Of a stretch of DNA of 64,000 nucleotides, positions 1-64,000 are shown piece by piece. Under the pieces are notes generated by a model. It saw only the letters and a list, made by a program, of their open reading frames with translations, did not search any database and was not told the DNA's origin. The stretch covers positions 1,044-65,043 of the forward strand of contig JAXKBK010000040.1 in NCBI GenBank assembly GCA_036553025.1, given 5' to 3'. Within the stretch, counting starts at the first letter, position 1, and the number at the start of each line of letters is the position of its first letter. The position numbers were made by a program, and so were the translations under genes. The DNA comes from Collinsella sp. GTDB lineage: Bacteria > Actinomycetota > Coriobacteriia > Coriobacteriales > Coriobacteriaceae.

Positions 1-2605
<2,605 letters not shown>

Positions 2606-2606
2606 G

Positions 2607-4046
2607 TTAGTTCTCCTCGGTCGCAGCGTTCTCGGACTCGGCGAAATTCCAGCCGGCGAGGCGGTCCTTCGCGGTGTCGATGTCCAGGTAGTTCTCCTCG
2701 CCGTCCATGAGTCGCGTAAAGGCGGTAAAGAGATAGTGGGCATCGGTGGGGCCAGGCGAAGCCTCGGGGTGGTACTGGACCGAGAAACACGGGGCGTCGA
2801 GCAGCTGGGTGCCCTCGGCGGTGCCGTCGTTGAGGTTCACATGTGTCAGGCGAATGCGGCCAAAGCGCTCGTTCATCACGACCGGCGCGATGCCGCGACG
2901 CACCCAGGCGCGCAGGTCGCCATCGGCCGCATGCTCGGTTTCGCCGCCGGAAAGCTCCGGAATCAGTTTGCCCAGACTGGGGAACAGCAGGCCAAAGCCG
3001 TGGTTTTGCGCGGTGATCTCCACGCGACGGCTCACCAGATTCATAACCGGCTGGTTACCGCCACGGTGACCGAATTTAAGCTTTTCCATTTGGGCGCCGC
3101 AGGCCAGGCTGATCATCTGGTGACCAAGGCAAATGCCAAAGACCGGCACCTTGCCGATCAGCTGCTGCACCTGCTCATAGGTCTCCACCACGGCATCGGG
3201 ATCGCCGGGGCCGTTGGATAAAAAGACGCCGTCGGGATTCATGTCGAGCACCTGCTGGGCGGGCGTATCCCACGGCACGACGGTGAGGTCGCAGCCGGCA
3301 CGGACCAGGCCCTCCAGAATACCGCGCTTCACACCGCAGTCGTAGGCGACCACTTTGTGACGGGCAGGAGCGGCAACCGCAAGCGCAAAGTCATGCGTGG
3401 CAGGCAGGTCGGCGGCCACAAACTCGTGAGGCGCGGGGCAACTTACGGTCTTGACCAGGTTCTCACCTACCAGCGTGGGCGCTGCGGCCAGACGCTCGGC
3501 AAGCTCGTCGACGTCGAAGATCTCGGTCGAGATAATGCCCATCTTGGAACCATTGTCGCGCAGATGGCGCACCAGAGCGCGAGTGTCGACACCCTCGATA
3601 GCGACGATGCCGTGAGTGCGCAGGTACTCCGGCACGCTGACGGCCGAGCGCCAGTTAGAAGGCGTGGCGCACATGTCGCGAACGATCATGCCGCGCATAG
3701 CCGGAGCGCTCGCGGGGCGCACGGCGTCGCCGGGGAAGGCCGACTGGACATCGGTCTCGTCGATACCGTAATTGCCGATCTGCGGATAGGTCATGGTTAC
3801 AATTTGGCCGGCATAACTCGGGTCGGTCATGACCTCAAAGTAGCCCTCGAGCGAGGTGTTGAAGCAGACTTCGCCGGTCGCGGTGCCCTCGGCGCCGCAT
3901 GCACGTCCATAAAAAATGGTCCCATCCTCAAGATACAGGATGCAGGGACCACAGGTGCCCTTGCTGGTTTTGGCCAGCATACGCTGGCAAAGCTCGCTGA
4001 GCGCGAAGGTGCGGGCGGCAGCGCCCGCGGTATGGTTGTTCGCCAT
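2607..4046 (-). CDS. carA: carbamoyl-phosphate synthase small (glutamine amidotransferase) subunit
   Basis: ORF 2607..4067. It has a class-I amidotransferase motif ([38 protein letters not shown]). I prefer the ATG at 4046 (MANNH), which is preceded by GGAGAATT. The longest ORF start is 4067. Confidence 0.9.
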
Positions 4047-4202
4047 AATTCTCCTTCCCGGTCTCACAGGACCGGCTTAAAGGTGTGTAGTTAGGCCTCG
4101 CGGTATTGTAACCGCAAGCATGCCTCATGGCGTTAATTTCATCGAAATGTTTACGAAATGATAATTATGACTTTCTATGCATAATGATTTTTCTGGGACG
4201 GG

Positions 4203-4244
4203 GATTAAAAATCATCCCGCGGGGCTTGTGGCTCACGCGGGATG
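4203..4244 (-). terminator. rho-independent terminator downstream of 4253..5218
   Basis: 9-bp stem CATCCCGCG/CGCGGGATG (4213..4221 and 4236..4244), followed on the minus strand by ATTTTTAAT. Confidence 0.6.
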
Positions 4245-4252
4245 ATGGCGTC

Positions 4253-5218
4253 TTACTTTTTCTTGTCCTGTTCCAACAGATCGGACGGTGAGCGATCGGG
4301 CTTGCCGCCGCGGAAAATCTCGCGCCCATGCAGACGATGCTCCAGGTCACGTTCGGCCTTTTCCTCGTCAATCTTGGTCTGGCTCACCACCGGGTCCTCA
4401 ATCAACGACGACACCGAATTCACCTGCTTCTGAATGCGCTCGGCGATGGTGTCGTCCATGCTTACGATGCGCATCTTCCAGTCGATACTCGTGGCGTTGG
4501 ATGAGCTCTTGGTCCACACGAACGTCAAAATGGCGCTCTGGTGGCCCTGGGCGGGAAACATGCCAAAGAAGGAATCGTGCTGAATGTTGCTATCCTCGTC
4601 GATATAGGCATGCACGTTATACACCACGCGGTCGATCTTATCGTTGAGCAGCGCGTTGGTCGCAAGCGCCGCGGCCTGGATCTGACCATTGGACAGCAGC
4701 TCGAGCTCGTTGGCAGACGATGTGTCCAGCACCGTCACCTCGACCGTGCCCGTACGCTCATCGGCTTCATCGACGGTAAAGTCGAGTGGGAACTGCGTAA
4801 AGCCGTTGCCCCACTCAAGGCCGCCCTTCAGCGCCGTCGAAACGGTATCGACCGAAACGCTCTCGGACAGGTTGGCGGTGTTCAGACGACGCATCACGCC
4901 GTAGCCAATCTGCATGCCCACGATCAGCACCAAAATACCAATGACCACGGCCATCGCGGTCTTCGTAATGGTATGACTCACCTGCGAACCCGAAGGATCG
5001 TCCTCGGACAGCGGGTCGATATGTTTTGCCTGGCTCGCGCGGTCCTCGCTGCGCAGCTGCGCTAGCGCCGCTTTGTCACCGCGCTTGGCCGCAGCCTCCT
5101 TCTCACGCATGCGCTCGGTGCGCTTTTTGGCGAGCGTAGGATCCAAGACGCCGGATGCATCGATTTCGGAGAATAACTCCGTCACTTCTTCCGGAGTCAA
5201 AGGGTTCTTATCAGCCAT
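4253..5218 (-). CDS. hypothetical single-pass membrane protein
   Basis: 321-aa ORF with a charged N-terminal region, one hydrophobic segment (AMAVVIGILVLIVGMQIGYGV) and a C-terminal domain of about 200 aa. I recognise no family. Confidence 0.6.
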   Translation of the reverse strand: MADKNPLTPEEVTELFSEIDASGVLDPTLAKKRTERMREKEAAAKRGDKAALAQLRSEDRASQAKHIDPLSEDDPSGSQVSHTITKTAMAVVIGILVLIVGMQIGYGVMRRLNTANLSESVSVDTVSTALKGGLEWGNGFTQFPLDFTVDEADERTGTVEVTVLDTSSANELELLSNGQIQAAALATNALLNDKIDRVVYNVHAYIDEDSNIQHDSFFGMFPAQGHQSAILTFVWTKSSSNATSIDWKMRIVSMDDTIAERIQKQVNSVSSLIEDPVVSQTKIDEEKAERDLEHRLHGREIFRGGKPDRSPSDLLEQDKKK

Positions 5219-5237
5219 AAACTTCCTGTCAAATCAA

Positions 5238-7010
5238 TCAGTCGAGCTCGTGCGCACGCGCACCTTCGAACTGCATTCGATAGTAACGGGCATAGGTGCC
5301 GCCACGGGCGAGAAGCTCCTCGTGCGTGCCACGCTCCACAACGCGACCATGCTCAACGGTCGCAATCTCATCGGCATGCTTAATGGTCGAAAGACGATGG
5401 GCAATGATGATTGTGGTACGGCCGCGTGCCAGCTCTTCGAGTGACTCCTGCACCGCCTCCTCGCTCTCGTTATCCAAAGCACTCGTCGCCTCGTCCAAAA
5501 TCAGGATCTTGGGGTTCTTGAGAAACACGCGCGCGATGGCAACGCGCTGCTTCTGTCCGCCCGAAAGACGGCTGCCGCGCTCGCCCACCACGGTGTCGTA
5601 GCCCTGCGGAAGCGACTCGATAAAGGCATCGATGTTGGCGCGACGGGCGGCCTCGGCGATCTCTTCTGCCGTAGCGCCCGGCTTGCCGTAGGCGATGTTC
5701 TCGCCAATCGTGCCGTCAAACAGATAGACATCCTGCTGCACCAGGCCGATGGCGCGGCGCAGGCTCTGCTGCGTCACATCGCGCACGTCCTGACCGTCGA
5801 TGCTAATGGATCCGGTAGCCACGTCATAAAAGCGCGGCAGCAGCGAACAGGTCGTGGACTTGCCGCCGCCCGAAGGGCCAACCAAAGCGATGGTCTGCCC
5901 GGGCTTGATGGACAGGTCCATATGGTCGATAACGGGACGCTCGTCGGCATAGCCCTCGCCCAGCTCAACATCCTCGTAGTTAAAGCACACGTCGTGATAC
6001 TCCACGGCGCCGGCAGTCACCTGCAGATCCGTAGCGCCCGGCTTGTCCTGGATATCCGGCGCCGTCGAGAGCACCTCGTCCATACGTTTAAAGCCGGCGA
6101 TAGCCTTCTGATACGTTTCGGCCGAATTGACGAGTGTCTCGAGCGGCGTGCAGAACAGCGAAATATAGAGTGCAAAGGTCGCCATATCGACCGCCTGCAG
6201 CTGTCCCTGGGCGACCAGCCAGCCGCCCAGCAGCACCACGATCACATAGAGCACACCAGAGAGCAGGCCATACGTCGCGGTATAGACGCCCATGGCGTGA
6301 TACATGTTCTCCTTGGACAAAAGGTAGCGATTGTTGGAGGCGCGGAACTTGGCACGCTCGGTCTCCTCGTTGGCAAAGCTCTTGACCACGCGCATGCCCG
6401 CCAGAGAATCCTGCAGCTGCGCATTGATGCCGCTGATCTTTTTGCGGTTGTCGCTAAAGACCTCGCGCATACGCATGTTTTGCCAAAACATGATGACCGC
6501 AAACGCCGCCGTCACCACGGCCATGGCAAGCGCCAGCACCGGGGCGATGGTAAAGAGGATCACAAACGAGCCGATAATCTCGATGCCGCAGATGATGATC
6601 CACTCGGGTACGTGATGCGCCGCCTCGCAGATATCGAACAGGTCGTTGACCACGCGGCTCATCATGTCGTCCGAACTGTTGCGGTCGAAGTACGCAAAGC
6701 TAAAGCGCTCATACTGGTCGAACAGGTCCTCGCGCATTTTGGACTCCATACGCGCGCCCATCACGTGACCCCAATAGCTCACAAAATAGCGGCAGGCGCA
6801 GCGGACGGCATACATCAGCACCAAGCCCACCGCGATCATGCCGAGCGCCTGCATAATGGCAGCCTGACCCTGAGTAAATAGCCCACCGGTCAAATTGCGC
6901 AGAATAATAGGAAAAGCAAGGTCAATGGCGGCAAGCACCAGAGCACAAACAGTATCAGCAACAAAAAGCCCCATCTGGGGCTCGTAATAAGACAAAAACC
7001 TTTTCAGCAT
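5238..7010 (-). CDS. ABC transporter, fused permease/ATP-binding protein (MsbA/multidrug-exporter type)
   Basis: N-terminal 6-TM domain, Walker A GPSGGGKST, ABC signature LSGGQKQRVAIAR and Walker B ILILDEATSALD. The preferred start is ATG 7010 (MLKRFLSYYEP), which has AAGGTGA upstream. The longest ORF reaches 7109. Confidence 0.9.
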   Translation of the reverse strand: MLKRFLSYYEPQMGLFVADTVCALVLAAIDLAFPIILRNLTGGLFTQGQAAIMQALGMIAVGLVLMYAVRCACRYFVSYWGHVMGARMESKMREDLFDQYERFSFAYFDRNSSDDMMSRVVNDLFDICEAAHHVPEWIIICGIEIIGSFVILFTIAPVLALAMAVVTAAFAVIMFWQNMRMREVFSDNRKKISGINAQLQDSLAGMRVVKSFANEETERAKFRASNNRYLLSKENMYHAMGVYTATYGLLSGVLYVIVVLLGGWLVAQGQLQAVDMATFALYISLFCTPLETLVNSAETYQKAIAGFKRMDEVLSTAPDIQDKPGATDLQVTAGAVEYHDVCFNYEDVELGEGYADERPVIDHMDLSIKPGQTIALVGPSGGGKSTTCSLLPRFYDVATGSISIDGQDVRDVTQQSLRRAIGLVQQDVYLFDGTIGENIAYGKPGATAEEIAEAARRANIDAFIESLPQGYDTVVGERGSRLSGGQKQRVAIARVFLKNPKILILDEATSALDNESEEAVQESLEELARGRTTIIIAHRLSTIKHADEIATVEHGRVVERGTHEELLARGGTYARYYRMQFEGARAHELD

Positions 7011-7194
7011 AATCACCTTACGCGGTTTTACCAAACCGCGTTTCGTCTCGACGCTGCAAGTGCTCCATTTGGACAATCTGGCCTTCAATCGTCGGTCGCG
7101 TATATCCATACGCTTCCCTCCTCTTTTAGGCCACCTTGTCTCAAATGGAGCACTTTCGCTGACTTACACAAACCTGCGGGATCATCCCCGCTCG

Positions 7195-7899
7195 TTAAAG
7201 CTCGGCCCCGCCTAGTCGGTGCGCGATGCTATCGCAGGCCAAGGCGCCTACGACGGTCTTGGCGTCTTCGATCTTGCCGTCGAGCACGGCGTCGATCAGC
7301 TCGTGCAGCGGCACCAGATCCACGTTGACAAACTCGTCATCATCGGGGTTGGGTGCATCGAACTCGAGCTTGGTGGCCAGGTAGATGTGAATGATCTCGT
7401 CGCAGAAGCCGCAGGACGTGACAATCGACGTCAAAAAGCGAATGCGGCCGGCCCTAAAGCCCGTCTCCTCATGCAGCTCGCGCTTGGCGCAATCGAGCGG
7501 GTCCTCGCCTGGATCGAGCTTGCCGGCAGGAATCTCGACCGTCACGCGGTCGATGGCGGTACGGTACTGACGCACCAGTACGATCTTGCCGCTCTCGGTC
7601 AGCGCCACAACGGCCGCCGCACCCGGATGGCGAACGATATCGCGGGCGCTGCGGTGACCGTTGGGCAGTTCAACCTCAAGACGGTGGACGTCGAGGATCT
7701 TGCCCTTCCAGGCGCACTCCTCCGAAAGAATCTTCTCGTGCAGCTCGGCATCGTGCGGGTCGTCGTCGCCCAGCACCAGCGCCGGCTCGTCAGCGACCTC
7801 GCCACCAGGCTCGCCCTCGGCGTGCCCATACATGCGGCTGTCCTCTTCGACGACCTGCGCGTCCACGAGCTCTTCGTTCTTCTCGTCCATCCGTCTCAT
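7195..7899 (-). CDS. NUDIX hydrolase (ADP-ribose pyrophosphatase-like)
   Basis: Nudix box GKLDPGEDPLDCAKRELHEETGF, with an acidic N-terminal extension. Confidence 0.8.
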   Translation of the reverse strand: MRRMDEKNEELVDAQVVEEDSRMYGHAEGEPGGEVADEPALVLGDDDPHDAELHEKILSEECAWKGKILDVHRLEVELPNGHRSARDIVRHPGAAAVVALTESGKIVLVRQYRTAIDRVTVEIPAGKLDPGEDPLDCAKRELHEETGFRAGRIRFLTSIVTSCGFCDEIIHIYLATKLEFDAPNPDDDEFVNVDLVPLHELIDAVLDGKIEDAKTVVGALACDSIAHRLGGAEL

Positions 7900-7911
7900 C
7901 CCTCTCGGACT

Positions 7912-9216
7912 TTAGGCATCCCAGGCGTCGCGGCCACGCAGCGCGCGCAGGCCGATGTCATGACGCAGGGTCTTGCCCTCAAAATCAATCTTCTCGCAGG
8001 CCTCGTAGGCAAGGTTGCGAGCGTTTTCGAACGTGTCGCCCAGAGCGGTCACGGCAAGCACGCGGCCGCCGTTGGTCACGAGCTGGCCGCCCACCACGGC
8101 AGTGCCCGCGTGGTACACGGTCACGTTCTCCATGGCCTCGGCATCCTCAATACCGGTGATGACCTTACCTTTCTCGTAGCTGCCGGGGTAGCCCGCGCTC
8201 GTCAGGACAACGGCCACGGCCCACTCGTCACGCCAGTCGAGTTCAATCTGATCGAGCTCGCAGTTGGCACAAGCCAGCATGACCTCAACCAGGTCGTTCT
8301 TAAGGCGCGGCAGCACGACCTGCGTCTCGGGGTCGCCAAAGCGGGCATTGAACTCCAGCACCTTGGGACCGGCGGGGGTGAGCATAAAGCCGCCGTACAG
8401 GCAGCCGCGGTAGTCGATACCCTCGGCAGCGAGCTCGGCCACGGTCTGCTCCATGACCTTCACCATGGTGGCGTGCTCCTCGTCGGTCACGATGGGCACC
8501 GGGCTGTAGACACCCATGCCGCCGGTGTTGGGACCAAGGTCGCCCTCAAGCGCGCGCTTGTGGTCCTGCGAGGTAGCCATGGGGCGCACGGTCTTGCCGT
8601 CGGTAAAGGCCAGCAGTGAGCACTCGGGACCAACGAGCATCTCCTCGATAACCACGGTGCTGCCGGCATCGCCAAAGGTGCCACCAAAGCACTCGCGCAC
8701 GGCCCCCTCGGCCTGCTCAAGTTCGGTCGCCACGATAACGCCCTTGCCCGCGGCAAGGCCGTCGGCCTTCACGACCAGCGGGGCGCCCTGCTCGCGCACG
8801 TAGGCGAGAGCCGAAGCCTCGTCGGTAAACGAACCATAGGCTGCCGTCGGAATGCCCGCACGCTCCATGAGCTGCTTGGAGAACAGCTTGGAGCCCTCCA
8901 TCTGGGCGCCCTCGGCACCCGGGCCAAAGCAGGGAATACCCGCCGCGCGCACGGCGTCGGCCACGCCCGCTACGAGCGGAGCCTCGGGGCCAATTACCAC
9001 GAGTCCGCATCCGTGGCTCTGCGCAAACGCCGCCACGGCCGCAGGATCGCAGTCGTCGAGAACAACGTTCTCGCCGCAGCTCGCGGTGCCGCCGTTACCC
9101 GGCGCAATGTAGAGCTTGCCGGCGCGCGGTGATGCTGCGAGCTTAGCTGCCAAAGCATGCTCGCGGCCGCCGCTGCCCAACAACAGGATGTCGATGGTTT
9201 GAGTGTCCGCCTTCAA
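7912..9216 (-). CDS. purD: phosphoribosylamine--glycine ligase
   Basis: [20 protein letters not shown] and an ATP-grasp core. The preferred start is TTG 9216, preceded by GAGGAGGCACCC. The longest ORF (to 9384) would overlap purA. Confidence 0.9.
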
Positions 9217-9334
9217 GGGTGCCTCCTCTATGGATGAACGGCCCGCTCCGCGCGAGCCCTTTGCAAGCAAATATACCCCTCGGCCGCCCGTCCGGGCTGC
9301 AAAGGGGTATATCGCAATAACCAAATAGTCCCGA

Positions 9335-10630
<1,296 letters not shown>

Positions 10631-10714
10631 TTACATTCATGGACTGTCTACGCGCCACGCCGGCACGCAGAAGCACAAAACATTCCCAGTATACCCGTGC
10701 AACGGGCGTCTGTC

Positions 10715-12106
10715 CTACTCCTCGGCATGTGCCCCATCAAGCTCATAGAACTTGGTGGATGCCGGCAGGAACATCAGGTCGACGTCGCCGATCGGGCCCG
10801 AACGGTTCTTGGCCACGACGATACGCGTAACGCCCTCGTCGGGTCGATCGTCGCGCGAGGCTTCGGCCTCGTCGGCGGAGCGGTCCAAGAACATAACGAT
10901 ATCGGCGTCCTGCTCGATAGAGCCCGATTCACGAAGGTCGGAAAGCTGCGGGCGCTTGCCGGTACGGGATTCGACCTGACGCGAAAGCTGCGACAGCGCG
11001 ATGAGCGGGATCTTGAGCTCCTTAGCCATGATCTTCAGACCACGCGACATCTCGGAGACCTCGACGGTACGGCTCTCGGAGCGGCGTCCCGGCGGAGGAC
11101 TCACCAGCTGCAGGTAGTCCAGGATGATGATGGCCTTCTCCTTGTTGTGGAGCATGCGGCGGCTCTTGGCGCGAATCTCGGTCACTGTGGTGCCGGGCGT
11201 ATCGTCAATCAGAATATCGAGCTTGGACAAGGTCTGCGTGGCCTCGTTGATATTGGCCCACTGCTCGGGGCTAATGCGGCCCATGCGGAAGTCACTGATC
11301 GAAATCATGGCGTAGGCGCAAATCAGACGCTGGGCAATTTCCTTGCCCGACATCTCCAGCGAGAAGAAGCCGACGGTATAACCAGCAGCGGCAGCGTTGA
11401 GCGCCAGATTCAGGGCGAACGATGTCTTACCTACAGCAGGACGGGCACCGATAATGATGAGCTGGCCCTCGCGGAAGCCCATGAGCATACGGTCGAGCGA
11501 CGGAAAGCCGGTGGGCACGCCCGCCGCCTGACCACCGGCCTGGCACACTTCCTCGGCCTCGTTATAGGCCTCGACCATAAACTCGGTCAGCGTCTTGTAG
11601 CTCGACTTGACCTCGCGTGCCGTGACCTTGAGCAGCTTGCTCTCGGCCAGCTCGACAACCTCTTTGGTGTCGGTGGGGGCGTTATATGCCAGCGCGTTGA
11701 TCTCGTTGGTGGCGCCGATCAGCTCACGCAGCATCGAATCACGGCGAACGATGGCGGCATGGTGCTGCCAGTTGACGAGCGACAGAGTCTGACCCATCAA
11801 CTCCAAAATGTACGCTTCGCCGCCCACGGCATCGAGCTTGTTGATGCTTCGCAGGTAATCGATCAGCGAGATGGAGTCGATAGGAATGCGGCTGTTGTAC
11901 ATATCGACCATCGCGGTATAGATGGTCTTATGAATGGGCCGGTAGAAGTCATCGGGCTGCAGCTCGACCTGGGCCTCTTCGACCACCTCGGGCGATAGCA
12001 GCATAGCGGCCAGTACATTGGCCTCTGCATCTTGGTTTTGGGGAAGACCCAACTTTGAGCCGCGGTCCTCAACCGTCAGCCCGGTCTCCCTATCGTCATA
12101 TGCCAT
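10715..12106 (-). CDS. dnaB: replicative DNA helicase
   Basis: DnaB N-terminal domain (EANVLAAMLLSPEVV), Walker A GARPAVGKTSFALN and IILDYLQL. The start ATG 12106 follows GAGGA. The longest ORF reaches 12118. Confidence 0.95.
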   Translation of the reverse strand: MAYDDRETGLTVEDRGSKLGLPQNQDAEANVLAAMLLSPEVVEEAQVELQPDDFYRPIHKTIYTAMVDMYNSRIPIDSISLIDYLRSINKLDAVGGEAYILELMGQTLSLVNWQHHAAIVRRDSMLRELIGATNEINALAYNAPTDTKEVVELAESKLLKVTAREVKSSYKTLTEFMVEAYNEAEEVCQAGGQAAGVPTGFPSLDRMLMGFREGQLIIIGARPAVGKTSFALNLALNAAAAGYTVGFFSLEMSGKEIAQRLICAYAMISISDFRMGRISPEQWANINEATQTLSKLDILIDDTPGTTVTEIRAKSRRMLHNKEKAIIILDYLQLVSPPPGRRSESRTVEVSEMSRGLKIMAKELKIPLIALSQLSRQVESRTGKRPQLSDLRESGSIEQDADIVMFLDRSADEAEASRDDRPDEGVTRIVVAKNRSGPIGDVDLMFLPASTKFYELDGAHAEE

Positions 12107-12256
12107 GAGCATCCTCATTCATATCGCTTGCGAGCATCCATAGTATCAGCCACGGTCCCAAAACGCGCCGCGCGCCGCCAATCATCACCGAACCAAGCGG
12201 ATGAACGATCCTGTATATAGGACTTCGACGCAACGTTCACCATGACACTCACTCAG

Positions 12257-12298
12257 CACAAAAAACAAAAGGGCGCCCTGGTTTCCCAGAGCGCCCTT
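12257..12298 (-). terminator. rho-independent terminator after rplI
   Basis: Stem GGGCGCCCTGG/CCAGAGCGCCC with one mismatch, followed on the minus strand by TTTTGTTTTTTGTG. Confidence 0.7.
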
Positions 12299-12330
12299 CT
12301 TAGAACAAGATTGTTGCGTTGCAGCAAATG

Positions 12331-12870
12331 CTACTCGGCAGCAGCCTCAGTCTCGACCTCGGCGGTCTCGGCCTCGGCGACCTCAGCGGCCTCCTCGACC
12401 TCAGCCTCGGCAGCGAGCTCCTCGGCGGTAACGCCGACGAGAACGACAACCTCGGCCTTGATCTCGCGGTACAGCGAGATGGCAACGGTGTGGGCACCGG
12501 CAACCTTGATGGGCTTACCGAGCTCGACGCGCTTGCGGTCGATGTCCATACCGAGCTGAGCCTTGATGGCGTCAGCGATCATAGCGGCGGTAACGGAGCC
12601 AAAGAGGATGCCCTCGTCGCCGACCTTGACGTCAACGGTGACCGTCTTGCCCTCGAAGGCAGCCTTGGTCTCGTTGGCGGTAGCCAGACGGACGGCCTCG
12701 CGCTTGGCGATGTTGTTGCGACGCTCGTCAAGCTGCTTGAGGTTGCCCTTGGTGGCGGCAACAGCGAGCTTCTTGGGGAACAGGAAGTTCTCAGCGTAAC
12801 CCTGAGCGACCTCTACGACGTCACCCTCGCCGCCCTTGCCCTTGATCTCATCGAGAAGAATAACCTTCAT
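12331..12870 (-). CDS. rplI: 50S ribosomal protein L9 with acidic C-terminal tail
   Basis: MKVILLDEIKGKGGEGDVVEVAQGYAENFLFPKKLA. The last 30 aa or so are an E/A-rich tail. Confidence 0.95.
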   Translation of the reverse strand: MKVILLDEIKGKGGEGDVVEVAQGYAENFLFPKKLAVAATKGNLKQLDERRNNIAKREAVRLATANETKAAFEGKTVTVDVKVGDEGILFGSVTAAMIADAIKAQLGMDIDRKRVELGKPIKVAGAHTVAISLYREIKAEVVVLVGVTAEELAAEAEVEEAAEVAEAETAEVETEAAAE

Positions 12871-12885
12871 GATGCGTCTCCCTTC

Positions 12886-13152
12886 TTAGCCGCGGTCGCG
12901 GTTGCCACGAGAGGAAACCACGGGGACGGTGTACGGAAGGAGAGCCATCTCGCGGGCGCGCTTGATGGCGTTGGCGATGTCATGCTGATGCTGCGTGCAA
13001 GCGCCAGTGACGCGACGAGGCTTGATCTTGCCACGGTCGGTCATGTACTTACGGAGAAGCTGAGTGTCCTTATAGTCGATGAACTCAGTGTTCTCCTTGC
13101 AGAACTGGCAGTACTTACGACGCGGCTGACGTGCAGAAAAATCATTAGCCAT
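12886..13152 (-). CDS. rpsR: 30S ribosomal protein S18
   Basis: [39 protein letters not shown] 13152 (MANDFS) is preferred over the longest ORF start 13203. Confidence 0.95.
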
Positions 13153-13224
13153 GTCAAAATACCTTTCGTTTGGCAACTTCGGCGAACCGAAGCCGCCTCT
13201 CACTCAAAAATAGGTGAACAACCC

Positions 13225-13677
13225 TTAGAACGGGATGTCCTCATCGTAGACGTCGACCGCGGGCGGCGTAGCCACCGGTGCGGCAGGACGTGCTGCGGGC
13301 GCGGGAGCTGCGGGGGCGTAACCGCCCTGGTCGTAGCCACCCTGGCCACCGCGGGAGCTCATAAACTCGATCTCATCGACGATGACCTCAAGCTTGCTCC
13401 GGCGCTGGCCGTCGCGCTCCCAAGAGCTGTAGCGCAGCTTGCCCTCGATCGCGACCTTGTTTCCCTTTGCCAGGAAACGGCTCACGGCCTCGGCGCGGGT
13501 GCCGAACATAGTGCAGTCGACAAAGTTGGGATAGTCCTCCCACTCGCCAGTCTGCGCGTTGCGGCGACGATCGTTCACGGCGACGCCAAAAGACAGAACC
13601 TGGGTTCCGCCGGCGGTGGCGCGCAGCTCGGGATCGCGGGTGAGGTTACCGGTGATGTTCACTCGATTGATGCTCAT
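13225..13677 (-). CDS. ssb: single-stranded DNA-binding protein
   Basis: MSINRVNITGNLTRDPELR OB-fold, a G/Q/P-rich linker and the acidic tip DEDIPF. Confidence 0.95.
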   Translation of the reverse strand: MSINRVNITGNLTRDPELRATAGGTQVLSFGVAVNDRRRNAQTGEWEDYPNFVDCTMFGTRAEAVSRFLAKGNKVAIEGKLRYSSWERDGQRRSKLEVIVDEIEFMSSRGGQGGYDQGGYAPAAPAPAARPAAPVATPPAVDVYDEDIPF

Positions 13678-13725
13678 AACTCACTACTTCCTCTTGGGGC
13701 ACAAGCCCAGTCCAAAACGACAGTC

Positions 13726-14019
13726 TTACTCCTGGTCGTCGCGACGGACGATCATGTGGCGGACCACAGCGTCGGTGATGCGCAGGACGCGATCAAGCTC
13801 GGCGATCTGGGTAGGATCTGCGTGGAAGTTGATGAGGGTGTAGTCACCATCGGTGAGGTCGTTGATCTCGTAGGCGAGCTTGCGCTTGCCCCACTCGTCA
13901 ACGGAGTCGACCTTGCCAGCGCCCTCAGCGATCGTGGTATCGATACGCTTCATAACAGCGAGACGAGTCTCGGGGTCGAGCGACGGGTCAACAAAGAACA
14001 GCAGTTCATAAGCCTTCAT
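13726..14019 (-). CDS. rpsF: 30S ribosomal protein S6
   Basis: MKAYELLFFVDPSLD. ATG 14019 is preceded by GAGGAGGTGACAAT. Confidence 0.95.
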   Translation of the reverse strand: MKAYELLFFVDPSLDPETRLAVMKRIDTTIAEGAGKVDSVDEWGKRKLAYEINDLTDGDYTLINFHADPTQIAELDRVLRITDAVVRHMIVRRDDQE

Positions 14020-14090
14020 ATTGTCACCTCCTCTGGGCAAATGTGGCTTCAGGTCGTGAAGGTGCGCCTGAAGCAGGAAAAGACTTGGTA

Positions 14091-14119
14091 ATAATATCTT
14101 TCAACCTCCCAAGCCGCAA
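14091..14119 (-). promoter_or_regulatory. putative sigma-70-type promoter of the rpsF-ssb-rpsR-rplI operon
   Basis: Minus strand TTGCGG (14119..14114), a 17-nt spacer, then TATTAT (14096..14091). Confidence 0.4.
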
Positions 14120-14470
14120 GAATATGCAGCTACAACCTCATGACCTCCACATATGCCCATGCTCGCACGACGTTTCATGCGCATTCCAACCAAATGCTGT
14201 CCAAAAGCTTGACGAATCTGTGGACAAGATACGGTGCCGCTAGGACAAGCTGAGCCAAGCCGCAGGCCAACGGGCACAAGGCTGTGGTCGCAAAATGCAT
14301 ACCAGTGGTCTAATTGATCGCCAAAAAGATTTTAAATTCGTTTGCTCGTGGTCTATAAAGTCCTTTTTTGAGCAATTCGCTTAGCATGATTTTGCTGGTC
14401 AGGCTGCATGTGCCGCGCGTTTTAGGCACAGCGCGAGACACTGTGGATCAAAAAATGCTAAGTTTTCGGC

Positions 14471-14498
14471 TTGCACCTTGCGATTCCTCGTGTATACT
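14471..14498 (+). promoter_or_regulatory. putative promoter of the tRNA-Ser pair
   Basis: TTGCAC (14471..14476), a 16-nt spacer ending in TG, then TATACT (14493..14498), 17 nt upstream of the tRNA 5' end. Confidence 0.45.
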
Positions 14499-14514
14499 AA
14501 CTTTCGCATTTAAC

Positions 14515-14605
14515 GGAGAGTTGTCCGAGTGGCCGAAGGAGCACGATTGGAAATCGTGTAGGCGTCAAAAGCGTCTCCAGGGTTCAAATCCCTGACTCTC
14601 CGCCA
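14515..14605 (+). tRNA. tRNA-Ser (anticodon GGA)
   Basis: Hand-folded: acceptor GGAGAGT/ACTCTCC, anticodon loop TTGGAAA, long variable arm, T-loop GGTTCAAATCC and an encoded CCA. Confidence 0.9.
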
Positions 14606-14653
14606 GTTAATTCCAAAGCAGGCCTTCGAGCCTGCTTTGTTTTTACCCCACGC

Positions 14654-14744
14654 GGAGGGGTGGCAGAGTGGTTGAATGCGGCGGTCTCGAAAACCGTTTG
14701 GCCTGTATAAGGTCACGAGGGTTCGAATCCCTCCTCCTCCGCCA
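14654..14744 (+). tRNA. tRNA-Ser (anticodon CGA)
   Basis: Acceptor GGAGGGG/CTCCTCC with one G-U pair, anticodon loop CTCGAAA, long variable arm, T-loop GGTTCGAATCC and an encoded CCA. Confidence 0.9.
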
Positions 14745-14756
14745 TTTAGATTGAGA

Positions 14757-14783
14757 AAGCTCCCTAGAATGGGAGCTTTTTTG
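14757..14783 (+). terminator. rho-independent terminator after the tRNA-Ser pair
   Basis: AGCTCCC-TAGAAT-GGGAGCT followed by TTTTTT. Confidence 0.75.
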
Positions 14784-14814
14784 TTATCGAAATACATCTC
14801 GATCCCGCGCTTCC

Positions 14815-14894
14815 CCAAACGTGTACGTCAGCCTCCAAAAACGACATTTTTCGACATCTTTGGAGGCTGACGTACACGTTTGGATTGAGCTCAC
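14815..14894. repeat. 80-nt hairpin element, copy A (25-bp perfect stem, 19-nt loop, 11-nt tail)
   Basis: CCAAACGTGTACGTCAGCCTCCAAA pairs perfectly with TTTGGAGGCTGACGTACACGTTTGG. The tail is ATTGAGCTCAC. Confidence 0.9.
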
Positions 14895-14904
14895 GGGAGT
14901 GGCG

Positions 14905-15912
14905 CTATTCGGAAGGTGCCTCCTCGTCTCGTATGCTTTTCCAGTTGCGGATAAGTGCCTTGCGCAGTTCATTTTGCTTTCGTTGGTACTCGGTATCGGT
15001 GCATCGAGGCATGCCGAGTGCTTCGCGAATGTTGTTCATGGCGCGGTGAAAGGCGAGCTGGCTGCCGAACTGAGCCGAAGTGAGCGTAACGATTCGATAT
15101 CCCATTTGGGAGAGAACGGCCTCTCGCTCCGCATCTGCTCCCTTGCGCTCGAGCTCATCGTGAAAACCGCCCTTATATTCGATACCGAGCTCCCTGCGCT
15201 TATAGGTCACAAGCGCATCGATTTTGAGTGTTCGAGCTTTGGCGCAATGCCAGAGACGTTGAGGGATCTCGAGCGGTTTGTTGAGTTCGATACCTCGGAT
15301 GCCAACGCCGCCTTCGCTTGTTGGGAGCGAGAGGGCGATTGCCGAAGCGGTCTCCATAGGCGAGGCCGAGTGATCGTAGATGTGCCTGAGCGCGAGCCGT
15401 GCACGTGTGGCACCGGGTTTGCCGGGGTGCCGATCGAGCAGTTCGGTTATTTCATCCTTGGAGGTGGTGGCTGGTTGCTCGGTATAAGGGTCGGCGGGAT
15501 TGAGCCTCATGCGATAATCGGCGCAAACTTCATAGCCATATTCGAGATATTCGATCCTATCCATCCACTCGGCAGCGAGCACGAAGGCGAAGGCTTCGTC
15601 GGTGATGAAGATTCCGGGCGTCAACTCGTTAATATGCTCGTAGGGAAGATTTTGTCCAAGAATGTGGCAAACGACGCCTTTGGTACGAATTCGCTCGAAT
15701 TCGAATACAACCGCGATATCGATAGTCTTAAGCATATCGGACGGAATGCCGCAGTCGGTAAGGGCCTGTCGTATGCGCGCAACACGTTGCTGGGTGGAGA
15801 TGCCTTGTGCGCCTATCTGGTAGTCGTGCCGCGCAAGAGACTGAACCAAATTCTGGGGTGCATGATGGACAAGCCATGCGGTTTTATGCGAAATGAGAAC
15901 AGGGGTATCCAT
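14905..15912 (-). CDS. DUF559-like (Vsr/PD-(D/E)XK endonuclease-fold) domain protein, N-terminal domain unknown
   Basis: The C-terminus KIDALVTYKRRELGIEYKGGFHDELERKGADAEREAVLSQMGYRIVTLTSAQF fits the D..(E)Y.G..H...D..R...L...G pattern of DUF559 proteins common in Actinobacteria. Confidence 0.6.
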   Translation of the reverse strand: MDTPVLISHKTAWLVHHAPQNLVQSLARHDYQIGAQGISTQQRVARIRQALTDCGIPSDMLKTIDIAVVFEFERIRTKGVVCHILGQNLPYEHINELTPGIFITDEAFAFVLAAEWMDRIEYLEYGYEVCADYRMRLNPADPYTEQPATTSKDEITELLDRHPGKPGATRARLALRHIYDHSASPMETASAIALSLPTSEGGVGIRGIELNKPLEIPQRLWHCAKARTLKIDALVTYKRRELGIEYKGGFHDELERKGADAEREAVLSQMGYRIVTLTSAQFGSQLAFHRAMNNIREALGMPRCTDTEYQRKQNELRKALIRNWKSIRDEEAPSE

Positions 15913-16004
15913 TGAGGGCCTCTCGCTCTGAGCCGGTATCCAACTCTTATGTCCGTTGAAGTGGGGAAATATACCGGATGTGAGTAAATCAACTCACTCA
16001 TGCT

Positions 16005-16085
16005 GTGAGCTCAATCCAAACATGTACGTCAGCCTCCAAAGATGTCGGAAAATGTCGTTTTTGGAGGCTGACGTACATGTTTTGG
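16005..16085. repeat. 80-nt hairpin element, copy B (inverted relative to copy A)
   Basis: The reverse complement differs from copy A by 3 substitutions and 1 indel. Two of the substitutions are a compensatory G:C to A:T change at one stem pair. Confidence 0.9.
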
Positions 16086-16216
16086 ACCCTTGGCATTCCA
16101 GTAACGCCACGCCCGCATCCAGTCCCGACCGTTTGCCGAGCAATAGGATCGCAATCGGCGCCGAACATGTACTATGTACGGGCATTGTCTAAACCCACAA
16201 TCCAAAGGACCCCATC

Positions 16217-16906
16217 TTGCCCGTCGTCGCCGCTATGACCGTTACCCCACATGCCTCGGATGCCATGGTCGCTATTCCGTTTTGGCTCGAGATGTTCGCT
16301 GTTGTCGCTGCATCGATCTCGGGTGTGCTGGTTGCGCGTGAGCACAAGCTCGACCTGGTGGGCGCGGTCGCGCTCGCGGTGGTCTGCGGTCTGGGCGGCG
16401 GTCTCTTGCGCGACATGACGCTGCAGGTGGGCAACGTCTACATCCTCAACCAGCCGATGGCACTCCCGCTTTCCATTGCCACGGCGGCCATCATCTATAT
16501 TTTCCCGGCAATCGTCGACAAGCCCGAAAAACTCATCCCCTTGCTCGACATCATCTCGGTCGGCATCTACGCCGCCACTGGAGCAGACAAGGCGCTGGTC
16601 TACGGCTTTGCGCCGGCGGTGTGCATCATGATGGGCTTTTTTACCGCAGTAGGCGGCGGCATGCTGCGCGACGGCTTTATGGGCGTGGTTCCGGGCATTT
16701 TCCAACGTACTAACTTTTATGCCATCGCCGCCATCGCCGGATCGACAAGCTATGTGTGTCTCGTTATGAGCGGCATCATGAGCAATGTCGCCGCGCTGGT
16801 CGTATGCGTTGTCGTGACCATGGGACTGCGCTGGCTCTCGCTGCGCTTTGACATCAAAAGCCCCACCGAAGAAGACATCGCGCGCTTTTTGCACCGTAAA
16901 AAGTAG
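16217..16906 (+). CDS. trimeric intracellular cation channel family membrane protein (UPF0126/YadS-like)
   Basis: Two UPF0126-type repeats with GGGLLRD and GGGMLRD motifs and about 7 hydrophobic helices. Confidence 0.75.
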   Translation: MPVVAAMTVTPHASDAMVAIPFWLEMFAVVAASISGVLVAREHKLDLVGAVALAVVCGLGGGLLRDMTLQVGNVYILNQPMALPLSIATAAIIYIFPAIVDKPEKLIPLLDIISVGIYAATGADKALVYGFAPAVCIMMGFFTAVGGGMLRDGFMGVVPGIFQRTNFYAIAAIAGSTSYVCLVMSGIMSNVAALVVCVVVTMGLRWLSLRFDIKSPTEEDIARFLHRKK

Positions 16907-17012
16907 GCAGCACGACACAACCCCTCGAAATGCAACCGAGAGGTTCTTTTAGAGCGCCCGCGCGTTGGGTACCCTGTTAGATGCATATCGAGCATCTGAC
17001 GAAGGATTCACT

Positions 17013-18158
17013 ATGCCCTGTAATCAATTCCCGTTGACCCAGCGCCGTAAAGCATGGGGCCGCATCACCATCCTGTTCGCGCTCATCGCGCTGGCGATCA
17101 CCGTGCTTCCCACGGCGTCGTTCGCCGGCACGGACACCGCAGGCAACGTACTTGCGACCGACAATGACGCCAATCCGTCCGGCGTCGATGGTGACCTGTA
17201 CTGGGCCGGCCAGGCCCTCAACTTGGACGATGCGTCCATTGACCGTGATGTCATCGCCGCGGGCGATACCCTCTCGATCCGCGACTGCACGGTTGGCGGC
17301 GCCGTCCGTCTGGCGGCACGCACCATCGACATCGCCAAGACCACGGTTGATGGCAGCGTCACGGTGGCCGGCCAGCACGTTGTGCTCAACACCGGTAGCA
17401 CCGCCAACTGTTTTTACGCGATGGGCGAGACGGTTGCCCTGCGAGGCTCCACCAAGTCGGCAGCGCTGGCAGGCGATACGGTGACCATCGATGGCACCGT
17501 CGAGGGCGATGTCGAGGTTTGGGCCGACAAGCTCATCCTGGGCAAGAACGCCCATATCACCGGCACCGTGAACGCGCACGTCTCCGAGGACCCTGAGCGC
17601 GCCGCGGGAGCCGAGGTAGGCGCACTTAAGATCGACCGCACCGAGAACGAAGATACTTCCACCGTTAACGATGTCATCGGCGGCATCGTCGCCTCGGCGC
17701 TCTCGACTTGCTTTGTCGCCCTGCTGCTCGAGCTCGTCTTTCCGCGTGCGACCGCCAGTGCCGCCGGCATGCTTCACCAGCGCCCCACGCCCCTGTGGGT
17801 GAGCGGTCTTCTGGGTACGATTGCTGTCGTCCCCGCCGTCCTGCTGCTGATTATCTCTATCGCTGGCCTGTCGCTTGCCGGAACCCTCCTGTGCGGCGTT
17901 ATCGGCATCGCGTTGGTGTCGAGTGCCTTTGCGGGGTGTGCGATCGCCCGCATGGTCGGACACAGCCAGAACCGTTACGCCATGGCGGCCGTAGGTGGCA
18001 TCGCCGCGGGCGCGCTTACGGCAATCCCCCTCGTAGGCGACTTCATCAGCGGCGTGGCCTTCGTCTTTACACTCGGCTACATCATCCAAATCATCTGGCG
18101 CAACGCCCACCTCAAACCGCAGCAGCCGGCTAACACGCCAGAACTCCCCACCGCTTAG
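17013..18158 (+). CDS. membrane-anchored bactofilin-like (polymer-forming beta-helix repeat) protein
   Basis: N-terminal anchor ITILFALIALAITVL. The beta-helix repeats are of the type IAAGDTLSIRDCTVGGAVRLAARTIDI..VDGSVTVAG..VTIDGTVEGDVEVWADKLILG. The C-terminal block has multiple TM segments. ATG 17013 has GAAGGA upstream. Confidence 0.6.
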   Translation: MPCNQFPLTQRRKAWGRITILFALIALAITVLPTASFAGTDTAGNVLATDNDANPSGVDGDLYWAGQALNLDDASIDRDVIAAGDTLSIRDCTVGGAVRLAARTIDIAKTTVDGSVTVAGQHVVLNTGSTANCFYAMGETVALRGSTKSAALAGDTVTIDGTVEGDVEVWADKLILGKNAHITGTVNAHVSEDPERAAGAEVGALKIDRTENEDTSTVNDVIGGIVASALSTCFVALLLELVFPRATASAAGMLHQRPTPLWVSGLLGTIAVVPAVLLLIISIAGLSLAGTLLCGVIGIALVSSAFAGCAIARMVGHSQNRYAMAAVGGIAAGALTAIPLVGDFISGVAFVFTLGYIIQIIWRNAHLKPQQPANTPELPTA

Positions 18159-18286
18159 CCGCCAACCAACATAAAGGGGCCAGGCACCTTTATGGTGGCG
18201 CAGACCAGCTCAATCCTCTTGCACAAAAAGGGCGCCGACCATTGCGGTCGACGCCCTTTCTCGTTAGACGTTATAAAACCCAGCGC

Positions 18287-20125
<1,839 letters not shown>

Positions 20126-20242
20126 GTAGTTCCCCTATCTTCTATCTATATACAACCGGCACGCGTATGCGACCCACCCAGCAATGCAACGCTCGGCGGG
20201 AATATTGAGCCTTTTACCGAAAACTCGTTTATTTTAGCGATT

Positions 20243-20692
20243 TTAGATGAGAGGGGTTTCCTCACCTGCAGGTTCAGGGTCGCTCCACATAAAACCATCG
20301 CCGGCGCCCATGCCCTCATACAGCACATATGCCGAAAAACCGCTCTCGAGCGTGGTTTCGAAGAAGCTCACGAGCAGAGCATCGTGATAGCCGCCGTCAA
20401 CCTCGACGCAGCCGGTGTAGCCGATGGCATATCGGGCGATACGGCCCAGGCCCTCGTCCTTAAGACCCATCTTGTGTTCGGAGATAAAGTTGGTGGCCGC
20501 CTCGAGGCACGCCTCTTCGCCGTCCTCGTCGAGCGCCGCCAGATATCGGTTGGAAGCAGCGTCCTCAATCGCCACAACTACGCCCGGATTCTCGCCGGCG
20601 GCAAGGTCGTCCAAGAACGCACCAATCAGGTCACACACCATGGCGTCGAGCTCGGCGGAGACGTTACCGGCGTCCTGCATATCCTGTGCCAT
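20243..20692 (-). CDS. hypothetical acidic cytoplasmic protein
   Basis: 149-aa ORF with coding-like composition and no recognisable family. Confidence 0.5.
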   Translation of the reverse strand: MAQDMQDAGNVSAELDAMVCDLIGAFLDDLAAGENPGVVVAIEDAASNRYLAALDEDGEEACLEAATNFISEHKMGLKDEGLGRIARYAIGYTGCVEVDGGYHDALLVSFFETTLESGFSAYVLYEGMGAGDGFMWSDPEPAGEETPLI

Positions 20693-20722
20693 CTTTAGAC
20701 CTTCCCATCGAGTCCGGCGTCG

Positions 20723-21112
20723 TTACAGTTCCTGTGCCTCGGCGGCGATCTTGGCGGCAGCGTCGCGGGCGCGCATCATATCCATCGCGCGCTTGTCGAG
20801 CACCTTGATCTGACTGGTCAGCATTACCGCGTCGACCACACCCCAGATCACCAGGCCCGTAGAGATCGAAAACCCAAGCGCACCAACTGTACCACGAAGG
20901 CGCGAACAGATTGCCGCGACAAGGGCGGAGATGACAACCATCTTGATAAACGAGCCGCGGCGTTCGCGAAGCGTGCGGGCCTGCGTCACATAGGCAATGC
21001 GCGCCGCCTCAGAAGCCTCAGAGCGCATCTGGGCCTCGCGCGCGATAGCCGCTGCCTCGGCCGACATGCCGCCGGCCATCAGCGAACGCTCCACAACCTG
21101 AACGCCCCGCAT
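20723..21112 (-). CDS. hypothetical small membrane protein
   Basis: 129 aa with two hydrophobic segments (MVVISALVAAICS, ALGFSISTGLVIWGVVDAVML). Its start directly abuts the stop of the upstream gene. Confidence 0.5.
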   Translation of the reverse strand: MRGVQVVERSLMAGGMSAEAAAIAREAQMRSEASEAARIAYVTQARTLRERRGSFIKMVVISALVAAICSRLRGTVGALGFSISTGLVIWGVVDAVMLTSQIKVLDKRAMDMMRARDAAAKIAAEAQEL

Positions 21113-21613
21113 TTAGAAATCATCGGGGGAGAGCGTATGGACGAACTCGTCGAACTTCTCGAACTCCTGCTCGTCGTCGACTTCCTCGGCGCGGGTAGAA
21201 ACAGTGCCCAGGCGATTCATGATGTCATCCTCCACAAACATGGGAGCATTGCTGCGCACGGCAAGGGCAATGGCATCGCTGGGGCGGGCGTCGATCTTGC
21301 GCTCCTCGCCATCGGCCAGTACGACGATTGTCGCGTAGAACACCGGCGGCTCGGCGCGAACGATCTCGATGCGCTCGAGTTTGGCGCCCAGGGCGCCAAC
21401 AGTATCGAGCAACAGGTCATGGGTAATCGGGCGCTCGGCGCGGCCGCTATCGATGCCACGGCTAATGGCAGCAGCTTCAAACGAACCAGTCTGAATGGAA
21501 AGGGAACGCAGCGGCGCGGGCGAGTCCGATTTGCTGCTGCGCTCACGAAGCACAATAAGCGATGGCACGGGACCGGCGGCCATGACGATGGTCTCTATGT
21601 CGACACGAACCAT
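21113..21613 (-). CDS. bifunctional nuclease family protein (DUF151)
   Basis: PITHDLLLDTVGALGAKLERIEIV..FYATIVV..IDARPSDAIALAVRSNAPMFV. ATG 21613 is preceded by GGAGG. Confidence 0.8.
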   Translation of the reverse strand: MVRVDIETIVMAAGPVPSLIVLRERSSKSDSPAPLRSLSIQTGSFEAAAISRGIDSGRAERPITHDLLLDTVGALGAKLERIEIVRAEPPVFYATIVVLADGEERKIDARPSDAIALAVRSNAPMFVEDDIMNRLGTVSTRAEEVDDEQEFEKFDEFVHTLSPDDF

Positions 21614-21771
21614 GGAACACCTCCGGTACGTAGCGGTTAACACGCGGCAGCCCGCCGCATTGAATAGCTATACTACCCAATCTTTCGCACAGCACACAAA
21701 ACCAAAATGAGATTTATCGCAGACAAGAAAAAAGCCCCGAGGCAACGCCCCAGGGCTCTTCACAGTTTTGA

Positions 21772-21848
21772 TGGTGGACCTGACAAGATTCGAACTTGTG
21801 ACCTCCCGGTTATCAGCCGGACGCTCTAACCAACTGAGCTACAGGTCC
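21772..21848 (-). tRNA. tRNA-Ile (anticodon GAT), copy 1
   Basis: The reverse complement is GGACCTGTAGCTCAGTTGGTTAGAGCGTCCGGCTGATAACCGGGAGGTCACAAGTTCGAATCTTGTCAGGTCCACCA. Confidence 0.92.
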
Positions 21849-21852
21849 ATCA

Positions 21853-21928
21853 TGGTGGAGGTTAGGGGGATCGAACCCCTGACCTCAGGCTTGCAAAGCC
21901 CGCGCTCTCCCAGCTGAGCTAAACCCCC
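21853..21928 (-). tRNA. tRNA-Ala (anticodon TGC)
   Basis: The reverse complement is GGGGGTTTAGCTCAGCTGGGAGAGCGCGGGCTTTGCAAGCCTGAGGTCAGGGGTTCGATCCCCCTAACCTCCACCA. Confidence 0.92.
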
Positions 21929-21939
21929 ACGGAGACAGT

Positions 21940-21984
21940 AATAAACACCCCAGCGGCGACTCGGCTCTCGCTGGGGTGTTTATT
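21940..21984. other. perfect 16-bp hairpin between tRNA-Ile copy 2 and tRNA-Ala
   Basis: AATAAACACCCCAGCG, a 13-nt loop, then CGCTGGGGTGTTTATT. Neither strand has a flanking U-run. Confidence 0.8.
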
Positions 21985-21995
21985 GCGAAAGAAAG

Positions 21996-22072
21996 TGGTG
22001 GACCTGACAAGATTCGAACTTGTGACCTCCCGGTTATCAGCCGGACGCTCTAACCAACTGAGCTACAGGTCC
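21996..22072 (-). tRNA. tRNA-Ile (anticodon GAT), copy 2
   Basis: 77/77 identical to copy 1. Confidence 0.92.
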
Positions 22073-22086
22073 ATCGCGCAAGGGAT

Positions 22087-22116
22087 ATATTAGACGAGTC
22101 GTTACGCGCGCGTCAA
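22087..22116 (-). promoter_or_regulatory. putative promoter of the tRNA Ile-Ala-Ile cluster
   Basis: Minus strand TTGACG (22116..22111), an 18-nt spacer, then TAATAT (22092..22087), 14 nt before the tRNA 5' end. Confidence 0.4.
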
Positions 22117-22142
22117 CAACTTTTTTTGAAAATCTTTGAAGG

Positions 22143-22284
22143 GTGTTCGCCCCGGTCGCACGGCGGCATGTGAAGTCGCCTACTCGGACAGTCCTGACTC
22201 GCACAGAGAGCACATTAAGTGCTCTCTGGCTCGTGCGGAACTCGCGATCGACTTCACATGTCGCCGTGCGACCGGGGCGAACAC
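22143..22284. repeat. 142-nt long-stem palindromic element (36-bp terminal inverted repeats, 35/36 match, with nested inner hairpin)
   Basis: GTGTTCGCCCCGGTCGCACGGCGGCATGTGAAGTCG (22143..22178) pairs with CGACTTCACATGTCGCCGTGCGACCGGGGCGAACAC (22249..22284). The inner hairpin is AGAGAGCAC-ATTAA-GTGCTCTCT. Confidence 0.85.
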
Positions 22285-22298
22285 GAGTCCCAAGGTTT

Positions 22299-22333
22299 TC
22301 AAAAAAGCGGTCGGCGCGCAGTGCGCCGACCGC
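22299..22333 (-). terminator. rho-independent terminator after gyrA
   Basis: GCGGTCGGCGC/GCGCCGACCGC stem, followed on the minus strand by TTTTTTGAAAA. Confidence 0.75.
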
Positions 22334-22373
22334 CGATATATGGGGTCTGATATTTTCTACCAGCCAGGGCCTC

Positions 22374-25112
22374 TTACTCGTCGAGGAGATCTTCTGGCAT
22401 GTCGTTGCCGTCGCCTAGATCGACAGGGGTTTCTTCGGAAGCAGAGCCGTTTTCTGTGGCTTCGCCTTCGGGTTTTTCCTTGGCTGCCGTCATACGGGCG
22501 ACAGCGCAGATGCGGTCGTTGTCGTCGACGGTCATCATCTTGACGCCCTGGGTGGCGCGGCCAGTCTGGCTGATTTCGTCGGTCTTGACGCGAATGACCG
22601 TCGCGCCCTCCGTCACGATGAACAGCTCGTGCTGCGGGCCCACCGTCTTCATGGCCGCGAGGTTACCCTTACGCTCGGTCATTTGGATGGTGTAGACGCC
22701 CTGGCCGCCGCGATTCTGCTCCGGGTAGTCCGCAACCGGCGTGCGCTTGCCGTAGCCGCGCTCGGTGATGACGAACAGATCACCGTTGCCGTTAGTGACT
22801 TCCATGCCCAGAACGCTCACGCCGTCCTTCATACCGATACCGCGAACGCCGCTGGTATCGCGGCCGGTGGCGCGCACCTGCTCCTCGGAGAACATGATCG
22901 CCTTGCCCGCGGTGGTGGCCAGGATAATCTTGTCGCCCTCGCGCACGCGGCGCACGTTCAACAGCGCGTCGTCGTCGCGCAGGTTGATAGCGATTAGGCC
23001 GTCGCGACGGCTGCGGTCATATGCGCTCATCACGGTCTTCTTGACCATACCGCTCTTGGTGGCAAACATCAGGTACTCGTCGGCCGGGAACTCGCGGCAG
23101 CTGATGACGCTCGCGATCTTCTCGCCCTCCTCGAAGGGCAGCAGGTTGACGATCGCGGTACCGCGTGCCTGGCGCGTACCTACCGGCAGCTCGTGCACCT
23201 TCAGGCGATAGACCTTGCCCTTGCTCGAGAAGAACAGCACGTACTCGTGCGTGGACGCGATGAACATCTCATCGATGACATCGTCCTCTTTGAGGTTGAC
23301 GCCCGACACGCCCTTGCCGCCGCGCTTTTGGGCGCGGTAGGCGGCAACCGGGATACGCTTAACGTAGCCGGTGTGGGTGATGGTCACGACCATATCCTCG
23401 TCGGCGATGAGGTCCTCGACATCCAGGTCCTTCTCGACCTGGCTGATCTCGGTGCGGCGCTTATCGCCGAACTTCTTGGAGATCTCGCGCATCTCTTCCT
23501 TGATGACGCCCAGGATCTTCTCCTCATGCGCCAGCAGGTCCTCGTAGTAGGCGATGGCGCGGCGCAGGCCGTCCAACTCTTCCTGAATCTTGTCGCGCTC
23601 CAGGCCGGTCAGGCGGCGCAACTTCATCTCGAGGATGGCCGTGGTCTGCTCGGGCGTAAAGCCAAAGCGCTCGATCAAGCGACTGCTGGCCTCGGAGTCG
23701 GTCTGCGAGGAGCGGATGATGCTAATGACCTCGTCGATATGGTCGAGAGCCATCAAGTAGCCCTCAAGGATATGCGCGCGGGCCTGGGCCTTCTTAAGGT
23801 CGAAGCGGGTGCGGCGGGTGACTACGTCGACCTGGTGGTCGATGTAGTGCTGCAGCATCTCGCGCAGGCTCAGGCATTTGGGAACGCCGTTGACGAGTGC
23901 CAGGTTGTTGGCGCCAAAGGTCGTCTGCAGCGAGGTGTACTTATACAGGTTGTTGAGCACGACCTGCGGAATGACGCCCTTCTTGAGCTCGATGACCAGA
24001 CGGATACCCTTCTGGTTGGACTCATCGCGCATATCCGAGATGCCCTCGATGCGCTTGTCGTTGACGAGCTGGGCAATCTTCTCCTGCAGGGTGCCCTTGT
24101 TGACCATGTAGGGAATCTCGGTGAAGACCAGGCGACTGCGACCGGTCTTGGTGGACTCAACGTGTGCCTTGGCGCGCACGGTAATGGAGCCGCGGCCGGT
24201 CTCGTAGCTCTGCTTAATGCCGGCGCTGCCCATGATGATGGCGCCGGTGGGGAAGTCCGGACCGGGCATGATCTGCATGAGCTCGTCGACGGTGGCGTCG
24301 GGGTTGTCGATCAGGTAGCAGGTGGCCTCGATCGCCTCGGTGAGGTTATGCGGAGCGATGTTGGTGGCCATGCCGACGGCGATGCCCTGGCTGCCGTTGA
24401 CCAGCAGGTTGGGGAAGCGCGCAGGCAGCGCCACGGGCTCGGCGAGTGATTCGTCGTAGTTGGGCTGCCAGTCGACGGTATCCTTCTGCAAGTCACGCAG
24501 CAGTTCCATGGCGGGCTTTGCCAGGCGGCTCTCGGTGTAACGCATGGCGGCGGCGCCGTCGCCGTCGATGTTACCGAAGTTGCCGTGACCGTCGATGAGC
24601 GGCGTGCGCATGGAGAACCACTGTGCCAGGCGGACCATGGCCTCGTAGACCGCGGAGTCACCGTGCGGGTGGTACTTACCGATAACTTCGCCGACCGTCC
24701 AAGCTGACTTCTTGTGCGGGCGGTTGGGGTAGATGCCGCTCTCGTTCATCGCGTACAGAATGCGGCGGTGCACCGGCTTTAAGCCATCGCGCACGTCCGG
24801 TAGGGCACGCGCCGTGATAACCGACATTGAATACTCGATGAACGATTGCTTCATCTCGCGACCGAACTCCGAAATCTGGAGCTGGCCGCCGTTGATATCC
24901 TCGCCGGCCGAGGCGCCGCGATCGACTTCGCCAAAGCTCTCCTCGAGCTCGGCGTCGTCTTCTTCCTCATCATCATCGGCATCGGGGTTATAGGCGTCCG
25001 GATCGCCGTCCTCGCCCTGCTCAGCACGGGCAAGCAGGCGCTTCAGATCATCGGGCATACCGGCATCGCCGGCCTCGTCCATACCCTCGTTATTGTTGAT
25101 ATCGTCTGCCAC
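22374..25112 (-). CDS. gyrA: DNA gyrase subunit A (with acidic N-terminal extension)
   Basis: [42 protein letters not shown], with C-terminal beta-pinwheel repeats. The GTG start at 25112 is preceded by AAGAGGAGGTAAC. Confidence 0.95.
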
Positions 25113-25123
25113 GTTACCTCCTC

Positions 25124-27196
<2,073 letters not shown>

Positions 27197-27203
27197 TTAT
27201 CGT

Positions 27204-27233
27204 AAAAAAATACCCTCGGGAACGAGGGTATTT
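27204..27233 (-). terminator. rho-independent terminator after the DUF721 gene
   Basis: AAATACCCTCG-GGAA-CGAGGGTATTT with a minus-strand T7 run. Confidence 0.7.
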
Positions 27234-27259
27234 GGCTCTACAAGGCCACCAGATGCGAT

Positions 27260-27823
27260 TTAAGGCTCTTTTTTGCTTTGCACGCCCTTGGCCCACTCGG
27301 CGCTGGCTCTCATGGCATTCTCGAGGGCCTCGCGCAGTTTTTGGTCTTCGATGGGCGCCACTTGGCGCTCAATCTCGGTGCGCTCGGCCTCACTTAGGTC
27401 GGCGTGCGGGGCCGGCGGGCGCTCGGTCGTCGCCGGGCGCAGGCGCTCCTTGGCGGCGGGCGGCGTGTGACCGGGCGCGGTGGTTTTGAACACCAGGCCG
27501 TCCACATGCGCACCGGCGCGCTCCATGCGCGCGCGAATGATCTCGCGCAACAGCGTCATTTCCTGCGTCCACGAGGGCGAATCGAGATATACCAGCAGCT
27601 CATTGGACTCGGGCAGGTAGCGCAGGCCCGTCACATGCCGCCCCTCGCGCGTGCCCGAGCACACCGCGTTCCACGCGCGATAGACCGCGCGCGACTCCTC
27701 GGCAGCCTCCATCTGCGCACGGCGCTCAGGTGTTGCAGCCGCCAGGATGCGCTGGCGCTCTGCGTTTAAAAACCCACTGAAGGCGACCGTTTCGCTCTCG
27801 CGCTCGTAATTAGCACGTCTCAC
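27260..27823 (-). CDS. DUF721 domain protein (DciA-type candidate helicase loader)
   Basis: It occupies the recF-gyrB slot. The sequence AVYRAWNAVCSGTREGRHVTGLRYLPESNELLVYLDSPSWTQEMTLLREII fits the DUF721 pattern. It overlaps the recF end by 14 nt. Confidence 0.7.
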   Translation of the reverse strand: MRRANYERESETVAFSGFLNAERQRILAAATPERRAQMEAAEESRAVYRAWNAVCSGTREGRHVTGLRYLPESNELLVYLDSPSWTQEMTLLREIIRARMERAGAHVDGLVFKTTAPGHTPPAAKERLRPATTERPPAPHADLSEAERTEIERQVAPIEDQKLREALENAMRASAEWAKGVQSKKEP

Positions 27824-28916
27824 CCATGCTCACCACCTTGGCTCGATCAAGCAGGTCATCGGTAAAGTACCCCAGGTTGGTCGTGGTTATGACCGTCTGG
27901 ATATCATCGCCGATCAGCCGCAGAAAAGCACCGCGGCGCTCGCCGTCGAGTTCGCTCATCACGTCGTCCAAAAGCAGCAGCGGGGCGGTGCCCAGGACAT
28001 CGCGAGCCACGGCCACCTCCGCCACCTTCCAGGCCAGAACCAACGTTCGCTGCTGACCTTGGCTGGCAAATGAGCGGGCGGAGCGGCCCGCCACGGCAAA
28101 CTCAATCTCATCGCGATGCGGTCCCACCAACGTCACGCCGCGGCGAATTTCCTCGTCGGCGTGCTCATCAAGGGCAGTCAGCATGCGCTCGTACGCCCAG
28201 CCCTTCAGCTCTTCGCGATCCTCGACCTGGGGCAAATCCCCCAGCGTGGACGTATAGGTCACGCTGGCAGCCTCGCCGGACGCCACTTGACCGTAGGCAG
28301 TGTGCACATGGCCCGCCAGCCGGTCGAGTAGGGCCAACCGGTGCACGAGCAGGGCCGAGCCCGCGCGGGCAATCGAATCGTTCCACGCGCCGAGCATCTC
28401 GCGGCAGCACCAGGTCTCCTTGAGCAGGGCGTTACGCTGGGTCACGCAGCGCCCATAGGTGCTCGCAAGATCGGCATAGCGTGCGCTCAGTTGCATGCCA
28501 AAGTCGTCGAGGGCGGCGCGGCGCACACTGGCGCCTCGCTTAACCATGTCCAGATGGTCGGGGCAAAACAGCACGCTCGGCAGAACCCCGCGCACACCGG
28601 CGGCAGAGCACCTCTTGCCGTTGCGGCTAAACGAGCGCTTACCGTCCTCCGCGCTCAATCCCATATCGAGCACGCGGCCGTCGCCCTCGAGCCTCAGCTC
28701 GACCTTGCACGAGCCCACGCCGTCATGGACGAGCTCGGCTGCGGTCGGATGCCTAAACGAGGCGCCGCTCGTCAGCAGCTGCAGCGCCTCTATGAGATTG
28801 GTCTTTCCCGCCGCGTTGGGTCCCGCAAGTATCGTCACGCCCTCGTCCAGGGCAAGGCGATAGCTATCGAAGCTGCGGTAGTGCGCGACGGAAAGATCGC
28901 GGGCGAACATGGTCAT
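27810..28916 (-). CDS. recF: DNA replication/repair protein RecF
   Basis: Walker A GPNAAGKTNLIEAL, signature SQGQQRTL and Walker B LLLLDDVMSELD. Confidence 0.95.
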   Translation of the reverse strand: MTMFARDLSVAHYRSFDSYRLALDEGVTILAGPNAAGKTNLIEALQLLTSGASFRHPTAAELVHDGVGSCKVELRLEGDGRVLDMGLSAEDGKRSFSRNGKRCSAAGVRGVLPSVLFCPDHLDMVKRGASVRRAALDDFGMQLSARYADLASTYGRCVTQRNALLKETWCCREMLGAWNDSIARAGSALLVHRLALLDRLAGHVHTAYGQVASGEAASVTYTSTLGDLPQVEDREELKGWAYERMLTALDEHADEEIRRGVTLVGPHRDEIEFAVAGRSARSFASQGQQRTLVLAWKVAEVAVARDVLGTAPLLLLDDVMSELDGERRGAFLRLIGDDIQTVITTTNLGYFTDDLLDRAKVVSMGETC

Positions 28917-28925
28917 GGCGCAGCG

Positions 28926-30029
28926 CTAGATGCGGACCGGCATAACCAGGTACAGGTAGTTGATCTTGTCGTAGGACTTGAAGATGCCCGCCTGCGAGTA
29001 GCTCTTGAGCTCCAGCGTGATCTCCTTCTCCTTGGACAGGGCATTGAGGCAGCCGAAGATGTAGTGGTAGTTGAAGGCGATGGTACCCGACTCGCCCTCG
29101 GCCTCGACATCGATCGCCTCCTGCGCAAGGTCCTGGTCATTGGAAATGGAGGACAGGCCCATCTGCCCGTTCTCGACATCGATCTCGAACTTGACAGCGG
29201 GGTTGGCGCTCGCGATAACGGCCACGCGCTTGAGGGCGGCGTTAAAGGCGGCGACGTCGATCTTGACGCTCGTCACGCACGAATCGGGGATGAGCTGCTT
29301 GTAGTTGGGGTACATGCCCTCGATACGGCGCGACACGTAGGTGGTGTTGCCGGCCTCGAAGACGACCTGGGTGTCGGTAGCCCCGATCATGATGGTCGCC
29401 TGGCTGGCCATGATGTTCAGCGCGTCGTTAAAGGCGTCGGCCGGAACGTTGAGCTCAAAGGAGCCCTCGAGGGTCGAGGTCTCGACCTGCGTATCGCACA
29501 CGGCCAAGCGGAAGGAATCGGTCGCCACCAGGCGCACGGTGTTGTTCTCGACCTTCATGTGCACGCCGCCCAGGATGGGGCGGGCCTTGTCGGTCGAGGT
29601 GACGCGCCACACGCGGCCGACCATCTCGGACAAGATATCGGTCGGCAGCTCCACGGCACTCTCGATGGCATAGGCCGGAAACTCGGGGAAGTCATTGGCA
29701 TCGAGCGTGTTCAGGCGGAAAGAGCTCTTCTCGCAACCAATCAGCACCTGGCGCTCGGACAGCTCAAAGGTGACCGGGGCATCGGGGAGGGTCTTAGTGA
29801 TATTGGAAAGCATCTTACAGGGGATAACCATCTCGCCCTCTTCTTCGACATGCGCCGCGATGCGGTGACGGATCGAGATGGTGTAGTTAGAGGTCTGGAA
29901 TTCCAAGATGCCGTCTTGCGCCTTGACGAGCACGCCCGACAGGATGGGAAGGGTGGATGCCGAAGCGACACCCTTCATTACGACGCCGATGGCTTGTGTA
30001 AGCGAGCTCTGGCTGACGGTGAACTTCAT
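28926..30029 (-). CDS. dnaN: DNA polymerase III beta sliding clamp
   Basis: 367 aa beginning MKFTVSQSSLTQAIGVV..LPILSGVL, with a three-domain clamp layout, in the position between dnaA and recF. Confidence 0.95.
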   Translation of the reverse strand: MKFTVSQSSLTQAIGVVMKGVASASTLPILSGVLVKAQDGILEFQTSNYTISIRHRIAAHVEEEGEMVIPCKMLSNITKTLPDAPVTFELSERQVLIGCEKSSFRLNTLDANDFPEFPAYAIESAVELPTDILSEMVGRVWRVTSTDKARPILGGVHMKVENNTVRLVATDSFRLAVCDTQVETSTLEGSFELNVPADAFNDALNIMASQATIMIGATDTQVVFEAGNTTYVSRRIEGMYPNYKQLIPDSCVTSVKIDVAAFNAALKRVAVIASANPAVKFEIDVENGQMGLSSISNDQDLAQEAIDVEAEGESGTIAFNYHYIFGCLNALSKEKEITLELKSYSQAGIFKSYDKINYLYLVMPVRI

Positions 30030-30274
30030 CTTTTAATACCTTTCTACTTTCTATAGATATAAATATCTTAATAATAGTAATAGCACTGACGAAACTGTTG
30101 ATTACTCCCAAAGACGCAGGTCAGACCCAGAAAGAGAATCGACAGCAACCTGTGTGCAACAGGGGTGGTTTTCCACGTTCAAAACCTGCGCAAAACTTTT
30201 CATCACCGCGGGTTGGGTTTTAGACACCTTATGCCCGTGGTTTCGACAAGTTTTCAACAGGTGTCTCTATTTCC
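30030..30274. other. oriC part 2: AT-rich unwinding-element candidate (30030..30087) plus DnaA-box-like 9-mers
   Basis: A very AT-rich stretch of about 58 nt (CTTTTAATACCTTTCTACTTTCTATAGATATAAATATCTTAATAATAGTAATAGCAC) in GC-rich DNA. The boxes are TTTTCCACG (30169..30177), GTTTCGACA (30240..30248) and TTTTCAACA (30251..30259). Confidence 0.6.
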
Positions 30275-31999
30275 CTACGAGCGCAGTGTAATTTTATCGC
30301 GCAGCGACTTGAGGTCTTCGGTGACGGTGCGGTCTTCCTGGATCATCTTCTGGACCTTTTTGTAGCTCGTGCTGACGGTCGAGTGGTTGCGGTTGCCAAA
30401 TTCGGCGCCCACCGCCGTGGTCGTCATCTCGCACATCTCGATGGCCAGGTAGATAGCGATATGGCGTGCTTTGGCGATATTGGCGTTGCGACGCGGGCCG
30501 ATGAGCTCCTCGTGCGTCACGCCGTACTGCTCTTCGATGACGGACTGAACCGTCTGGACGTTGATCTTTTTGGCCGATGTGTCGAAGTACTGGCTGGCGA
30601 TGGCGTCGATATCGTCAAAGGTGAGCTCCCCGCCCTCGCGCTCGCGGTCCCCCGCCTCGCCGGCACAGCGCTCGCAGAAGCTCTCGAGTTCGCGGATGTT
30701 GGTGCCCGAGACCTCGGCCATGTGTTTAAAGTGCTCGTCGGTCAGGTGCCCGCCGTCGCCCCCATAGGCCGCCAGCAGCGAGTCGTCGCCTGCCTCGGGA
30801 GCGGCGACGATGGTGTTCTCGTAATAGCGCTGCAAGATCTTGTATTTCATCTCGTAGCTGGGCTCTGCGACCAGGCAGAGCATACCGGCGTTAAAGCGGC
30901 TGGTCAGGCGTTCGTCCATGCTCAGGTCCTTGGGGGCGCGGTCTGCCGCGATGACGACCTTCTTGTTGTTGCGGATGAACTCGTCCATGAGCTGGAAAAA
31001 GTAGTCCACGCTCGCGCGCTTGCCGATGATGTTTTGGATGTCATCGATGATGAGCACGTCCACACCGTGGTACGCCTGCATGATGGGGGCGTTGCTCTTC
31101 TTTTGGCGGTCGAACTCGGTCATCAGGTCGTCCAGATATGCCTGGGAGTTGGCATACTTGACCTTGATCTCGGGCGACTTCTCGGCGAGCTCGTTTTTGA
31201 TGGCAAGCAGCAGGTGCGTCTTGCCCAGGCCCGATTTGCCGTAGATGAACAGTGATGTGCACGTGCCGCGCTCGTCCGCGAGGGCGGCAAACTTGAGTGC
31301 CGAGCGATAGGCATGGCTGTTCTCGGGGCCGTAGACAAAGTTCTCAAAGGTAAATTTTGAGTTCGCGGCGAGCGGGGCTCCATCCATATTCTGCTCGGCC
31401 GGCACGGTCGGTGCTGGCATGGATGAGGCGGGGGTCGCAGCTTGCGTGGATTTAGTCGGCGCTCCGCCCTTCATCTGGTTCATCATGCGACGAAAATCAT
31501 CGGCCGAGAGCGTGTTCTTGATTGCAATGCCCGAATCCGCGCCCGCCGCTGCGTCGTGAGCGATGGGCATGTGCGTGACGGGTGCGTTCGTTGACGTCGC
31601 CGCCGCGGCCGGCAACGGTGCCATGGTTTCACGGGAAACATCGCTGCGCTGGTGCTCGATTGTCGGCACGTCGCCTGCGGAGGCCGGCGCCGCCGGGGAA
31701 GCAGCGGGAGCCGTGGTCGGCGCCGTCGCGGCAGCGGATTCCGTCGCGGCGCCTTGCGGTGCCACGATGTCGAGTGCAATCGGTGCAAAGGCGATTTCTT
31801 CCAGATAGGCCTCAATAGTCGGCTGATGCTTTTTGAGCTGCGCGATGGCAAAGCGCGAGGGGGCCTCGATCGTGAGCGTATCTTCGGTCAGGCTTATGGC
31901 GCGCGATTGCCCCAGCATGTTGATGAGGCGTGCATCTTGGCCGTCGCGCTGGCAAAAGGCGATGGCATCCCCCAGGATGATGCTTGCTTCCTCGTCCAC
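30275..31999 (-). CDS. dnaA: chromosomal replication initiator DnaA
   Basis: AAA+ Walker A IYGKSGLGKTHLL, DVLIIDDIQ, and C-terminal DNA-binding helices (IAKARHIAIYL..GAEFGNRNHSTV). Domain II is a long A/P-rich linker. Confidence 0.95.
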   Translation of the reverse strand: MDEEASIILGDAIAFCQRDGQDARLINMLGQSRAISLTEDTLTIEAPSRFAIAQLKKHQPTIEAYLEEIAFAPIALDIVAPQGAATESAAATAPTTAPAASPAAPASAGDVPTIEHQRSDVSRETMAPLPAAAATSTNAPVTHMPIAHDAAAGADSGIAIKNTLSADDFRRMMNQMKGGAPTKSTQAATPASSMPAPTVPAEQNMDGAPLAANSKFTFENFVYGPENSHAYRSALKFAALADERGTCTSLFIYGKSGLGKTHLLLAIKNELAEKSPEIKVKYANSQAYLDDLMTEFDRQKKSNAPIMQAYHGVDVLIIDDIQNIIGKRASVDYFFQLMDEFIRNNKKVVIAADRAPKDLSMDERLTSRFNAGMLCLVAEPSYEMKYKILQRYYENTIVAAPEAGDDSLLAAYGGDGGHLTDEHFKHMAEVSGTNIRELESFCERCAGEAGDREREGGELTFDDIDAIASQYFDTSAKKINVQTVQSVIEEQYGVTHEELIGPRRNANIAKARHIAIYLAIEMCEMTTTAVGAEFGNRNHSTVSTSYKKVQKMIQEDRTVTEDLKSLRDKITLRS

Positions 32000-32014
32000 T
32001 GTCTCTCCCGTTCT

Positions 32015-33367
32015 TTAGCTCTGAGCTCGCACGCGAGCGGCGCCGAGTTCGGTCAGATGGTATTTCTGGCCATGCTTGATGACCAAGCCGGCCTGCGCCA
32101 AGTCATTGAGCGTGCGTGACCAAGTGGGGGCCGAGTTTCCAAACGCCCTCGCCAGATCGGTTGCACCGCACGCTTGATTTTGCGCCAGATAGCCCAGCGC
32201 GGCGTTGCCGCGGTCGCTTACGAACACGTCCGGTTGTGGCTGCGCATACTGATTTGCTGCATTAGGATACATCATTTGAGCTGCTGGTTGTTGAGAACTC
32301 TGCATCGGTGGCATTTGCTGTTGAAAACTTTGAGGCCACTGTTGGTAAGGCTGCGGAGGCATCTGCTGGGCCCAAGGGCTGTACTGCTGCTGCGGCATCT
32401 GCTGGTACGGCTGCTGATATCCCTGCTGGTACTGCTGCGGGAACTGCTGGCCATACCCCAGTGGCGGCATCTGCTGATATGGATATCCCTGTTGGTACGG
32501 CTGATAGCCCATTTGCTGGCCACCCGGTGCCCCCGTCGCCTGCTGCATTGCTGCTGCATCCTGATCCGCCAGCGGCACGGTCTCTGGCATGTTTGGCGGC
32601 ATCGACATCGATGTCGCCTGGGGCTCTTGTGTAGGAAGCATTCCGGGATGCTGCATCTGCCCCACGGGGGGCTGCATCTGCTGCGTTGCCATGGGCTGCT
32701 GCGCAAAAGCTCCCGGCAGGGGATATGTGGGCTGCTCCGTCTCGGGCCGCACGGCAGCACCGCGTCCGCCGGCGCGCTCGATTTCCTGCACGCGTTTAGG
32801 GTCCAGGCTTACCGTAACCACGGTGCCGTTGCCCATGTTGTCCTCGATGGATACGGCACCGCCGGCGTTTTCCAAATACTCCTGCACCATGGGAAACCCT
32901 GCTCCGGTTCCACGGATATAGCGCTTCATCTTGCTGTTTGCGCTGGTAACGCCAAAGTCGAAAGCACGTTCCTTGTCGTCGATGCCGGGTCCTTGGTCAG
33001 CAAAGCGGATGGTGTCTCCGCCGTCCAGAATCGAGATGATGGGCTCGGCAAAGTGTGCGTGGATAAAGTTTTCGACAATCTCGCGGATGACCATGAGCGA
33101 GATATGGCCACCTTGTTCTTTCATGCACTGGTAGACGGTGTTGGTCGTCTCTTCCAAATACGTGCGGACATCTTGCGGATCAATGACGATCACCCGCGGT
33201 GTCGACAGCATGTCGTCATAGACGGCGATGCGCGCGGCGTACATGGCTTTTGGCGCCTGCGTGGTCGTCTGCTCGCCTTCCGCACGCTCTTCGCGCACGC
33301 CGGTGATGTGCTCGTTGTCGGGTGCCGGGTCTCCGGAATCGACCATGGCGTAAAAGTCGTCAGACAT
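32015..33367 (-). CDS. GHKL-type ATPase domain / Q,P,Y-rich low-complexity region / C-terminal winged-helix protein, immediately upstream of dnaA
   Basis: HATPase_c-like motifs are IREIVENFIHAH (N box), FADQGPGI (G1) and RGTGAGFPMV..GNGTVVTVSL (G2). About 170 aa of Q/P/Y/M-rich sequence follows. The C-terminal segment ALGYLAQNQACGATDLARAFGNSAPTWSRTLNDLAQAGLVIKHGQKYHLT resembles a MarR/ArsR-type wHTH. The stop lies 15 nt before the dnaA start. Confidence 0.7.
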   Translation of the reverse strand: MSDDFYAMVDSGDPAPDNEHITGVREERAEGEQTTTQAPKAMYAARIAVYDDMLSTPRVIVIDPQDVRTYLEETTNTVYQCMKEQGGHISLMVIREIVENFIHAHFAEPIISILDGGDTIRFADQGPGIDDKERAFDFGVTSANSKMKRYIRGTGAGFPMVQEYLENAGGAVSIEDNMGNGTVVTVSLDPKRVQEIERAGGRGAAVRPETEQPTYPLPGAFAQQPMATQQMQPPVGQMQHPGMLPTQEPQATSMSMPPNMPETVPLADQDAAAMQQATGAPGGQQMGYQPYQQGYPYQQMPPLGYGQQFPQQYQQGYQQPYQQMPQQQYSPWAQQMPPQPYQQWPQSFQQQMPPMQSSQQPAAQMMYPNAANQYAQPQPDVFVSDRGNAALGYLAQNQACGATDLARAFGNSAPTWSRTLNDLAQAGLVIKHGQKYHLTELGAARVRAQS

Positions 33368-33374
33368 GCCGCTC

Positions 33375-33530
33375 GCAATCTTTCAAAAGGTTTCGAACAA
33401 ATAGTAGCTCACCGTGCAACGTTTCTCATCTTTCGACAACTTTTCAAAACTTGTTGAAAACTTTGGAAAACGGGCGAAAAGTTCTCAACATTGCCAACAT
33501 GACCTGTTGAAAACTCGATGAAATATCGTG
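33375..33530. other. oriC part 1: cluster of DnaA-box-like 9-mers between the GHKL gene and rpmH
   Basis: TGTTGAAAA (33452..33460 and 33505..33513, the reverse complement of TTTTCAACA), TTCTCAACA (33482..33490), CTTTCGACA (33430..33438) and TTTGGAAAA (33462..33470), plus further TTTC(A/G)A(A/C)A variants. Confidence 0.55.
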
Positions 33531-33610
33531 AAAGGTTGCCATGAGGCGCAAATTTCGGTTGTGCTTATGGGGGAACCGTGTGAACTGCGCAACCTTTTAC
33601 CTTTGATTTC

Positions 33611-33640
33611 TTGACATTTGAACATTGATTTCCCTACAAT
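33611..33640 (+). promoter_or_regulatory. putative rpmH operon promoter
   Basis: TTGACA (33611..33616), an 18-nt spacer, then TACAAT (33635..33640). Confidence 0.55.
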
Positions 33641-33712
33641 CTTCAAGCTCACGTGTCTATATCTGCGTCCGCGTCCCCGCGGACACTCGAAATGCAGCAG
33701 GAGGAACTTAAG

Positions 33713-33847
33713 ATGAAGCGTACGTATCAGCCTAATAAGCGTAAGCGTGCCAAGACCCATGGCTTCCGTGCCCGTATGGCCACTAAGGGTGGTCGTGCCG
33801 TGCTCGCCCGTCGTCGCGCCAAGGGCCGCAAGCGTCTCACTGTCTAG
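33713..33847 (+). CDS. rpmH: 50S ribosomal protein L34
   Basis: [44 protein letters not shown], with the ATG preceded by GCAGGAGGAACTTAAG. Confidence 0.97.
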
Positions 33848-33867
33848 CAGCGATACACACATCTCGC

Positions 33868-34206
33868 ATGAAGACTATTAAGTCTCGGCAAGATTTCGAG
33901 CATGTGTTCAGTCAGGGGCGTCGTTTCAATCACCCTCTGATTCGAATGACCATATGTGAATCGGTTGGCGAAGGCGACTCCGGAAGGGTCGCCTTCGTTG
34001 GTGCTAAGCGACTCGGTTGTGCCGTCGTGCGCAACCGATCTAAGCGTGTGATGCGCGAGGCCGCCCGCAGCTGCGGATTTCCCGTTGCGGGTTATGACAT
34101 CATCTTGTTTGCAACTCCTAAGACGAGGGTTTCCTCGCCGCAGGAGATGGACAAGGCGTTGCGTTCGCTTATGAAGCGCGCCGGCGTTGCCGGGGAGGAG
34201 CGATGA
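33868..34206 (+). CDS. rnpA: ribonuclease P protein component
   Basis: 112 aa, basic, with [25 protein letters not shown] (RNR motif). It follows rpmH. Confidence 0.9.
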
Positions 34207-34427
34207 GCAATCACGTTTTGCGACGTGTTGCCATCGCTCCTATTCGCATATATCAACAGGTTATTTCGCCCTTATTGCCTGACGCCTGCATTTATTACCC
34301 AACGTGCTCGCAATACGCCATCCAGGCGATTGAGAAGCACGGTGTTTTGAGAGGCTGCTGGCTTGCCGTGAGGCGCATCGCTCGTTGCAATCCCCTGCAC
34401 GTCGGCGGTTATGACCCTGTGCCCTAG
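34203..34427 (+). CDS. yidD: membrane protein insertion efficiency factor YidD
   Basis: [52 protein letters not shown]. It has a 4-nt overlap with rnpA. Confidence 0.95.
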
Positions 34428-34456
34428 CGGGCACTCGCTATCGGAGGAAAACTTAC

Positions 34457-35227
34457 ATGTGGGATTGGATCGTTAACATCCTTTTCGAGCTGCTCAAGCT
34501 CATCCAGACCTTTGCGGTCGACTGGGGCCTGTCCATCATCATCCTGGTGGTCATCATCCGTCTGCTGCTGACGCCGCTCATGCTCAAGTCGACCAAGTCG
34601 ACGGCTCGCATGCAGGTGCTGCAGCCCAAGATGCTCGAGATCCAGGAGCGCTATGCCGACGATCCCCAGCGTCAGGCCGAGGAGATGCAGAAGTTCTACA
34701 GCGAGAACAAGTTCAACCCCATGGCTGGCTGTCTGCCGCTGCTGATTCAGATGCCTATCCTGTTCGCCCTGTTTACATTGCTGCGCAACCTGCCGCAGTA
34801 CTTTAACGACGGCACGTTCTCGTTCTTCAACATCCTGCCCGACCTGACCACCACGCCGAGTGCTTCCTTTGCCGATGGCTTTATGGTTGCACTGCCTGCG
34901 CTGGTTTGCCTGATCCTGTTCGCCGTTCTGACCCTGATTCCGCAGCTCTATATGTCGCGCAACCAGACCGGCCAGCAGGCTCAGAGCATGCGTATGATGG
35001 CCGTTGTCATGACGGTCATGATGCTTTGGATGGGCTGGAGCCTTCCCGTTGGTGTTCTGCTGTACTACGACGTCTCGTCTGCTTGGCAGGTTATCCAGCA
35101 GATTTTTGTGACGCAGAAGGTCATCGACAAGGCGAAGGCCGATGAGGAGGAGCGTCTTAAGAACGCTCCGCTGCAGGTTGAGGTCACTCGTCGAGAGAAG
35201 AAGCCGCGCCCGCACAAGAAGAAGTAG
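34457..35227 (+). CDS. yidC: membrane protein insertase YidC (short Gram-positive type)
   Basis: LSIIILVVIIRLLLTPL, QPKMLEIQERY, NPMAGCLPLLIQMPILFALF and a basic C-terminal tail. Confidence 0.9.
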   Translation: MWDWIVNILFELLKLIQTFAVDWGLSIIILVVIIRLLLTPLMLKSTKSTARMQVLQPKMLEIQERYADDPQRQAEEMQKFYSENKFNPMAGCLPLLIQMPILFALFTLLRNLPQYFNDGTFSFFNILPDLTTTPSASFADGFMVALPALVCLILFAVLTLIPQLYMSRNQTGQQAQSMRMMAVVMTVMMLWMGWSLPVGVLLYYDVSSAWQVIQQIFVTQKVIDKAKADEEERLKNAPLQVEVTRREKKPRPHKKK

Positions 35228-35271
35228 TGGGATATCAATCTTATTTAGGTACCTAACTTTTGGAGTACGTT

Positions 35272-35841
35272 ATGTCTGAAGAGATCATCGAGGATATGCT
35301 TGAGGAGGTTGCCCCGCAGGTCGCGGGCGATTATCCCGAGATTGCACAGCGCTACAAGGCTGGTGAAGAGCTGACCGATGAGGAGCTCGACACCATTGCC
35401 GATGTTGCTATTTCCATCCTGCGTTCCATCCTTTCGCACTTCGATGCCGCCAACTCTCCTATCGATGAGTATGAGGGCGACGAAGGTGAGCTGATTTTGG
35501 ATGTAACGGCTCCCGACCTTGCTGTTCTCATTGGCCGTCATGGTCGCACCCTTGATGCCCTTCAGGTTATGTTCTCTTTGCTGGTGAGCCGCAAACTTGG
35601 CTTTAGGTATCCGGTTGTAGTGGACGTCGAGGGATACAAGAGCCGCCGTCAGGACAAGGTTGCCTCCATGGCTCAGTCTGCTGCCGCGCGTGCCATTCGC
35701 ACTCATAAGAGTGTTTCGCTTCCGCCCATGAATGCCTACGAGCGTCGACTGGTTCACATTGCACTTCGTGGCAATGATGCCGTCGATACTCATTCTGAGG
35801 GTTCTGACCCTGATCGCCATGTGGTGATTGTTGCTCGATAA
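35272..35841 (+). CDS. jag: RNA-binding protein Jag/KhpB (KH + R3H)
   Basis: LIGRHGRTLDALQ (KH GXXG) and an R3H region PMNAYERRLVHIAL. It sits in the position after yidC. Confidence 0.85.
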   Translation: MSEEIIEDMLEEVAPQVAGDYPEIAQRYKAGEELTDEELDTIADVAISILRSILSHFDAANSPIDEYEGDEGELILDVTAPDLAVLIGRHGRTLDALQVMFSLLVSRKLGFRYPVVVDVEGYKSRRQDKVASMAQSAAARAIRTHKSVSLPPMNAYERRLVHIALRGNDAVDTHSEGSDPDRHVVIVAR

Positions 35842-35860
35842 TCTACTCGAGTTTATGCTA

Positions 35861-35891
35861 AGGGGACGTGGTTTCCACGTCCCCTTTTTTT
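35861..35891 (+). terminator. rho-independent terminator after jag
   Basis: AGGGGACGTGG-TTT-CCACGTCCCCT followed by TTTTTT. Confidence 0.8.
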
Positions 35892-35937
35892 GTCAAAAGT
35901 TCTCGATACGCTGATTTTTGTCAGAAAGGAGCTTTCG

Positions 35938-36675
35938 TTGTTAGTACTTACTGATCAGCAAGCTGACGAGATGTTGAGTCGTCTAGCTTTCTATTGCAAA
36001 GAGTATTCCTTGAGCGTAACTGATGTTGAGCTGAGGAAATGTATTCAGCATTTGGATTTGGTTCTAGAAACAAATAAGACAACCAATCTCACCCGTATTC
36101 TTAACGTAGAAGATGCTGCAGTACTTCATATCCTCGACTCACTTGTTTTGCTCCCCTATATCAACAAGGCTCCTGAGGGAGCTTTGCTCGATATGGGAAC
36201 AGGTGCGGGCTTCCCTGGTATTCCATTAACCATAACCACGCATCGTAAAGCTACTTATATTGACTCTGTTGGCAAGAAGGTTGATGCGGTAAATTCCTTT
36301 GTCCATGCTCTTGGATTGAAACATGCCCATGCGGTTCATGATCGTCTTGAAGAATATGCTCGGAGCCATAAGAAGCAGTTCTCTGTTGTAACCGCCCGCG
36401 CACTGGCCCCTCTACCGATTCTTGTTGAGTATGCGGCTCCGTATCTGAAGGATGGAGGGCTATTTGTTATAACCAAGGGCAATCCTTCGGATGAGGAGCT
36501 TGCTTCCGGCATGTCAGCAGCTAAGATTTGCGGCTTCACTTTGCTTCTGAATGACGCAATTGATTTGCCTGAAGGCTTGGGTCACAGGGAGTTCATTGTT
36601 CTTAAGAAGAGTCATCCAGCATCTGTCTCATTGCCTCGTGCAAATGGCGTGGCAAAGAAGAATCCGCTTGCCTAG
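35938..36675 (+). CDS. rsmG: 16S rRNA (guanine527-N7)-methyltransferase RsmG
   Basis: SAM motif LLDMGTGAGFPGIPL, then VTARALA. I prefer TTG 35938 after AAGGAG. The longest ORF start (35890) lies inside the jag terminator. Confidence 0.85.
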   Translation: MLVLTDQQADEMLSRLAFYCKEYSLSVTDVELRKCIQHLDLVLETNKTTNLTRILNVEDAAVLHILDSLVLLPYINKAPEGALLDMGTGAGFPGIPLTITTHRKATYIDSVGKKVDAVNSFVHALGLKHAHAVHDRLEEYARSHKKQFSVVTARALAPLPILVEYAAPYLKDGGLFVITKGNPSDEELASGMSAAKICGFTLLLNDAIDLPEGLGHREFIVLKKSHPASVSLPRANGVAKKNPLA

Positions 36676-36676
36676 A

Positions 36677-36692
36677 TGTTTCACGTGAAACA
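36677..36692. promoter_or_regulatory. parS site 1 (TGTTTCACGTGAAACA)
   Basis: Perfect 16-bp palindrome matching the conserved ParB-binding consensus. Confidence 0.9.
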
Positions 36693-36715
36693 TAATGGAT
36701 ACTAACAACTTGCAG

Positions 36716-36731
36716 TGTTTCACGTGAAACA
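36716..36731. promoter_or_regulatory. parS site 2 (TGTTTCACGTGAAACA)
   Basis: Identical palindrome, 39 bp start-to-start from site 1. Confidence 0.9.
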
Positions 36732-36754
36732 TGGCGGTTGATATCGATTCGGAA

Positions 36755-36770
36755 TGTTTCACGTGAAACA
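36755..36770. promoter_or_regulatory. parS site 3 (TGTTTCACGTGAAACA)
   Basis: Identical palindrome, 39 bp from site 2 and 40 nt upstream of the parA start. Confidence 0.9.
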
Positions 36771-36809
36771 TCCTCCGTTTGACAGCTTTAATACACACCA
36801 GGAGGGGCC

Positions 36810-37610
36810 GTGGGATTTCGCGACGTTAAGCGTTCTAAGAGCGCAAAAGACACGCGTATCATTGCAATCATCAATCAAAAAGGCGGCGTCGGTAAGTCAA
36901 CGACGGCTGTAAACCTTGCAGCAGCACTGGGTGAGCAGGGTCGTAAGACACTGATTGTCGATTTTGATCCGCAGGGAAACAGCACCAGTGGATTCGGAAT
37001 TGAAAAAGAAGACCTTGATCACTGCATCTATGATGCATTGTTGAATGATGTGCCGGCAGAATCGCTTGTTCTTGATACAAATTGTAAAAAGGTATTCGTT
37101 ATTCCGGCTACAATTCAACTTGCAGGCGCGGAAATTGAGCTCGTAAGCGCAATTGCTCGTGAAACCCGCCTCAAAGATTTGCTTGAGCCGATTCAGGACG
37201 AGTTTGACTTTATTTTCATTGACTGTCCTCCTTCGCTCGGCCTGCTTACTATCAACGCTTTGACCGCAGCAGACAGCGTTTTGATTCCGATCCAGTGCGA
37301 ATATTACGCACTCGAGGGCGTTACGAAGCTGCTTGAGTCAATGAAGATGGTCAAATCACGGCTGAACAAGGGCTTAGACACCTATGGTGTGCTTATGACC
37401 ATGTATGACTCGCGTACTTCACTATCGAATCAGGTTGTTGAGGAGGTTCAATCGTACTTTGGTGATAAGGCGTTTAAGACGCTAATCCCCCGTACGGTTA
37501 AAATCTCCGAAGCTCCGTCTTTTGGAGAACCGGTAATTACCTATGCACCTCAAAATAAGGGTGCAAAAGCATATATGAACCTTGCAAAAGAGGTGATCAA
37601 GCGTGCCTAG
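36810..37610 (+). CDS. parA: chromosome partitioning ATPase ParA/Soj
   Basis: Deviant Walker A NQKGGVGKSTTAVNLA and FIFIDCPPSLG. The GTG start follows CAGGAGGGG. Confidence 0.95.
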   Translation: MGFRDVKRSKSAKDTRIIAIINQKGGVGKSTTAVNLAAALGEQGRKTLIVDFDPQGNSTSGFGIEKEDLDHCIYDALLNDVPAESLVLDTNCKKVFVIPATIQLAGAEIELVSAIARETRLKDLLEPIQDEFDFIFIDCPPSLGLLTINALTAADSVLIPIQCEYYALEGVTKLLESMKMVKSRLNKGLDTYGVLMTMYDSRTSLSNQVVEEVQSYFGDKAFKTLIPRTVKISEAPSFGEPVITYAPQNKGAKAYMNLAKEVIKRA

Positions 37611-38508
37611 TGTAAAGAAACGTGGCGGATTGGGACGTGGACTCAATGCTTTGGTCTCAGAGGCCGAGTATGAGACCGGCGGTTCGGCTGCATCGGCTTC
37701 AAATGCCGCATCTGAAACAAAACTACCTATTGAGGATATCGTTCCCAACCCTAATCAGCCGCGAATTCACTTTAACGAAACTGAACTTCGCGAGTTGAGC
37801 GAGTCAATCCAAGAACACGGCGTTTTGCAGCCGCTTTTGGTTCGCAAGCATGGAAACGGCTATGAGATCATCGCTGGTGAGCGTCGTTACCAGGCGTCAA
37901 AGCTTGCTGGCCTTGAAGAATTGCCAGTCATCATTAAAGAGGTAAATGATGAAGAGATGCTGGCTCTTGCTCTTATCGAAAACCTTCAGCGTTCTGATCT
38001 GAATCCCGTCGAAGAGGCTAAGGGCTATCGCCAACTCATTGATGCCAGCGGGATGACCCAGGAGGCATTGTCGAAGGCAGTAAGCAAGTCACGCTCTGCA
38101 ATTACAAACTCGCTGCGTCTTCTCGATCTCCCCGAAGTAGTTCAGCAGATGATTTTTGAGGGCAAACTTACTGCTGGTCATGCACGTGCGATTCTTGCAG
38201 TTCCCTATGAGGACGCGCGTATTCGACTTGCAGAGAAAGTTGTTACAGAGGGCCTTTCCGTAAGAGCGACAGAAAATCTTGCTCCGTTGTTTTCTGCCGG
38301 AGAGACACCTAAGACGCCGAGGCCTGCAACGCCTCAGTCTTTTAAAAAGGCTTCCCGCGTGCTTCGTCAGGTTTTTAATACCAACGTGCGTGTGAAGAGC
38401 TCGCGTGGAAAGAATAAGATTGAGATTGAGTTTAAAGACGAGGAAGAGCTCTCTCGTATTCTTGGCGAAATGATTCAGTTTGATCAAGGAGGCCAAGATG
38501 AGGAATAA
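37603..38508 (+). CDS. parB: chromosome partitioning protein ParB/Spo0J
   Basis: LPIEDIVPNPNQPR, GVLQPLLVR, IIAGERRYQA (arginine patch) and an HTH region. It overlaps the parA end by 8 nt. Confidence 0.95.
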   Translation: MPSVKKRGGLGRGLNALVSEAEYETGGSAASASNAASETKLPIEDIVPNPNQPRIHFNETELRELSESIQEHGVLQPLLVRKHGNGYEIIAGERRYQASKLAGLEELPVIIKEVNDEEMLALALIENLQRSDLNPVEEAKGYRQLIDASGMTQEALSKAVSKSRSAITNSLRLLDLPEVVQQMIFEGKLTAGHARAILAVPYEDARIRLAEKVVTEGLSVRATENLAPLFSAGETPKTPRPATPQSFKKASRVLRQVFNTNVRVKSSRGKNKIEIEFKDEEELSRILGEMIQFDQGGQDEE

Positions 38509-38752
38509 GATTTTAACAGCGATTGCATTGGTGACGACTGTCGCGGCTGGTGCCTTTGCTGGCTATAGGATCGCTACAGACGATGAACTTCGAGGTCGTT
38601 TGCTTCGTAGCGCGCAAGATATCGTCGATACTTCCAAAAAGAAAATGGATGTCATGACAGAAGATGTTGCCATGCGTACTGCTCAGGTAACGAAGAATCC
38701 CAAGATTAATCAAGGTTGGGTCAGCAACCAATGGGAAAATGTAGGCTATTAG
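38498..38752 (+). CDS. small membrane-anchored hypothetical protein
   Basis: MRNKILTAIALVTTVAAGAFAGY anchor. ATG 38498 follows AAGGAGG and overlaps the parB end. Confidence 0.5.
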   Translation: MRNKILTAIALVTTVAAGAFAGYRIATDDELRGRLLRSAQDIVDTSKKKMDVMTEDVAMRTAQVTKNPKINQGWVSNQWENVGY

Positions 38753-38780
38753 GTACCTAACAATTACTCAGCATATTTTG

Positions 38781-38822
38781 AGGGGTCCTTGTCTGATTCA
38801 TGAGACAAGGACCCCTTATTTT
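38781..38822 (+). terminator. rho-independent terminator after the parAB operon
   Basis: 14-bp stem AGGGGTCCTTGTCT/AGACAAGGACCCCT followed by TATTTT. Confidence 0.75.
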
Positions 38823-38916
38823 GGCCGTAAAAATGGGACAGGTAGCAGCTGATTCAAAATTAAGGTCAATAAATGAAACGACCCCGGTTGCATATTCTGT
38901 AACCGGGGTCGTTCGA

Positions 38917-38932
38917 TGTTTCACATGAAACG
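38917..38932. promoter_or_regulatory. degenerate parS-like site (TGTTTCACATGAAACG)
   Basis: 14/16 match to the three perfect sites. It lies between convergent genes, next to a hairpin at 38877..38912. Confidence 0.5.
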
Positions 38933-38950
38933 TTTTGGGATGCGACTCCC

Positions 38951-40003
38951 CTATGCGTTCTTCTGAACTTTGAAGCGCTGCTTCAGCTGTCCGCAAGCGG
39001 CGTCAATATCGTTACCACGGGAGTTACGAATCGTGGTCTCGATGCCACGGGACTCAAGACGACGCTGAAGATCCTCAACCTTATGAATCGGCGACGGCTT
39101 GAGCGGGCTACCCTCGATGTCGTTAAGCTGAATGAGGTTAACGTGGCACAGCGTTCCCTCGCAGAAGTCGCAGAGCGCCTGCATTTCGGGATTCGTATCG
39201 TTGACGCCTTCGATCATGGCATACTCATAGGTCGGGCGGCGGCCGGTCTTCTCGGTGTAGAGCTGAAGCGCTTCGTGAAGGCGAAGCAGCGTGTACTTCT
39301 TAACACCGGGCATGAGCTTATTGCGCGTCGACTGGATGGCGGAATGCAGGGAAACGGCAAGCGTGAACTGCTCGGGGATGTCGGCAAATTTGCGAATACC
39401 GGGAATAACGCCGCTGGTAGAGACGGTGAGGTGACGAGCGCCGATACCGATGCCATCGGGGTCGTTGAGGATTCGCAGCGCCTTGAGAACCTCGTCGTAG
39501 TTGGCAAACGGCTCGCCCTGGCCCATGAAGACAACGCTCGTGGCGCGCTCGCCAAAGTCGTTGGATACATGAAGTACCTGGTCGACGATCTCTTGAGCGG
39601 TCAGAGAGCGCTTGAGGCCGTTGAGACCGGTAGCGCAAAAGGCACAGCCCATGCCACAGCCTGCCTGGGTGGAAACGCAGACGGAAAGCTTGTTACGACG
39701 GGGCATGCCGACGGTCTCGACGGAAACGCCGTCGTGGTACTCGAGCAGATACTTGCGAGAGCCATCTTTGGAAACCTGCTTGGTGAGTTCAGTCGGCGTG
39801 TCAAAGGCAAAAGCCTCTTTAAGCTGCTCGCGGAAAGCCTTGGGAAGGTTGGTCATATCGTCAAACGAACAAACGTTCTTCTCAAAGACCCATTCGATGA
39901 GCTGCTTCGCGCGGAAGGCGGGCTGGCCAAGCTCGGCCACGAGCTCGCGAATATCGTTTTGGCTCAAGTCGCGAATGTCCTGAGATTTAGTCCTGGGATT
40001 CAT
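38951..40003 (-). CDS. rlmN: 23S rRNA/tRNA (adenine-C2)-methyltransferase RlmN (radical SAM)
   Basis: CVSTQAGCGMGCAFCATG radical-SAM cluster motif, GQGEPFANYD and a C-terminal AACGQLK. Confidence 0.9.
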   Translation of the reverse strand: MNPRTKSQDIRDLSQNDIRELVAELGQPAFRAKQLIEWVFEKNVCSFDDMTNLPKAFREQLKEAFAFDTPTELTKQVSKDGSRKYLLEYHDGVSVETVGMPRRNKLSVCVSTQAGCGMGCAFCATGLNGLKRSLTAQEIVDQVLHVSNDFGERATSVVFMGQGEPFANYDEVLKALRILNDPDGIGIGARHLTVSTSGVIPGIRKFADIPEQFTLAVSLHSAIQSTRNKLMPGVKKYTLLRLHEALQLYTEKTGRRPTYEYAMIEGVNDTNPEMQALCDFCEGTLCHVNLIQLNDIEGSPLKPSPIHKVEDLQRRLESRGIETTIRNSRGNDIDAACGQLKQRFKVQKNA

Positions 40004-40088
40004 GGAAGCCTTTCGATTTTGGGGAAACGTAGAGGGTATCGCTACAATATGGTATCAGCTGCAGAAATTATAGAGGAGGAGTCTGCCC

Positions 40089-41054
40089 ATGCCGGGTAAA
40101 AGCCTAGAGAACATGCACGTAGCGGTCTTGGCGGGCGGTCATTCCGCTGAGCGCGAGATCTCGCTCAATTCGGGAAAGAACGTCGTGGTTGCCTTGAAGG
40201 AGGCCGGCTACACTTCGGTGGAGCTGCTCGACACGGCTGCCGATGATTTTATGGTAACCATGGCGACCGGCGGCTTTGACGTGGCGTTTATCGCCATGCA
40301 CGGTGCCGGCGGCGAGGATGGCGCCATGCAGGGCGCCATGGAGACCCTGGGTATCCCCTACACGGCCTCGGGCGTGCTTGCCAGCGCCTGCGGTGCCGAC
40401 AAGGAGGTCTCTAAGCTCTTGTACGCCAAGGCGGGCATCCCCATTGCCCCCGGCCTCGCGCTCGAGGTGGGCGATGAAGTCGATATCGATCATATCGTCG
40501 AGGTTTGTGGCGAGCGCTGCTTTGTGAAGCCGGCCGTCAACGGTTCCAGCTATGGCATTTCCCTGGTCCATGAGCCCTCCGAGCTGCCCGCGGCAATCGC
40601 CAAGGCGTTTGAGTACGGCGACAAAGTGCTGGTCGAGAAGTGCATCGAGGGTACCGAGATCACCGTCGGCGTGTACGGCGAGGACGACGTGCGCGCTCTG
40701 CCGATTGTCGAGATTCGTAAGCCCAAGGACTGCGAGTTCTACGATCTGGACGTGAAGTATGTCGACCCTACGGACATCCATCGCATTCCGGCGCAGATTT
40801 CACCCGAGAATTACACTCGCGCTCAGGAGCTTGCCTGCGCTGCTCACAAGGCCCTCGGTTGCCTGGGTATCTCGCGCAGTGACTTTATTGTGAGTGAGGA
40901 CGGCCCCGTCATCCTCGAGACCAATACCATTCCCGGCATGACCGATACGTCGCTGTATCCGGATGAGATCCGCCACACCGACGACATGACGTTCCCGCAG
41001 GTCTGTGACAGCCTGATCCGTATGGGCCTTCGTCGAGCGGGCATTGCATGCTAA
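40089..41054 (+). CDS. ddl: D-alanine--D-alanine ligase
   Basis: VAVLAGGHSAEREISL, FIAMHGAGGEDGAMQG, an ATP-grasp domain and LETNTIPGMT. Confidence 0.9.
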   Translation: MPGKSLENMHVAVLAGGHSAEREISLNSGKNVVVALKEAGYTSVELLDTAADDFMVTMATGGFDVAFIAMHGAGGEDGAMQGAMETLGIPYTASGVLASACGADKEVSKLLYAKAGIPIAPGLALEVGDEVDIDHIVEVCGERCFVKPAVNGSSYGISLVHEPSELPAAIAKAFEYGDKVLVEKCIEGTEITVGVYGEDDVRALPIVEIRKPKDCEFYDLDVKYVDPTDIHRIPAQISPENYTRAQELACAAHKALGCLGISRSDFIVSEDGPVILETNTIPGMTDTSLYPDEIRHTDDMTFPQVCDSLIRMGLRRAGIAC

Positions 41055-43942
41055 TCGAGGACGCGGTTTCGTCAGGAACGCCGCAGTTTGTCATCGACTC
41101 CTATGCCACGCTTGCCGAACGCGCCAAAACGCAGTCCTTCGGCCTTATCGAGGAAGATGTAATTGTCCTCGATACCGAGACCACAGGTCTTTCGGTGCAG
41201 GACAACGAGCTGATCGAGATCTCGGCGGCCCGTCTTTCGGGCCGCGAGATCGTCGACCGCTTCGATACCTTCGTGCATCCCAAGCAGCTGATTCCCGCCG
41301 AGATTACCGAGCTCACGAGCATTACAAATGCCGATGTGGCAGATGCCCCGTCGGCCGTTGAGGCCGTAGCCGCTCTCGCCGATTTTGTCGGTGGTTGCCC
41401 GGTAATCGCACATAACGCCACGTTCGACCGCTCGTTTATCGAGTCGGTCAAAGGCGGCGTCAACGTGAGCGATATTTGGATCGATTCGCTGGCGCTGTCG
41501 CGCATCGCGCTTCCGCGCCTGGCCTCGCACAAGCTGTCTTTTATGGCCGATCTGTTTGGCTGTGACTCGGTATCACACCGTGCCAATGCCGACGTCGACG
41601 CCCTGTGTGGCGTATGGCGCGTGTTGCTCGTGGCACTCACCGACTTGCCCCAGGGCCTCATGGCGCGCCTAGCCGACATGCATCCGGACGTGCCTTGGTC
41701 CTATCGTCCAATCTTCTCATTCTTGGCGGGGCAGAACCCTGGTTCTATCTTCTCTCTCAGCGCCGCCCGTGCTGACGTTCTCAAGGCCGATCGCGCCGAC
41801 GATCGGGTGGACGCCGACGAACTGCCGGTACTCAAGATGCCGAGTCGTGAGGAGATTGAGGCAGACTATGCGCCAGGTGGCCTGGTCAATCGCATGTATC
41901 CCACCTACGAGCCGCGTGATGAGCAGATCGCGATGGCGCTCGAGGTCCGCGATGCGCTGGTCACGGGCACTCATCGTGTAATTGAGGCGGGCACGGGCGT
42001 CGGCAAATCGATGGCCTATCTGGTGCCTTTTGCCGAGGCAGCACGCCGTAACAACATCACGGTTGGTATTGCGACCAAATCGAACAATCTTGCCGACCAG
42101 CTCATGTACCATGAGCTGCCAAAACTTGCCGAGCAACTGGACGGTGGCCTGTCATTTTGCGCTCTCAAGGGCTATGACCACTATCCGTGCCTGCGCAAGC
42201 TTGAGCGCATGAGCCGCGGCCAGGTCGAGATTACCACCAAGCGCGATCCGGCGGACACGCTCACGGCGGTCGCGGTCATTATGGCGTACGTCTGCCAATC
42301 AGCCGATGGCGACCTCGACTCGCTCGGCATTCGGTGGCGCAGCGTCAACCGCCCCGACTTTACGACGGCCTCGCGCGAGTGCGCTCGTCGCCTCTGCCCG
42401 TTTTTCCCTGAAAAATGCTTGGTCCACGGCGCTCGCCGTCGTGCGGCGCATGCCGACGTGGTGGTTACCAACCATTCCCTGCTGTTCCGCAATGTTGCGG
42501 CCGAGGGCAGGATTTTGCCTCCGATTCGTCATTGGGTAATCGACGAGGCTCATTCTATCGAGCGCGAGGCGCGCCGTCAGTGGGCGCGCGTGGTGTCGGC
42601 GGACGAATCACGCGTTCTGTTTGAGCGCCTGGGTGGCTCGAGCACCGGTGCGCTAAGCCAGGTCTCCCGTGATTTGGCAACCTCTGAGGGCTCTACGCTC
42701 TATCTGGGCCTTACTGCCAAGGCGACGTCGACGGTTGCGCGCGCGAGCATGGCAATCGCCGACGTGTTCGATGGCGTTCGCGAGCTCGGCCGCCGTGCCC
42801 GTGGGGGTTATGACAATGCCAATCTATGGATTGGCCCCGAGCTGCGCGAATCTGACGACTGGCATGATTTCTTACAGTCGGCCTACGCTGCCATCGATGC
42901 ATTGGAACAAGCTGACAAGTGCGTCGACGCGCTGGTGCAAGCCGTCGCCGCCGACAAGCCCGAGGTTGTTGTCGACTTGGGCGATATCTCGCGCCGCCTG
43001 CACGAGCTGGCCGAGAACCTCAAACTCATCATCGACGGCACCGATGAACACTATGTGTATTCGCTGCAGGTCAATCGCAGGTTGCGTGCCGGCGGAGAGT
43101 CAATGACCGCAGAGCGCATCGACATTGGCGAGGCCTTGGCAACCGAGTGGCTGCCCGAGGTTCACACGGCTATCTTTGCCTCGGCGACCATGACGGTGTC
43201 CAAAAGCTTTGAACACTTTAACCACGCGGTCGGCCTCGATCGCATCGGTGCTTCAACATCTTCATCGCTGCACTTGGACTCGAGCTACGACTTCGATTCG
43301 AACATGGCTGTAGTCGTTGCGGGCGATATCCCCGATCCGCGCGATCGCGAGAGCTATCTTACGGCGCTCGAGCGCGTGCTGGTCGACGCCCATCTTGCCA
43401 TGGGCGGATCGGTGCTCACGCTGTTCACCAATCGGCGCGACATGGAAGACCTGTACACCCGCGTTGAGCCCAAGATGGCCCGTGCGGGTCTGGAACTCAA
43501 CTGCCAGCAGCGCAACTCATCTCCTCGTCGCCTGCGCGACCGGTTTATCAATGAGCCGACCTCGTCGCTTTTTGCGCTTAAGGCCTTCTGGGAGGGGTTT
43601 GACGCCAGCGGCGAGACGCTGCGTTGCGTCATCATTCCCAAGCTGCCGTTCTCGAGCCCCACGGACCCGCTCTCGTGCGAGCGCAACCTGCGCGAAGACC
43701 GCGCTTGGGCGCGCTATTCGCTGCCCGAGGCGGTGCTCGAGGTCAAGCAGGCGGCCGGTCGCCTTATCCGTTCGTCGACCGATTGCGGCGTGCTGATTCT
43801 GGCCGACCCGCGCCTGGTGACGAAGGGCTACGGAAAGAAGTTCTTAACGTCGCTGCCCACGAGCTCCTACCAGCGCATCGAATCGGCGCAGATCGGTCAC
43901 TATCTGCAACTGTGGCGCGCACGTCACGAGCGGCGGTGCTAA
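41048..43942 (+). CDS. dinG: bifunctional DnaQ-like 3'-5' exonuclease / DinG-family (XPD-like, Fe-S) ATP-dependent helicase
   Basis: ExoI motif VIVLDTETTGL and VIAHNATFDRSF. Helicase Walker A EAGTGVGKSMAYLVP and DEAH box VIDEAHSIE. Four cysteines lie between motifs I and II (FCALKGYDHYPC..VC..LCPFFPEKC). Confidence 0.85.
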   Translation: MLIEDAVSSGTPQFVIDSYATLAERAKTQSFGLIEEDVIVLDTETTGLSVQDNELIEISAARLSGREIVDRFDTFVHPKQLIPAEITELTSITNADVADAPSAVEAVAALADFVGGCPVIAHNATFDRSFIESVKGGVNVSDIWIDSLALSRIALPRLASHKLSFMADLFGCDSVSHRANADVDALCGVWRVLLVALTDLPQGLMARLADMHPDVPWSYRPIFSFLAGQNPGSIFSLSAARADVLKADRADDRVDADELPVLKMPSREEIEADYAPGGLVNRMYPTYEPRDEQIAMALEVRDALVTGTHRVIEAGTGVGKSMAYLVPFAEAARRNNITVGIATKSNNLADQLMYHELPKLAEQLDGGLSFCALKGYDHYPCLRKLERMSRGQVEITTKRDPADTLTAVAVIMAYVCQSADGDLDSLGIRWRSVNRPDFTTASRECARRLCPFFPEKCLVHGARRRAAHADVVVTNHSLLFRNVAAEGRILPPIRHWVIDEAHSIEREARRQWARVVSADESRVLFERLGGSSTGALSQVSRDLATSEGSTLYLGLTAKATSTVARASMAIADVFDGVRELGRRARGGYDNANLWIGPELRESDDWHDFLQSAYAAIDALEQADKCVDALVQAVAADKPEVVVDLGDISRRLHELAENLKLIIDGTDEHYVYSLQVNRRLRAGGESMTAERIDIGEALATEWLPEVHTAIFASATMTVSKSFEHFNHAVGLDRIGASTSSSLHLDSSYDFDSNMAVVVAGDIPDPRDRESYLTALERVLVDAHLAMGGSVLTLFTNRRDMEDLYTRVEPKMARAGLELNCQQRNSSPRRLRDRFINEPTSSLFALKAFWEGFDASGETLRCVIIPKLPFSSPTDPLSCERNLREDRAWARYSLPEAVLEVKQAAGRLIRSSTDCGVLILADPRLVTKGYGKKFLTSLPTSSYQRIESAQIGHYLQLWRARHERRC

Positions 43943-44862
43943 AGCGGACAGACGAGGGTTTTTGCCATATCGCACAGACGCTTTGACAGGGCGGGGTCAT
44001 CCAAGATGCGGATGGCTCCGCCCGCTGCGATTATCTGGCTCAGTAGCCAACGCTCGGAGCCGTAATGCACGGTTACCGTTGCCATGTCTGCCCCGCTGCG
44101 CTCGATTAGGGTGATGCCGGCCCAGTCCAGATGCTCCGCCATATCGAATGGCATCAAGAGCTTTGCGCTACGCTGCGTCCGGGCAAGGGAATCGTGGAGG
44201 GATGCGACGCCCGGTGTGTGAGGCACGACGGAGTCTTCCGTCAAGGTGAGTCCCTCGATTTTATCCATGCGATAGGTGCGCTGCTCATCGACCGCGATGT
44301 CCCAGGCAATCAGGTATGTTTGGTCGCCGTTTGCCGTAATGCGCAAGGGGTCGACCAGACGCTCGCGTGGCCGCGCATCGTCCATCGAGCGATACGAGAT
44401 GCGGCAACGAACACCGTCCTGAATGGCGCAGCTCAGCTGCTGCCAGTGCGACCCGTGGTTGACGGTGTCAAAGACGTGCTGGTTATAGCCGAGCTCTTCG
44501 GGTAGAAGAGCATGTCGAATTCGAGCCGCCGCCTGGGGCTCGATCCCCAGTGATTCAAGTTCATGGTTGAGCACGGCGCCTTCGGCGGCACTCAAGCGCA
44601 GCGGCAGCACGCGCCCCGCATCGCCGGTAAGGGATATGTGTTCGCCGTTGCGCTCGCAGATAATGCGGGCGCCCGACTCGCGATCAGCGAGGGTCGAGAC
44701 AATATCGAGAATCTCGTCCAGCGAGGTTCCGGAAATGTCAAAGCGATTGCAAATCTCATTTCTCGTCAGCCCCACGCTCCCGGCGGCGTAGAGGGCTTCC
44801 ATGATGTCGATGGCACGCGAGAGTCTCTGCTCGCTGGTGAGTTTACGAGCGGGCATGCTCAT
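43939..44862 (-). CDS. HTH-WYL domain transcriptional regulator (PafC-like)
   Basis: N-terminal wHTH (LTRNEICNRFDISGTSL) and a WYL region ISYRSMDDARPRERLVDPLRITANGDQTYLIAWD..RTYRMDKI. ATG 44862 follows AAGGACGG. The stop overlaps the dinG stop by 4 nt. Confidence 0.7.
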   Translation of the reverse strand: MSMPARKLTSEQRLSRAIDIMEALYAAGSVGLTRNEICNRFDISGTSLDEILDIVSTLADRESGARIICERNGEHISLTGDAGRVLPLRLSAAEGAVLNHELESLGIEPQAAARIRHALLPEELGYNQHVFDTVNHGSHWQQLSCAIQDGVRCRISYRSMDDARPRERLVDPLRITANGDQTYLIAWDIAVDEQRTYRMDKIEGLTLTEDSVVPHTPGVASLHDSLARTQRSAKLLMPFDMAEHLDWAGITLIERSGADMATVTVHYGSERWLLSQIIAAGGAIRILDDPALSKRLCDMAKTLVCPL

Positions 44863-45865
44863 GCACCGTCCTTTCGATGAGGTGGTTCCATGCCAGCTTG
44901 AGTGCATCGGGGGCAACGGGTCTCATGCCGTCCATGGCATGGGCCATGCAGAATGAGGCGGCGGCGTCAAAGTCGCGCACGTCAACGGTCCAGGTCCATC
45001 CTTCTTCGCTGCGTGCAAGATCGCCTCGCCCGCGCGTGAGACCGCTGACCATATCGGCTTGCGACTCGCGCGCGAACGAGAACGTTGCCGCAACGGGCGG
45101 TCGGTCGGCAAAATCGAACTCAAAGAACAGGTAATCGTTGAGATTGAAGTCTGCGGGAATGGAGTATGCCTTTAAGGGGCGCCAAGCGCGGACGATGCGG
45201 TCGCAGCGGAACGTTCTGATGTTGTCGGTGGCATTGTCCAGACCGCAGAAATACGCCGTGCCATCGTGTTCGAACATACCGTAGACGCAGACGGTGCGCT
45301 CTTTCTGCTCGCCGCGACCGTTCTGATACAAAAAGCGCAGTGCACAGCGCTCGGCAAAGGCGCTCCAAACTGCATCGACGGTGGGAGAACGATGGATCGG
45401 CGCCTCGTCTGCGGCAGATATGCCGGTGAGATAGGCAATCTTGGACCGGATGTCGGCGAGCGGCGCGGCAAAGGCGGAGGAGCCGGCCGCAAGCGTCTGG
45501 TCGATGGCGTCTAGCAAGATGTCGGCATCGTCTGCGGTGATGAGCCCACCTGCCGCAAACGTGTGCTCGCGGTCGATCGTCCACGAGCTTTCCTCGGTCT
45601 CTTGCGCGCCGGCGAGGCGAACCTCTTTGATTACGATGCCGCGTTCGAGTAGTTTGTCGCGATCGCGGCGGAACTTGCGCTTATCCGAGTCGATGTTGCC
45701 CGAGCCATACCCCAAATCGGAATCCAAGACGATTTGTTCGGTCGTCAACGGCTCGGGAGAACTGTTGAGTACAAAGAAAAGATTGAGGATGCGCTGGGCC
45801 GTTTTATCGAAACTGGGTTCCGGCGTTCCCTTTTTGTTAATAGCGGTCGTGTCGCTTGCCGTCAT
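44843..45865 (-). CDS. HTH-WYL domain transcriptional regulator (PafB-like)
   Basis: WYL region LRFLYQNGRGEQKERTVCVYGMFEHDGTAYFCGLD..IRTFRCDRI. It overlaps the downstream paralogue by 20 nt, so the two are probably translationally coupled. Confidence 0.7.
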   Translation of the reverse strand: MTASDTTAINKKGTPEPSFDKTAQRILNLFFVLNSSPEPLTTEQIVLDSDLGYGSGNIDSDKRKFRRDRDKLLERGIVIKEVRLAGAQETEESSWTIDREHTFAAGGLITADDADILLDAIDQTLAAGSSAFAAPLADIRSKIAYLTGISAADEAPIHRSPTVDAVWSAFAERCALRFLYQNGRGEQKERTVCVYGMFEHDGTAYFCGLDNATDNIRTFRCDRIVRAWRPLKAYSIPADFNLNDYLFFEFDFADRPPVAATFSFARESQADMVSGLTRGRGDLARSEEGWTWTVDVRDFDAAASFCMAHAMDGMRPVAPDALKLAWNHLIERTVHEHARS

Positions 45866-46063
45866 AGAGTCCTCGCATGGGAAGGTGGTTTGCTGCCATG
45901 ATTTTAGTCCGATATGGAGATTAGGCTATATCCTTGTCCGCTCGGGGCGTTAAGATGGCCCGAATTCGGTCGTTTGCGCTCGCTCGGGGTATACTTTCGA
46001 CTATATACGGTTCTAATGTGCATGCATTGGGCCTATTTGTCGGATTATGGATGTGGAGCGCAC

Positions 46064-49000
46064 ATGGCGAACACCCAGAACTATATCAACCACCTGCTGC
46101 AGAACACCGGCATCACGCCGGCATGCAGCGAAGAAGAGCGCTTGGCTGCCGAGGATATCGCTCAGATTTTCCGCAACCATGGCTTTGATCCCGAGGTGCA
46201 GGAGTTTAATGCTCCCGCGCCGAGCAGGCTGGCATTTGCTATCACCGGCATCCTTGCGTTTGTCGGCGCCCTGCTTATGGGTATCGGTGGCGGCATCGGC
46301 TTGGTCGGTACCCTGCTGGCCATCATCGGTGCCGTGCTCTATGTGCTCGAGCGTACCGGGCATCCCGTGATTTCGGGGCTGGGAAAGACGGGCGTGAGCC
46401 AAAATGTCATCGCCTATCACAAGGCTTCTGGCCCGCTCGCGTCCCCGCGCAATCGCCCGGTGGTCGTTGTCGCACATTACGACTCCCCTCGCGCCGAGCT
46501 GCTTGCCCGCGAGCCCTATGCTTCGTACCGCGCGCTCATCGCTAAGTTGCTGCCCGTCGCCACGGTTGCCCCCGCTGCCGTCGCCGTCCTGCGTATCCTG
46601 CCGCTTCCCGGCGCGCTCAAGGTTCTGCTGTGGATCGTCGCGATTCTCGCCTCTCTCGTTGCGCTCGCCAACGCGGCAAACATCATCTCCAATCGCTACA
46701 TCCTTCCCTATACGTCCGGCGCGGTGTGCAACAAATCTTCGGTCGCCGCTTTGCTTGGCGTTATGGACAATGTCGCCCCCTTCCAGGGCGAGAATGAGTT
46801 CCCCGACGATGTTCCGTTCGACACCTATTTTGGTGAGCAAAAACGTCGCGCCGAGGAGATGGCACGTGCGGCGGCGGAATATGCCGCGGCCCAGCAGCAA
46901 AACGACTATGGCAACACCATTGAGTACGAAGAGCCTACCTACGAGGAGGACGAGTTTGGCCAGCCGATCGCTTCCGATGATCAGCTCGAGTCCGAACAAG
47001 GCGAGGCTTTCGACGAGCAGATCGATGGCTTTGAGGGTGCATCTGCCGACGAGACGCTGATCGGCTCCATTGTGCCCGAGGCACAGGGCCAGGCTGTCCA
47101 AGTCGAAGAGCCTGCTGCCGAGGTTCCCGCTGCCGAGTCGGCGGAGGAGTCTGTTGTGGTCGAGCCCAGCGAGCCTGAGCCTAAGCTCTATCGCAATGCC
47201 GCCGGCAACATCCGCTTTGGTTCGGATGCCATCCGCGCACTCGGCATGCTTCCCGAGTCCTGTACGCTCGATTACGAGGAGGGCGAGGAGCCGACATTCG
47301 AGCCCGAGCCTGCCCCCGTCGTGACTGCACCTGCGCCCGTTGTCGCCGTGGATGATGAGTCTGCCGCGGTTACCGCTGCCGTTGCCGAGCCCGAGGCGGT
47401 GTCCGCGATCGATCCCGCGGCAGGACTGGACATTTTGGCTCCCGCCGCGCCGGCGCAAGACGTTACGGACGAGTCTGACGACGATTACGCTGAACAGCCG
47501 AGGCGCGTGTCTTACGAGAGTGATACCGATTTCTCGGCCGAGATTCCCGCGGCGACGCCCCATGCCGATATTGCATCCGCCTTCTCTTCGATTGGGGCCA
47601 GTGCTTCCAGCTTCTTTAAGGGTGCATTTGCAAAGGGCAAGAAATTCATCGACGACTTTGAGGAAAAGCGCGCCATCGCACGCGAGGCTGCCGAGCAGGA
47701 GGCTATCGCTCAGCAGCAGGCAGCCGAGGCGGAGCGTGAGCGTGCGGCGCAGGAGTTCGAACAGAACGAGGCTCAGCAGCCCGTGGCCGTCGACGCTGCC
47801 GAAGCTACGACGTCTTTTGAGTCCCAGCAACCGGCATCCGCTGATGTTGTTGAGGCGACGACGTCTTTCGAGCCCCAGCAGCCCGTTGATGGCACCATGT
47901 CGTTCGACGCCGCGCAGTTCGATGCCACGATAACGTTTGAAAAACAGGGCACCGCGATTGCTGAGCCCCTTGAGGCTTCCGATGATCAGGCCGCTGTGGC
48001 AAACGATGCCGAGACCGCCGATGCGGTTGAAGTCCCGGATGCTGCCGAAGACCAGGTCGTTGAGGTCAGTGCTGAGGAAGAGCAGCACGTAGCGGTTGAG
48101 CAGAACGATTCGGCCGAGGTCGAGCAGGATGAGGCAGCTGTGGTCTCCGAGGTTTCCGAGGCGCCCGAGACGGACGAGTCGAGACCTTACTCCACGCAGA
48201 TTTTCACCATGCCGACTCCGGGTGGTTCTGGCTCCACGGTTGCCAACGTCGCCTCCACTCAGGACGAAACGGTCGATTCCCTCATGGCGCAGATTTCGTC
48301 TCAGGCCACGCCGCGCCCGCAGATGAATGTTCCCGATCCGGCGTCAGTTCCGGTGCCTACGCCCTCCTCGTCGCCGTTGGCTTCGGTTCCCGATCCGTCG
48401 CTGCCGTCGATGAAGCAGGCTAACGTTGCGTCTCGCACGTCACTGTTCGACCTTCCCGACCCCTCGGCTCAGGTCGATGACCCCTTCGCGACGGCGCAGG
48501 GTCCCGAGCCCACGTCGGCGCCCGTTGCACCTTCCATGCCCGTCGCGTCGGGCGCGCAGCCGCTCGAGACCATCTCGGCTCCCGCTTCGGCCGCGCCCAA
48601 GCCCCGCAAGCGCGGTCTGGGCGGTCTGTTTGGTCGTAAAAAGAAAAACGATCAGGACAGCATGAGTGACTGGCTGGGTGTCGAAGACGATTACGATGCT
48701 AAGAAGTCTGGCCGCGGTATCGGCTCGTGGGATAACTTCGAGGACGATAACGACGGCTGGAAGGGCGGCGCCACGTCTTCCGATGGTGCATCTGACGAGG
48801 ACATGCTCTCGGCTGTCGCTTCTATGGGCGATGACGAACTGCTTGGTCACGATATCTGGTTTGTGGCGACGGGTGCCTCGGATTGTGATGGCGCCGGCAT
48901 GAAGGCGTTCTTGGCCTCGCATCGCGATAAGCTCCGCGGCGTATTCTTCATCAATCTTGAATCCGTCGGCGCCGGTAGGCTTTCGGTAGTGACGGTCGAG

Positions 49001-49279
49001 GGCGAGCAGCAGCTGCTTAAGGGCGACCGCCGCATCATGAATCTGGTCAGCAAGGTCTGCAAGTCGTTCCATGTCGATTGTGGTGCGCTCGAGATGCCCT
49101 ATGCCAAGACCGATGCCTATGCCGCACTCGAGGCGAGCCGTCGTGCCCTCACCATCGCCGGTGTGGACGGCACGCGCCTGGCTTGTGCTCGCACCGAGGA
49201 CGACCTGCCCCACAACGTTAACCCGACGAACATTGCCACGGTATCCGAGGTCGTGACCGAGGTTATCCGCCGTTCGTAG
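46064..49279 (+). CDS. polytopic membrane protein with split, degenerate M28-peptidase-like domain and ~650-aa acidic disordered insert
   Basis: The N-terminal part has VVVVAHYDSPRAE and SGAVCNKSSVAALLGV. The C-terminal part has IWFVATGASDCDGAGMKAFL..FFINLESVGAG. Several TM helices are present. The central region is E/A/P/D/Q-rich with a tandem EATTSFE(S/P)QQP motif. ATG 46064 follows GGAG. Confidence 0.6.
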   Translation: MANTQNYINHLLQNTGITPACSEEERLAAEDIAQIFRNHGFDPEVQEFNAPAPSRLAFAITGILAFVGALLMGIGGGIGLVGTLLAIIGAVLYVLERTGHPVISGLGKTGVSQNVIAYHKASGPLASPRNRPVVVVAHYDSPRAELLAREPYASYRALIAKLLPVATVAPAAVAVLRILPLPGALKVLLWIVAILASLVALANAANIISNRYILPYTSGAVCNKSSVAALLGVMDNVAPFQGENEFPDDVPFDTYFGEQKRRAEEMARAAAEYAAAQQQNDYGNTIEYEEPTYEEDEFGQPIASDDQLESEQGEAFDEQIDGFEGASADETLIGSIVPEAQGQAVQVEEPAAEVPAAESAEESVVVEPSEPEPKLYRNAAGNIRFGSDAIRALGMLPESCTLDYEEGEEPTFEPEPAPVVTAPAPVVAVDDESAAVTAAVAEPEAVSAIDPAAGLDILAPAAPAQDVTDESDDDYAEQPRRVSYESDTDFSAEIPAATPHADIASAFSSIGASASSFFKGAFAKGKKFIDDFEEKRAIAREAAEQEAIAQQQAAEAERERAAQEFEQNEAQQPVAVDAAEATTSFESQQPASADVVEATTSFEPQQPVDGTMSFDAAQFDATITFEKQGTAIAEPLEASDDQAAVANDAETADAVEVPDAAEDQVVEVSAEEEQHVAVEQNDSAEVEQDEAAVVSEVSEAPETDESRPYSTQIFTMPTPGGSGSTVANVASTQDETVDSLMAQISSQATPRPQMNVPDPASVPVPTPSSSPLASVPDPSLPSMKQANVASRTSLFDLPDPSAQVDDPFATAQGPEPTSAPVAPSMPVASGAQPLETISAPASAAPKPRKRGLGGLFGRKKKNDQDSMSDWLGVEDDYDAKKSGRGIGSWDNFEDDNDGWKGGATSSDGASDEDMLSAVASMGDDELLGHDIWFVATGASDCDGAGMKAFLASHRDKLRGVFFINLESVGAGRLSVVTVEGEQQLLKGDRRIMNLVSKVCKSFHVDCGALEMPYAKTDAYAALEASRRALTIAGVDGTRLACARTEDDLPHNVNPTNIATVSEVVTEVIRRS

Positions 49280-49300
49280 GCGGAGCTCTAAGGAGTCAAC

Positions 49301-49519
49301 GTGTTTTCGTTCATTAAACGTCATTGGCCTGTTTATTTGATTCTGACCCTTATTGCCGTCGCTTTGGGATTTGGGGCTGCCTATATCGTGGGTGTAAAGG
49401 GGTCGACCCCCGCATCCGCAATCAGCGAAGAGGTGGAGCAAGAGCAAAGTACGGGTGCCGATGGAATCCCCGAGTCCGAGCAGGCGCTCGTCGACAGCGG
49501 ATCTTCATCTGCCGAGTAG
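49301..49519 (+). CDS. small membrane protein
   Basis: 72 aa with a TM segment WPVYLILTLIAVALGFGAAYIV and an acidic tail. It lies 22 nt after the previous gene. Confidence 0.45.
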   Translation: MFSFIKRHWPVYLILTLIAVALGFGAAYIVGVKGSTPASAISEEVEQEQSTGADGIPESEQALVDSGSSSAE

Positions 49520-49541
49520 ATGTGGCGATTTAAATGATTGA

Positions 49542-49579
49542 AAGCGGGCGAGGCGGGAGACTGACTCGCCCGCTTTTTA
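49542..49579 (+). terminator. rho-independent terminator between convergent genes
   Basis: AAGCGGGCGAG, a 12-nt loop, CTCGCCCGCTT, then TTTTAT. Confidence 0.7.
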
Positions 49580-49584
49580 TCGCG

Positions 49585-52500
49585 TTAGCGCTTCTTTGGG
49601 ATCGACCTAAGGCGAGCGAACCATAGGGCTGCCGCACCCGAGGTCAGGAGCGCGGTGATGCAGGCGGCGATGGGAACTGATCCTGTTGCCGGTAGGTCCT
49701 GCGGTAGGGTGCAGCGCTGAACGACACGATCCTCGTCATGTGACTCAAGTTTGTCGCCGCCGCCGTTGCGACAGAGGTCGACACGGGCGCTGTTGGCAAC
49801 TGGTGCCTGGGGCGTATAGGAAGAAGTTGCCTGCATATGGACTACTGCACTCCGGGCGTCTGTACCGAGGGTTGCCTTGGCGTCATCGAGATCGTCATGT
49901 TCGTTTTTAAGATCTTCGCGCTTCCAAGAATCTTCGTCGCACCTGGTTGCAAAGTCGGCGTCCACCGCACCGTACTCAAGGCGAATGCCCGTTACGATGG
50001 TATCGACGGGAAGGTCGAGCTCATTTACCTCAAGCGTGATTGATTTTGTGGTCGGGACATCGGTTTTCCAGAGTTGCCAGCCTTCGTAATCAACGAGACG
50101 ACGGTCCCCGCCCAAGCTCTCTTTAACTTCGTCGGACTCAAGCCAGGGGTTTTCATGTCCATCGTCAAGTGTTGCGTTTGCCTGTTCGTCGATGCCTGAC
50201 GAGCCCAGTGGCGTTGTGCGGTACCACACGTTGCACAGACCGTTGAGGTCGCCGATGGCAATAGGGGTTTCGATTGAGACGAGTCTTGCCGTACCGTCCT
50301 TGGCGCACTCAAGATCATCGGTAATCGTGAACTCATCAACCCAGGTGGTCGACTCGTTTCGCGCATCGACGGTGTAGGAGAAAAACCCTTCCGCATCGGC
50401 TTGTGTCGCGGCGCGGTTTTTGCCATCGCCGTTAGCCAAGAGGCCATCCCCGGTGGGCTGGGCAATTTCTTGACGCTTGTCGACCTGTCCCTTGATCTCG
50501 ATCGGTGCGTCCTTCATTGCGAAAGATTGGACTTCTCCCGTAGCCTTCACTTCAAACGTTATCTCCTCGGCAAGGTCGTAGGTTCGCGGGGACATCATTT
50601 CGCGCAACGTGTAGGTGCCGGGCGCAAGATGTTCGATACGGTGCGGTTTATCGGATGAGGTCCAGGAGTCTATTTCGGTTTCGTCTTGTCCATATAGGGT
50701 GAGCTGAGCGCCCTCCACCTCTTGTTTTCCGGTTAGGTCGACTTTTGAGATATCGATCTTGGTGAAATCGTCGGATACTCCGAGATGGGCTTCGATGACG
50801 GACGTTGTCTGGTCGGCATATGACAGCTCGACCGTATGGGGACTTTGGTCTAGGAGATATCCTTCGGGAGCTTGGGTCTCAACGACTTCGTAGCATGCGG
50901 TTCCACATCCCAGCGAAAGATGGCTCGCACGGGCGGACCCCTGCTCGTCAGTCGTTACGGTGGCGACGGTTTCGCCGTCCAGGGCAACGATACTGCCGTC
51001 GGGGCGAATAATATCGCCTGCGGCTCGGATATCAAATACAGCCCCCATGAGTTTGCGCCCGTCGGTAGCGTCGGACTTTACGATTTCGATGCTTCCGGTT
51101 GCCGCATCGTCGAAGTATGAGGCAATCGCAGCGGGCGTTAGATACCTGTCGGCGGGGATTGTTATCTCGAGATCCTCTCCGACAAGATAAGGTTTCTTTG
51201 CCGAGACTTCTCGCACGTAGTAGGTGCCCGGGTTAAGAGACTCGGGTAGCGTGACGGTACCAGTTGCGTCGGTCGTAAAGGTGTTCAGGACATTGTGGGA
51301 CGGATACCAGCACGTTTGCGAGATGGGCTCGTGGTTGCTGCCGAGCAACTGGAAGCTAAAGCCTGCAAGGGGAACCGCGGCACCGGTTTGGGCGTCGCGC
51401 TTAGCAATCTGGAGATGTGTCGATAGGGCATGGTTGTCCACGATGTACTGAAGCTCGGCACCGTCGGCAATCTGTTCAGCCGAGACGGTCCATTCTCCTG
51501 CCTGTTTAAAGCCTTCGGGGACGGATTCTGGGACCTCCCGAAGTGTATAGCCGGCACGGTCGTAGGGGATGGCTCCGTGGGCGCCGTCGGGCCGCTTGCC
51601 CGCGCCGAACCATGCTCCGGGCTGGTCTTTGGTGGAGGCAAAACCATAGATATTTGTGGTTAACGTTCCAACAACCTGTTGTGAGCTATTGCTGATGACT
51701 TCAAAGACAACGCCTTCCGCGGGCTGCTCCAAGCCAGACTGATCGCTGTTGCCATGATCTTTGAATTTGGAAATCTCAAGGTCAAATGCAATCGGAATAT
51801 CGGAAACGCGAGATTCGAGCTCGACGACGCCCGAGTCGCCCAGCTGGTCGGCTCCAACGGTGTAGGTCCAGCTGTCGCTGGGCAGCAGGTAGCCCTCGGG
51901 GGCCTTCGACTCATAGATGGTGAAGGTTCCCAGGGGAACGTTATCAAGGGCCGCTCGACCGTTTTCGTCGGTCGTGAGGGTTTGCGTCCATCCGGGGGTG
52001 GATTGAGAGACGCAGGTAAACTCGGCACCGGCAAGCGAGGTCCCCGCTTGGGCTCCAGCGCCCGTTGCGGCGTCGGTCTTTACGATGCGCAACGTGATGG
52101 TGCCTGGCTGCTCATCGATTGTGACATGACCACCATTGCCTTCCGTGGTAAAGGGGATGCGGTCGCGTCGAGGGATATAGCCTGCCGGTGCCTTTGTCTC
52201 TACCAGGTAGTATGCCGTGTTAGGTAAAAGTGTTGCCTGTGCTCGGCCGTTGCCGTCCATTTTGAGCGTGCCCACGCGCGCGTCGCTCACGCTCTCGAAG
52301 ATATCGAATGTTGCCCCGTCAAACTGATAGGTGCCGTTTCCGCTGGTAATGACGGTGTTCGCGGACTTCTTTTGGAAAGAAACAGAGACCGCTGGCAGCA
52401 CGTAGAGCATGTCTTGACGTTTGCTGCCGCCCGATATGGGTCCCAAATAGCGCCGTGCGCGGTGCGGAGCGGCTTTGATGCCTCCCGATTTTGCATTGTC

Positions 52501-53016
52501 GTGAAGCCACCGTGCGGCAGCCACAACCTCATTGTCGGCGGTAAAATGCCCGCTCTTTGTTTTGCCTTGAGCTGTTGTATAGGAGTAAGTGCCGTCGACA
52601 TGGGTGGTGCCGTTAAGCATCCATACGGCAAGTTGAGTGGCGGCACGGGCGCGATCGGGCGACAGGCTGTAACCGCCAAATGACGTTGCGGAAGGATATC
52701 CGTGACAAACGATCGCCGCGAACTCGTCGTCGAGCCATACCCAGCCCTGATCAAAGTTGAGCCATGGGCCACCCGGCTTGGTGGGACCGGGACGTTCCTG
52801 GTTCATACAGTACGCGATTGAGGCGTCTTGAGCCTCGTACTTACCGATGAAGAAGGGCCCACAATCGTCGCTAATGGTGCGAAAGCCGAGCTGATCGTAC
52901 CCGTCGATGGCAAGTGCGGGTCTCGGAGCCAAGCAACTGATGAGTAGGAAGAGGAGTAGGAGCAGCGGGCCTGTTGCGATTGCGCTGTGGACAGAGTGCG
53001 TGGGTGCGTTGGACAT
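49585..53016 (-). CDS. LPXTG cell-wall-anchored adhesin with N-terminal thioester domain and repeated SpaA/CnaB-type Ig-like domains
   Basis: Signal peptide (LLLLLFLLISCLAPRPALA). The thioester-domain motifs are AYCMNQ (Cys) and TQLAVW (Gln). There are many repeats of the type GA.F.....G. The C-terminus is LPATG plus a hydrophobic stretch plus RLRSIPKKR. Confidence 0.8.
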   Translation of the reverse strand: MSNAPTHSVHSAIATGPLLLLLFLLISCLAPRPALAIDGYDQLGFRTISDDCGPFFIGKYEAQDASIAYCMNQERPGPTKPGGPWLNFDQGWVWLDDEFAAIVCHGYPSATSFGGYSLSPDRARAATQLAVWMLNGTTHVDGTYSYTTAQGKTKSGHFTADNEVVAAARWLHDNAKSGGIKAAPHRARRYLGPISGGSKRQDMLYVLPAVSVSFQKKSANTVITSGNGTYQFDGATFDIFESVSDARVGTLKMDGNGRAQATLLPNTAYYLVETKAPAGYIPRRDRIPFTTEGNGGHVTIDEQPGTITLRIVKTDAATGAGAQAGTSLAGAEFTCVSQSTPGWTQTLTTDENGRAALDNVPLGTFTIYESKAPEGYLLPSDSWTYTVGADQLGDSGVVELESRVSDIPIAFDLEISKFKDHGNSDQSGLEQPAEGVVFEVISNSSQQVVGTLTTNIYGFASTKDQPGAWFGAGKRPDGAHGAIPYDRAGYTLREVPESVPEGFKQAGEWTVSAEQIADGAELQYIVDNHALSTHLQIAKRDAQTGAAVPLAGFSFQLLGSNHEPISQTCWYPSHNVLNTFTTDATGTVTLPESLNPGTYYVREVSAKKPYLVGEDLEITIPADRYLTPAAIASYFDDAATGSIEIVKSDATDGRKLMGAVFDIRAAGDIIRPDGSIVALDGETVATVTTDEQGSARASHLSLGCGTACYEVVETQAPEGYLLDQSPHTVELSYADQTTSVIEAHLGVSDDFTKIDISKVDLTGKQEVEGAQLTLYGQDETEIDSWTSSDKPHRIEHLAPGTYTLREMMSPRTYDLAEEITFEVKATGEVQSFAMKDAPIEIKGQVDKRQEIAQPTGDGLLANGDGKNRAATQADAEGFFSYTVDARNESTTWVDEFTITDDLECAKDGTARLVSIETPIAIGDLNGLCNVWYRTTPLGSSGIDEQANATLDDGHENPWLESDEVKESLGGDRRLVDYEGWQLWKTDVPTTKSITLEVNELDLPVDTIVTGIRLEYGAVDADFATRCDEDSWKREDLKNEHDDLDDAKATLGTDARSAVVHMQATSSYTPQAPVANSARVDLCRNGGGDKLESHDEDRVVQRCTLPQDLPATGSVPIAACITALLTSGAAALWFARLRSIPKKR

Positions 53017-53313
53017 GGCTGCTCCTTATCCCTCGTGCGCCGCACGGGGAGGCTGCGGCGCTTGGGACGAGGCTACCCCCGAGGTTCATGCGGGTAAGTA
53101 CCGGAAGCTGACCAAAAGCTTGCCCGATTTCCGACAAATTGGGTTCATATGGAACAATCAAATAAAACCGCAGGTAAAAGATGGTGAAATAAGGACACCA
53201 GAGGTCCCTGTCTCCACAATTGGACTGTTTTTCAGACGATTCTCCACAGCTAAAACAAGCATCGACACCCTTGTATCGAACAAGACAACCGCGTTATACT
53301 AGCCAACACACAA

Positions 53314-53388
53314 GCGGGCATCGCCAAGTGGTAAGGCATCAGCTTCCCAAGCTGACACTCGCGGGTTCGAGTCCCGTTGCCCGCTCCA
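53314..53388 (+). tRNA. tRNA-Gly (anticodon CCC)
   Basis: GCGGGCA acceptor, anticodon stem TCAGC/GCTGA with loop TTCCCAA, T-loop TTCGAGT and an encoded CCA. Confidence 0.9.
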
Positions 53389-53400
53389 GTAAAAAGCACA

Positions 53401-53434
53401 AGCACGACACCGTTCCGGTGCCGTGCTTTTTTCA
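53401..53434 (+). terminator. rho-independent terminator after tRNA-Gly
   Basis: AGCACGACACCG-TTC-CGGTGCCGTGCT with one mismatch, followed by TTTTTT. Confidence 0.7.
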
Positions 53435-53562
53435 ATATAGTGCCGGGACTCGAACCCGCCAGGGTGCGAGCGTTAAATAAACGCGAAGCGTTTATAGCGA
53501 GCAGGCAAGGTCGCCGATAGGCGACCGTAGCCGGTGCGGATTTGCGAAGCAAATACGCGGAC

Positions 53563-53580
53563 GTCCCGTTGCCCGCTCCA
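53563..53580 (+). repeat. 18-nt direct repeat of the tRNA-Gly 3' end (GTCCCGTTGCCCGCTCCA)
   Basis: Identical to 53371..53388. An inverted 16-nt copy of the T-arm (CGGGACTCGAACCCGC) lies at 53444..53459. Confidence 0.85.
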
Positions 53581-53682
53581 ATCTCAAAATGTTAGGTTGA
53601 TGCCCGTAGCTCATACGGGCACCTGCGCACGGTACAATAGTCGAGTTACGACCAACGTGCCAATAACCAAAAAGGAGCCGCT

Positions 53683-55026
53683 ATGATCGATCGCTATACC
53701 CGCCCGGAGATGGGACACATCTTCTCCCTCGAGAACAAGTACGCCATTTGGCAGGAGATCGAGGTCCTGGCCTGCGAGGCCCAGGCGGAGCTCGGCAAGA
53801 TCGGTATTTCCAAAGACGAAGCCCAGTGGATTCGCGACCACGCCAACTTCGAGAAGGCAAAGGTCGACGAGATCGAGGAAGTCACGCGCCACGACGTCAT
53901 CGCCTTCCTGACCAACATGAAGGAGTATATCGATGCCGACGTTCCCGAGGGCGAGCCCAAGCCCAGCCGCTGGGTTCACTACGGCATGACCAGCTCCGAC
54001 CTGGGTGATACGGCTCTGTGCTATCAGCTCACTCAGGCTTGCGACCTTATCATCGAGGACGTCAAGAAGCTCGGCGAGATCTGCAAGCGTCGCGCCTTCG
54101 AGGAGCGCAACACGCTCTGCGCCGGCCGTACTCATGGCATCCATGCCGAGCCGATGACCTTCGGTATGAAGTTTGGCTCTTGGGCCTGGGAGCTCAAGCG
54201 CGATCTGGACCGTCTTGAGGACGCCCGTAAGAACGTTGCTTTCGGTGCCATCTCGGGCGCTGTCGGCACGTACAGCTCCATCGAGCCGTTTGTCGAGGAG
54301 TATGTCTGCGAGCACTTAGGTCTGGTTCATGATCCGCTGTCCACGCAGGTCATCAGCCGCGACCACCACGCCTATCTTGCCGGTGTGCTCGCTACCACGG
54401 CAGCTACCTGCGAGCGCATTGCGACCGAGGTTCGCAACCTGCAGAAGACCGATACGCTCGAGGCCGAGGAGCCGTTCCGCAAGGGACAAAAGGGCAGCTC
54501 CGCCATGCCGCACAAGCGCAACCCCATCACCATGGAGAAGGTCTGCGGGCTGTCGCGCGTCGTGAAGTCCAACGCTCAGGTCGCTTTTGACAACGTTGCC
54601 CTGTGGCACGAGCGCGACATTTCGCACTCCTCTGCCGAGCGCGTCGCCCAGGCCGATAGCTTCATCGCCCTTGACCACATGTTCCAGTGCCTCATTCGCG
54701 TTATCGATGGCCTGCAGCTGTATCCGGCGCGCATGATGGCCAATCTCAACAAGACCCGCGGCCTCATCTTCTCTTCCAAGGTGCTGTTGGCTCTCGTCGA
54801 CACGGGTATTACCCGCGAGGACGCTTACGCCATCGTGCAGGAGAACGCTATGGCAACCTGGCACGAGGTGCAGGATTGCGTCTCCGGTCCCACCTTTAAG
54901 GAGCGCCTCGAGGCGGATCCGCGCTGCACCGTCAGCCAGGAGAAGCTCGACGAGATCTTCGATCCGTGGGACTTCCTCACCCGCATCGACACGGTCTTCG
55001 ATCGCCTGGAGCAGCTCGAGTTCTAA
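53683..55026 (+). CDS. purB: adenylosuccinate lyase
   Basis: MIDRYTRPEMGHIF, and a fumarate-lyase signature region GSSAMPHKRNP. 447 aa. Confidence 0.95.
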   Translation: MIDRYTRPEMGHIFSLENKYAIWQEIEVLACEAQAELGKIGISKDEAQWIRDHANFEKAKVDEIEEVTRHDVIAFLTNMKEYIDADVPEGEPKPSRWVHYGMTSSDLGDTALCYQLTQACDLIIEDVKKLGEICKRRAFEERNTLCAGRTHGIHAEPMTFGMKFGSWAWELKRDLDRLEDARKNVAFGAISGAVGTYSSIEPFVEEYVCEHLGLVHDPLSTQVISRDHHAYLAGVLATTAATCERIATEVRNLQKTDTLEAEEPFRKGQKGSSAMPHKRNPITMEKVCGLSRVVKSNAQVAFDNVALWHERDISHSSAERVAQADSFIALDHMFQCLIRVIDGLQLYPARMMANLNKTRGLIFSSKVLLALVDTGITREDAYAIVQENAMATWHEVQDCVSGPTFKERLEADPRCTVSQEKLDEIFDPWDFLTRIDTVFDRLEQLEF

Positions 55027-55227
55027 TTGACCGATCGGGGAGGTAGTCAAATCGATCAATTCTCCGCGGCCCTCGTTCGAGTGCGACTTTCCAACACAAG
55101 CCCCGCTCGCAGCTCGCTCTGCCAGCGGGGCTTGTGCATGAGCGCACCTAGAAAGCTGGACGTCAGCGATATATGCGCGTCAACTGTGCTGCTTGCCGAT
55201 AATTTGAGACATCTGACAAACATTACC

Positions 55228-55257
55228 TTGCCGGTAACTGTCGGGGGGGGGTATCCT
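55228..55257 (+). promoter_or_regulatory. putative promoter with a G9 homopolymer inside the spacer
   Basis: TTGCCG (55228..55233), an 18-nt spacer ending in nine G (55243..51), then TATCCT (55252..55257), about 63 nt upstream of the surface-protein start. Confidence 0.35.
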
Positions 55258-55319
55258 TAAGCCAATTTTAAGGTGTGGGAGAATGCTGCGTTTTTTCACG
55301 AGAGATTGGACTTAGGGGA

Positions 55320-58300
55320 ATGAGAAAAGGGTTTTGGAGGATAGCCACAGGCATCTGTGTTGCTTTAACGGCGGCAACGTTTGGGCTGACGGTGGCCGCT
55401 CCGCATGCGGATGCTGTCATGCTGGAGTCGCAGGACGGTTCCATGGGTGCATCGTTTCTCCCATACGATTCGTCTACAGGCGATGTGTGGTCAGAATTTG
55501 ATGTCGCTGTTGGACAGACGGTGAAAGGAAGGCTTTCCTTTTTTAATAAAAATCACGAATGGGCGCACATTGACCCTAGCGATATCGATATCACATCGTC
55601 TGACGAGGATATCGCTAAGGTAAGTTATGAGTCACATAGTTGGGTATTGACAATTAGCCCCACCAAAGTTGGCACAACGACTATAACCCTGAAGAGCAAG
55701 ACCGACGAGAGTTTAAACGGTTCTCTTAAGATTAAAAGTGTGGCTAAAGTCAATCCAATTAAGGTCAGTTTCGTTTCTTACGACCAATCTGGTGCGACAA
55801 CAAACACCGCAACGCTGGGTTACACGGATGATTGTCCGCAAAAATGCGGGAACACGCATTATGCATTACTAGAGGGGAGAGTTGACGTTCGTCCCGTGGA
55901 CGAGAGCCGTGCGGCCACATATTTTGTTATTAAGGAAGACCCCTCAAAGGATTCCAAAGTCCAGGCAAGGGTGAATTCGAATTATTCATCATATGGAACT
56001 TCCGAGCTAAGCGCTTCTTTGCAACTCGAGGCGTTGTCGAAAGATGCTAAAGAGGCCAAGGTTCTTGTCGACTATTGCAACGGTGAAGTTGAGACGAAGA
56101 AGCTATGTGATGTTGTAACCGAGAATCAGGAGCCCGGATTCAATGAGCGTGGGAACAAAAAGCAAAAGATGCTGGTTGGGGACAGCTATTATCTGACTGC
56201 CATTCTCAACGTTTCTCCAAATGAAGTACTGAAGGCATGCCAGCGCGCACATTGGGGTGCGGACTTTGGCGCTGTAACCTATTCTCTGGAAAGCAACGAT
56301 GTCGTTGAGCTTATCGGTGGTGAAAACTCGTTTAAGGCAATAAAGCCTGGCACCGTTAAGGCTCATGCTCGTGATGGCCTTGGCAATGACCATCCCTTTG
56401 AGATAGAGGTTGTCGACCCTGCGGAAGTGAGCCTTTCGAAGGCTAAGTTTGTGTCGAGCGATTATACATTTCCCTGTGAGGTCAGTTCAGATAGTATATC
56501 CAAAGATTGGCTTTGGCTGGAATGTGACAGGGGGTTTGAATATCCAAAGGGCGTGCTGAGTAAAAGCGCTGAGGAATTGATGGACTCCTATGCCGGCGCA
56601 AAGTATTCTTTCACTTCAGATAATCCGGATGTCCTCGAGGTAAAAGGACCGATGTTTAGTGGTGGCAGTTACTTGGGGTATTTAGTGCCTCATAGTTACG
56701 GCGATGCAACGGTTTCAATGTACTTGGGTGGTCGTCTCTGCGACACGATGACCGTTCATGTTGTCAAGCCTGGCGAGGAGCCTGCAAAGACTGCGGTTTC
56801 CATTGCGGACAGCTACTCAACCTCCATGGATAAAGGCACGACTCAGCAGCTGAAGGCAAAGGTCTCCCCTGATGACAAGGCCAGCCAAGTTGTTTGGTCC
56901 TCTTCCAACGAGAGCGTCCTTACCGTCGACGCTAACGGTCTTGTTACCGCTGTCGGTGACGGTGATGCCACGATCACGGCAACGGTTGATGGGGTCTCTG
57001 CAACCACGGATGCGATTACGGTAACCACTCCGGTTGTAAAGGTGTCGGGCGTCAAGCTCAGCGCTTCAAACCTTAAGCTTGCTGTGGGCGGTGAGCCCTC
57101 GACGTTGACCGCAGCGGTTGAGCCCGATAATGCAACGAACAAGAACTTGTCCTGGTCGTCGAGCGATCCTACGGTCGCCACGGTTGCAGACGGCGTCGTG
57201 ACCCCGGTCAAGGCAGGTGTTGCTACGATTACCGTCACCACTGAGGACGGAGAGCATAGCGCCACGTGCAAGGTGACGGTTATTCAGCCTGCTACGGGCA
57301 TCACGCTCGATAAGCAGAAGGTCGTGCTTGTGGGCGCTGCAACCGAGCAGCTTAAGGCGGCGGTCGTTCCCGCGGAGGCTAACCAGACGATTGTCTGGAA
57401 GTCCAGCAACGAAAGTGTCGCTACAGTCGATCAAACCGGAAAGGTGGCGGCTGTCTCCAAGGGCGCCGCAACCATCACCGTTTCGACTGAAGACGGCACC
57501 TATTCTCAGGATTGCGCGGTGACCGTCTCTAATCCCGCAACGAACCTTACGGTCGACCAGAGCGTCCTCGGCCTCAAGAAGGGCGAAGAGGGCACCGTGA
57601 AGGTTTCTCTTGCTGGAACCCTTGCGGGTGAGGTCGACGAGACCAATCTTGCTCTGGATGACACGGGCGCTTCGAAGGCGTTTAAGGTTGTCGACAACGG
57701 TGATGGCTCCTACACCGTTACCGCCCTCAAGACCGGTTCTGGTTCTTTTGTCATCACTGCAGGGTCGCTCTCCCAGACCGTTTCGGTGACCGTGACCAAT
57801 CCCGCCCAAAAGGTTGAGCTCAACAAGACGAGCCTGTCCTTTACCGTCGGTGATGCCTCCACAAAGCTCTCCGCAACGGTGAGTCCTGCCGATGCAGACG
57901 ATACGACGGTGAGCTGGACCTCCAGCGACTCGTCGATCGCCACGGTCAAAGACGGCGTCGTGACGCCGCTTAAGGCCGGTACCGCCACGATTACCGCCAC
58001 CTGTGGCGACAAAACCGCGACCTGCGCCGTTATCGTAGCGGCAAAGACCATTGCAGGCGTTGCGGGTAGCAACGGAACGGACGTTAGCGTAAGCGCCGAG
58101 AACAATGTCGCTGCCGGCATTGCCCAGAACAACAGCATCTCTCTTGTTGTCGAGGAACCGACGGATCTTACCGATGCCGCCAATGCTACGATTTCCGGCC
58201 TTGAGCAGGGGACTACCAAGGTTGCCGATAAGCTCGATATCAAGCTTCTCAAGGACGGCGAGGTTATCGAGGACTACGAAGGCATGTCCTTCATCGTCCG

Positions 58301-58670
58301 TGTCAAGATGACTGCCGCCATGAAGGCGCTCACCAATCTCAAGGTGCTCTACGTTGCCGAGGATGGTTCCACTCAGGCTATGGATACGTGGACCGAGGGC
58401 GACTACCTCTGCTTCCGCACGAGCCACTTCTCGACGTACGTGGTGACGGGCGAGGAGGCCAAGGGGGAGCCGGCTCAGCCTGCGCAGCCCGTGACGCCGT
58501 CCCAACCCGGTCAGCAGACGACGACCAAGGTAACCAAAACGTCCGCTAAGACTACTAAGGGTGCGCTCGCCAACACGGGCGACCAAACCCTTGCCGTCGC
58601 CTTTATTATGACCGTTGTCGGCGCTTCGCTGATTGCCTTCGCGCTTATGCGCAAACGTCTCGAGTGTTAG
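55320..58670 (+). CDS. LAXTG-anchored surface protein with multiple Big_2 (bacterial Ig-like group 2) repeats
   Basis: Signal peptide MRKGFWRIATGICVALTAATFGLTVAAPHADA. There are at least 5 repeats of the type VxWSSSNESVxTVDxxGxVTAVxxGxATITxT. The C-terminus is LANTG plus a TM segment plus RKRLEC. Confidence 0.8.
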   Translation: MRKGFWRIATGICVALTAATFGLTVAAPHADAVMLESQDGSMGASFLPYDSSTGDVWSEFDVAVGQTVKGRLSFFNKNHEWAHIDPSDIDITSSDEDIAKVSYESHSWVLTISPTKVGTTTITLKSKTDESLNGSLKIKSVAKVNPIKVSFVSYDQSGATTNTATLGYTDDCPQKCGNTHYALLEGRVDVRPVDESRAATYFVIKEDPSKDSKVQARVNSNYSSYGTSELSASLQLEALSKDAKEAKVLVDYCNGEVETKKLCDVVTENQEPGFNERGNKKQKMLVGDSYYLTAILNVSPNEVLKACQRAHWGADFGAVTYSLESNDVVELIGGENSFKAIKPGTVKAHARDGLGNDHPFEIEVVDPAEVSLSKAKFVSSDYTFPCEVSSDSISKDWLWLECDRGFEYPKGVLSKSAEELMDSYAGAKYSFTSDNPDVLEVKGPMFSGGSYLGYLVPHSYGDATVSMYLGGRLCDTMTVHVVKPGEEPAKTAVSIADSYSTSMDKGTTQQLKAKVSPDDKASQVVWSSSNESVLTVDANGLVTAVGDGDATITATVDGVSATTDAITVTTPVVKVSGVKLSASNLKLAVGGEPSTLTAAVEPDNATNKNLSWSSSDPTVATVADGVVTPVKAGVATITVTTEDGEHSATCKVTVIQPATGITLDKQKVVLVGAATEQLKAAVVPAEANQTIVWKSSNESVATVDQTGKVAAVSKGAATITVSTEDGTYSQDCAVTVSNPATNLTVDQSVLGLKKGEEGTVKVSLAGTLAGEVDETNLALDDTGASKAFKVVDNGDGSYTVTALKTGSGSFVITAGSLSQTVSVTVTNPAQKVELNKTSLSFTVGDASTKLSATVSPADADDTTVSWTSSDSSIATVKDGVVTPLKAGTATITATCGDKTATCAVIVAAKTIAGVAGSNGTDVSVSAENNVAAGIAQNNSISLVVEEPTDLTDAANATISGLEQGTTKVADKLDIKLLKDGEVIEDYEGMSFIVRVKMTAAMKALTNLKVLYVAEDGSTQAMDTWTEGDYLCFRTSHFSTYVVTGEEAKGEPAQPAQPVTPSQPGQQTTTKVTKTSAKTTKGALANTGDQTLAVAFIMTVVGASLIAFALMRKRLEC

Positions 58671-58704
58671 GGCGCCCTCTCGTTTAAGCGCGACCTTTCA
58701 GTCC

Positions 58705-58743
58705 AAGCCCCGTTGGTAACTCGTTTTACCAACGGGGCTTTTA
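58705..58743 (+). terminator. rho-independent terminator after the Big_2 gene
   Basis: 15-bp stem AAGCCCCGTTGGTAA/TTACCAACGGGGCTT followed by TTTA. Confidence 0.7.
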
Positions 58744-58977
58744 CGTTAAAGACTTCAGCCCGTGTGTCGCGTGCAGTGCGGCGCGTCGGAAACCGCCAGA
58801 TACGCGGTCGGCGCCAACGGCCTGAACGAGGCAGCGGTCGGGGTGCATTCGGGAGCAGCTGAGCTTCGAGTAGGGTTAACCTAATTCGACCGCTCGCGGA
58901 TGCATTTCAACCTTTGGCGCCTTGCCCATCTTGGGTGAGGCGCTTTTTTCGCTGCTGCGGCAGCTCCCGGTAATAAA

Positions 58978-59850
58978 ATGAACCTCTACTGCCATTTCGA
59001 TGAAAAGAGGCGCGTGCCTAGACGTATTAAACGAGTCGTCATCGTCTCGTTCGCGCTCATAGTTCTTGTTGCTGCCTGTACGGCTGTCCTGACGTATACC
59101 GATCGAAATAGTTCTTCCTCGCCGAGTACGGCTGACGAGGATCTCCCTGTGCTCAAAATTGGCGTTACGGATAACGACCCCTATGTGTATGTCGATACCA
59201 CGGGCGATTACGCTGGTATCGATATCGACATCGCCCGCGAGGCCTGCAAGCGTGCGGGGCTCAAGCCACAGTTTGTCGATATTGACTGGAACGATCGCGA
59301 CCGGCTGCTCAAAAACGGTGATATCGATTGCCTGTGGTGTGATTATTCTCCCTGTTATCGCGAGGATAAGTATTACTGGACCGAGCCGTATCTAACCGTG
59401 ACGGTCTCGGTTGCCGCCAAGAAAACGAGTGGCATCAAGTCCTTGGCGCATCTCGATGGAGGCAAGACCATCGCGGTGATTGCGGGCTCGGTGAGCGAAC
59501 GCCGATTGCTCGCAGGGGATCTGGAAATCTCGCCGGACGTGCAAATCAAATCGTATGGTTCTGCCGAGCTCTGCAAAGCCGCCCTCGCCAAAGGGTATGT
59601 TGACTGTTGGATGGCGGACGTTCAATCGCTTGATCGACTCGTCGTCCAGTATCCCGGCGTTTATCGTGTGTTTGCCGACAACGTTATGACGGTTGACCTG
59701 GGCGTTGCATTTGATGTTGCCTATGAGGGAGAGTGCGTCAAAAACCTCAATACCGCGCTGTTCGACATGGATCGAGACGGCACGATAGAGCGCATTGTGG
59801 ACAATTACAAGGCAGGAGCGACGACGGGCGGGCAAGGAGCGGAATCATGA
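58978..59850 (+). CDS. family-3 extracellular solute-binding protein (amino-acid-binding type), membrane-anchored
   Basis: N-terminal anchor VVIVSFALIVLVAACTAVL. LKIGVTDNDPYVYVDTTGDYAGIDIDIAREACKRAGLKPQFVDIDWNDRDRLLKNGDIDCLW is typical of SBP_bac_3. Confidence 0.75.
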   Translation: MNLYCHFDEKRRVPRRIKRVVIVSFALIVLVAACTAVLTYTDRNSSSSPSTADEDLPVLKIGVTDNDPYVYVDTTGDYAGIDIDIAREACKRAGLKPQFVDIDWNDRDRLLKNGDIDCLWCDYSPCYREDKYYWTEPYLTVTVSVAAKKTSGIKSLAHLDGGKTIAVIAGSVSERRLLAGDLEISPDVQIKSYGSAELCKAALAKGYVDCWMADVQSLDRLVVQYPGVYRVFADNVMTVDLGVAFDVAYEGECVKNLNTALFDMDRDGTIERIVDNYKAGATTGGQGAES

Positions 59851-61646
59851 CAAATGACAAACACCGCTTGCGTCGAAAGACTCTGACCGTCATAGCTGTC
59901 AGCGTTATTGTCAGCGCTGTCTTATTAGGCCTGTTGTATGCGGTTGGAACCCATCGCTGCCTCGAAAAAACGCTTGGGTTTGGCCAAGAAACCATGGCGT
60001 TTTTGGAAAACGCTTGCGAAAAATATGACCGCTACGAACAGGGGAGAAAAATCGAGACGACGCACGATTTGCTCGCCGCGGTCGAATCGTTTGCGACGTT
60101 CCTGTCCCCTGATCGCGTTGAGGTTAACAACGATCTTATCGAGCAATTTGTCCATGCCGAGAACCTTTCGGGGTTGATGGTCATGGACTCCGATGGCCAT
60201 ATGGCTGCCCACTACGACATCGATGGTCGCGATCCGCTCATGTTGTGGCGAGAGGAGCTGGCCTGTTCGCCGGTCGCATCGATGTATCAAGGTTCCAAAG
60301 TGTCCTACTCAACTGTCGTCGAGCGCCGTGGTGTTGTGTTTGCCGTCTGTGCTGTTCCGTATGGCGACGGCGTTGCCCTGGCATACCGTTCATTTGTTCC
60401 CGATACGGCGGATGACTATTCATATGCCATAGCCGATGTGCTTGCGAACAACACCTTCCACCAAAGTCCCATGGTGCTTGTTATGGAGGATGCGGAGATT
60501 GTCTCATCCAACAGTGCCGATGCTGACGTGTCGCTCGCCCGACTCCTCACCAGTACAGGAGTTGAGTGGAAAGAAGACGGCCTGACGCGCATCGAATATC
60601 GAGGAGACAAATGGTATGCCGTGCGTGCGGCATATAAGGACTACCGCCTGTTTGCGCTCTATCCCAAATCTGAGGTCATGTCTGACAGGATTTCATTTGT
60701 CGCCGTCGGCGTCTTGGTGTGCCTCGCGTTTTGGGTCGTGGTGCTGTTGGCTCGAAATATCGTTGACCACCGCAATTTGGTCGAAAAGGATAAACAGCTC
60801 GGCATTATCAATGCCATAAGCGCCATCTACGATTCGACCTTCCTTTTGCATCTCGACACCCTCGAGATCGAGGGAATCAATATGTCGCCGGCGATAGCGA
60901 AGATATTCGCCGAGCACAACGAGGCATATGACTTTATGGACACAGTCTGCCGGGATATCGTGAGCCCCGAAAGCCGCGAAGCGGTTGTGGGACTCGTAGA
61001 TATAAGTACGCTTCGTGAACGTATGGAGGGCGTACCATACTTGGCTGCCGAGGTGCGAGATTGTCGAGGCGCTTGGTACTCGCTACAGGTTGTCCCCCAG
61101 CATCGCGATGAGCAAGGCCGGCTGGAGTCGGTTGTCGTGGCGACGCACAACATATCGATGGTCAAGCATGCCGAGGAGCTGTCATACCAAGATAAACTGA
61201 CGGGGCTTCGCAACCGCAACTATCTTGAATCGCGTGGAGATAGCCTGGTAAACGAGGACTTGCCGGTGAGCGTGATTATGGTGGACTGTAATTATCTCAA
61301 GCGGACCAACGACATCTATGGTCACGAGATGGGGGATGAACTGCTGCGACGGACGGCGTCCGTGCTGCGGCGGGTGGCTGGTGCGGATTATCTGCCGATG
61401 CGCGTTGGCGGCGACGAGTTTTTGCTGGTTTGCCCCCATACTGACAACGAGTCTGCGCTCGGGCTGGAACAGGACCTTCGTCTCGGTCTTGCCGCGGTAA
61501 GCGATGAGGCCCTGACGGTCAGCGCATCGATTGGCGTGGCGACCGTCGAGACGGCTGGAAATACGCTGGCCGATGTATATCGCGTCGCCGACCACAATAT
61601 GTATCGTGAGAAGCGCATGGTCCACGTACAGGGTGCGGACTGCTAA
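59847..61646 (+). CDS. membrane sensor diguanylate cyclase (GGDEF)
   Basis: Two TM segments flank an extracytoplasmic domain of about 280 aa. The C-terminus DKLTGLRNRNYL..VIMVDCNYLKRTNDIYGHEMGDELLR..RVGGDEFLLV has an intact GGDEF motif. ATG 59847 overlaps the upstream stop (ATGA). Confidence 0.85.
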   Translation: MTNDKHRLRRKTLTVIAVSVIVSAVLLGLLYAVGTHRCLEKTLGFGQETMAFLENACEKYDRYEQGRKIETTHDLLAAVESFATFLSPDRVEVNNDLIEQFVHAENLSGLMVMDSDGHMAAHYDIDGRDPLMLWREELACSPVASMYQGSKVSYSTVVERRGVVFAVCAVPYGDGVALAYRSFVPDTADDYSYAIADVLANNTFHQSPMVLVMEDAEIVSSNSADADVSLARLLTSTGVEWKEDGLTRIEYRGDKWYAVRAAYKDYRLFALYPKSEVMSDRISFVAVGVLVCLAFWVVVLLARNIVDHRNLVEKDKQLGIINAISAIYDSTFLLHLDTLEIEGINMSPAIAKIFAEHNEAYDFMDTVCRDIVSPESREAVVGLVDISTLRERMEGVPYLAAEVRDCRGAWYSLQVVPQHRDEQGRLESVVVATHNISMVKHAEELSYQDKLTGLRNRNYLESRGDSLVNEDLPVSVIMVDCNYLKRTNDIYGHEMGDELLRRTASVLRRVAGADYLPMRVGGDEFLLVCPHTDNESALGLEQDLRLGLAAVSDEALTVSASIGVATVETAGNTLADVYRVADHNMYREKRMVHVQGADC

Positions 61647-61759
61647 TCTTGCCCCCACCAGTCCAAGCATCGTAGGATGTTGAATCGGTGCTTGCGATAA
61701 TAAGTCGGTCCAGGCGGGGATAATAGACGTCTGAAATTTCTTTCTGAGAGGGGATCTCA

Positions 61760-62023
61760 ATGATTAGTTTTGACTACAAGCCTCAGGGTGTATGCTCTCG
61801 CAATATTCACCTCAATCTCTCTGACGATGGCAGCAAGGTGCTGGGCGTCGAGTTTACTGGCGGCTGCGATGGCAACCTCAAGGCCATCTCCAGGCTGGTT
61901 GAGGGCGCTCCCGCCGATCGCGTAATCGAGGTTCTCGCCGGTAATACCTGCGGTATGAAAAAGACCTCCTGCGCCGACCAGCTTACACGCGCTATCGAGG
62001 CCGCTCGCACCGAGATCGCCTAA
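61760..62023 (+). CDS. TSCPD-domain small protein (TIGR03905-like)
   Basis: CSRNIHLNL..GVEFTGGCDGNLKAISRLVEG..GNTCGMKKTSCADQL. Confidence 0.7.
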   Translation: MISFDYKPQGVCSRNIHLNLSDDGSKVLGVEFTGGCDGNLKAISRLVEGAPADRVIEVLAGNTCGMKKTSCADQLTRAIEAARTEIA

Positions 62024-63234
62024 TGGGTATCGCCGATCACATCAAGAACGGAATATCGCGTCGCGGCTTTGTACTCGGTGGGGCTGCCGCGGGCGCTGCC
62101 ACGGTGCTTGCCGGATGCTCGAAAAAAACGGGCACCAGCGATGATGCCGCCGGCGAGCCGCAGGTTATCAAGGACGATTCCAAGATCATCTCGATTACGG
62201 ATGAGTACGAGGCAGTCGACATCGATCTTGAGCCGGCGGCGTCGTGGACGCTGCCTCTGGGTACGCTGCTGTACTACTGCGACGGCGATTACGCCGCGGC
62301 GATGATGGCGCCCGCATCGGCGCTGCACGCCAACACACTCGGTGTGCTCAACCTGGGTGATGGCTCGCTTACCACATTAATCGAGGATCCTATCGAGGGC
62401 ACGGGATATGCATTCTACGATGTCCGTGCCGGCGACGGCGTATTCGCGTGGGTTGAGATGAACTTTGCCAATTCATCGTGGAAGCTCTACGCTCAAAATC
62501 TGTCGGGCGCTTCGCTCTCTGGCGACGTGGTTGAGCTCGATCGAGGTGGCAAGGACTATGATCCGCCCCTGTTTACGGCGTTCGGGTCATCGGTCATCTG
62601 GTATAAAATGCCTTCGGCAGGCGGCAATAAAACGAGTAGTGATTCGTTTTGCTATCGTCGCTCGCTTGATGAATCCAAGGCCGAGGTAATTTGGAAATCG
62701 ACGGGCCGCTTTGCATCGGCCCCGCGCGCGAGCGACGGCATTTTGACCATCTCGCCGCGTGTCCGCAACGACGAGGGCGTCTACTACGGCATAACGGCAA
62801 TCGATCTGACCGACGGCAACAACACCAAGCGTGCCCAGTTGGTCCTCCCTTCGTCAGTTTCGCCTTTCGAGGCCGTATATATGGGCGATACCTTCGTGTT
62901 TTCTATCGAGGCGGCCTATAGTGGCGTGGGCAGCCTGGGCAATATGGGCACGTATATCGGTAATGAGGGAGGGCCGTACCTCTTCCTGTCACGCGAGCCG
63001 CTCGCATGTGCGGCTGGCAAGAAGAATAAATACCTTGTTAAGGTACAGGCGTCGCATTTCCTGATCGACACCTCTGCCAAGACCTATGGCTCGCTGCTGT
63101 CGCCCGACCGCGCTTTGGAGTATGGCGATTATCCAGCTACGGCGGGAAAATCGGACTCATTCCTTACGTACGCCACGGTGCGCAACAGCCAGGGTATACC
63201 AGAGACGGTCACTGCACGCCTATTCTCTCTTTAA
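62023..63234 (+). CDS. Tat-signal lipoprotein, function unknown
   Basis: SRRGFVLGGAAAGAATVLAGCSKK contains a twin-arginine motif and the lipobox LAGC. The remainder is beta-rich with no recognisable family. Confidence 0.6.
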   Translation: MGIADHIKNGISRRGFVLGGAAAGAATVLAGCSKKTGTSDDAAGEPQVIKDDSKIISITDEYEAVDIDLEPAASWTLPLGTLLYYCDGDYAAAMMAPASALHANTLGVLNLGDGSLTTLIEDPIEGTGYAFYDVRAGDGVFAWVEMNFANSSWKLYAQNLSGASLSGDVVELDRGGKDYDPPLFTAFGSSVIWYKMPSAGGNKTSSDSFCYRRSLDESKAEVIWKSTGRFASAPRASDGILTISPRVRNDEGVYYGITAIDLTDGNNTKRAQLVLPSSVSPFEAVYMGDTFVFSIEAAYSGVGSLGNMGTYIGNEGGPYLFLSREPLACAAGKKNKYLVKVQASHFLIDTSAKTYGSLLSPDRALEYGDYPATAGKSDSFLTYATVRNSQGIPETVTARLFSL

Positions 63235-63387
63235 GCTTAGAGGGGTTAAAAAGGCGCCAACAGGGGAATAAACGCGTTGTAATTGTGAGTACCGCCCGCC
63301 GAGCTGCCGCGTCATAGCGGCATCTGGCGGGCTCAGGTGCGTTAAAATGGGCTTGTTCTTAGCTAATTGAGACAGGGGGGCCGTGTT

Positions 63388-64000
63388 ATGGCTTCAGATG
63401 CAAAAAAGATTCTGCTGGTCGAGGATGAGAAGGCAATCCGTGACGCCGTCGCTGCCTATCTCGAGCGCGAAGGCTACTGGGTTGTGGGCGTCGGCGATGG
63501 CCAGTCCGCGATCGAGGAGTTCGAGAAGCATCAGTTCGACCTGGTCGTGCTCGACCTTATGCTCCCCAAGATCCCCGGCGAGCGCGTTTGCCGCACCATT
63601 CGCGATACCTCGGATGTCCCCATCATCATGCTGACGGCTAAGGGCGAGATCGAGGACCGTATTATCGGTCTTGAGCTCGGCGCCGACGACTATCTGATTA
63701 AGCCGTTCTCGCCGCGCGAGCTCGTCGCCCGCGTTCGCGCTCTGTTCCGCCGTGCCCATCAGGCCGACGAGCCCGCCGTCGAGGTACTCGACTTCGGCGA
63801 TCTGGTCATCGATATCTCGGGCCACAAGATCTTGGTCGAGGGCAAGGAAGTCGATCTGACGGCTTCCGAGTTCAAGCTGCTCACCACGCTTGCCCGCCAT
63901 CCCGGCCGTGTGTATAACCGCATGGAGCTGGTCGAGAAAGTGCTCGGGTATGACTTTGAGGGCTATGAGCGCACCATCGATAGCCACGTGAAGAATCTTC
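63388..64000 (+). CDS. OmpR-family two-component response regulator (partial; runs off window end)
   Basis: Not in the ORF track because it has no stop in the window. From ATG 63388 it reads MASDAKKILLVEDEKAIRDAVAAYLEREGYWVVGVGDGQSAIEEFEKHQFDLVVLDLMLPKIPG..GADDYLIKPFSPRELVARV..LTASEFKLLTTLARHPGRVY. Confidence 0.9.
   Translation, partial: MASDAKKILLVEDEKAIRDAVAAYLEREGYWVVGVGDGQSAIEEFEKHQFDLVVLDLMLPKIPGERVCRTIRDTSDVPIIMLTAKGEIEDRIIGLELGADDYLIKPFSPRELVARVRALFRRAHQADEPAVEVLDFGDLVIDISGHKILVEGKEVDLTASEFKLLTTLARHPGRVYNRMELVEKVLGYDFEGYERTIDSHVKNL

Follow-up and report, generated by a model that had tools for sequence, protein, structure and literature searches.

Immediately upstream of dnaA, Collinsella carries a gene, here called X, whose product joins a GHKL ATP-binding domain to a C-terminal winged-helix (wHTH) domain through a disordered linker. 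X is a real gene under purifying selection. The best explanation for it, to which we give about an even chance, is that X represents, in Collinsella, a family specific to Coriobacteriia and belonging to the chromosomal origin/dnaA module, where it may serve, with DnaA or on DnaA, as an ATP-gated DNA-binding regulator.

Gene X and its linkage to dnaA

The window, the whole stretch of 64,000 nucleotides that was analyzed, contains the following features around gene X.

27260..27823, minus strand: DciA-family gene, after recF (PF05258, 27.9 bits; cutoff 24)
28926..30029, minus strand: dnaN, three DNA_pol3_beta domains
30030..30274: dnaA-dnaN intergenic region, with variant DnaA boxes at about 30180-30262
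30275..31999, minus strand: dnaA, 574 aa, GTG start (Bac_DnaA 1e-41, Bac_DnaA_C 8.5e-21)
32000..32014, minus strand: X-dnaA spacer, 15 nt, agaacgggagagaca, containing a Shine-Dalgarno-like GGGAGAG run
32015..33367, minus strand: gene X, ORF of 450 aa with an ATG start, encoding a GHKL - disordered linker - wHTH protein
33368..33712: rpmH-X intergenic region, with a box cluster at about 33421-33514 and the rpmH promoter
33421..33471: control element upstream of X, 54-104 nt upstream of its ATG
33611-33640, plus strand: rpmH promoter, TTGACA-18-TACAAT
33713..33847, plus strand: rpmH, divergent from gene X
36810-37610: ParA/Soj

The ORF coordinates and the spacer sequence bear out the original prediction of a 450-aa reading frame ending just short of dnaA, and the neighbors are as it described them, with rpmH divergent and dnaA, dnaN, and recF downstream of X, all on the minus strand. 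The TAA stop of X precedes the dnaA GTG start at 31999 by 15 nt, and that start is backed by 62% identity to the DnaA of Coriobacterium glomerans from residue 1. Judged from its sequence, the spacer is too short for a promoter or a terminator. No terminator-like hairpin lies between X and dnaA on the minus strand of the window, a consensus scan of the same strand gave no sigma-70 promoter for X, and an Rfam scan of the window returned tRNAs only, with no match near the X locus.

In all 72 informative divergent loci, X directly precedes dnaA in the same orientation, and these loci contain neither second copies of X nor copies away from dnaA. This census of other genomes is partial, since the genome scan returned only Collinsella loci, GTDB splitting the genus finely; the distant loci were taken from contigs of divergent proteins and from a metagenome scan with an alignment of distant members. 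Plasmid and phage collections contained no relatives of X; their matches, at about 30% identity, were all generic histidine kinases, and a mobile-element origin was rejected. Homologues are thus not scattered at non-origin loci, in keeping with the original prediction, and the strict position of X inside the dnaA module across the whole class is unusual.

The flanks of the pair are less constant. At 61 loci, as in the window, X and rpmH are transcribed divergently from a common intergenic region. At the other 11, a module of the form [boxes]-X-dnaA-[boxes + AT-rich] is inverted relative to rpmH and dnaN, so that dnaN becomes the divergent neighbor of X and rpmH is found beyond dnaA. These arrangements bear on the idea that X regulates the divergent rpmH-rnpA-yidC operon. 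Proteins with wHTH domains often regulate a divergent neighbor, and X shares its intergenic region with the strong rpmH promoter in the window and in the 61 loci; however, with X facing dnaN in the inverted loci and dnaA its only constant neighbor across loci, such a role is barely plausible.

The distance between X and dnaA also varies. The minimal gap, 15 nt in the window, has a median of about 65 nt, and some relatives have a spacer of 150-190 nt that carries DnaA boxes, in one case with a 29-nt inverted repeat. Co-transcription of X with dnaA, as originally proposed, is therefore consistent with the hairpin-free junction in the window but is not universal among relatives; the boxes and hairpin between the two genes in some lineages make separate expression possible there.

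DnaA boxes and the element upstream of X

The window contains six copies of the variant DnaA box TGTNGAAAA, where 1.2 would be expected, and five of the six fall within 30.2-33.5 kb; the classical boxes TTATCCACA and TTGTCCACA show no clustering in the window. The local DnaA box is TTTTCAACA-like, and the family-wide box is TTTTCCAC. Compared with coding DNA, DnaA boxes show a roughly 20-fold enrichment in the regions upstream of X and downstream of dnaA; between the two genes they are mostly absent.

The sole stretch of at least 80% AT (over 40 nt) in the 64-kb window, at 30026-30085, lies beside dnaN and carries TAC/TAT repeats. Because this is the only strongly AT-rich stretch, and because an AT-rich stretch beside dnaN is conserved in other lineages, the DNA-unwinding element of oriC is most likely located in the dnaA-dnaN spacer and not upstream of X. 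The DnaA-box cluster that had been placed upstream of X is real, with the variant box in use, but it is not the likely unwinding site; the cluster is a second box cluster or a control region of the operon.

Within this cluster, the control element at 33421-33471 has a TTTTGAAAA core toward which DnaA-box-like repeats converge from both sides (-> -> core <- <-), with a 10-bp periodic repeat. Its family-wide form has a TGAATA-like core and converging DnaA boxes at a fixed spacing of 15/16 nt. All 63 instances in the 618 kb scanned are located upstream of X, and all share its orientation. De novo 8-mer enrichment gave no motif independent of the DnaA boxes except the box-embedded TGAATA core. Alternatively, the core could be nothing more than a promoter element (-10 or -35) with DnaA boxes on either side, in which X plays no part.

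The same evidence weighs on the alternative that X is an ordinary transcription factor or signaling protein whose targets are unrelated to replication and whose position reflects inherited gene order. Few gene orders in bacteria are as conserved as that around oriC, which takes in the functionally unrelated rpmH, rnpA, yidC, jag, and rsmG, and the replication role proposed for X is drawn from its genomic context. Moreover, gene order may persist through operon inertia without a functional link, which counts against a regulator acting with or on DnaA. This alternative is nevertheless unlikely, given that the X-dnaA pair is intact in the 11 loci with rearranged flanks, that X sits within a box-bounded module, between two DnaA-box clusters, that it is single-copy, never found elsewhere, and seen in one class only, and that the box-flanked element was found only upstream of X.

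Domain architecture and conservation of X

The X protein is organized as follows.

33239..33367, minus strand: N-terminal lead (residues 1-43), a short aromatic motif and then an acidic disordered spacer, pLDDT <50
33338-33355, minus strand: aromatic motif FYAMVD (residues 5-10), within the N-terminal lead
32753..33238, minus strand: HK-type GHKL (Bergerat) ATP-binding domain (residues 44-205), with a beta-beta-alpha N-terminal extension
32222..32752, minus strand: Q/P/A/M/G/Y-rich disordered linker (residues 206-382), 177 aa, AlphaFold2 pLDDT <50
32018..32221, minus strand: C-terminal wHTH domain (residues 383-450), with a conserved GQK(R/Y)xLT wing, pLDDT >92

Pfam, the AlphaFold2 model, Foldseek, and the profile matches of relatives agree with the three domains first called from the sequence (GHKL, low-complexity linker, and wHTH). 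The GHKL domain scores 43.3 bits with Pfam HATPase_c (PF02518; cutoff 26.4), a profile that all 112 relatives also match above threshold, and is modeled as a confident alpha/beta sandwich that matches histidine-kinase CA domains at a Foldseek probability of 1.00. The GHKL motifs quoted earlier were all located (IREIVENFIHAH at residues 94-105, DQGPGI at 124-129, GTGAGF at 153-158, and GNGTVVTV at 179-186). Their key residues, namely E96, E99, and N100 of the N-box, D124, G126, and G128 of G1, G153, G155, and G157 of G2, and G181 and T182 of G3, are at least 90% conserved, if not invariant, in alignments of 14 and 112 relatives, and the ATP lid is strongly conserved (G139, S142, A143, K148, I151, and R152). 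From these conserved motif residues, X probably binds ATP-Mg2+. Also as predicted, X lacks a kinase dimerization/His domain: there is no HisKA-type Pfam match at E<=1, and the region before the N-box folds as beta-beta-alpha without a conserved His.

The C-terminal domain is, by profile and model, a generic wHTH. Its elements (H385-397, H402-409, H413-425, E429-432, and E435-438) are seen likewise in a second AlphaFold2 model. In X, Pfam gives concordant matches to HVO_A0261_N, MarR_2, HTH_IclR, and ArsR, all below cutoff (best HVO_A0261_N, 31.8 against 35), and Csa3/CasR-type wHTH profiles match as well. Among 112 relatives, HTH_IclR, TrmB, MarR_2, and HTH_5 match in 80-105, and one relative, P0102, exceeds the cutoffs for HTH_IclR (23.2 against 22) and HTH_DeoR (22.1 against 21). 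The recognition helix differs between two orders (SQxTWSRELxxLE versus PQSSTxxTLxKLEE), so the family need not share one conserved operator.

At the N-terminus, F5, Y6, and V9 of the aromatic motif are invariant in one alignment of relatives (A2), and of 286 full-length relatives at least 118 have a motif of the FYPFVD or FDYxFVD type, near-variants being numerous. A beta-clamp-binding reading of the FYPFVD motif was rejected, as it bears no resemblance to QL[SD]LF, the clamp-binding consensus.

The X family is unnamed and comprises about 365 clusters at 50% identity; the named members seen all belong to class Coriobacteriia (Coriobacteriaceae, Atopobiaceae, and Eggerthellaceae), and full-text literature searches found no publication on the family. 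Across 80 Collinsella loci X is 97-100% identical, and its length is exactly 450 aa in 79 of 81 Collinsella alleles. Among these alleles the pN/pS ratio is 0.031 (GHKL domain), 0.024 (wHTH domain), and 0.21 (linker).

The linker is composed of 26% Q, 18% P, 10% A, 8% M, 7% G, and 7% Y, and its coding region includes weak 12/24-nt tandem repeats at 32381-32449. Among full-length relatives (n=286) its length ranges from 11 to 361 aa; in 154 it is shorter than 40 aa (shortest 11 aa), and in 112 it is at least 60 aa and, in many lineages, Q/P/Y/A/G-rich. Because more than half of the full-length relatives have a linker of 11-40 aa, the low-complexity linker cannot be essential to the core function of the family. 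The prion-like linker of the original prediction is thus confirmed as a disordered Q/P/Y-rich stretch but not as a core feature of the family.

These lengths also bear on a scaffold model, according to which the linker drives condensate or prion-like assembly that organizes the origin at oriC and the GHKL domain works as a MORC-like ATP-dependent clamp. Long linkers do recur in many lineages, and condensates are reported for the GHKL protein MORC2 (PMC13189624). However, the many short linkers indicate that a long low-complexity region is not needed for core function, the high proline content disfavors amyloid, the linker pN/pS is typical of a spacer, and X has no MORC-type S5/transducer or coiled-coil domain. 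A scaffold of this kind is highly unlikely.

Comparison with known systems and a proposed role

The closest relatives of X in sequence and fold are the CA domains of histidine kinases (HK853, CpxA, KinB, and CheA P4), which share its N, G1, G2, and G3 boxes; KinB is matched by PDB profile at 2e-4, and HK853 and LOV-HK by Foldseek at E 1e-6 to 1e-4. Unlike histidine kinases, X has no DHp/HisKA domain, phospho-acceptor His box, sensor, or transmembrane part, and it carries the beta-beta-alpha N-terminal extension and a fused wHTH. No Response_reg gene lies beside X in nine annotated contexts. Among other GHKL proteins, the MutL N-box E-L-V-E-N resembles E-I-V-E-N in X, and the X profile matches the MutL N-terminus over motifs I-II (E 1.3e-3), while its G2/G3 half matches HK/CheA. 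In contrast to MutL, GyrB, Hsp90, and MORC, X has no transducer (S5-fold) domain with a catalytic lysine, the linker following directly after the GHKL domain, and there is no Pfam match to DNA_mis_repair, DNA_gyraseB, or MORC.

The only solved structure that matches both parts of X is of the DIP2311 type (PDB 3lmm; AlbA_2 - HATPase_c_4 - wHTH), with a Foldseek E of 2e-6, a query-normalized TM of 0.48, and 272 aligned columns at 14% identity, the rmsd over the full alignment being 13 A. DIP2311 has an additional N-terminal AlbA_2/Schlafen-like domain and no known function or link to dnaA, and X has no Pfam match to HATPase_c_4. In CapK/CapS, a GHKL anti-sigma-type kinase and a STAS-wHTH repressor control an adjacent operon (Chambers et al. 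2026, PMC13373217). The cooperation of GHKL and wHTH domains on a neighboring operon makes this system a plausible working analogy for X. However, CapK/CapS comprises two proteins built on STAS domains and located upstream of immune operons (PMC13373217), whereas X is a single polypeptide with no STAS Pfam match, and its downstream gene is always dnaA. A defense-system origin of X itself was rejected, the PADLOC matches being limited to the wHTH, with none for the ATPase domain.

Such comparisons raise the alternative that X is primarily a protein kinase of the GHKL Ser/Thr type, like the anti-sigma kinases, CapK, or PDK/BCKDK. Phosphorylation of DnaA, of another replisome or origin protein, or of X itself would then be the key act, and the wHTH and linker would merely tether the enzyme near oriC. 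A stand-alone GHKL domain favors a kinase or an ATP-binding switch over a hydrolyzing clamp, and in X the domain stands alone, with neither a DHp/His domain nor a MutL/GyrB-type transducer. In addition, the ATP lid is strongly conserved, PDK and BCKDK appear among the Foldseek matches beside the histidine kinases, two members carry the automatic IMG name "anti-sigma regulatory factor (Ser/Thr protein kinase)", and CapK/CapS provides a precedent (PMC13373217). Membership of the anti-sigma kinases (SpoIIAB/RsbW) was considered because of the stand-alone domain and an N-x-I-H-A motif, but Pfam, PDB profiles, and Foldseek do not support it: HATPase_c_2 (PF13581) has no match among 112 members at E<=0.01, and SpoIIAB/RsbW is absent both among the 60 PDB profile matches listed (E up to 1.5, in a search limited to E<=10) and from the Foldseek top 50. 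Nor do the annotated neighborhoods of the locus contain a STAS-antagonist or sigma-factor gene, and X has no obvious conserved phospho-acceptor. A primary role as a kinase, which in part coincides with the ATP-gated regulator model, is possible but would be somewhat surprising.

X is likewise distinct from the characterized origin factors, as originally stated. Pfam, NCBIfam, and PADLOC give generic domain matches only, and YabA, Hda, SeqA, DiaA, HobA, SirA, Soj, and DciA are absent from its Pfam/NCBIfam matches. Replacement of DciA or of a helicase loader was rejected, because a separate DciA gene is present at 27260-27823. X resembles the regulators of DnaA and oriC (YabA, SirA, Soj, Hda, DiaA, HobA, SeqA, CtrA, MtrA, and Spo0A) in its proposed lineage-restricted accessory role, but none of these has sequence or domain kinship to X and, to our knowledge, none uses a GHKL ATP-binding domain. 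Some lineage-specific regulators of this kind are encoded in or near the origin region.

From its gene context, X may regulate initiation or the origin as an ATP-gated partner of DnaA, which would entail binding to a DNA target, dependence on ATP, and an effect on dnaA expression or on replication. X and DnaA would be made from one transcription unit, with translation probably coupled at the 15-nt gap. The wHTH of X would bind the control region upstream of the X-dnaA pair, where the best candidate site is the conserved core between the converging DnaA boxes (33421-33471). The HK-type domain would toggle with ATP, altering self-association or phosphorylating X or a partner, and this switching would tune transcription of the dnaA operon and/or access of DnaA to its boxes, and hence the frequency of initiation. 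In a bolder and only tentative version, X would found a new class of replication-initiation controllers, as a GHKL kinase or ATP switch encoded within the oriC-dnaA module that binds the box-flanked core and phosphorylates or sequesters DnaA directly. If that were true, no regulator of bacterial DnaA before X would have been based on a GHKL domain, and a GHKL switch acting on DnaA would couple initiation to the cellular ATP/energy state in Coriobacteriia.

Control of DnaA varies greatly between bacterial lineages, and we know of no description of it in Coriobacteriia, a class whose members, among them Collinsella and Eggerthella lenta, include gut bacteria that are abundant and of medical relevance. 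Class-wide and single-copy, under strong purifying selection, with regulator-like domains and a pairing with dnaA that survives inversion, X is a specific and testable candidate for the initiation control still missing in these organisms. The converging-box element upstream of X offers an immediate candidate target for binding work, and if X does regulate initiation, the GHKL fold would gain a new job.

Position and domain architecture of X

X is encoded directly upstream of dnaA in the surroundings of a classical origin region, and its position and length are exactly those of the original prediction.

Features of the origin region in the window
27260 to 27823, minus strand, DciA-family gene (followed by gyrB and gyrA, minus strand)
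27810 to 28916, minus strand, recF
28926 to 30029, minus strand, dnaN
30275 to 31999, minus strand, dnaA
32015 to 33367, minus strand, X (ATG start, 450 aa)
33421 to 33471, converging-box element, 54 to 104 nt upstream of the X start
33611 to 33640, rpmH promoter TTGACA-18-TACAAT (consensus scan)
plus strand, divergent from X: rpmH, rnpA, yidD, yidC, jag, rsmG, parA, parB

Between the X stop codon (TAA) and the dnaA GTG at 31999 lie 15 nt (agaacgggagagaca); this GTG is a credible start because the 62% identity to Coriobacterium glomerans DnaA over the first 85 residues begins at residue 1. Among Collinsella alleles, 79 of 81 encode exactly 450 aa, and pN/pS is 0.031 in the GHKL domain, 0.024 in the winged helix (wHTH), 0.21 in the linker and 0.19 in the N-terminal lead. 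These figures describe an expressed gene under constraint, in which two domains are tightly constrained and two spacers less so. Elsewhere in the window, G+C falls to about 0.47 at 36001-39000 (rsmG-parA-parB) against about 0.60 in the surrounding DNA, with similar dips at 14-15 kb (beside tRNAs) and 55-57 kb.

X is a member of the GHKL/HATPase_c superfamily with a generic wHTH, as originally predicted. Pfam HATPase_c matches residues 93-190 with 43.3 bits, above its cutoff of 26.4. Pfam gives no HisKA/DHp match at E≤1, in agreement with the predicted absence of a kinase dimerisation/His domain, and NCBIfam yields only weak partial matches to assorted histidine kinases. The C-terminus draws concordant Pfam matches (HVO_A0261_N, MarR_2, HTH_IclR, HTH_Crp_2, HTH_20 and HTH_5), all below cutoff; HTH_IclR, TrmB, MarR_2 and HTH_5 match 80-105 of 112 relatives, and in one relative (P0102) HTH_IclR and HTH_DeoR exceed their cutoffs. 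PADLOC matches are to the wHTH only. An AlphaFold2 model built on a 14-sequence alignment is confident at residues 45-205, where two strands and a helix precede an alpha/beta Bergerat-type domain, and has pLDDT above 92 at 385-450, a three-helix-plus-wing domain; it shows disorder at residues 1-40 and about 208-380. The same elements recur, at a mean pLDDT of 82.5, in a second model, built with 112 sequences for a relative of 255 aa with a short linker. In Foldseek searches of the PDB, histidine-kinase catalytic domains come top, PDK/BCKDK protein kinases are also listed, and one match spans both domains: DIP2311 (3lmm), an uncharacterised HATPase-like and wHTH protein that is the nearest structural look-alike of X. 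PDB profile searches match the G1-G3 half to KinB and CheA and the N-box/G1 half to the MutL N-terminus. The ATP-binding pocket is of histidine-kinase type and intact-looking.

The X family and its variable linker

A word-indexed search with the N-terminal 206 residues of X found 1227 relatives, under the sole name 'ATP-binding protein', from Collinsella, Coriobacterium glomerans and Atopobiaceae. At E≤1e-30, an exhaustive profile search covering 1.84 billion representatives gave 365 clusters (50% identity), a number that rises to 526 at E≤1e-10; lengths are 230 to 708 aa. Seeding with divergent members returned 2806 proteins at E≤1e-10, including those of Eggerthellaceae and Raoultibacter, and cluster look-ups extend the family to Adlercreutzia, Berryella and 'Coriobacteriales bacterium'. 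All named members come from the class Coriobacteriia. Their automatic names conflict (histidine kinase, anti-sigma regulatory factor, MarR regulator, ArsR regulator), and a literature search found no publication on the family. Divergent members share one plan: an ARIA(V/L/I)YDD...PR(V/I) segment, HATPase_c, a variable low-complexity linker and the wHTH. A short N-terminal aromatic motif is common among 286 full-length members; it reads FYPFVD in Coriobacteriales, FYAMVD in the window and FDYxFVD in Eggerthellaceae-type proteins, where it abuts the domain directly.

The low-complexity stretch is, as first described, Q/P/Y-rich (26% Q, 18% P, 10% A, 8% M, 7% G, 7% Y) and disordered in X, but across the family this 'prion-like' linker is a variable spacer dispensed with by many relatives. 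Linker length ranges from 11 to 361 aa (median 37) in the 286 full-length members, and the long ones (≥60 aa, n=112) have a high content of A, P, Q, G and Y. With so short a linker in many relatives, it is very improbable that X is a condensate scaffold. Some family members (P0187 and P0253) also carry an N-terminal low-complexity extension of about 200 aa, for total lengths of up to 708 aa, so that the GHKL domain can have a disordered expansion on either side. In the genus Collinsella, expanded disordered linkers are found in both X and DnaA: domain II of the window DnaA (30275-31999) is an A/P/T-rich low-complexity stretch of about 120 aa. Pfam DnaA_N matches Eggerthellaceae DnaA but no longer the N-terminal domain of Collinsella DnaA (E 0.3).

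Linkage of X to dnaA and to origin elements

X, DnaA, DnaN, RecF, L34, RnpA and YidC were marked by tblastn on 92 loci. A species-genome scan returned only Collinsella; distant loci came from contigs encoding divergent proteins and from metagenome contigs, scanned with a distant-member alignment. In 72 of 72 loci with enough sequence, X is followed directly by dnaA on the same strand; the other 20 contigs end too early to show it. These 72 loci contain no exception to this order and no second copy of X, and the plasmid and phage collections hold no relatives, contrary to the scattered homologues that would have counted against the original reading. X is encoded inside the dnaA/oriC module across the whole class. 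Assemblies labelled 'Oscillospiraceae bacterium' and 'Firmicutes bacterium AF25-13AC' (L014 and L061) carry a locus 98% identical to the Collinsella region; the contigs are probably mis-binned or mislabelled.

The proposed rpmH-X-dnaA synteny proved to be one of two arrangements. In type A, rpmH(-) lies upstream of X (61 loci) and dnaN(+) follows dnaA (49 loci); in type B, which includes Adlercreutzia-type contigs, dnaN(-) lies upstream of X (11 loci) and rpmH(+) follows dnaA (10 loci). Since the AT-rich element stays downstream of dnaA in a type-B locus, the inverted unit comprises boxes, X, dnaA, and boxes with the AT-rich element. In Adlercreutzia-type lineages, this whole module is inverted relative to dnaN-recF and rpmH-rnpA-yidC.

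Loci with the inverted module (rpmH after dnaA, dnaN divergent from X)
L089, L122, L124, L146-L149, L151, L153-L155, L159, L165, L168

That both flanks change while X stays with dnaA is the strongest argument for a functional pairing over inherited order, and it makes improbable the alternative that X is an unrelated transcription factor kept in place by gene-order inertia.

Gaps between called X and dnaA genes are 15, 22, 56, 71, 79, 104, 124, 157 and 191 nt, with a median minimal gap of about 65 nt over the 72 loci. The predicted co-transcription is likely in the window, where the gap is 15 nt and a scan found no terminator-like hairpin on the minus strand between the genes, but it is not universal in the family, in which some spacers hold boxes or a 29-nt repeat. 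Boxes are missing between X and dnaA in most lineages and present in the long spacers of Atopobiaceae-type loci. In one of these (L083), the X stop is followed at once by a 29-nt inverted repeat with 86% complementarity and an 11-nt loop (6774-6842), and then by three DnaA boxes and dnaA; the repeat may be a terminator, attenuator or protein-binding palindrome.

The classical E. coli DnaA box does not cluster in the window, where the repeated motif is TTTTCAACA-like; TGTNGAAAA occurs six times against 1.2 expected, five of them within 30.2-33.5 kb. Of 50 non-redundant regions upstream of X, 41 contain the family-wide motif, (G)TTTTC[C/A]AC[A/T], as does 1 of 49 coding controls. This motif falls within TT[A/T]TNCACA, the relaxed DnaA-box consensus. 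Exact boxes number 4.2 per kb upstream of X, 3.5 downstream of dnaA and 0.21 in coding DNA. The preferred box varies within the class, being mostly TT[A/T]TCAACA (C6 changed to A) in Coriobacteriales (window, L081, L083, L086) and TTTTCCAC or TTATCCAC in Eggerthellaceae-type loci (L089). Four box-like 9-mers lie inside X at 32289-32327 and 33058-33077, including an exact TTTTCAACA (32319-32327) and TGTCGAAAA (33069-33077); these could be chance matches, embedded DnaA sites or promoter remnants for dnaA.

Of 51 non-redundant regions upstream of X, 29 contain two converging boxes whose 8-mer cores are separated by exactly 16 nt (15 nt in Coriobacteriales); other spacings and orientations are not comparably enriched. 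The element occurs 63 times in 618 kb of related loci, each time upstream of X (L089-L170). The consensus, G-TTTTCCAC-a-tTTt-c-TGAATA-aAa-t-GTtGAaAAC-t..GAAAAc, has an asymmetric TGAATA-like core that is 80-100% conserved and always faces the same way relative to X, type-B loci included, with extra half-boxes at about 10-11-nt spacing on both sides. A consensus scan of the window found no sigma-70 promoter for X, and the core could serve either as a promoter element with DnaA boxes on both sides or as the operator to which the X winged helix binds. That X regulates the divergent rpmH operon is scarcely credible.

The only stretch of ≥80% AT over 40 nt in the 64-kb window (30026-30085) adjoins dnaN. 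Directly behind a box it has trinucleotide repeats, TAC/TAT on one strand and TAG/TAA on the other, and it is likely a DNA-unwinding element with DnaA-trio-like repeats. An AT-rich element like 'CTATTACTA(C/T)TA' follows a box in four lineages. On this evidence, the unwinding site is probably in the dnaA-dnaN spacer. The box cluster predicted upstream of X is present, in a variant box, but the part of the origin that unwinds is probably located beyond dnaA. X and dnaA are flanked by the two box clusters of what looks like a bipartite origin, an arrangement similar to that in Bacillus subtilis, where box clusters flank dnaA.

Candidate function of X

MutL/GyrB/MORC-type ATPases need a transducer domain, and histidine kinases need a DHp His domain. 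X has neither, and therefore what remains for its GHKL part is a Ser/Thr-type kinase (like anti-sigma kinases, CapK and PDK) or an ATP-binding switch. Unlike two-component histidine kinases, X also has no response regulator; unlike anti-sigma kinases, it has neither a HATPase_c_2 match nor a STAS or sigma partner. As a working analogy CapK/CapS comes closest: there, a GHKL kinase governs a wHTH repressor of the adjacent operon (PMC13373217), although X lacks a STAS domain and an immune operon. In line with the original view that X is no recognised origin factor, it does not have the features that define any known DnaA accessory factor, and the DciA-family gene is separate.

Some functional tie of X to DnaA or oriC is likely. 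The winged helix would bind either the origin or the region controlling the operon in which X is encoded, and ATP binding or phosphorylation would alter this binding or act on DnaA, so that dnaA expression or initiation would be modulated. There is an even chance that X is such an ATP-gated DNA-binding regulator of the dnaA operon or of initiation; a version centred on kinase activity is unlikely. What is new about X is that this combination of domains occurs in a lineage-specific factor linked to the origin. On genomic evidence, X is a clean candidate, open to testing, for a regulator of initiation in a class of gut bacteria that has been little studied.
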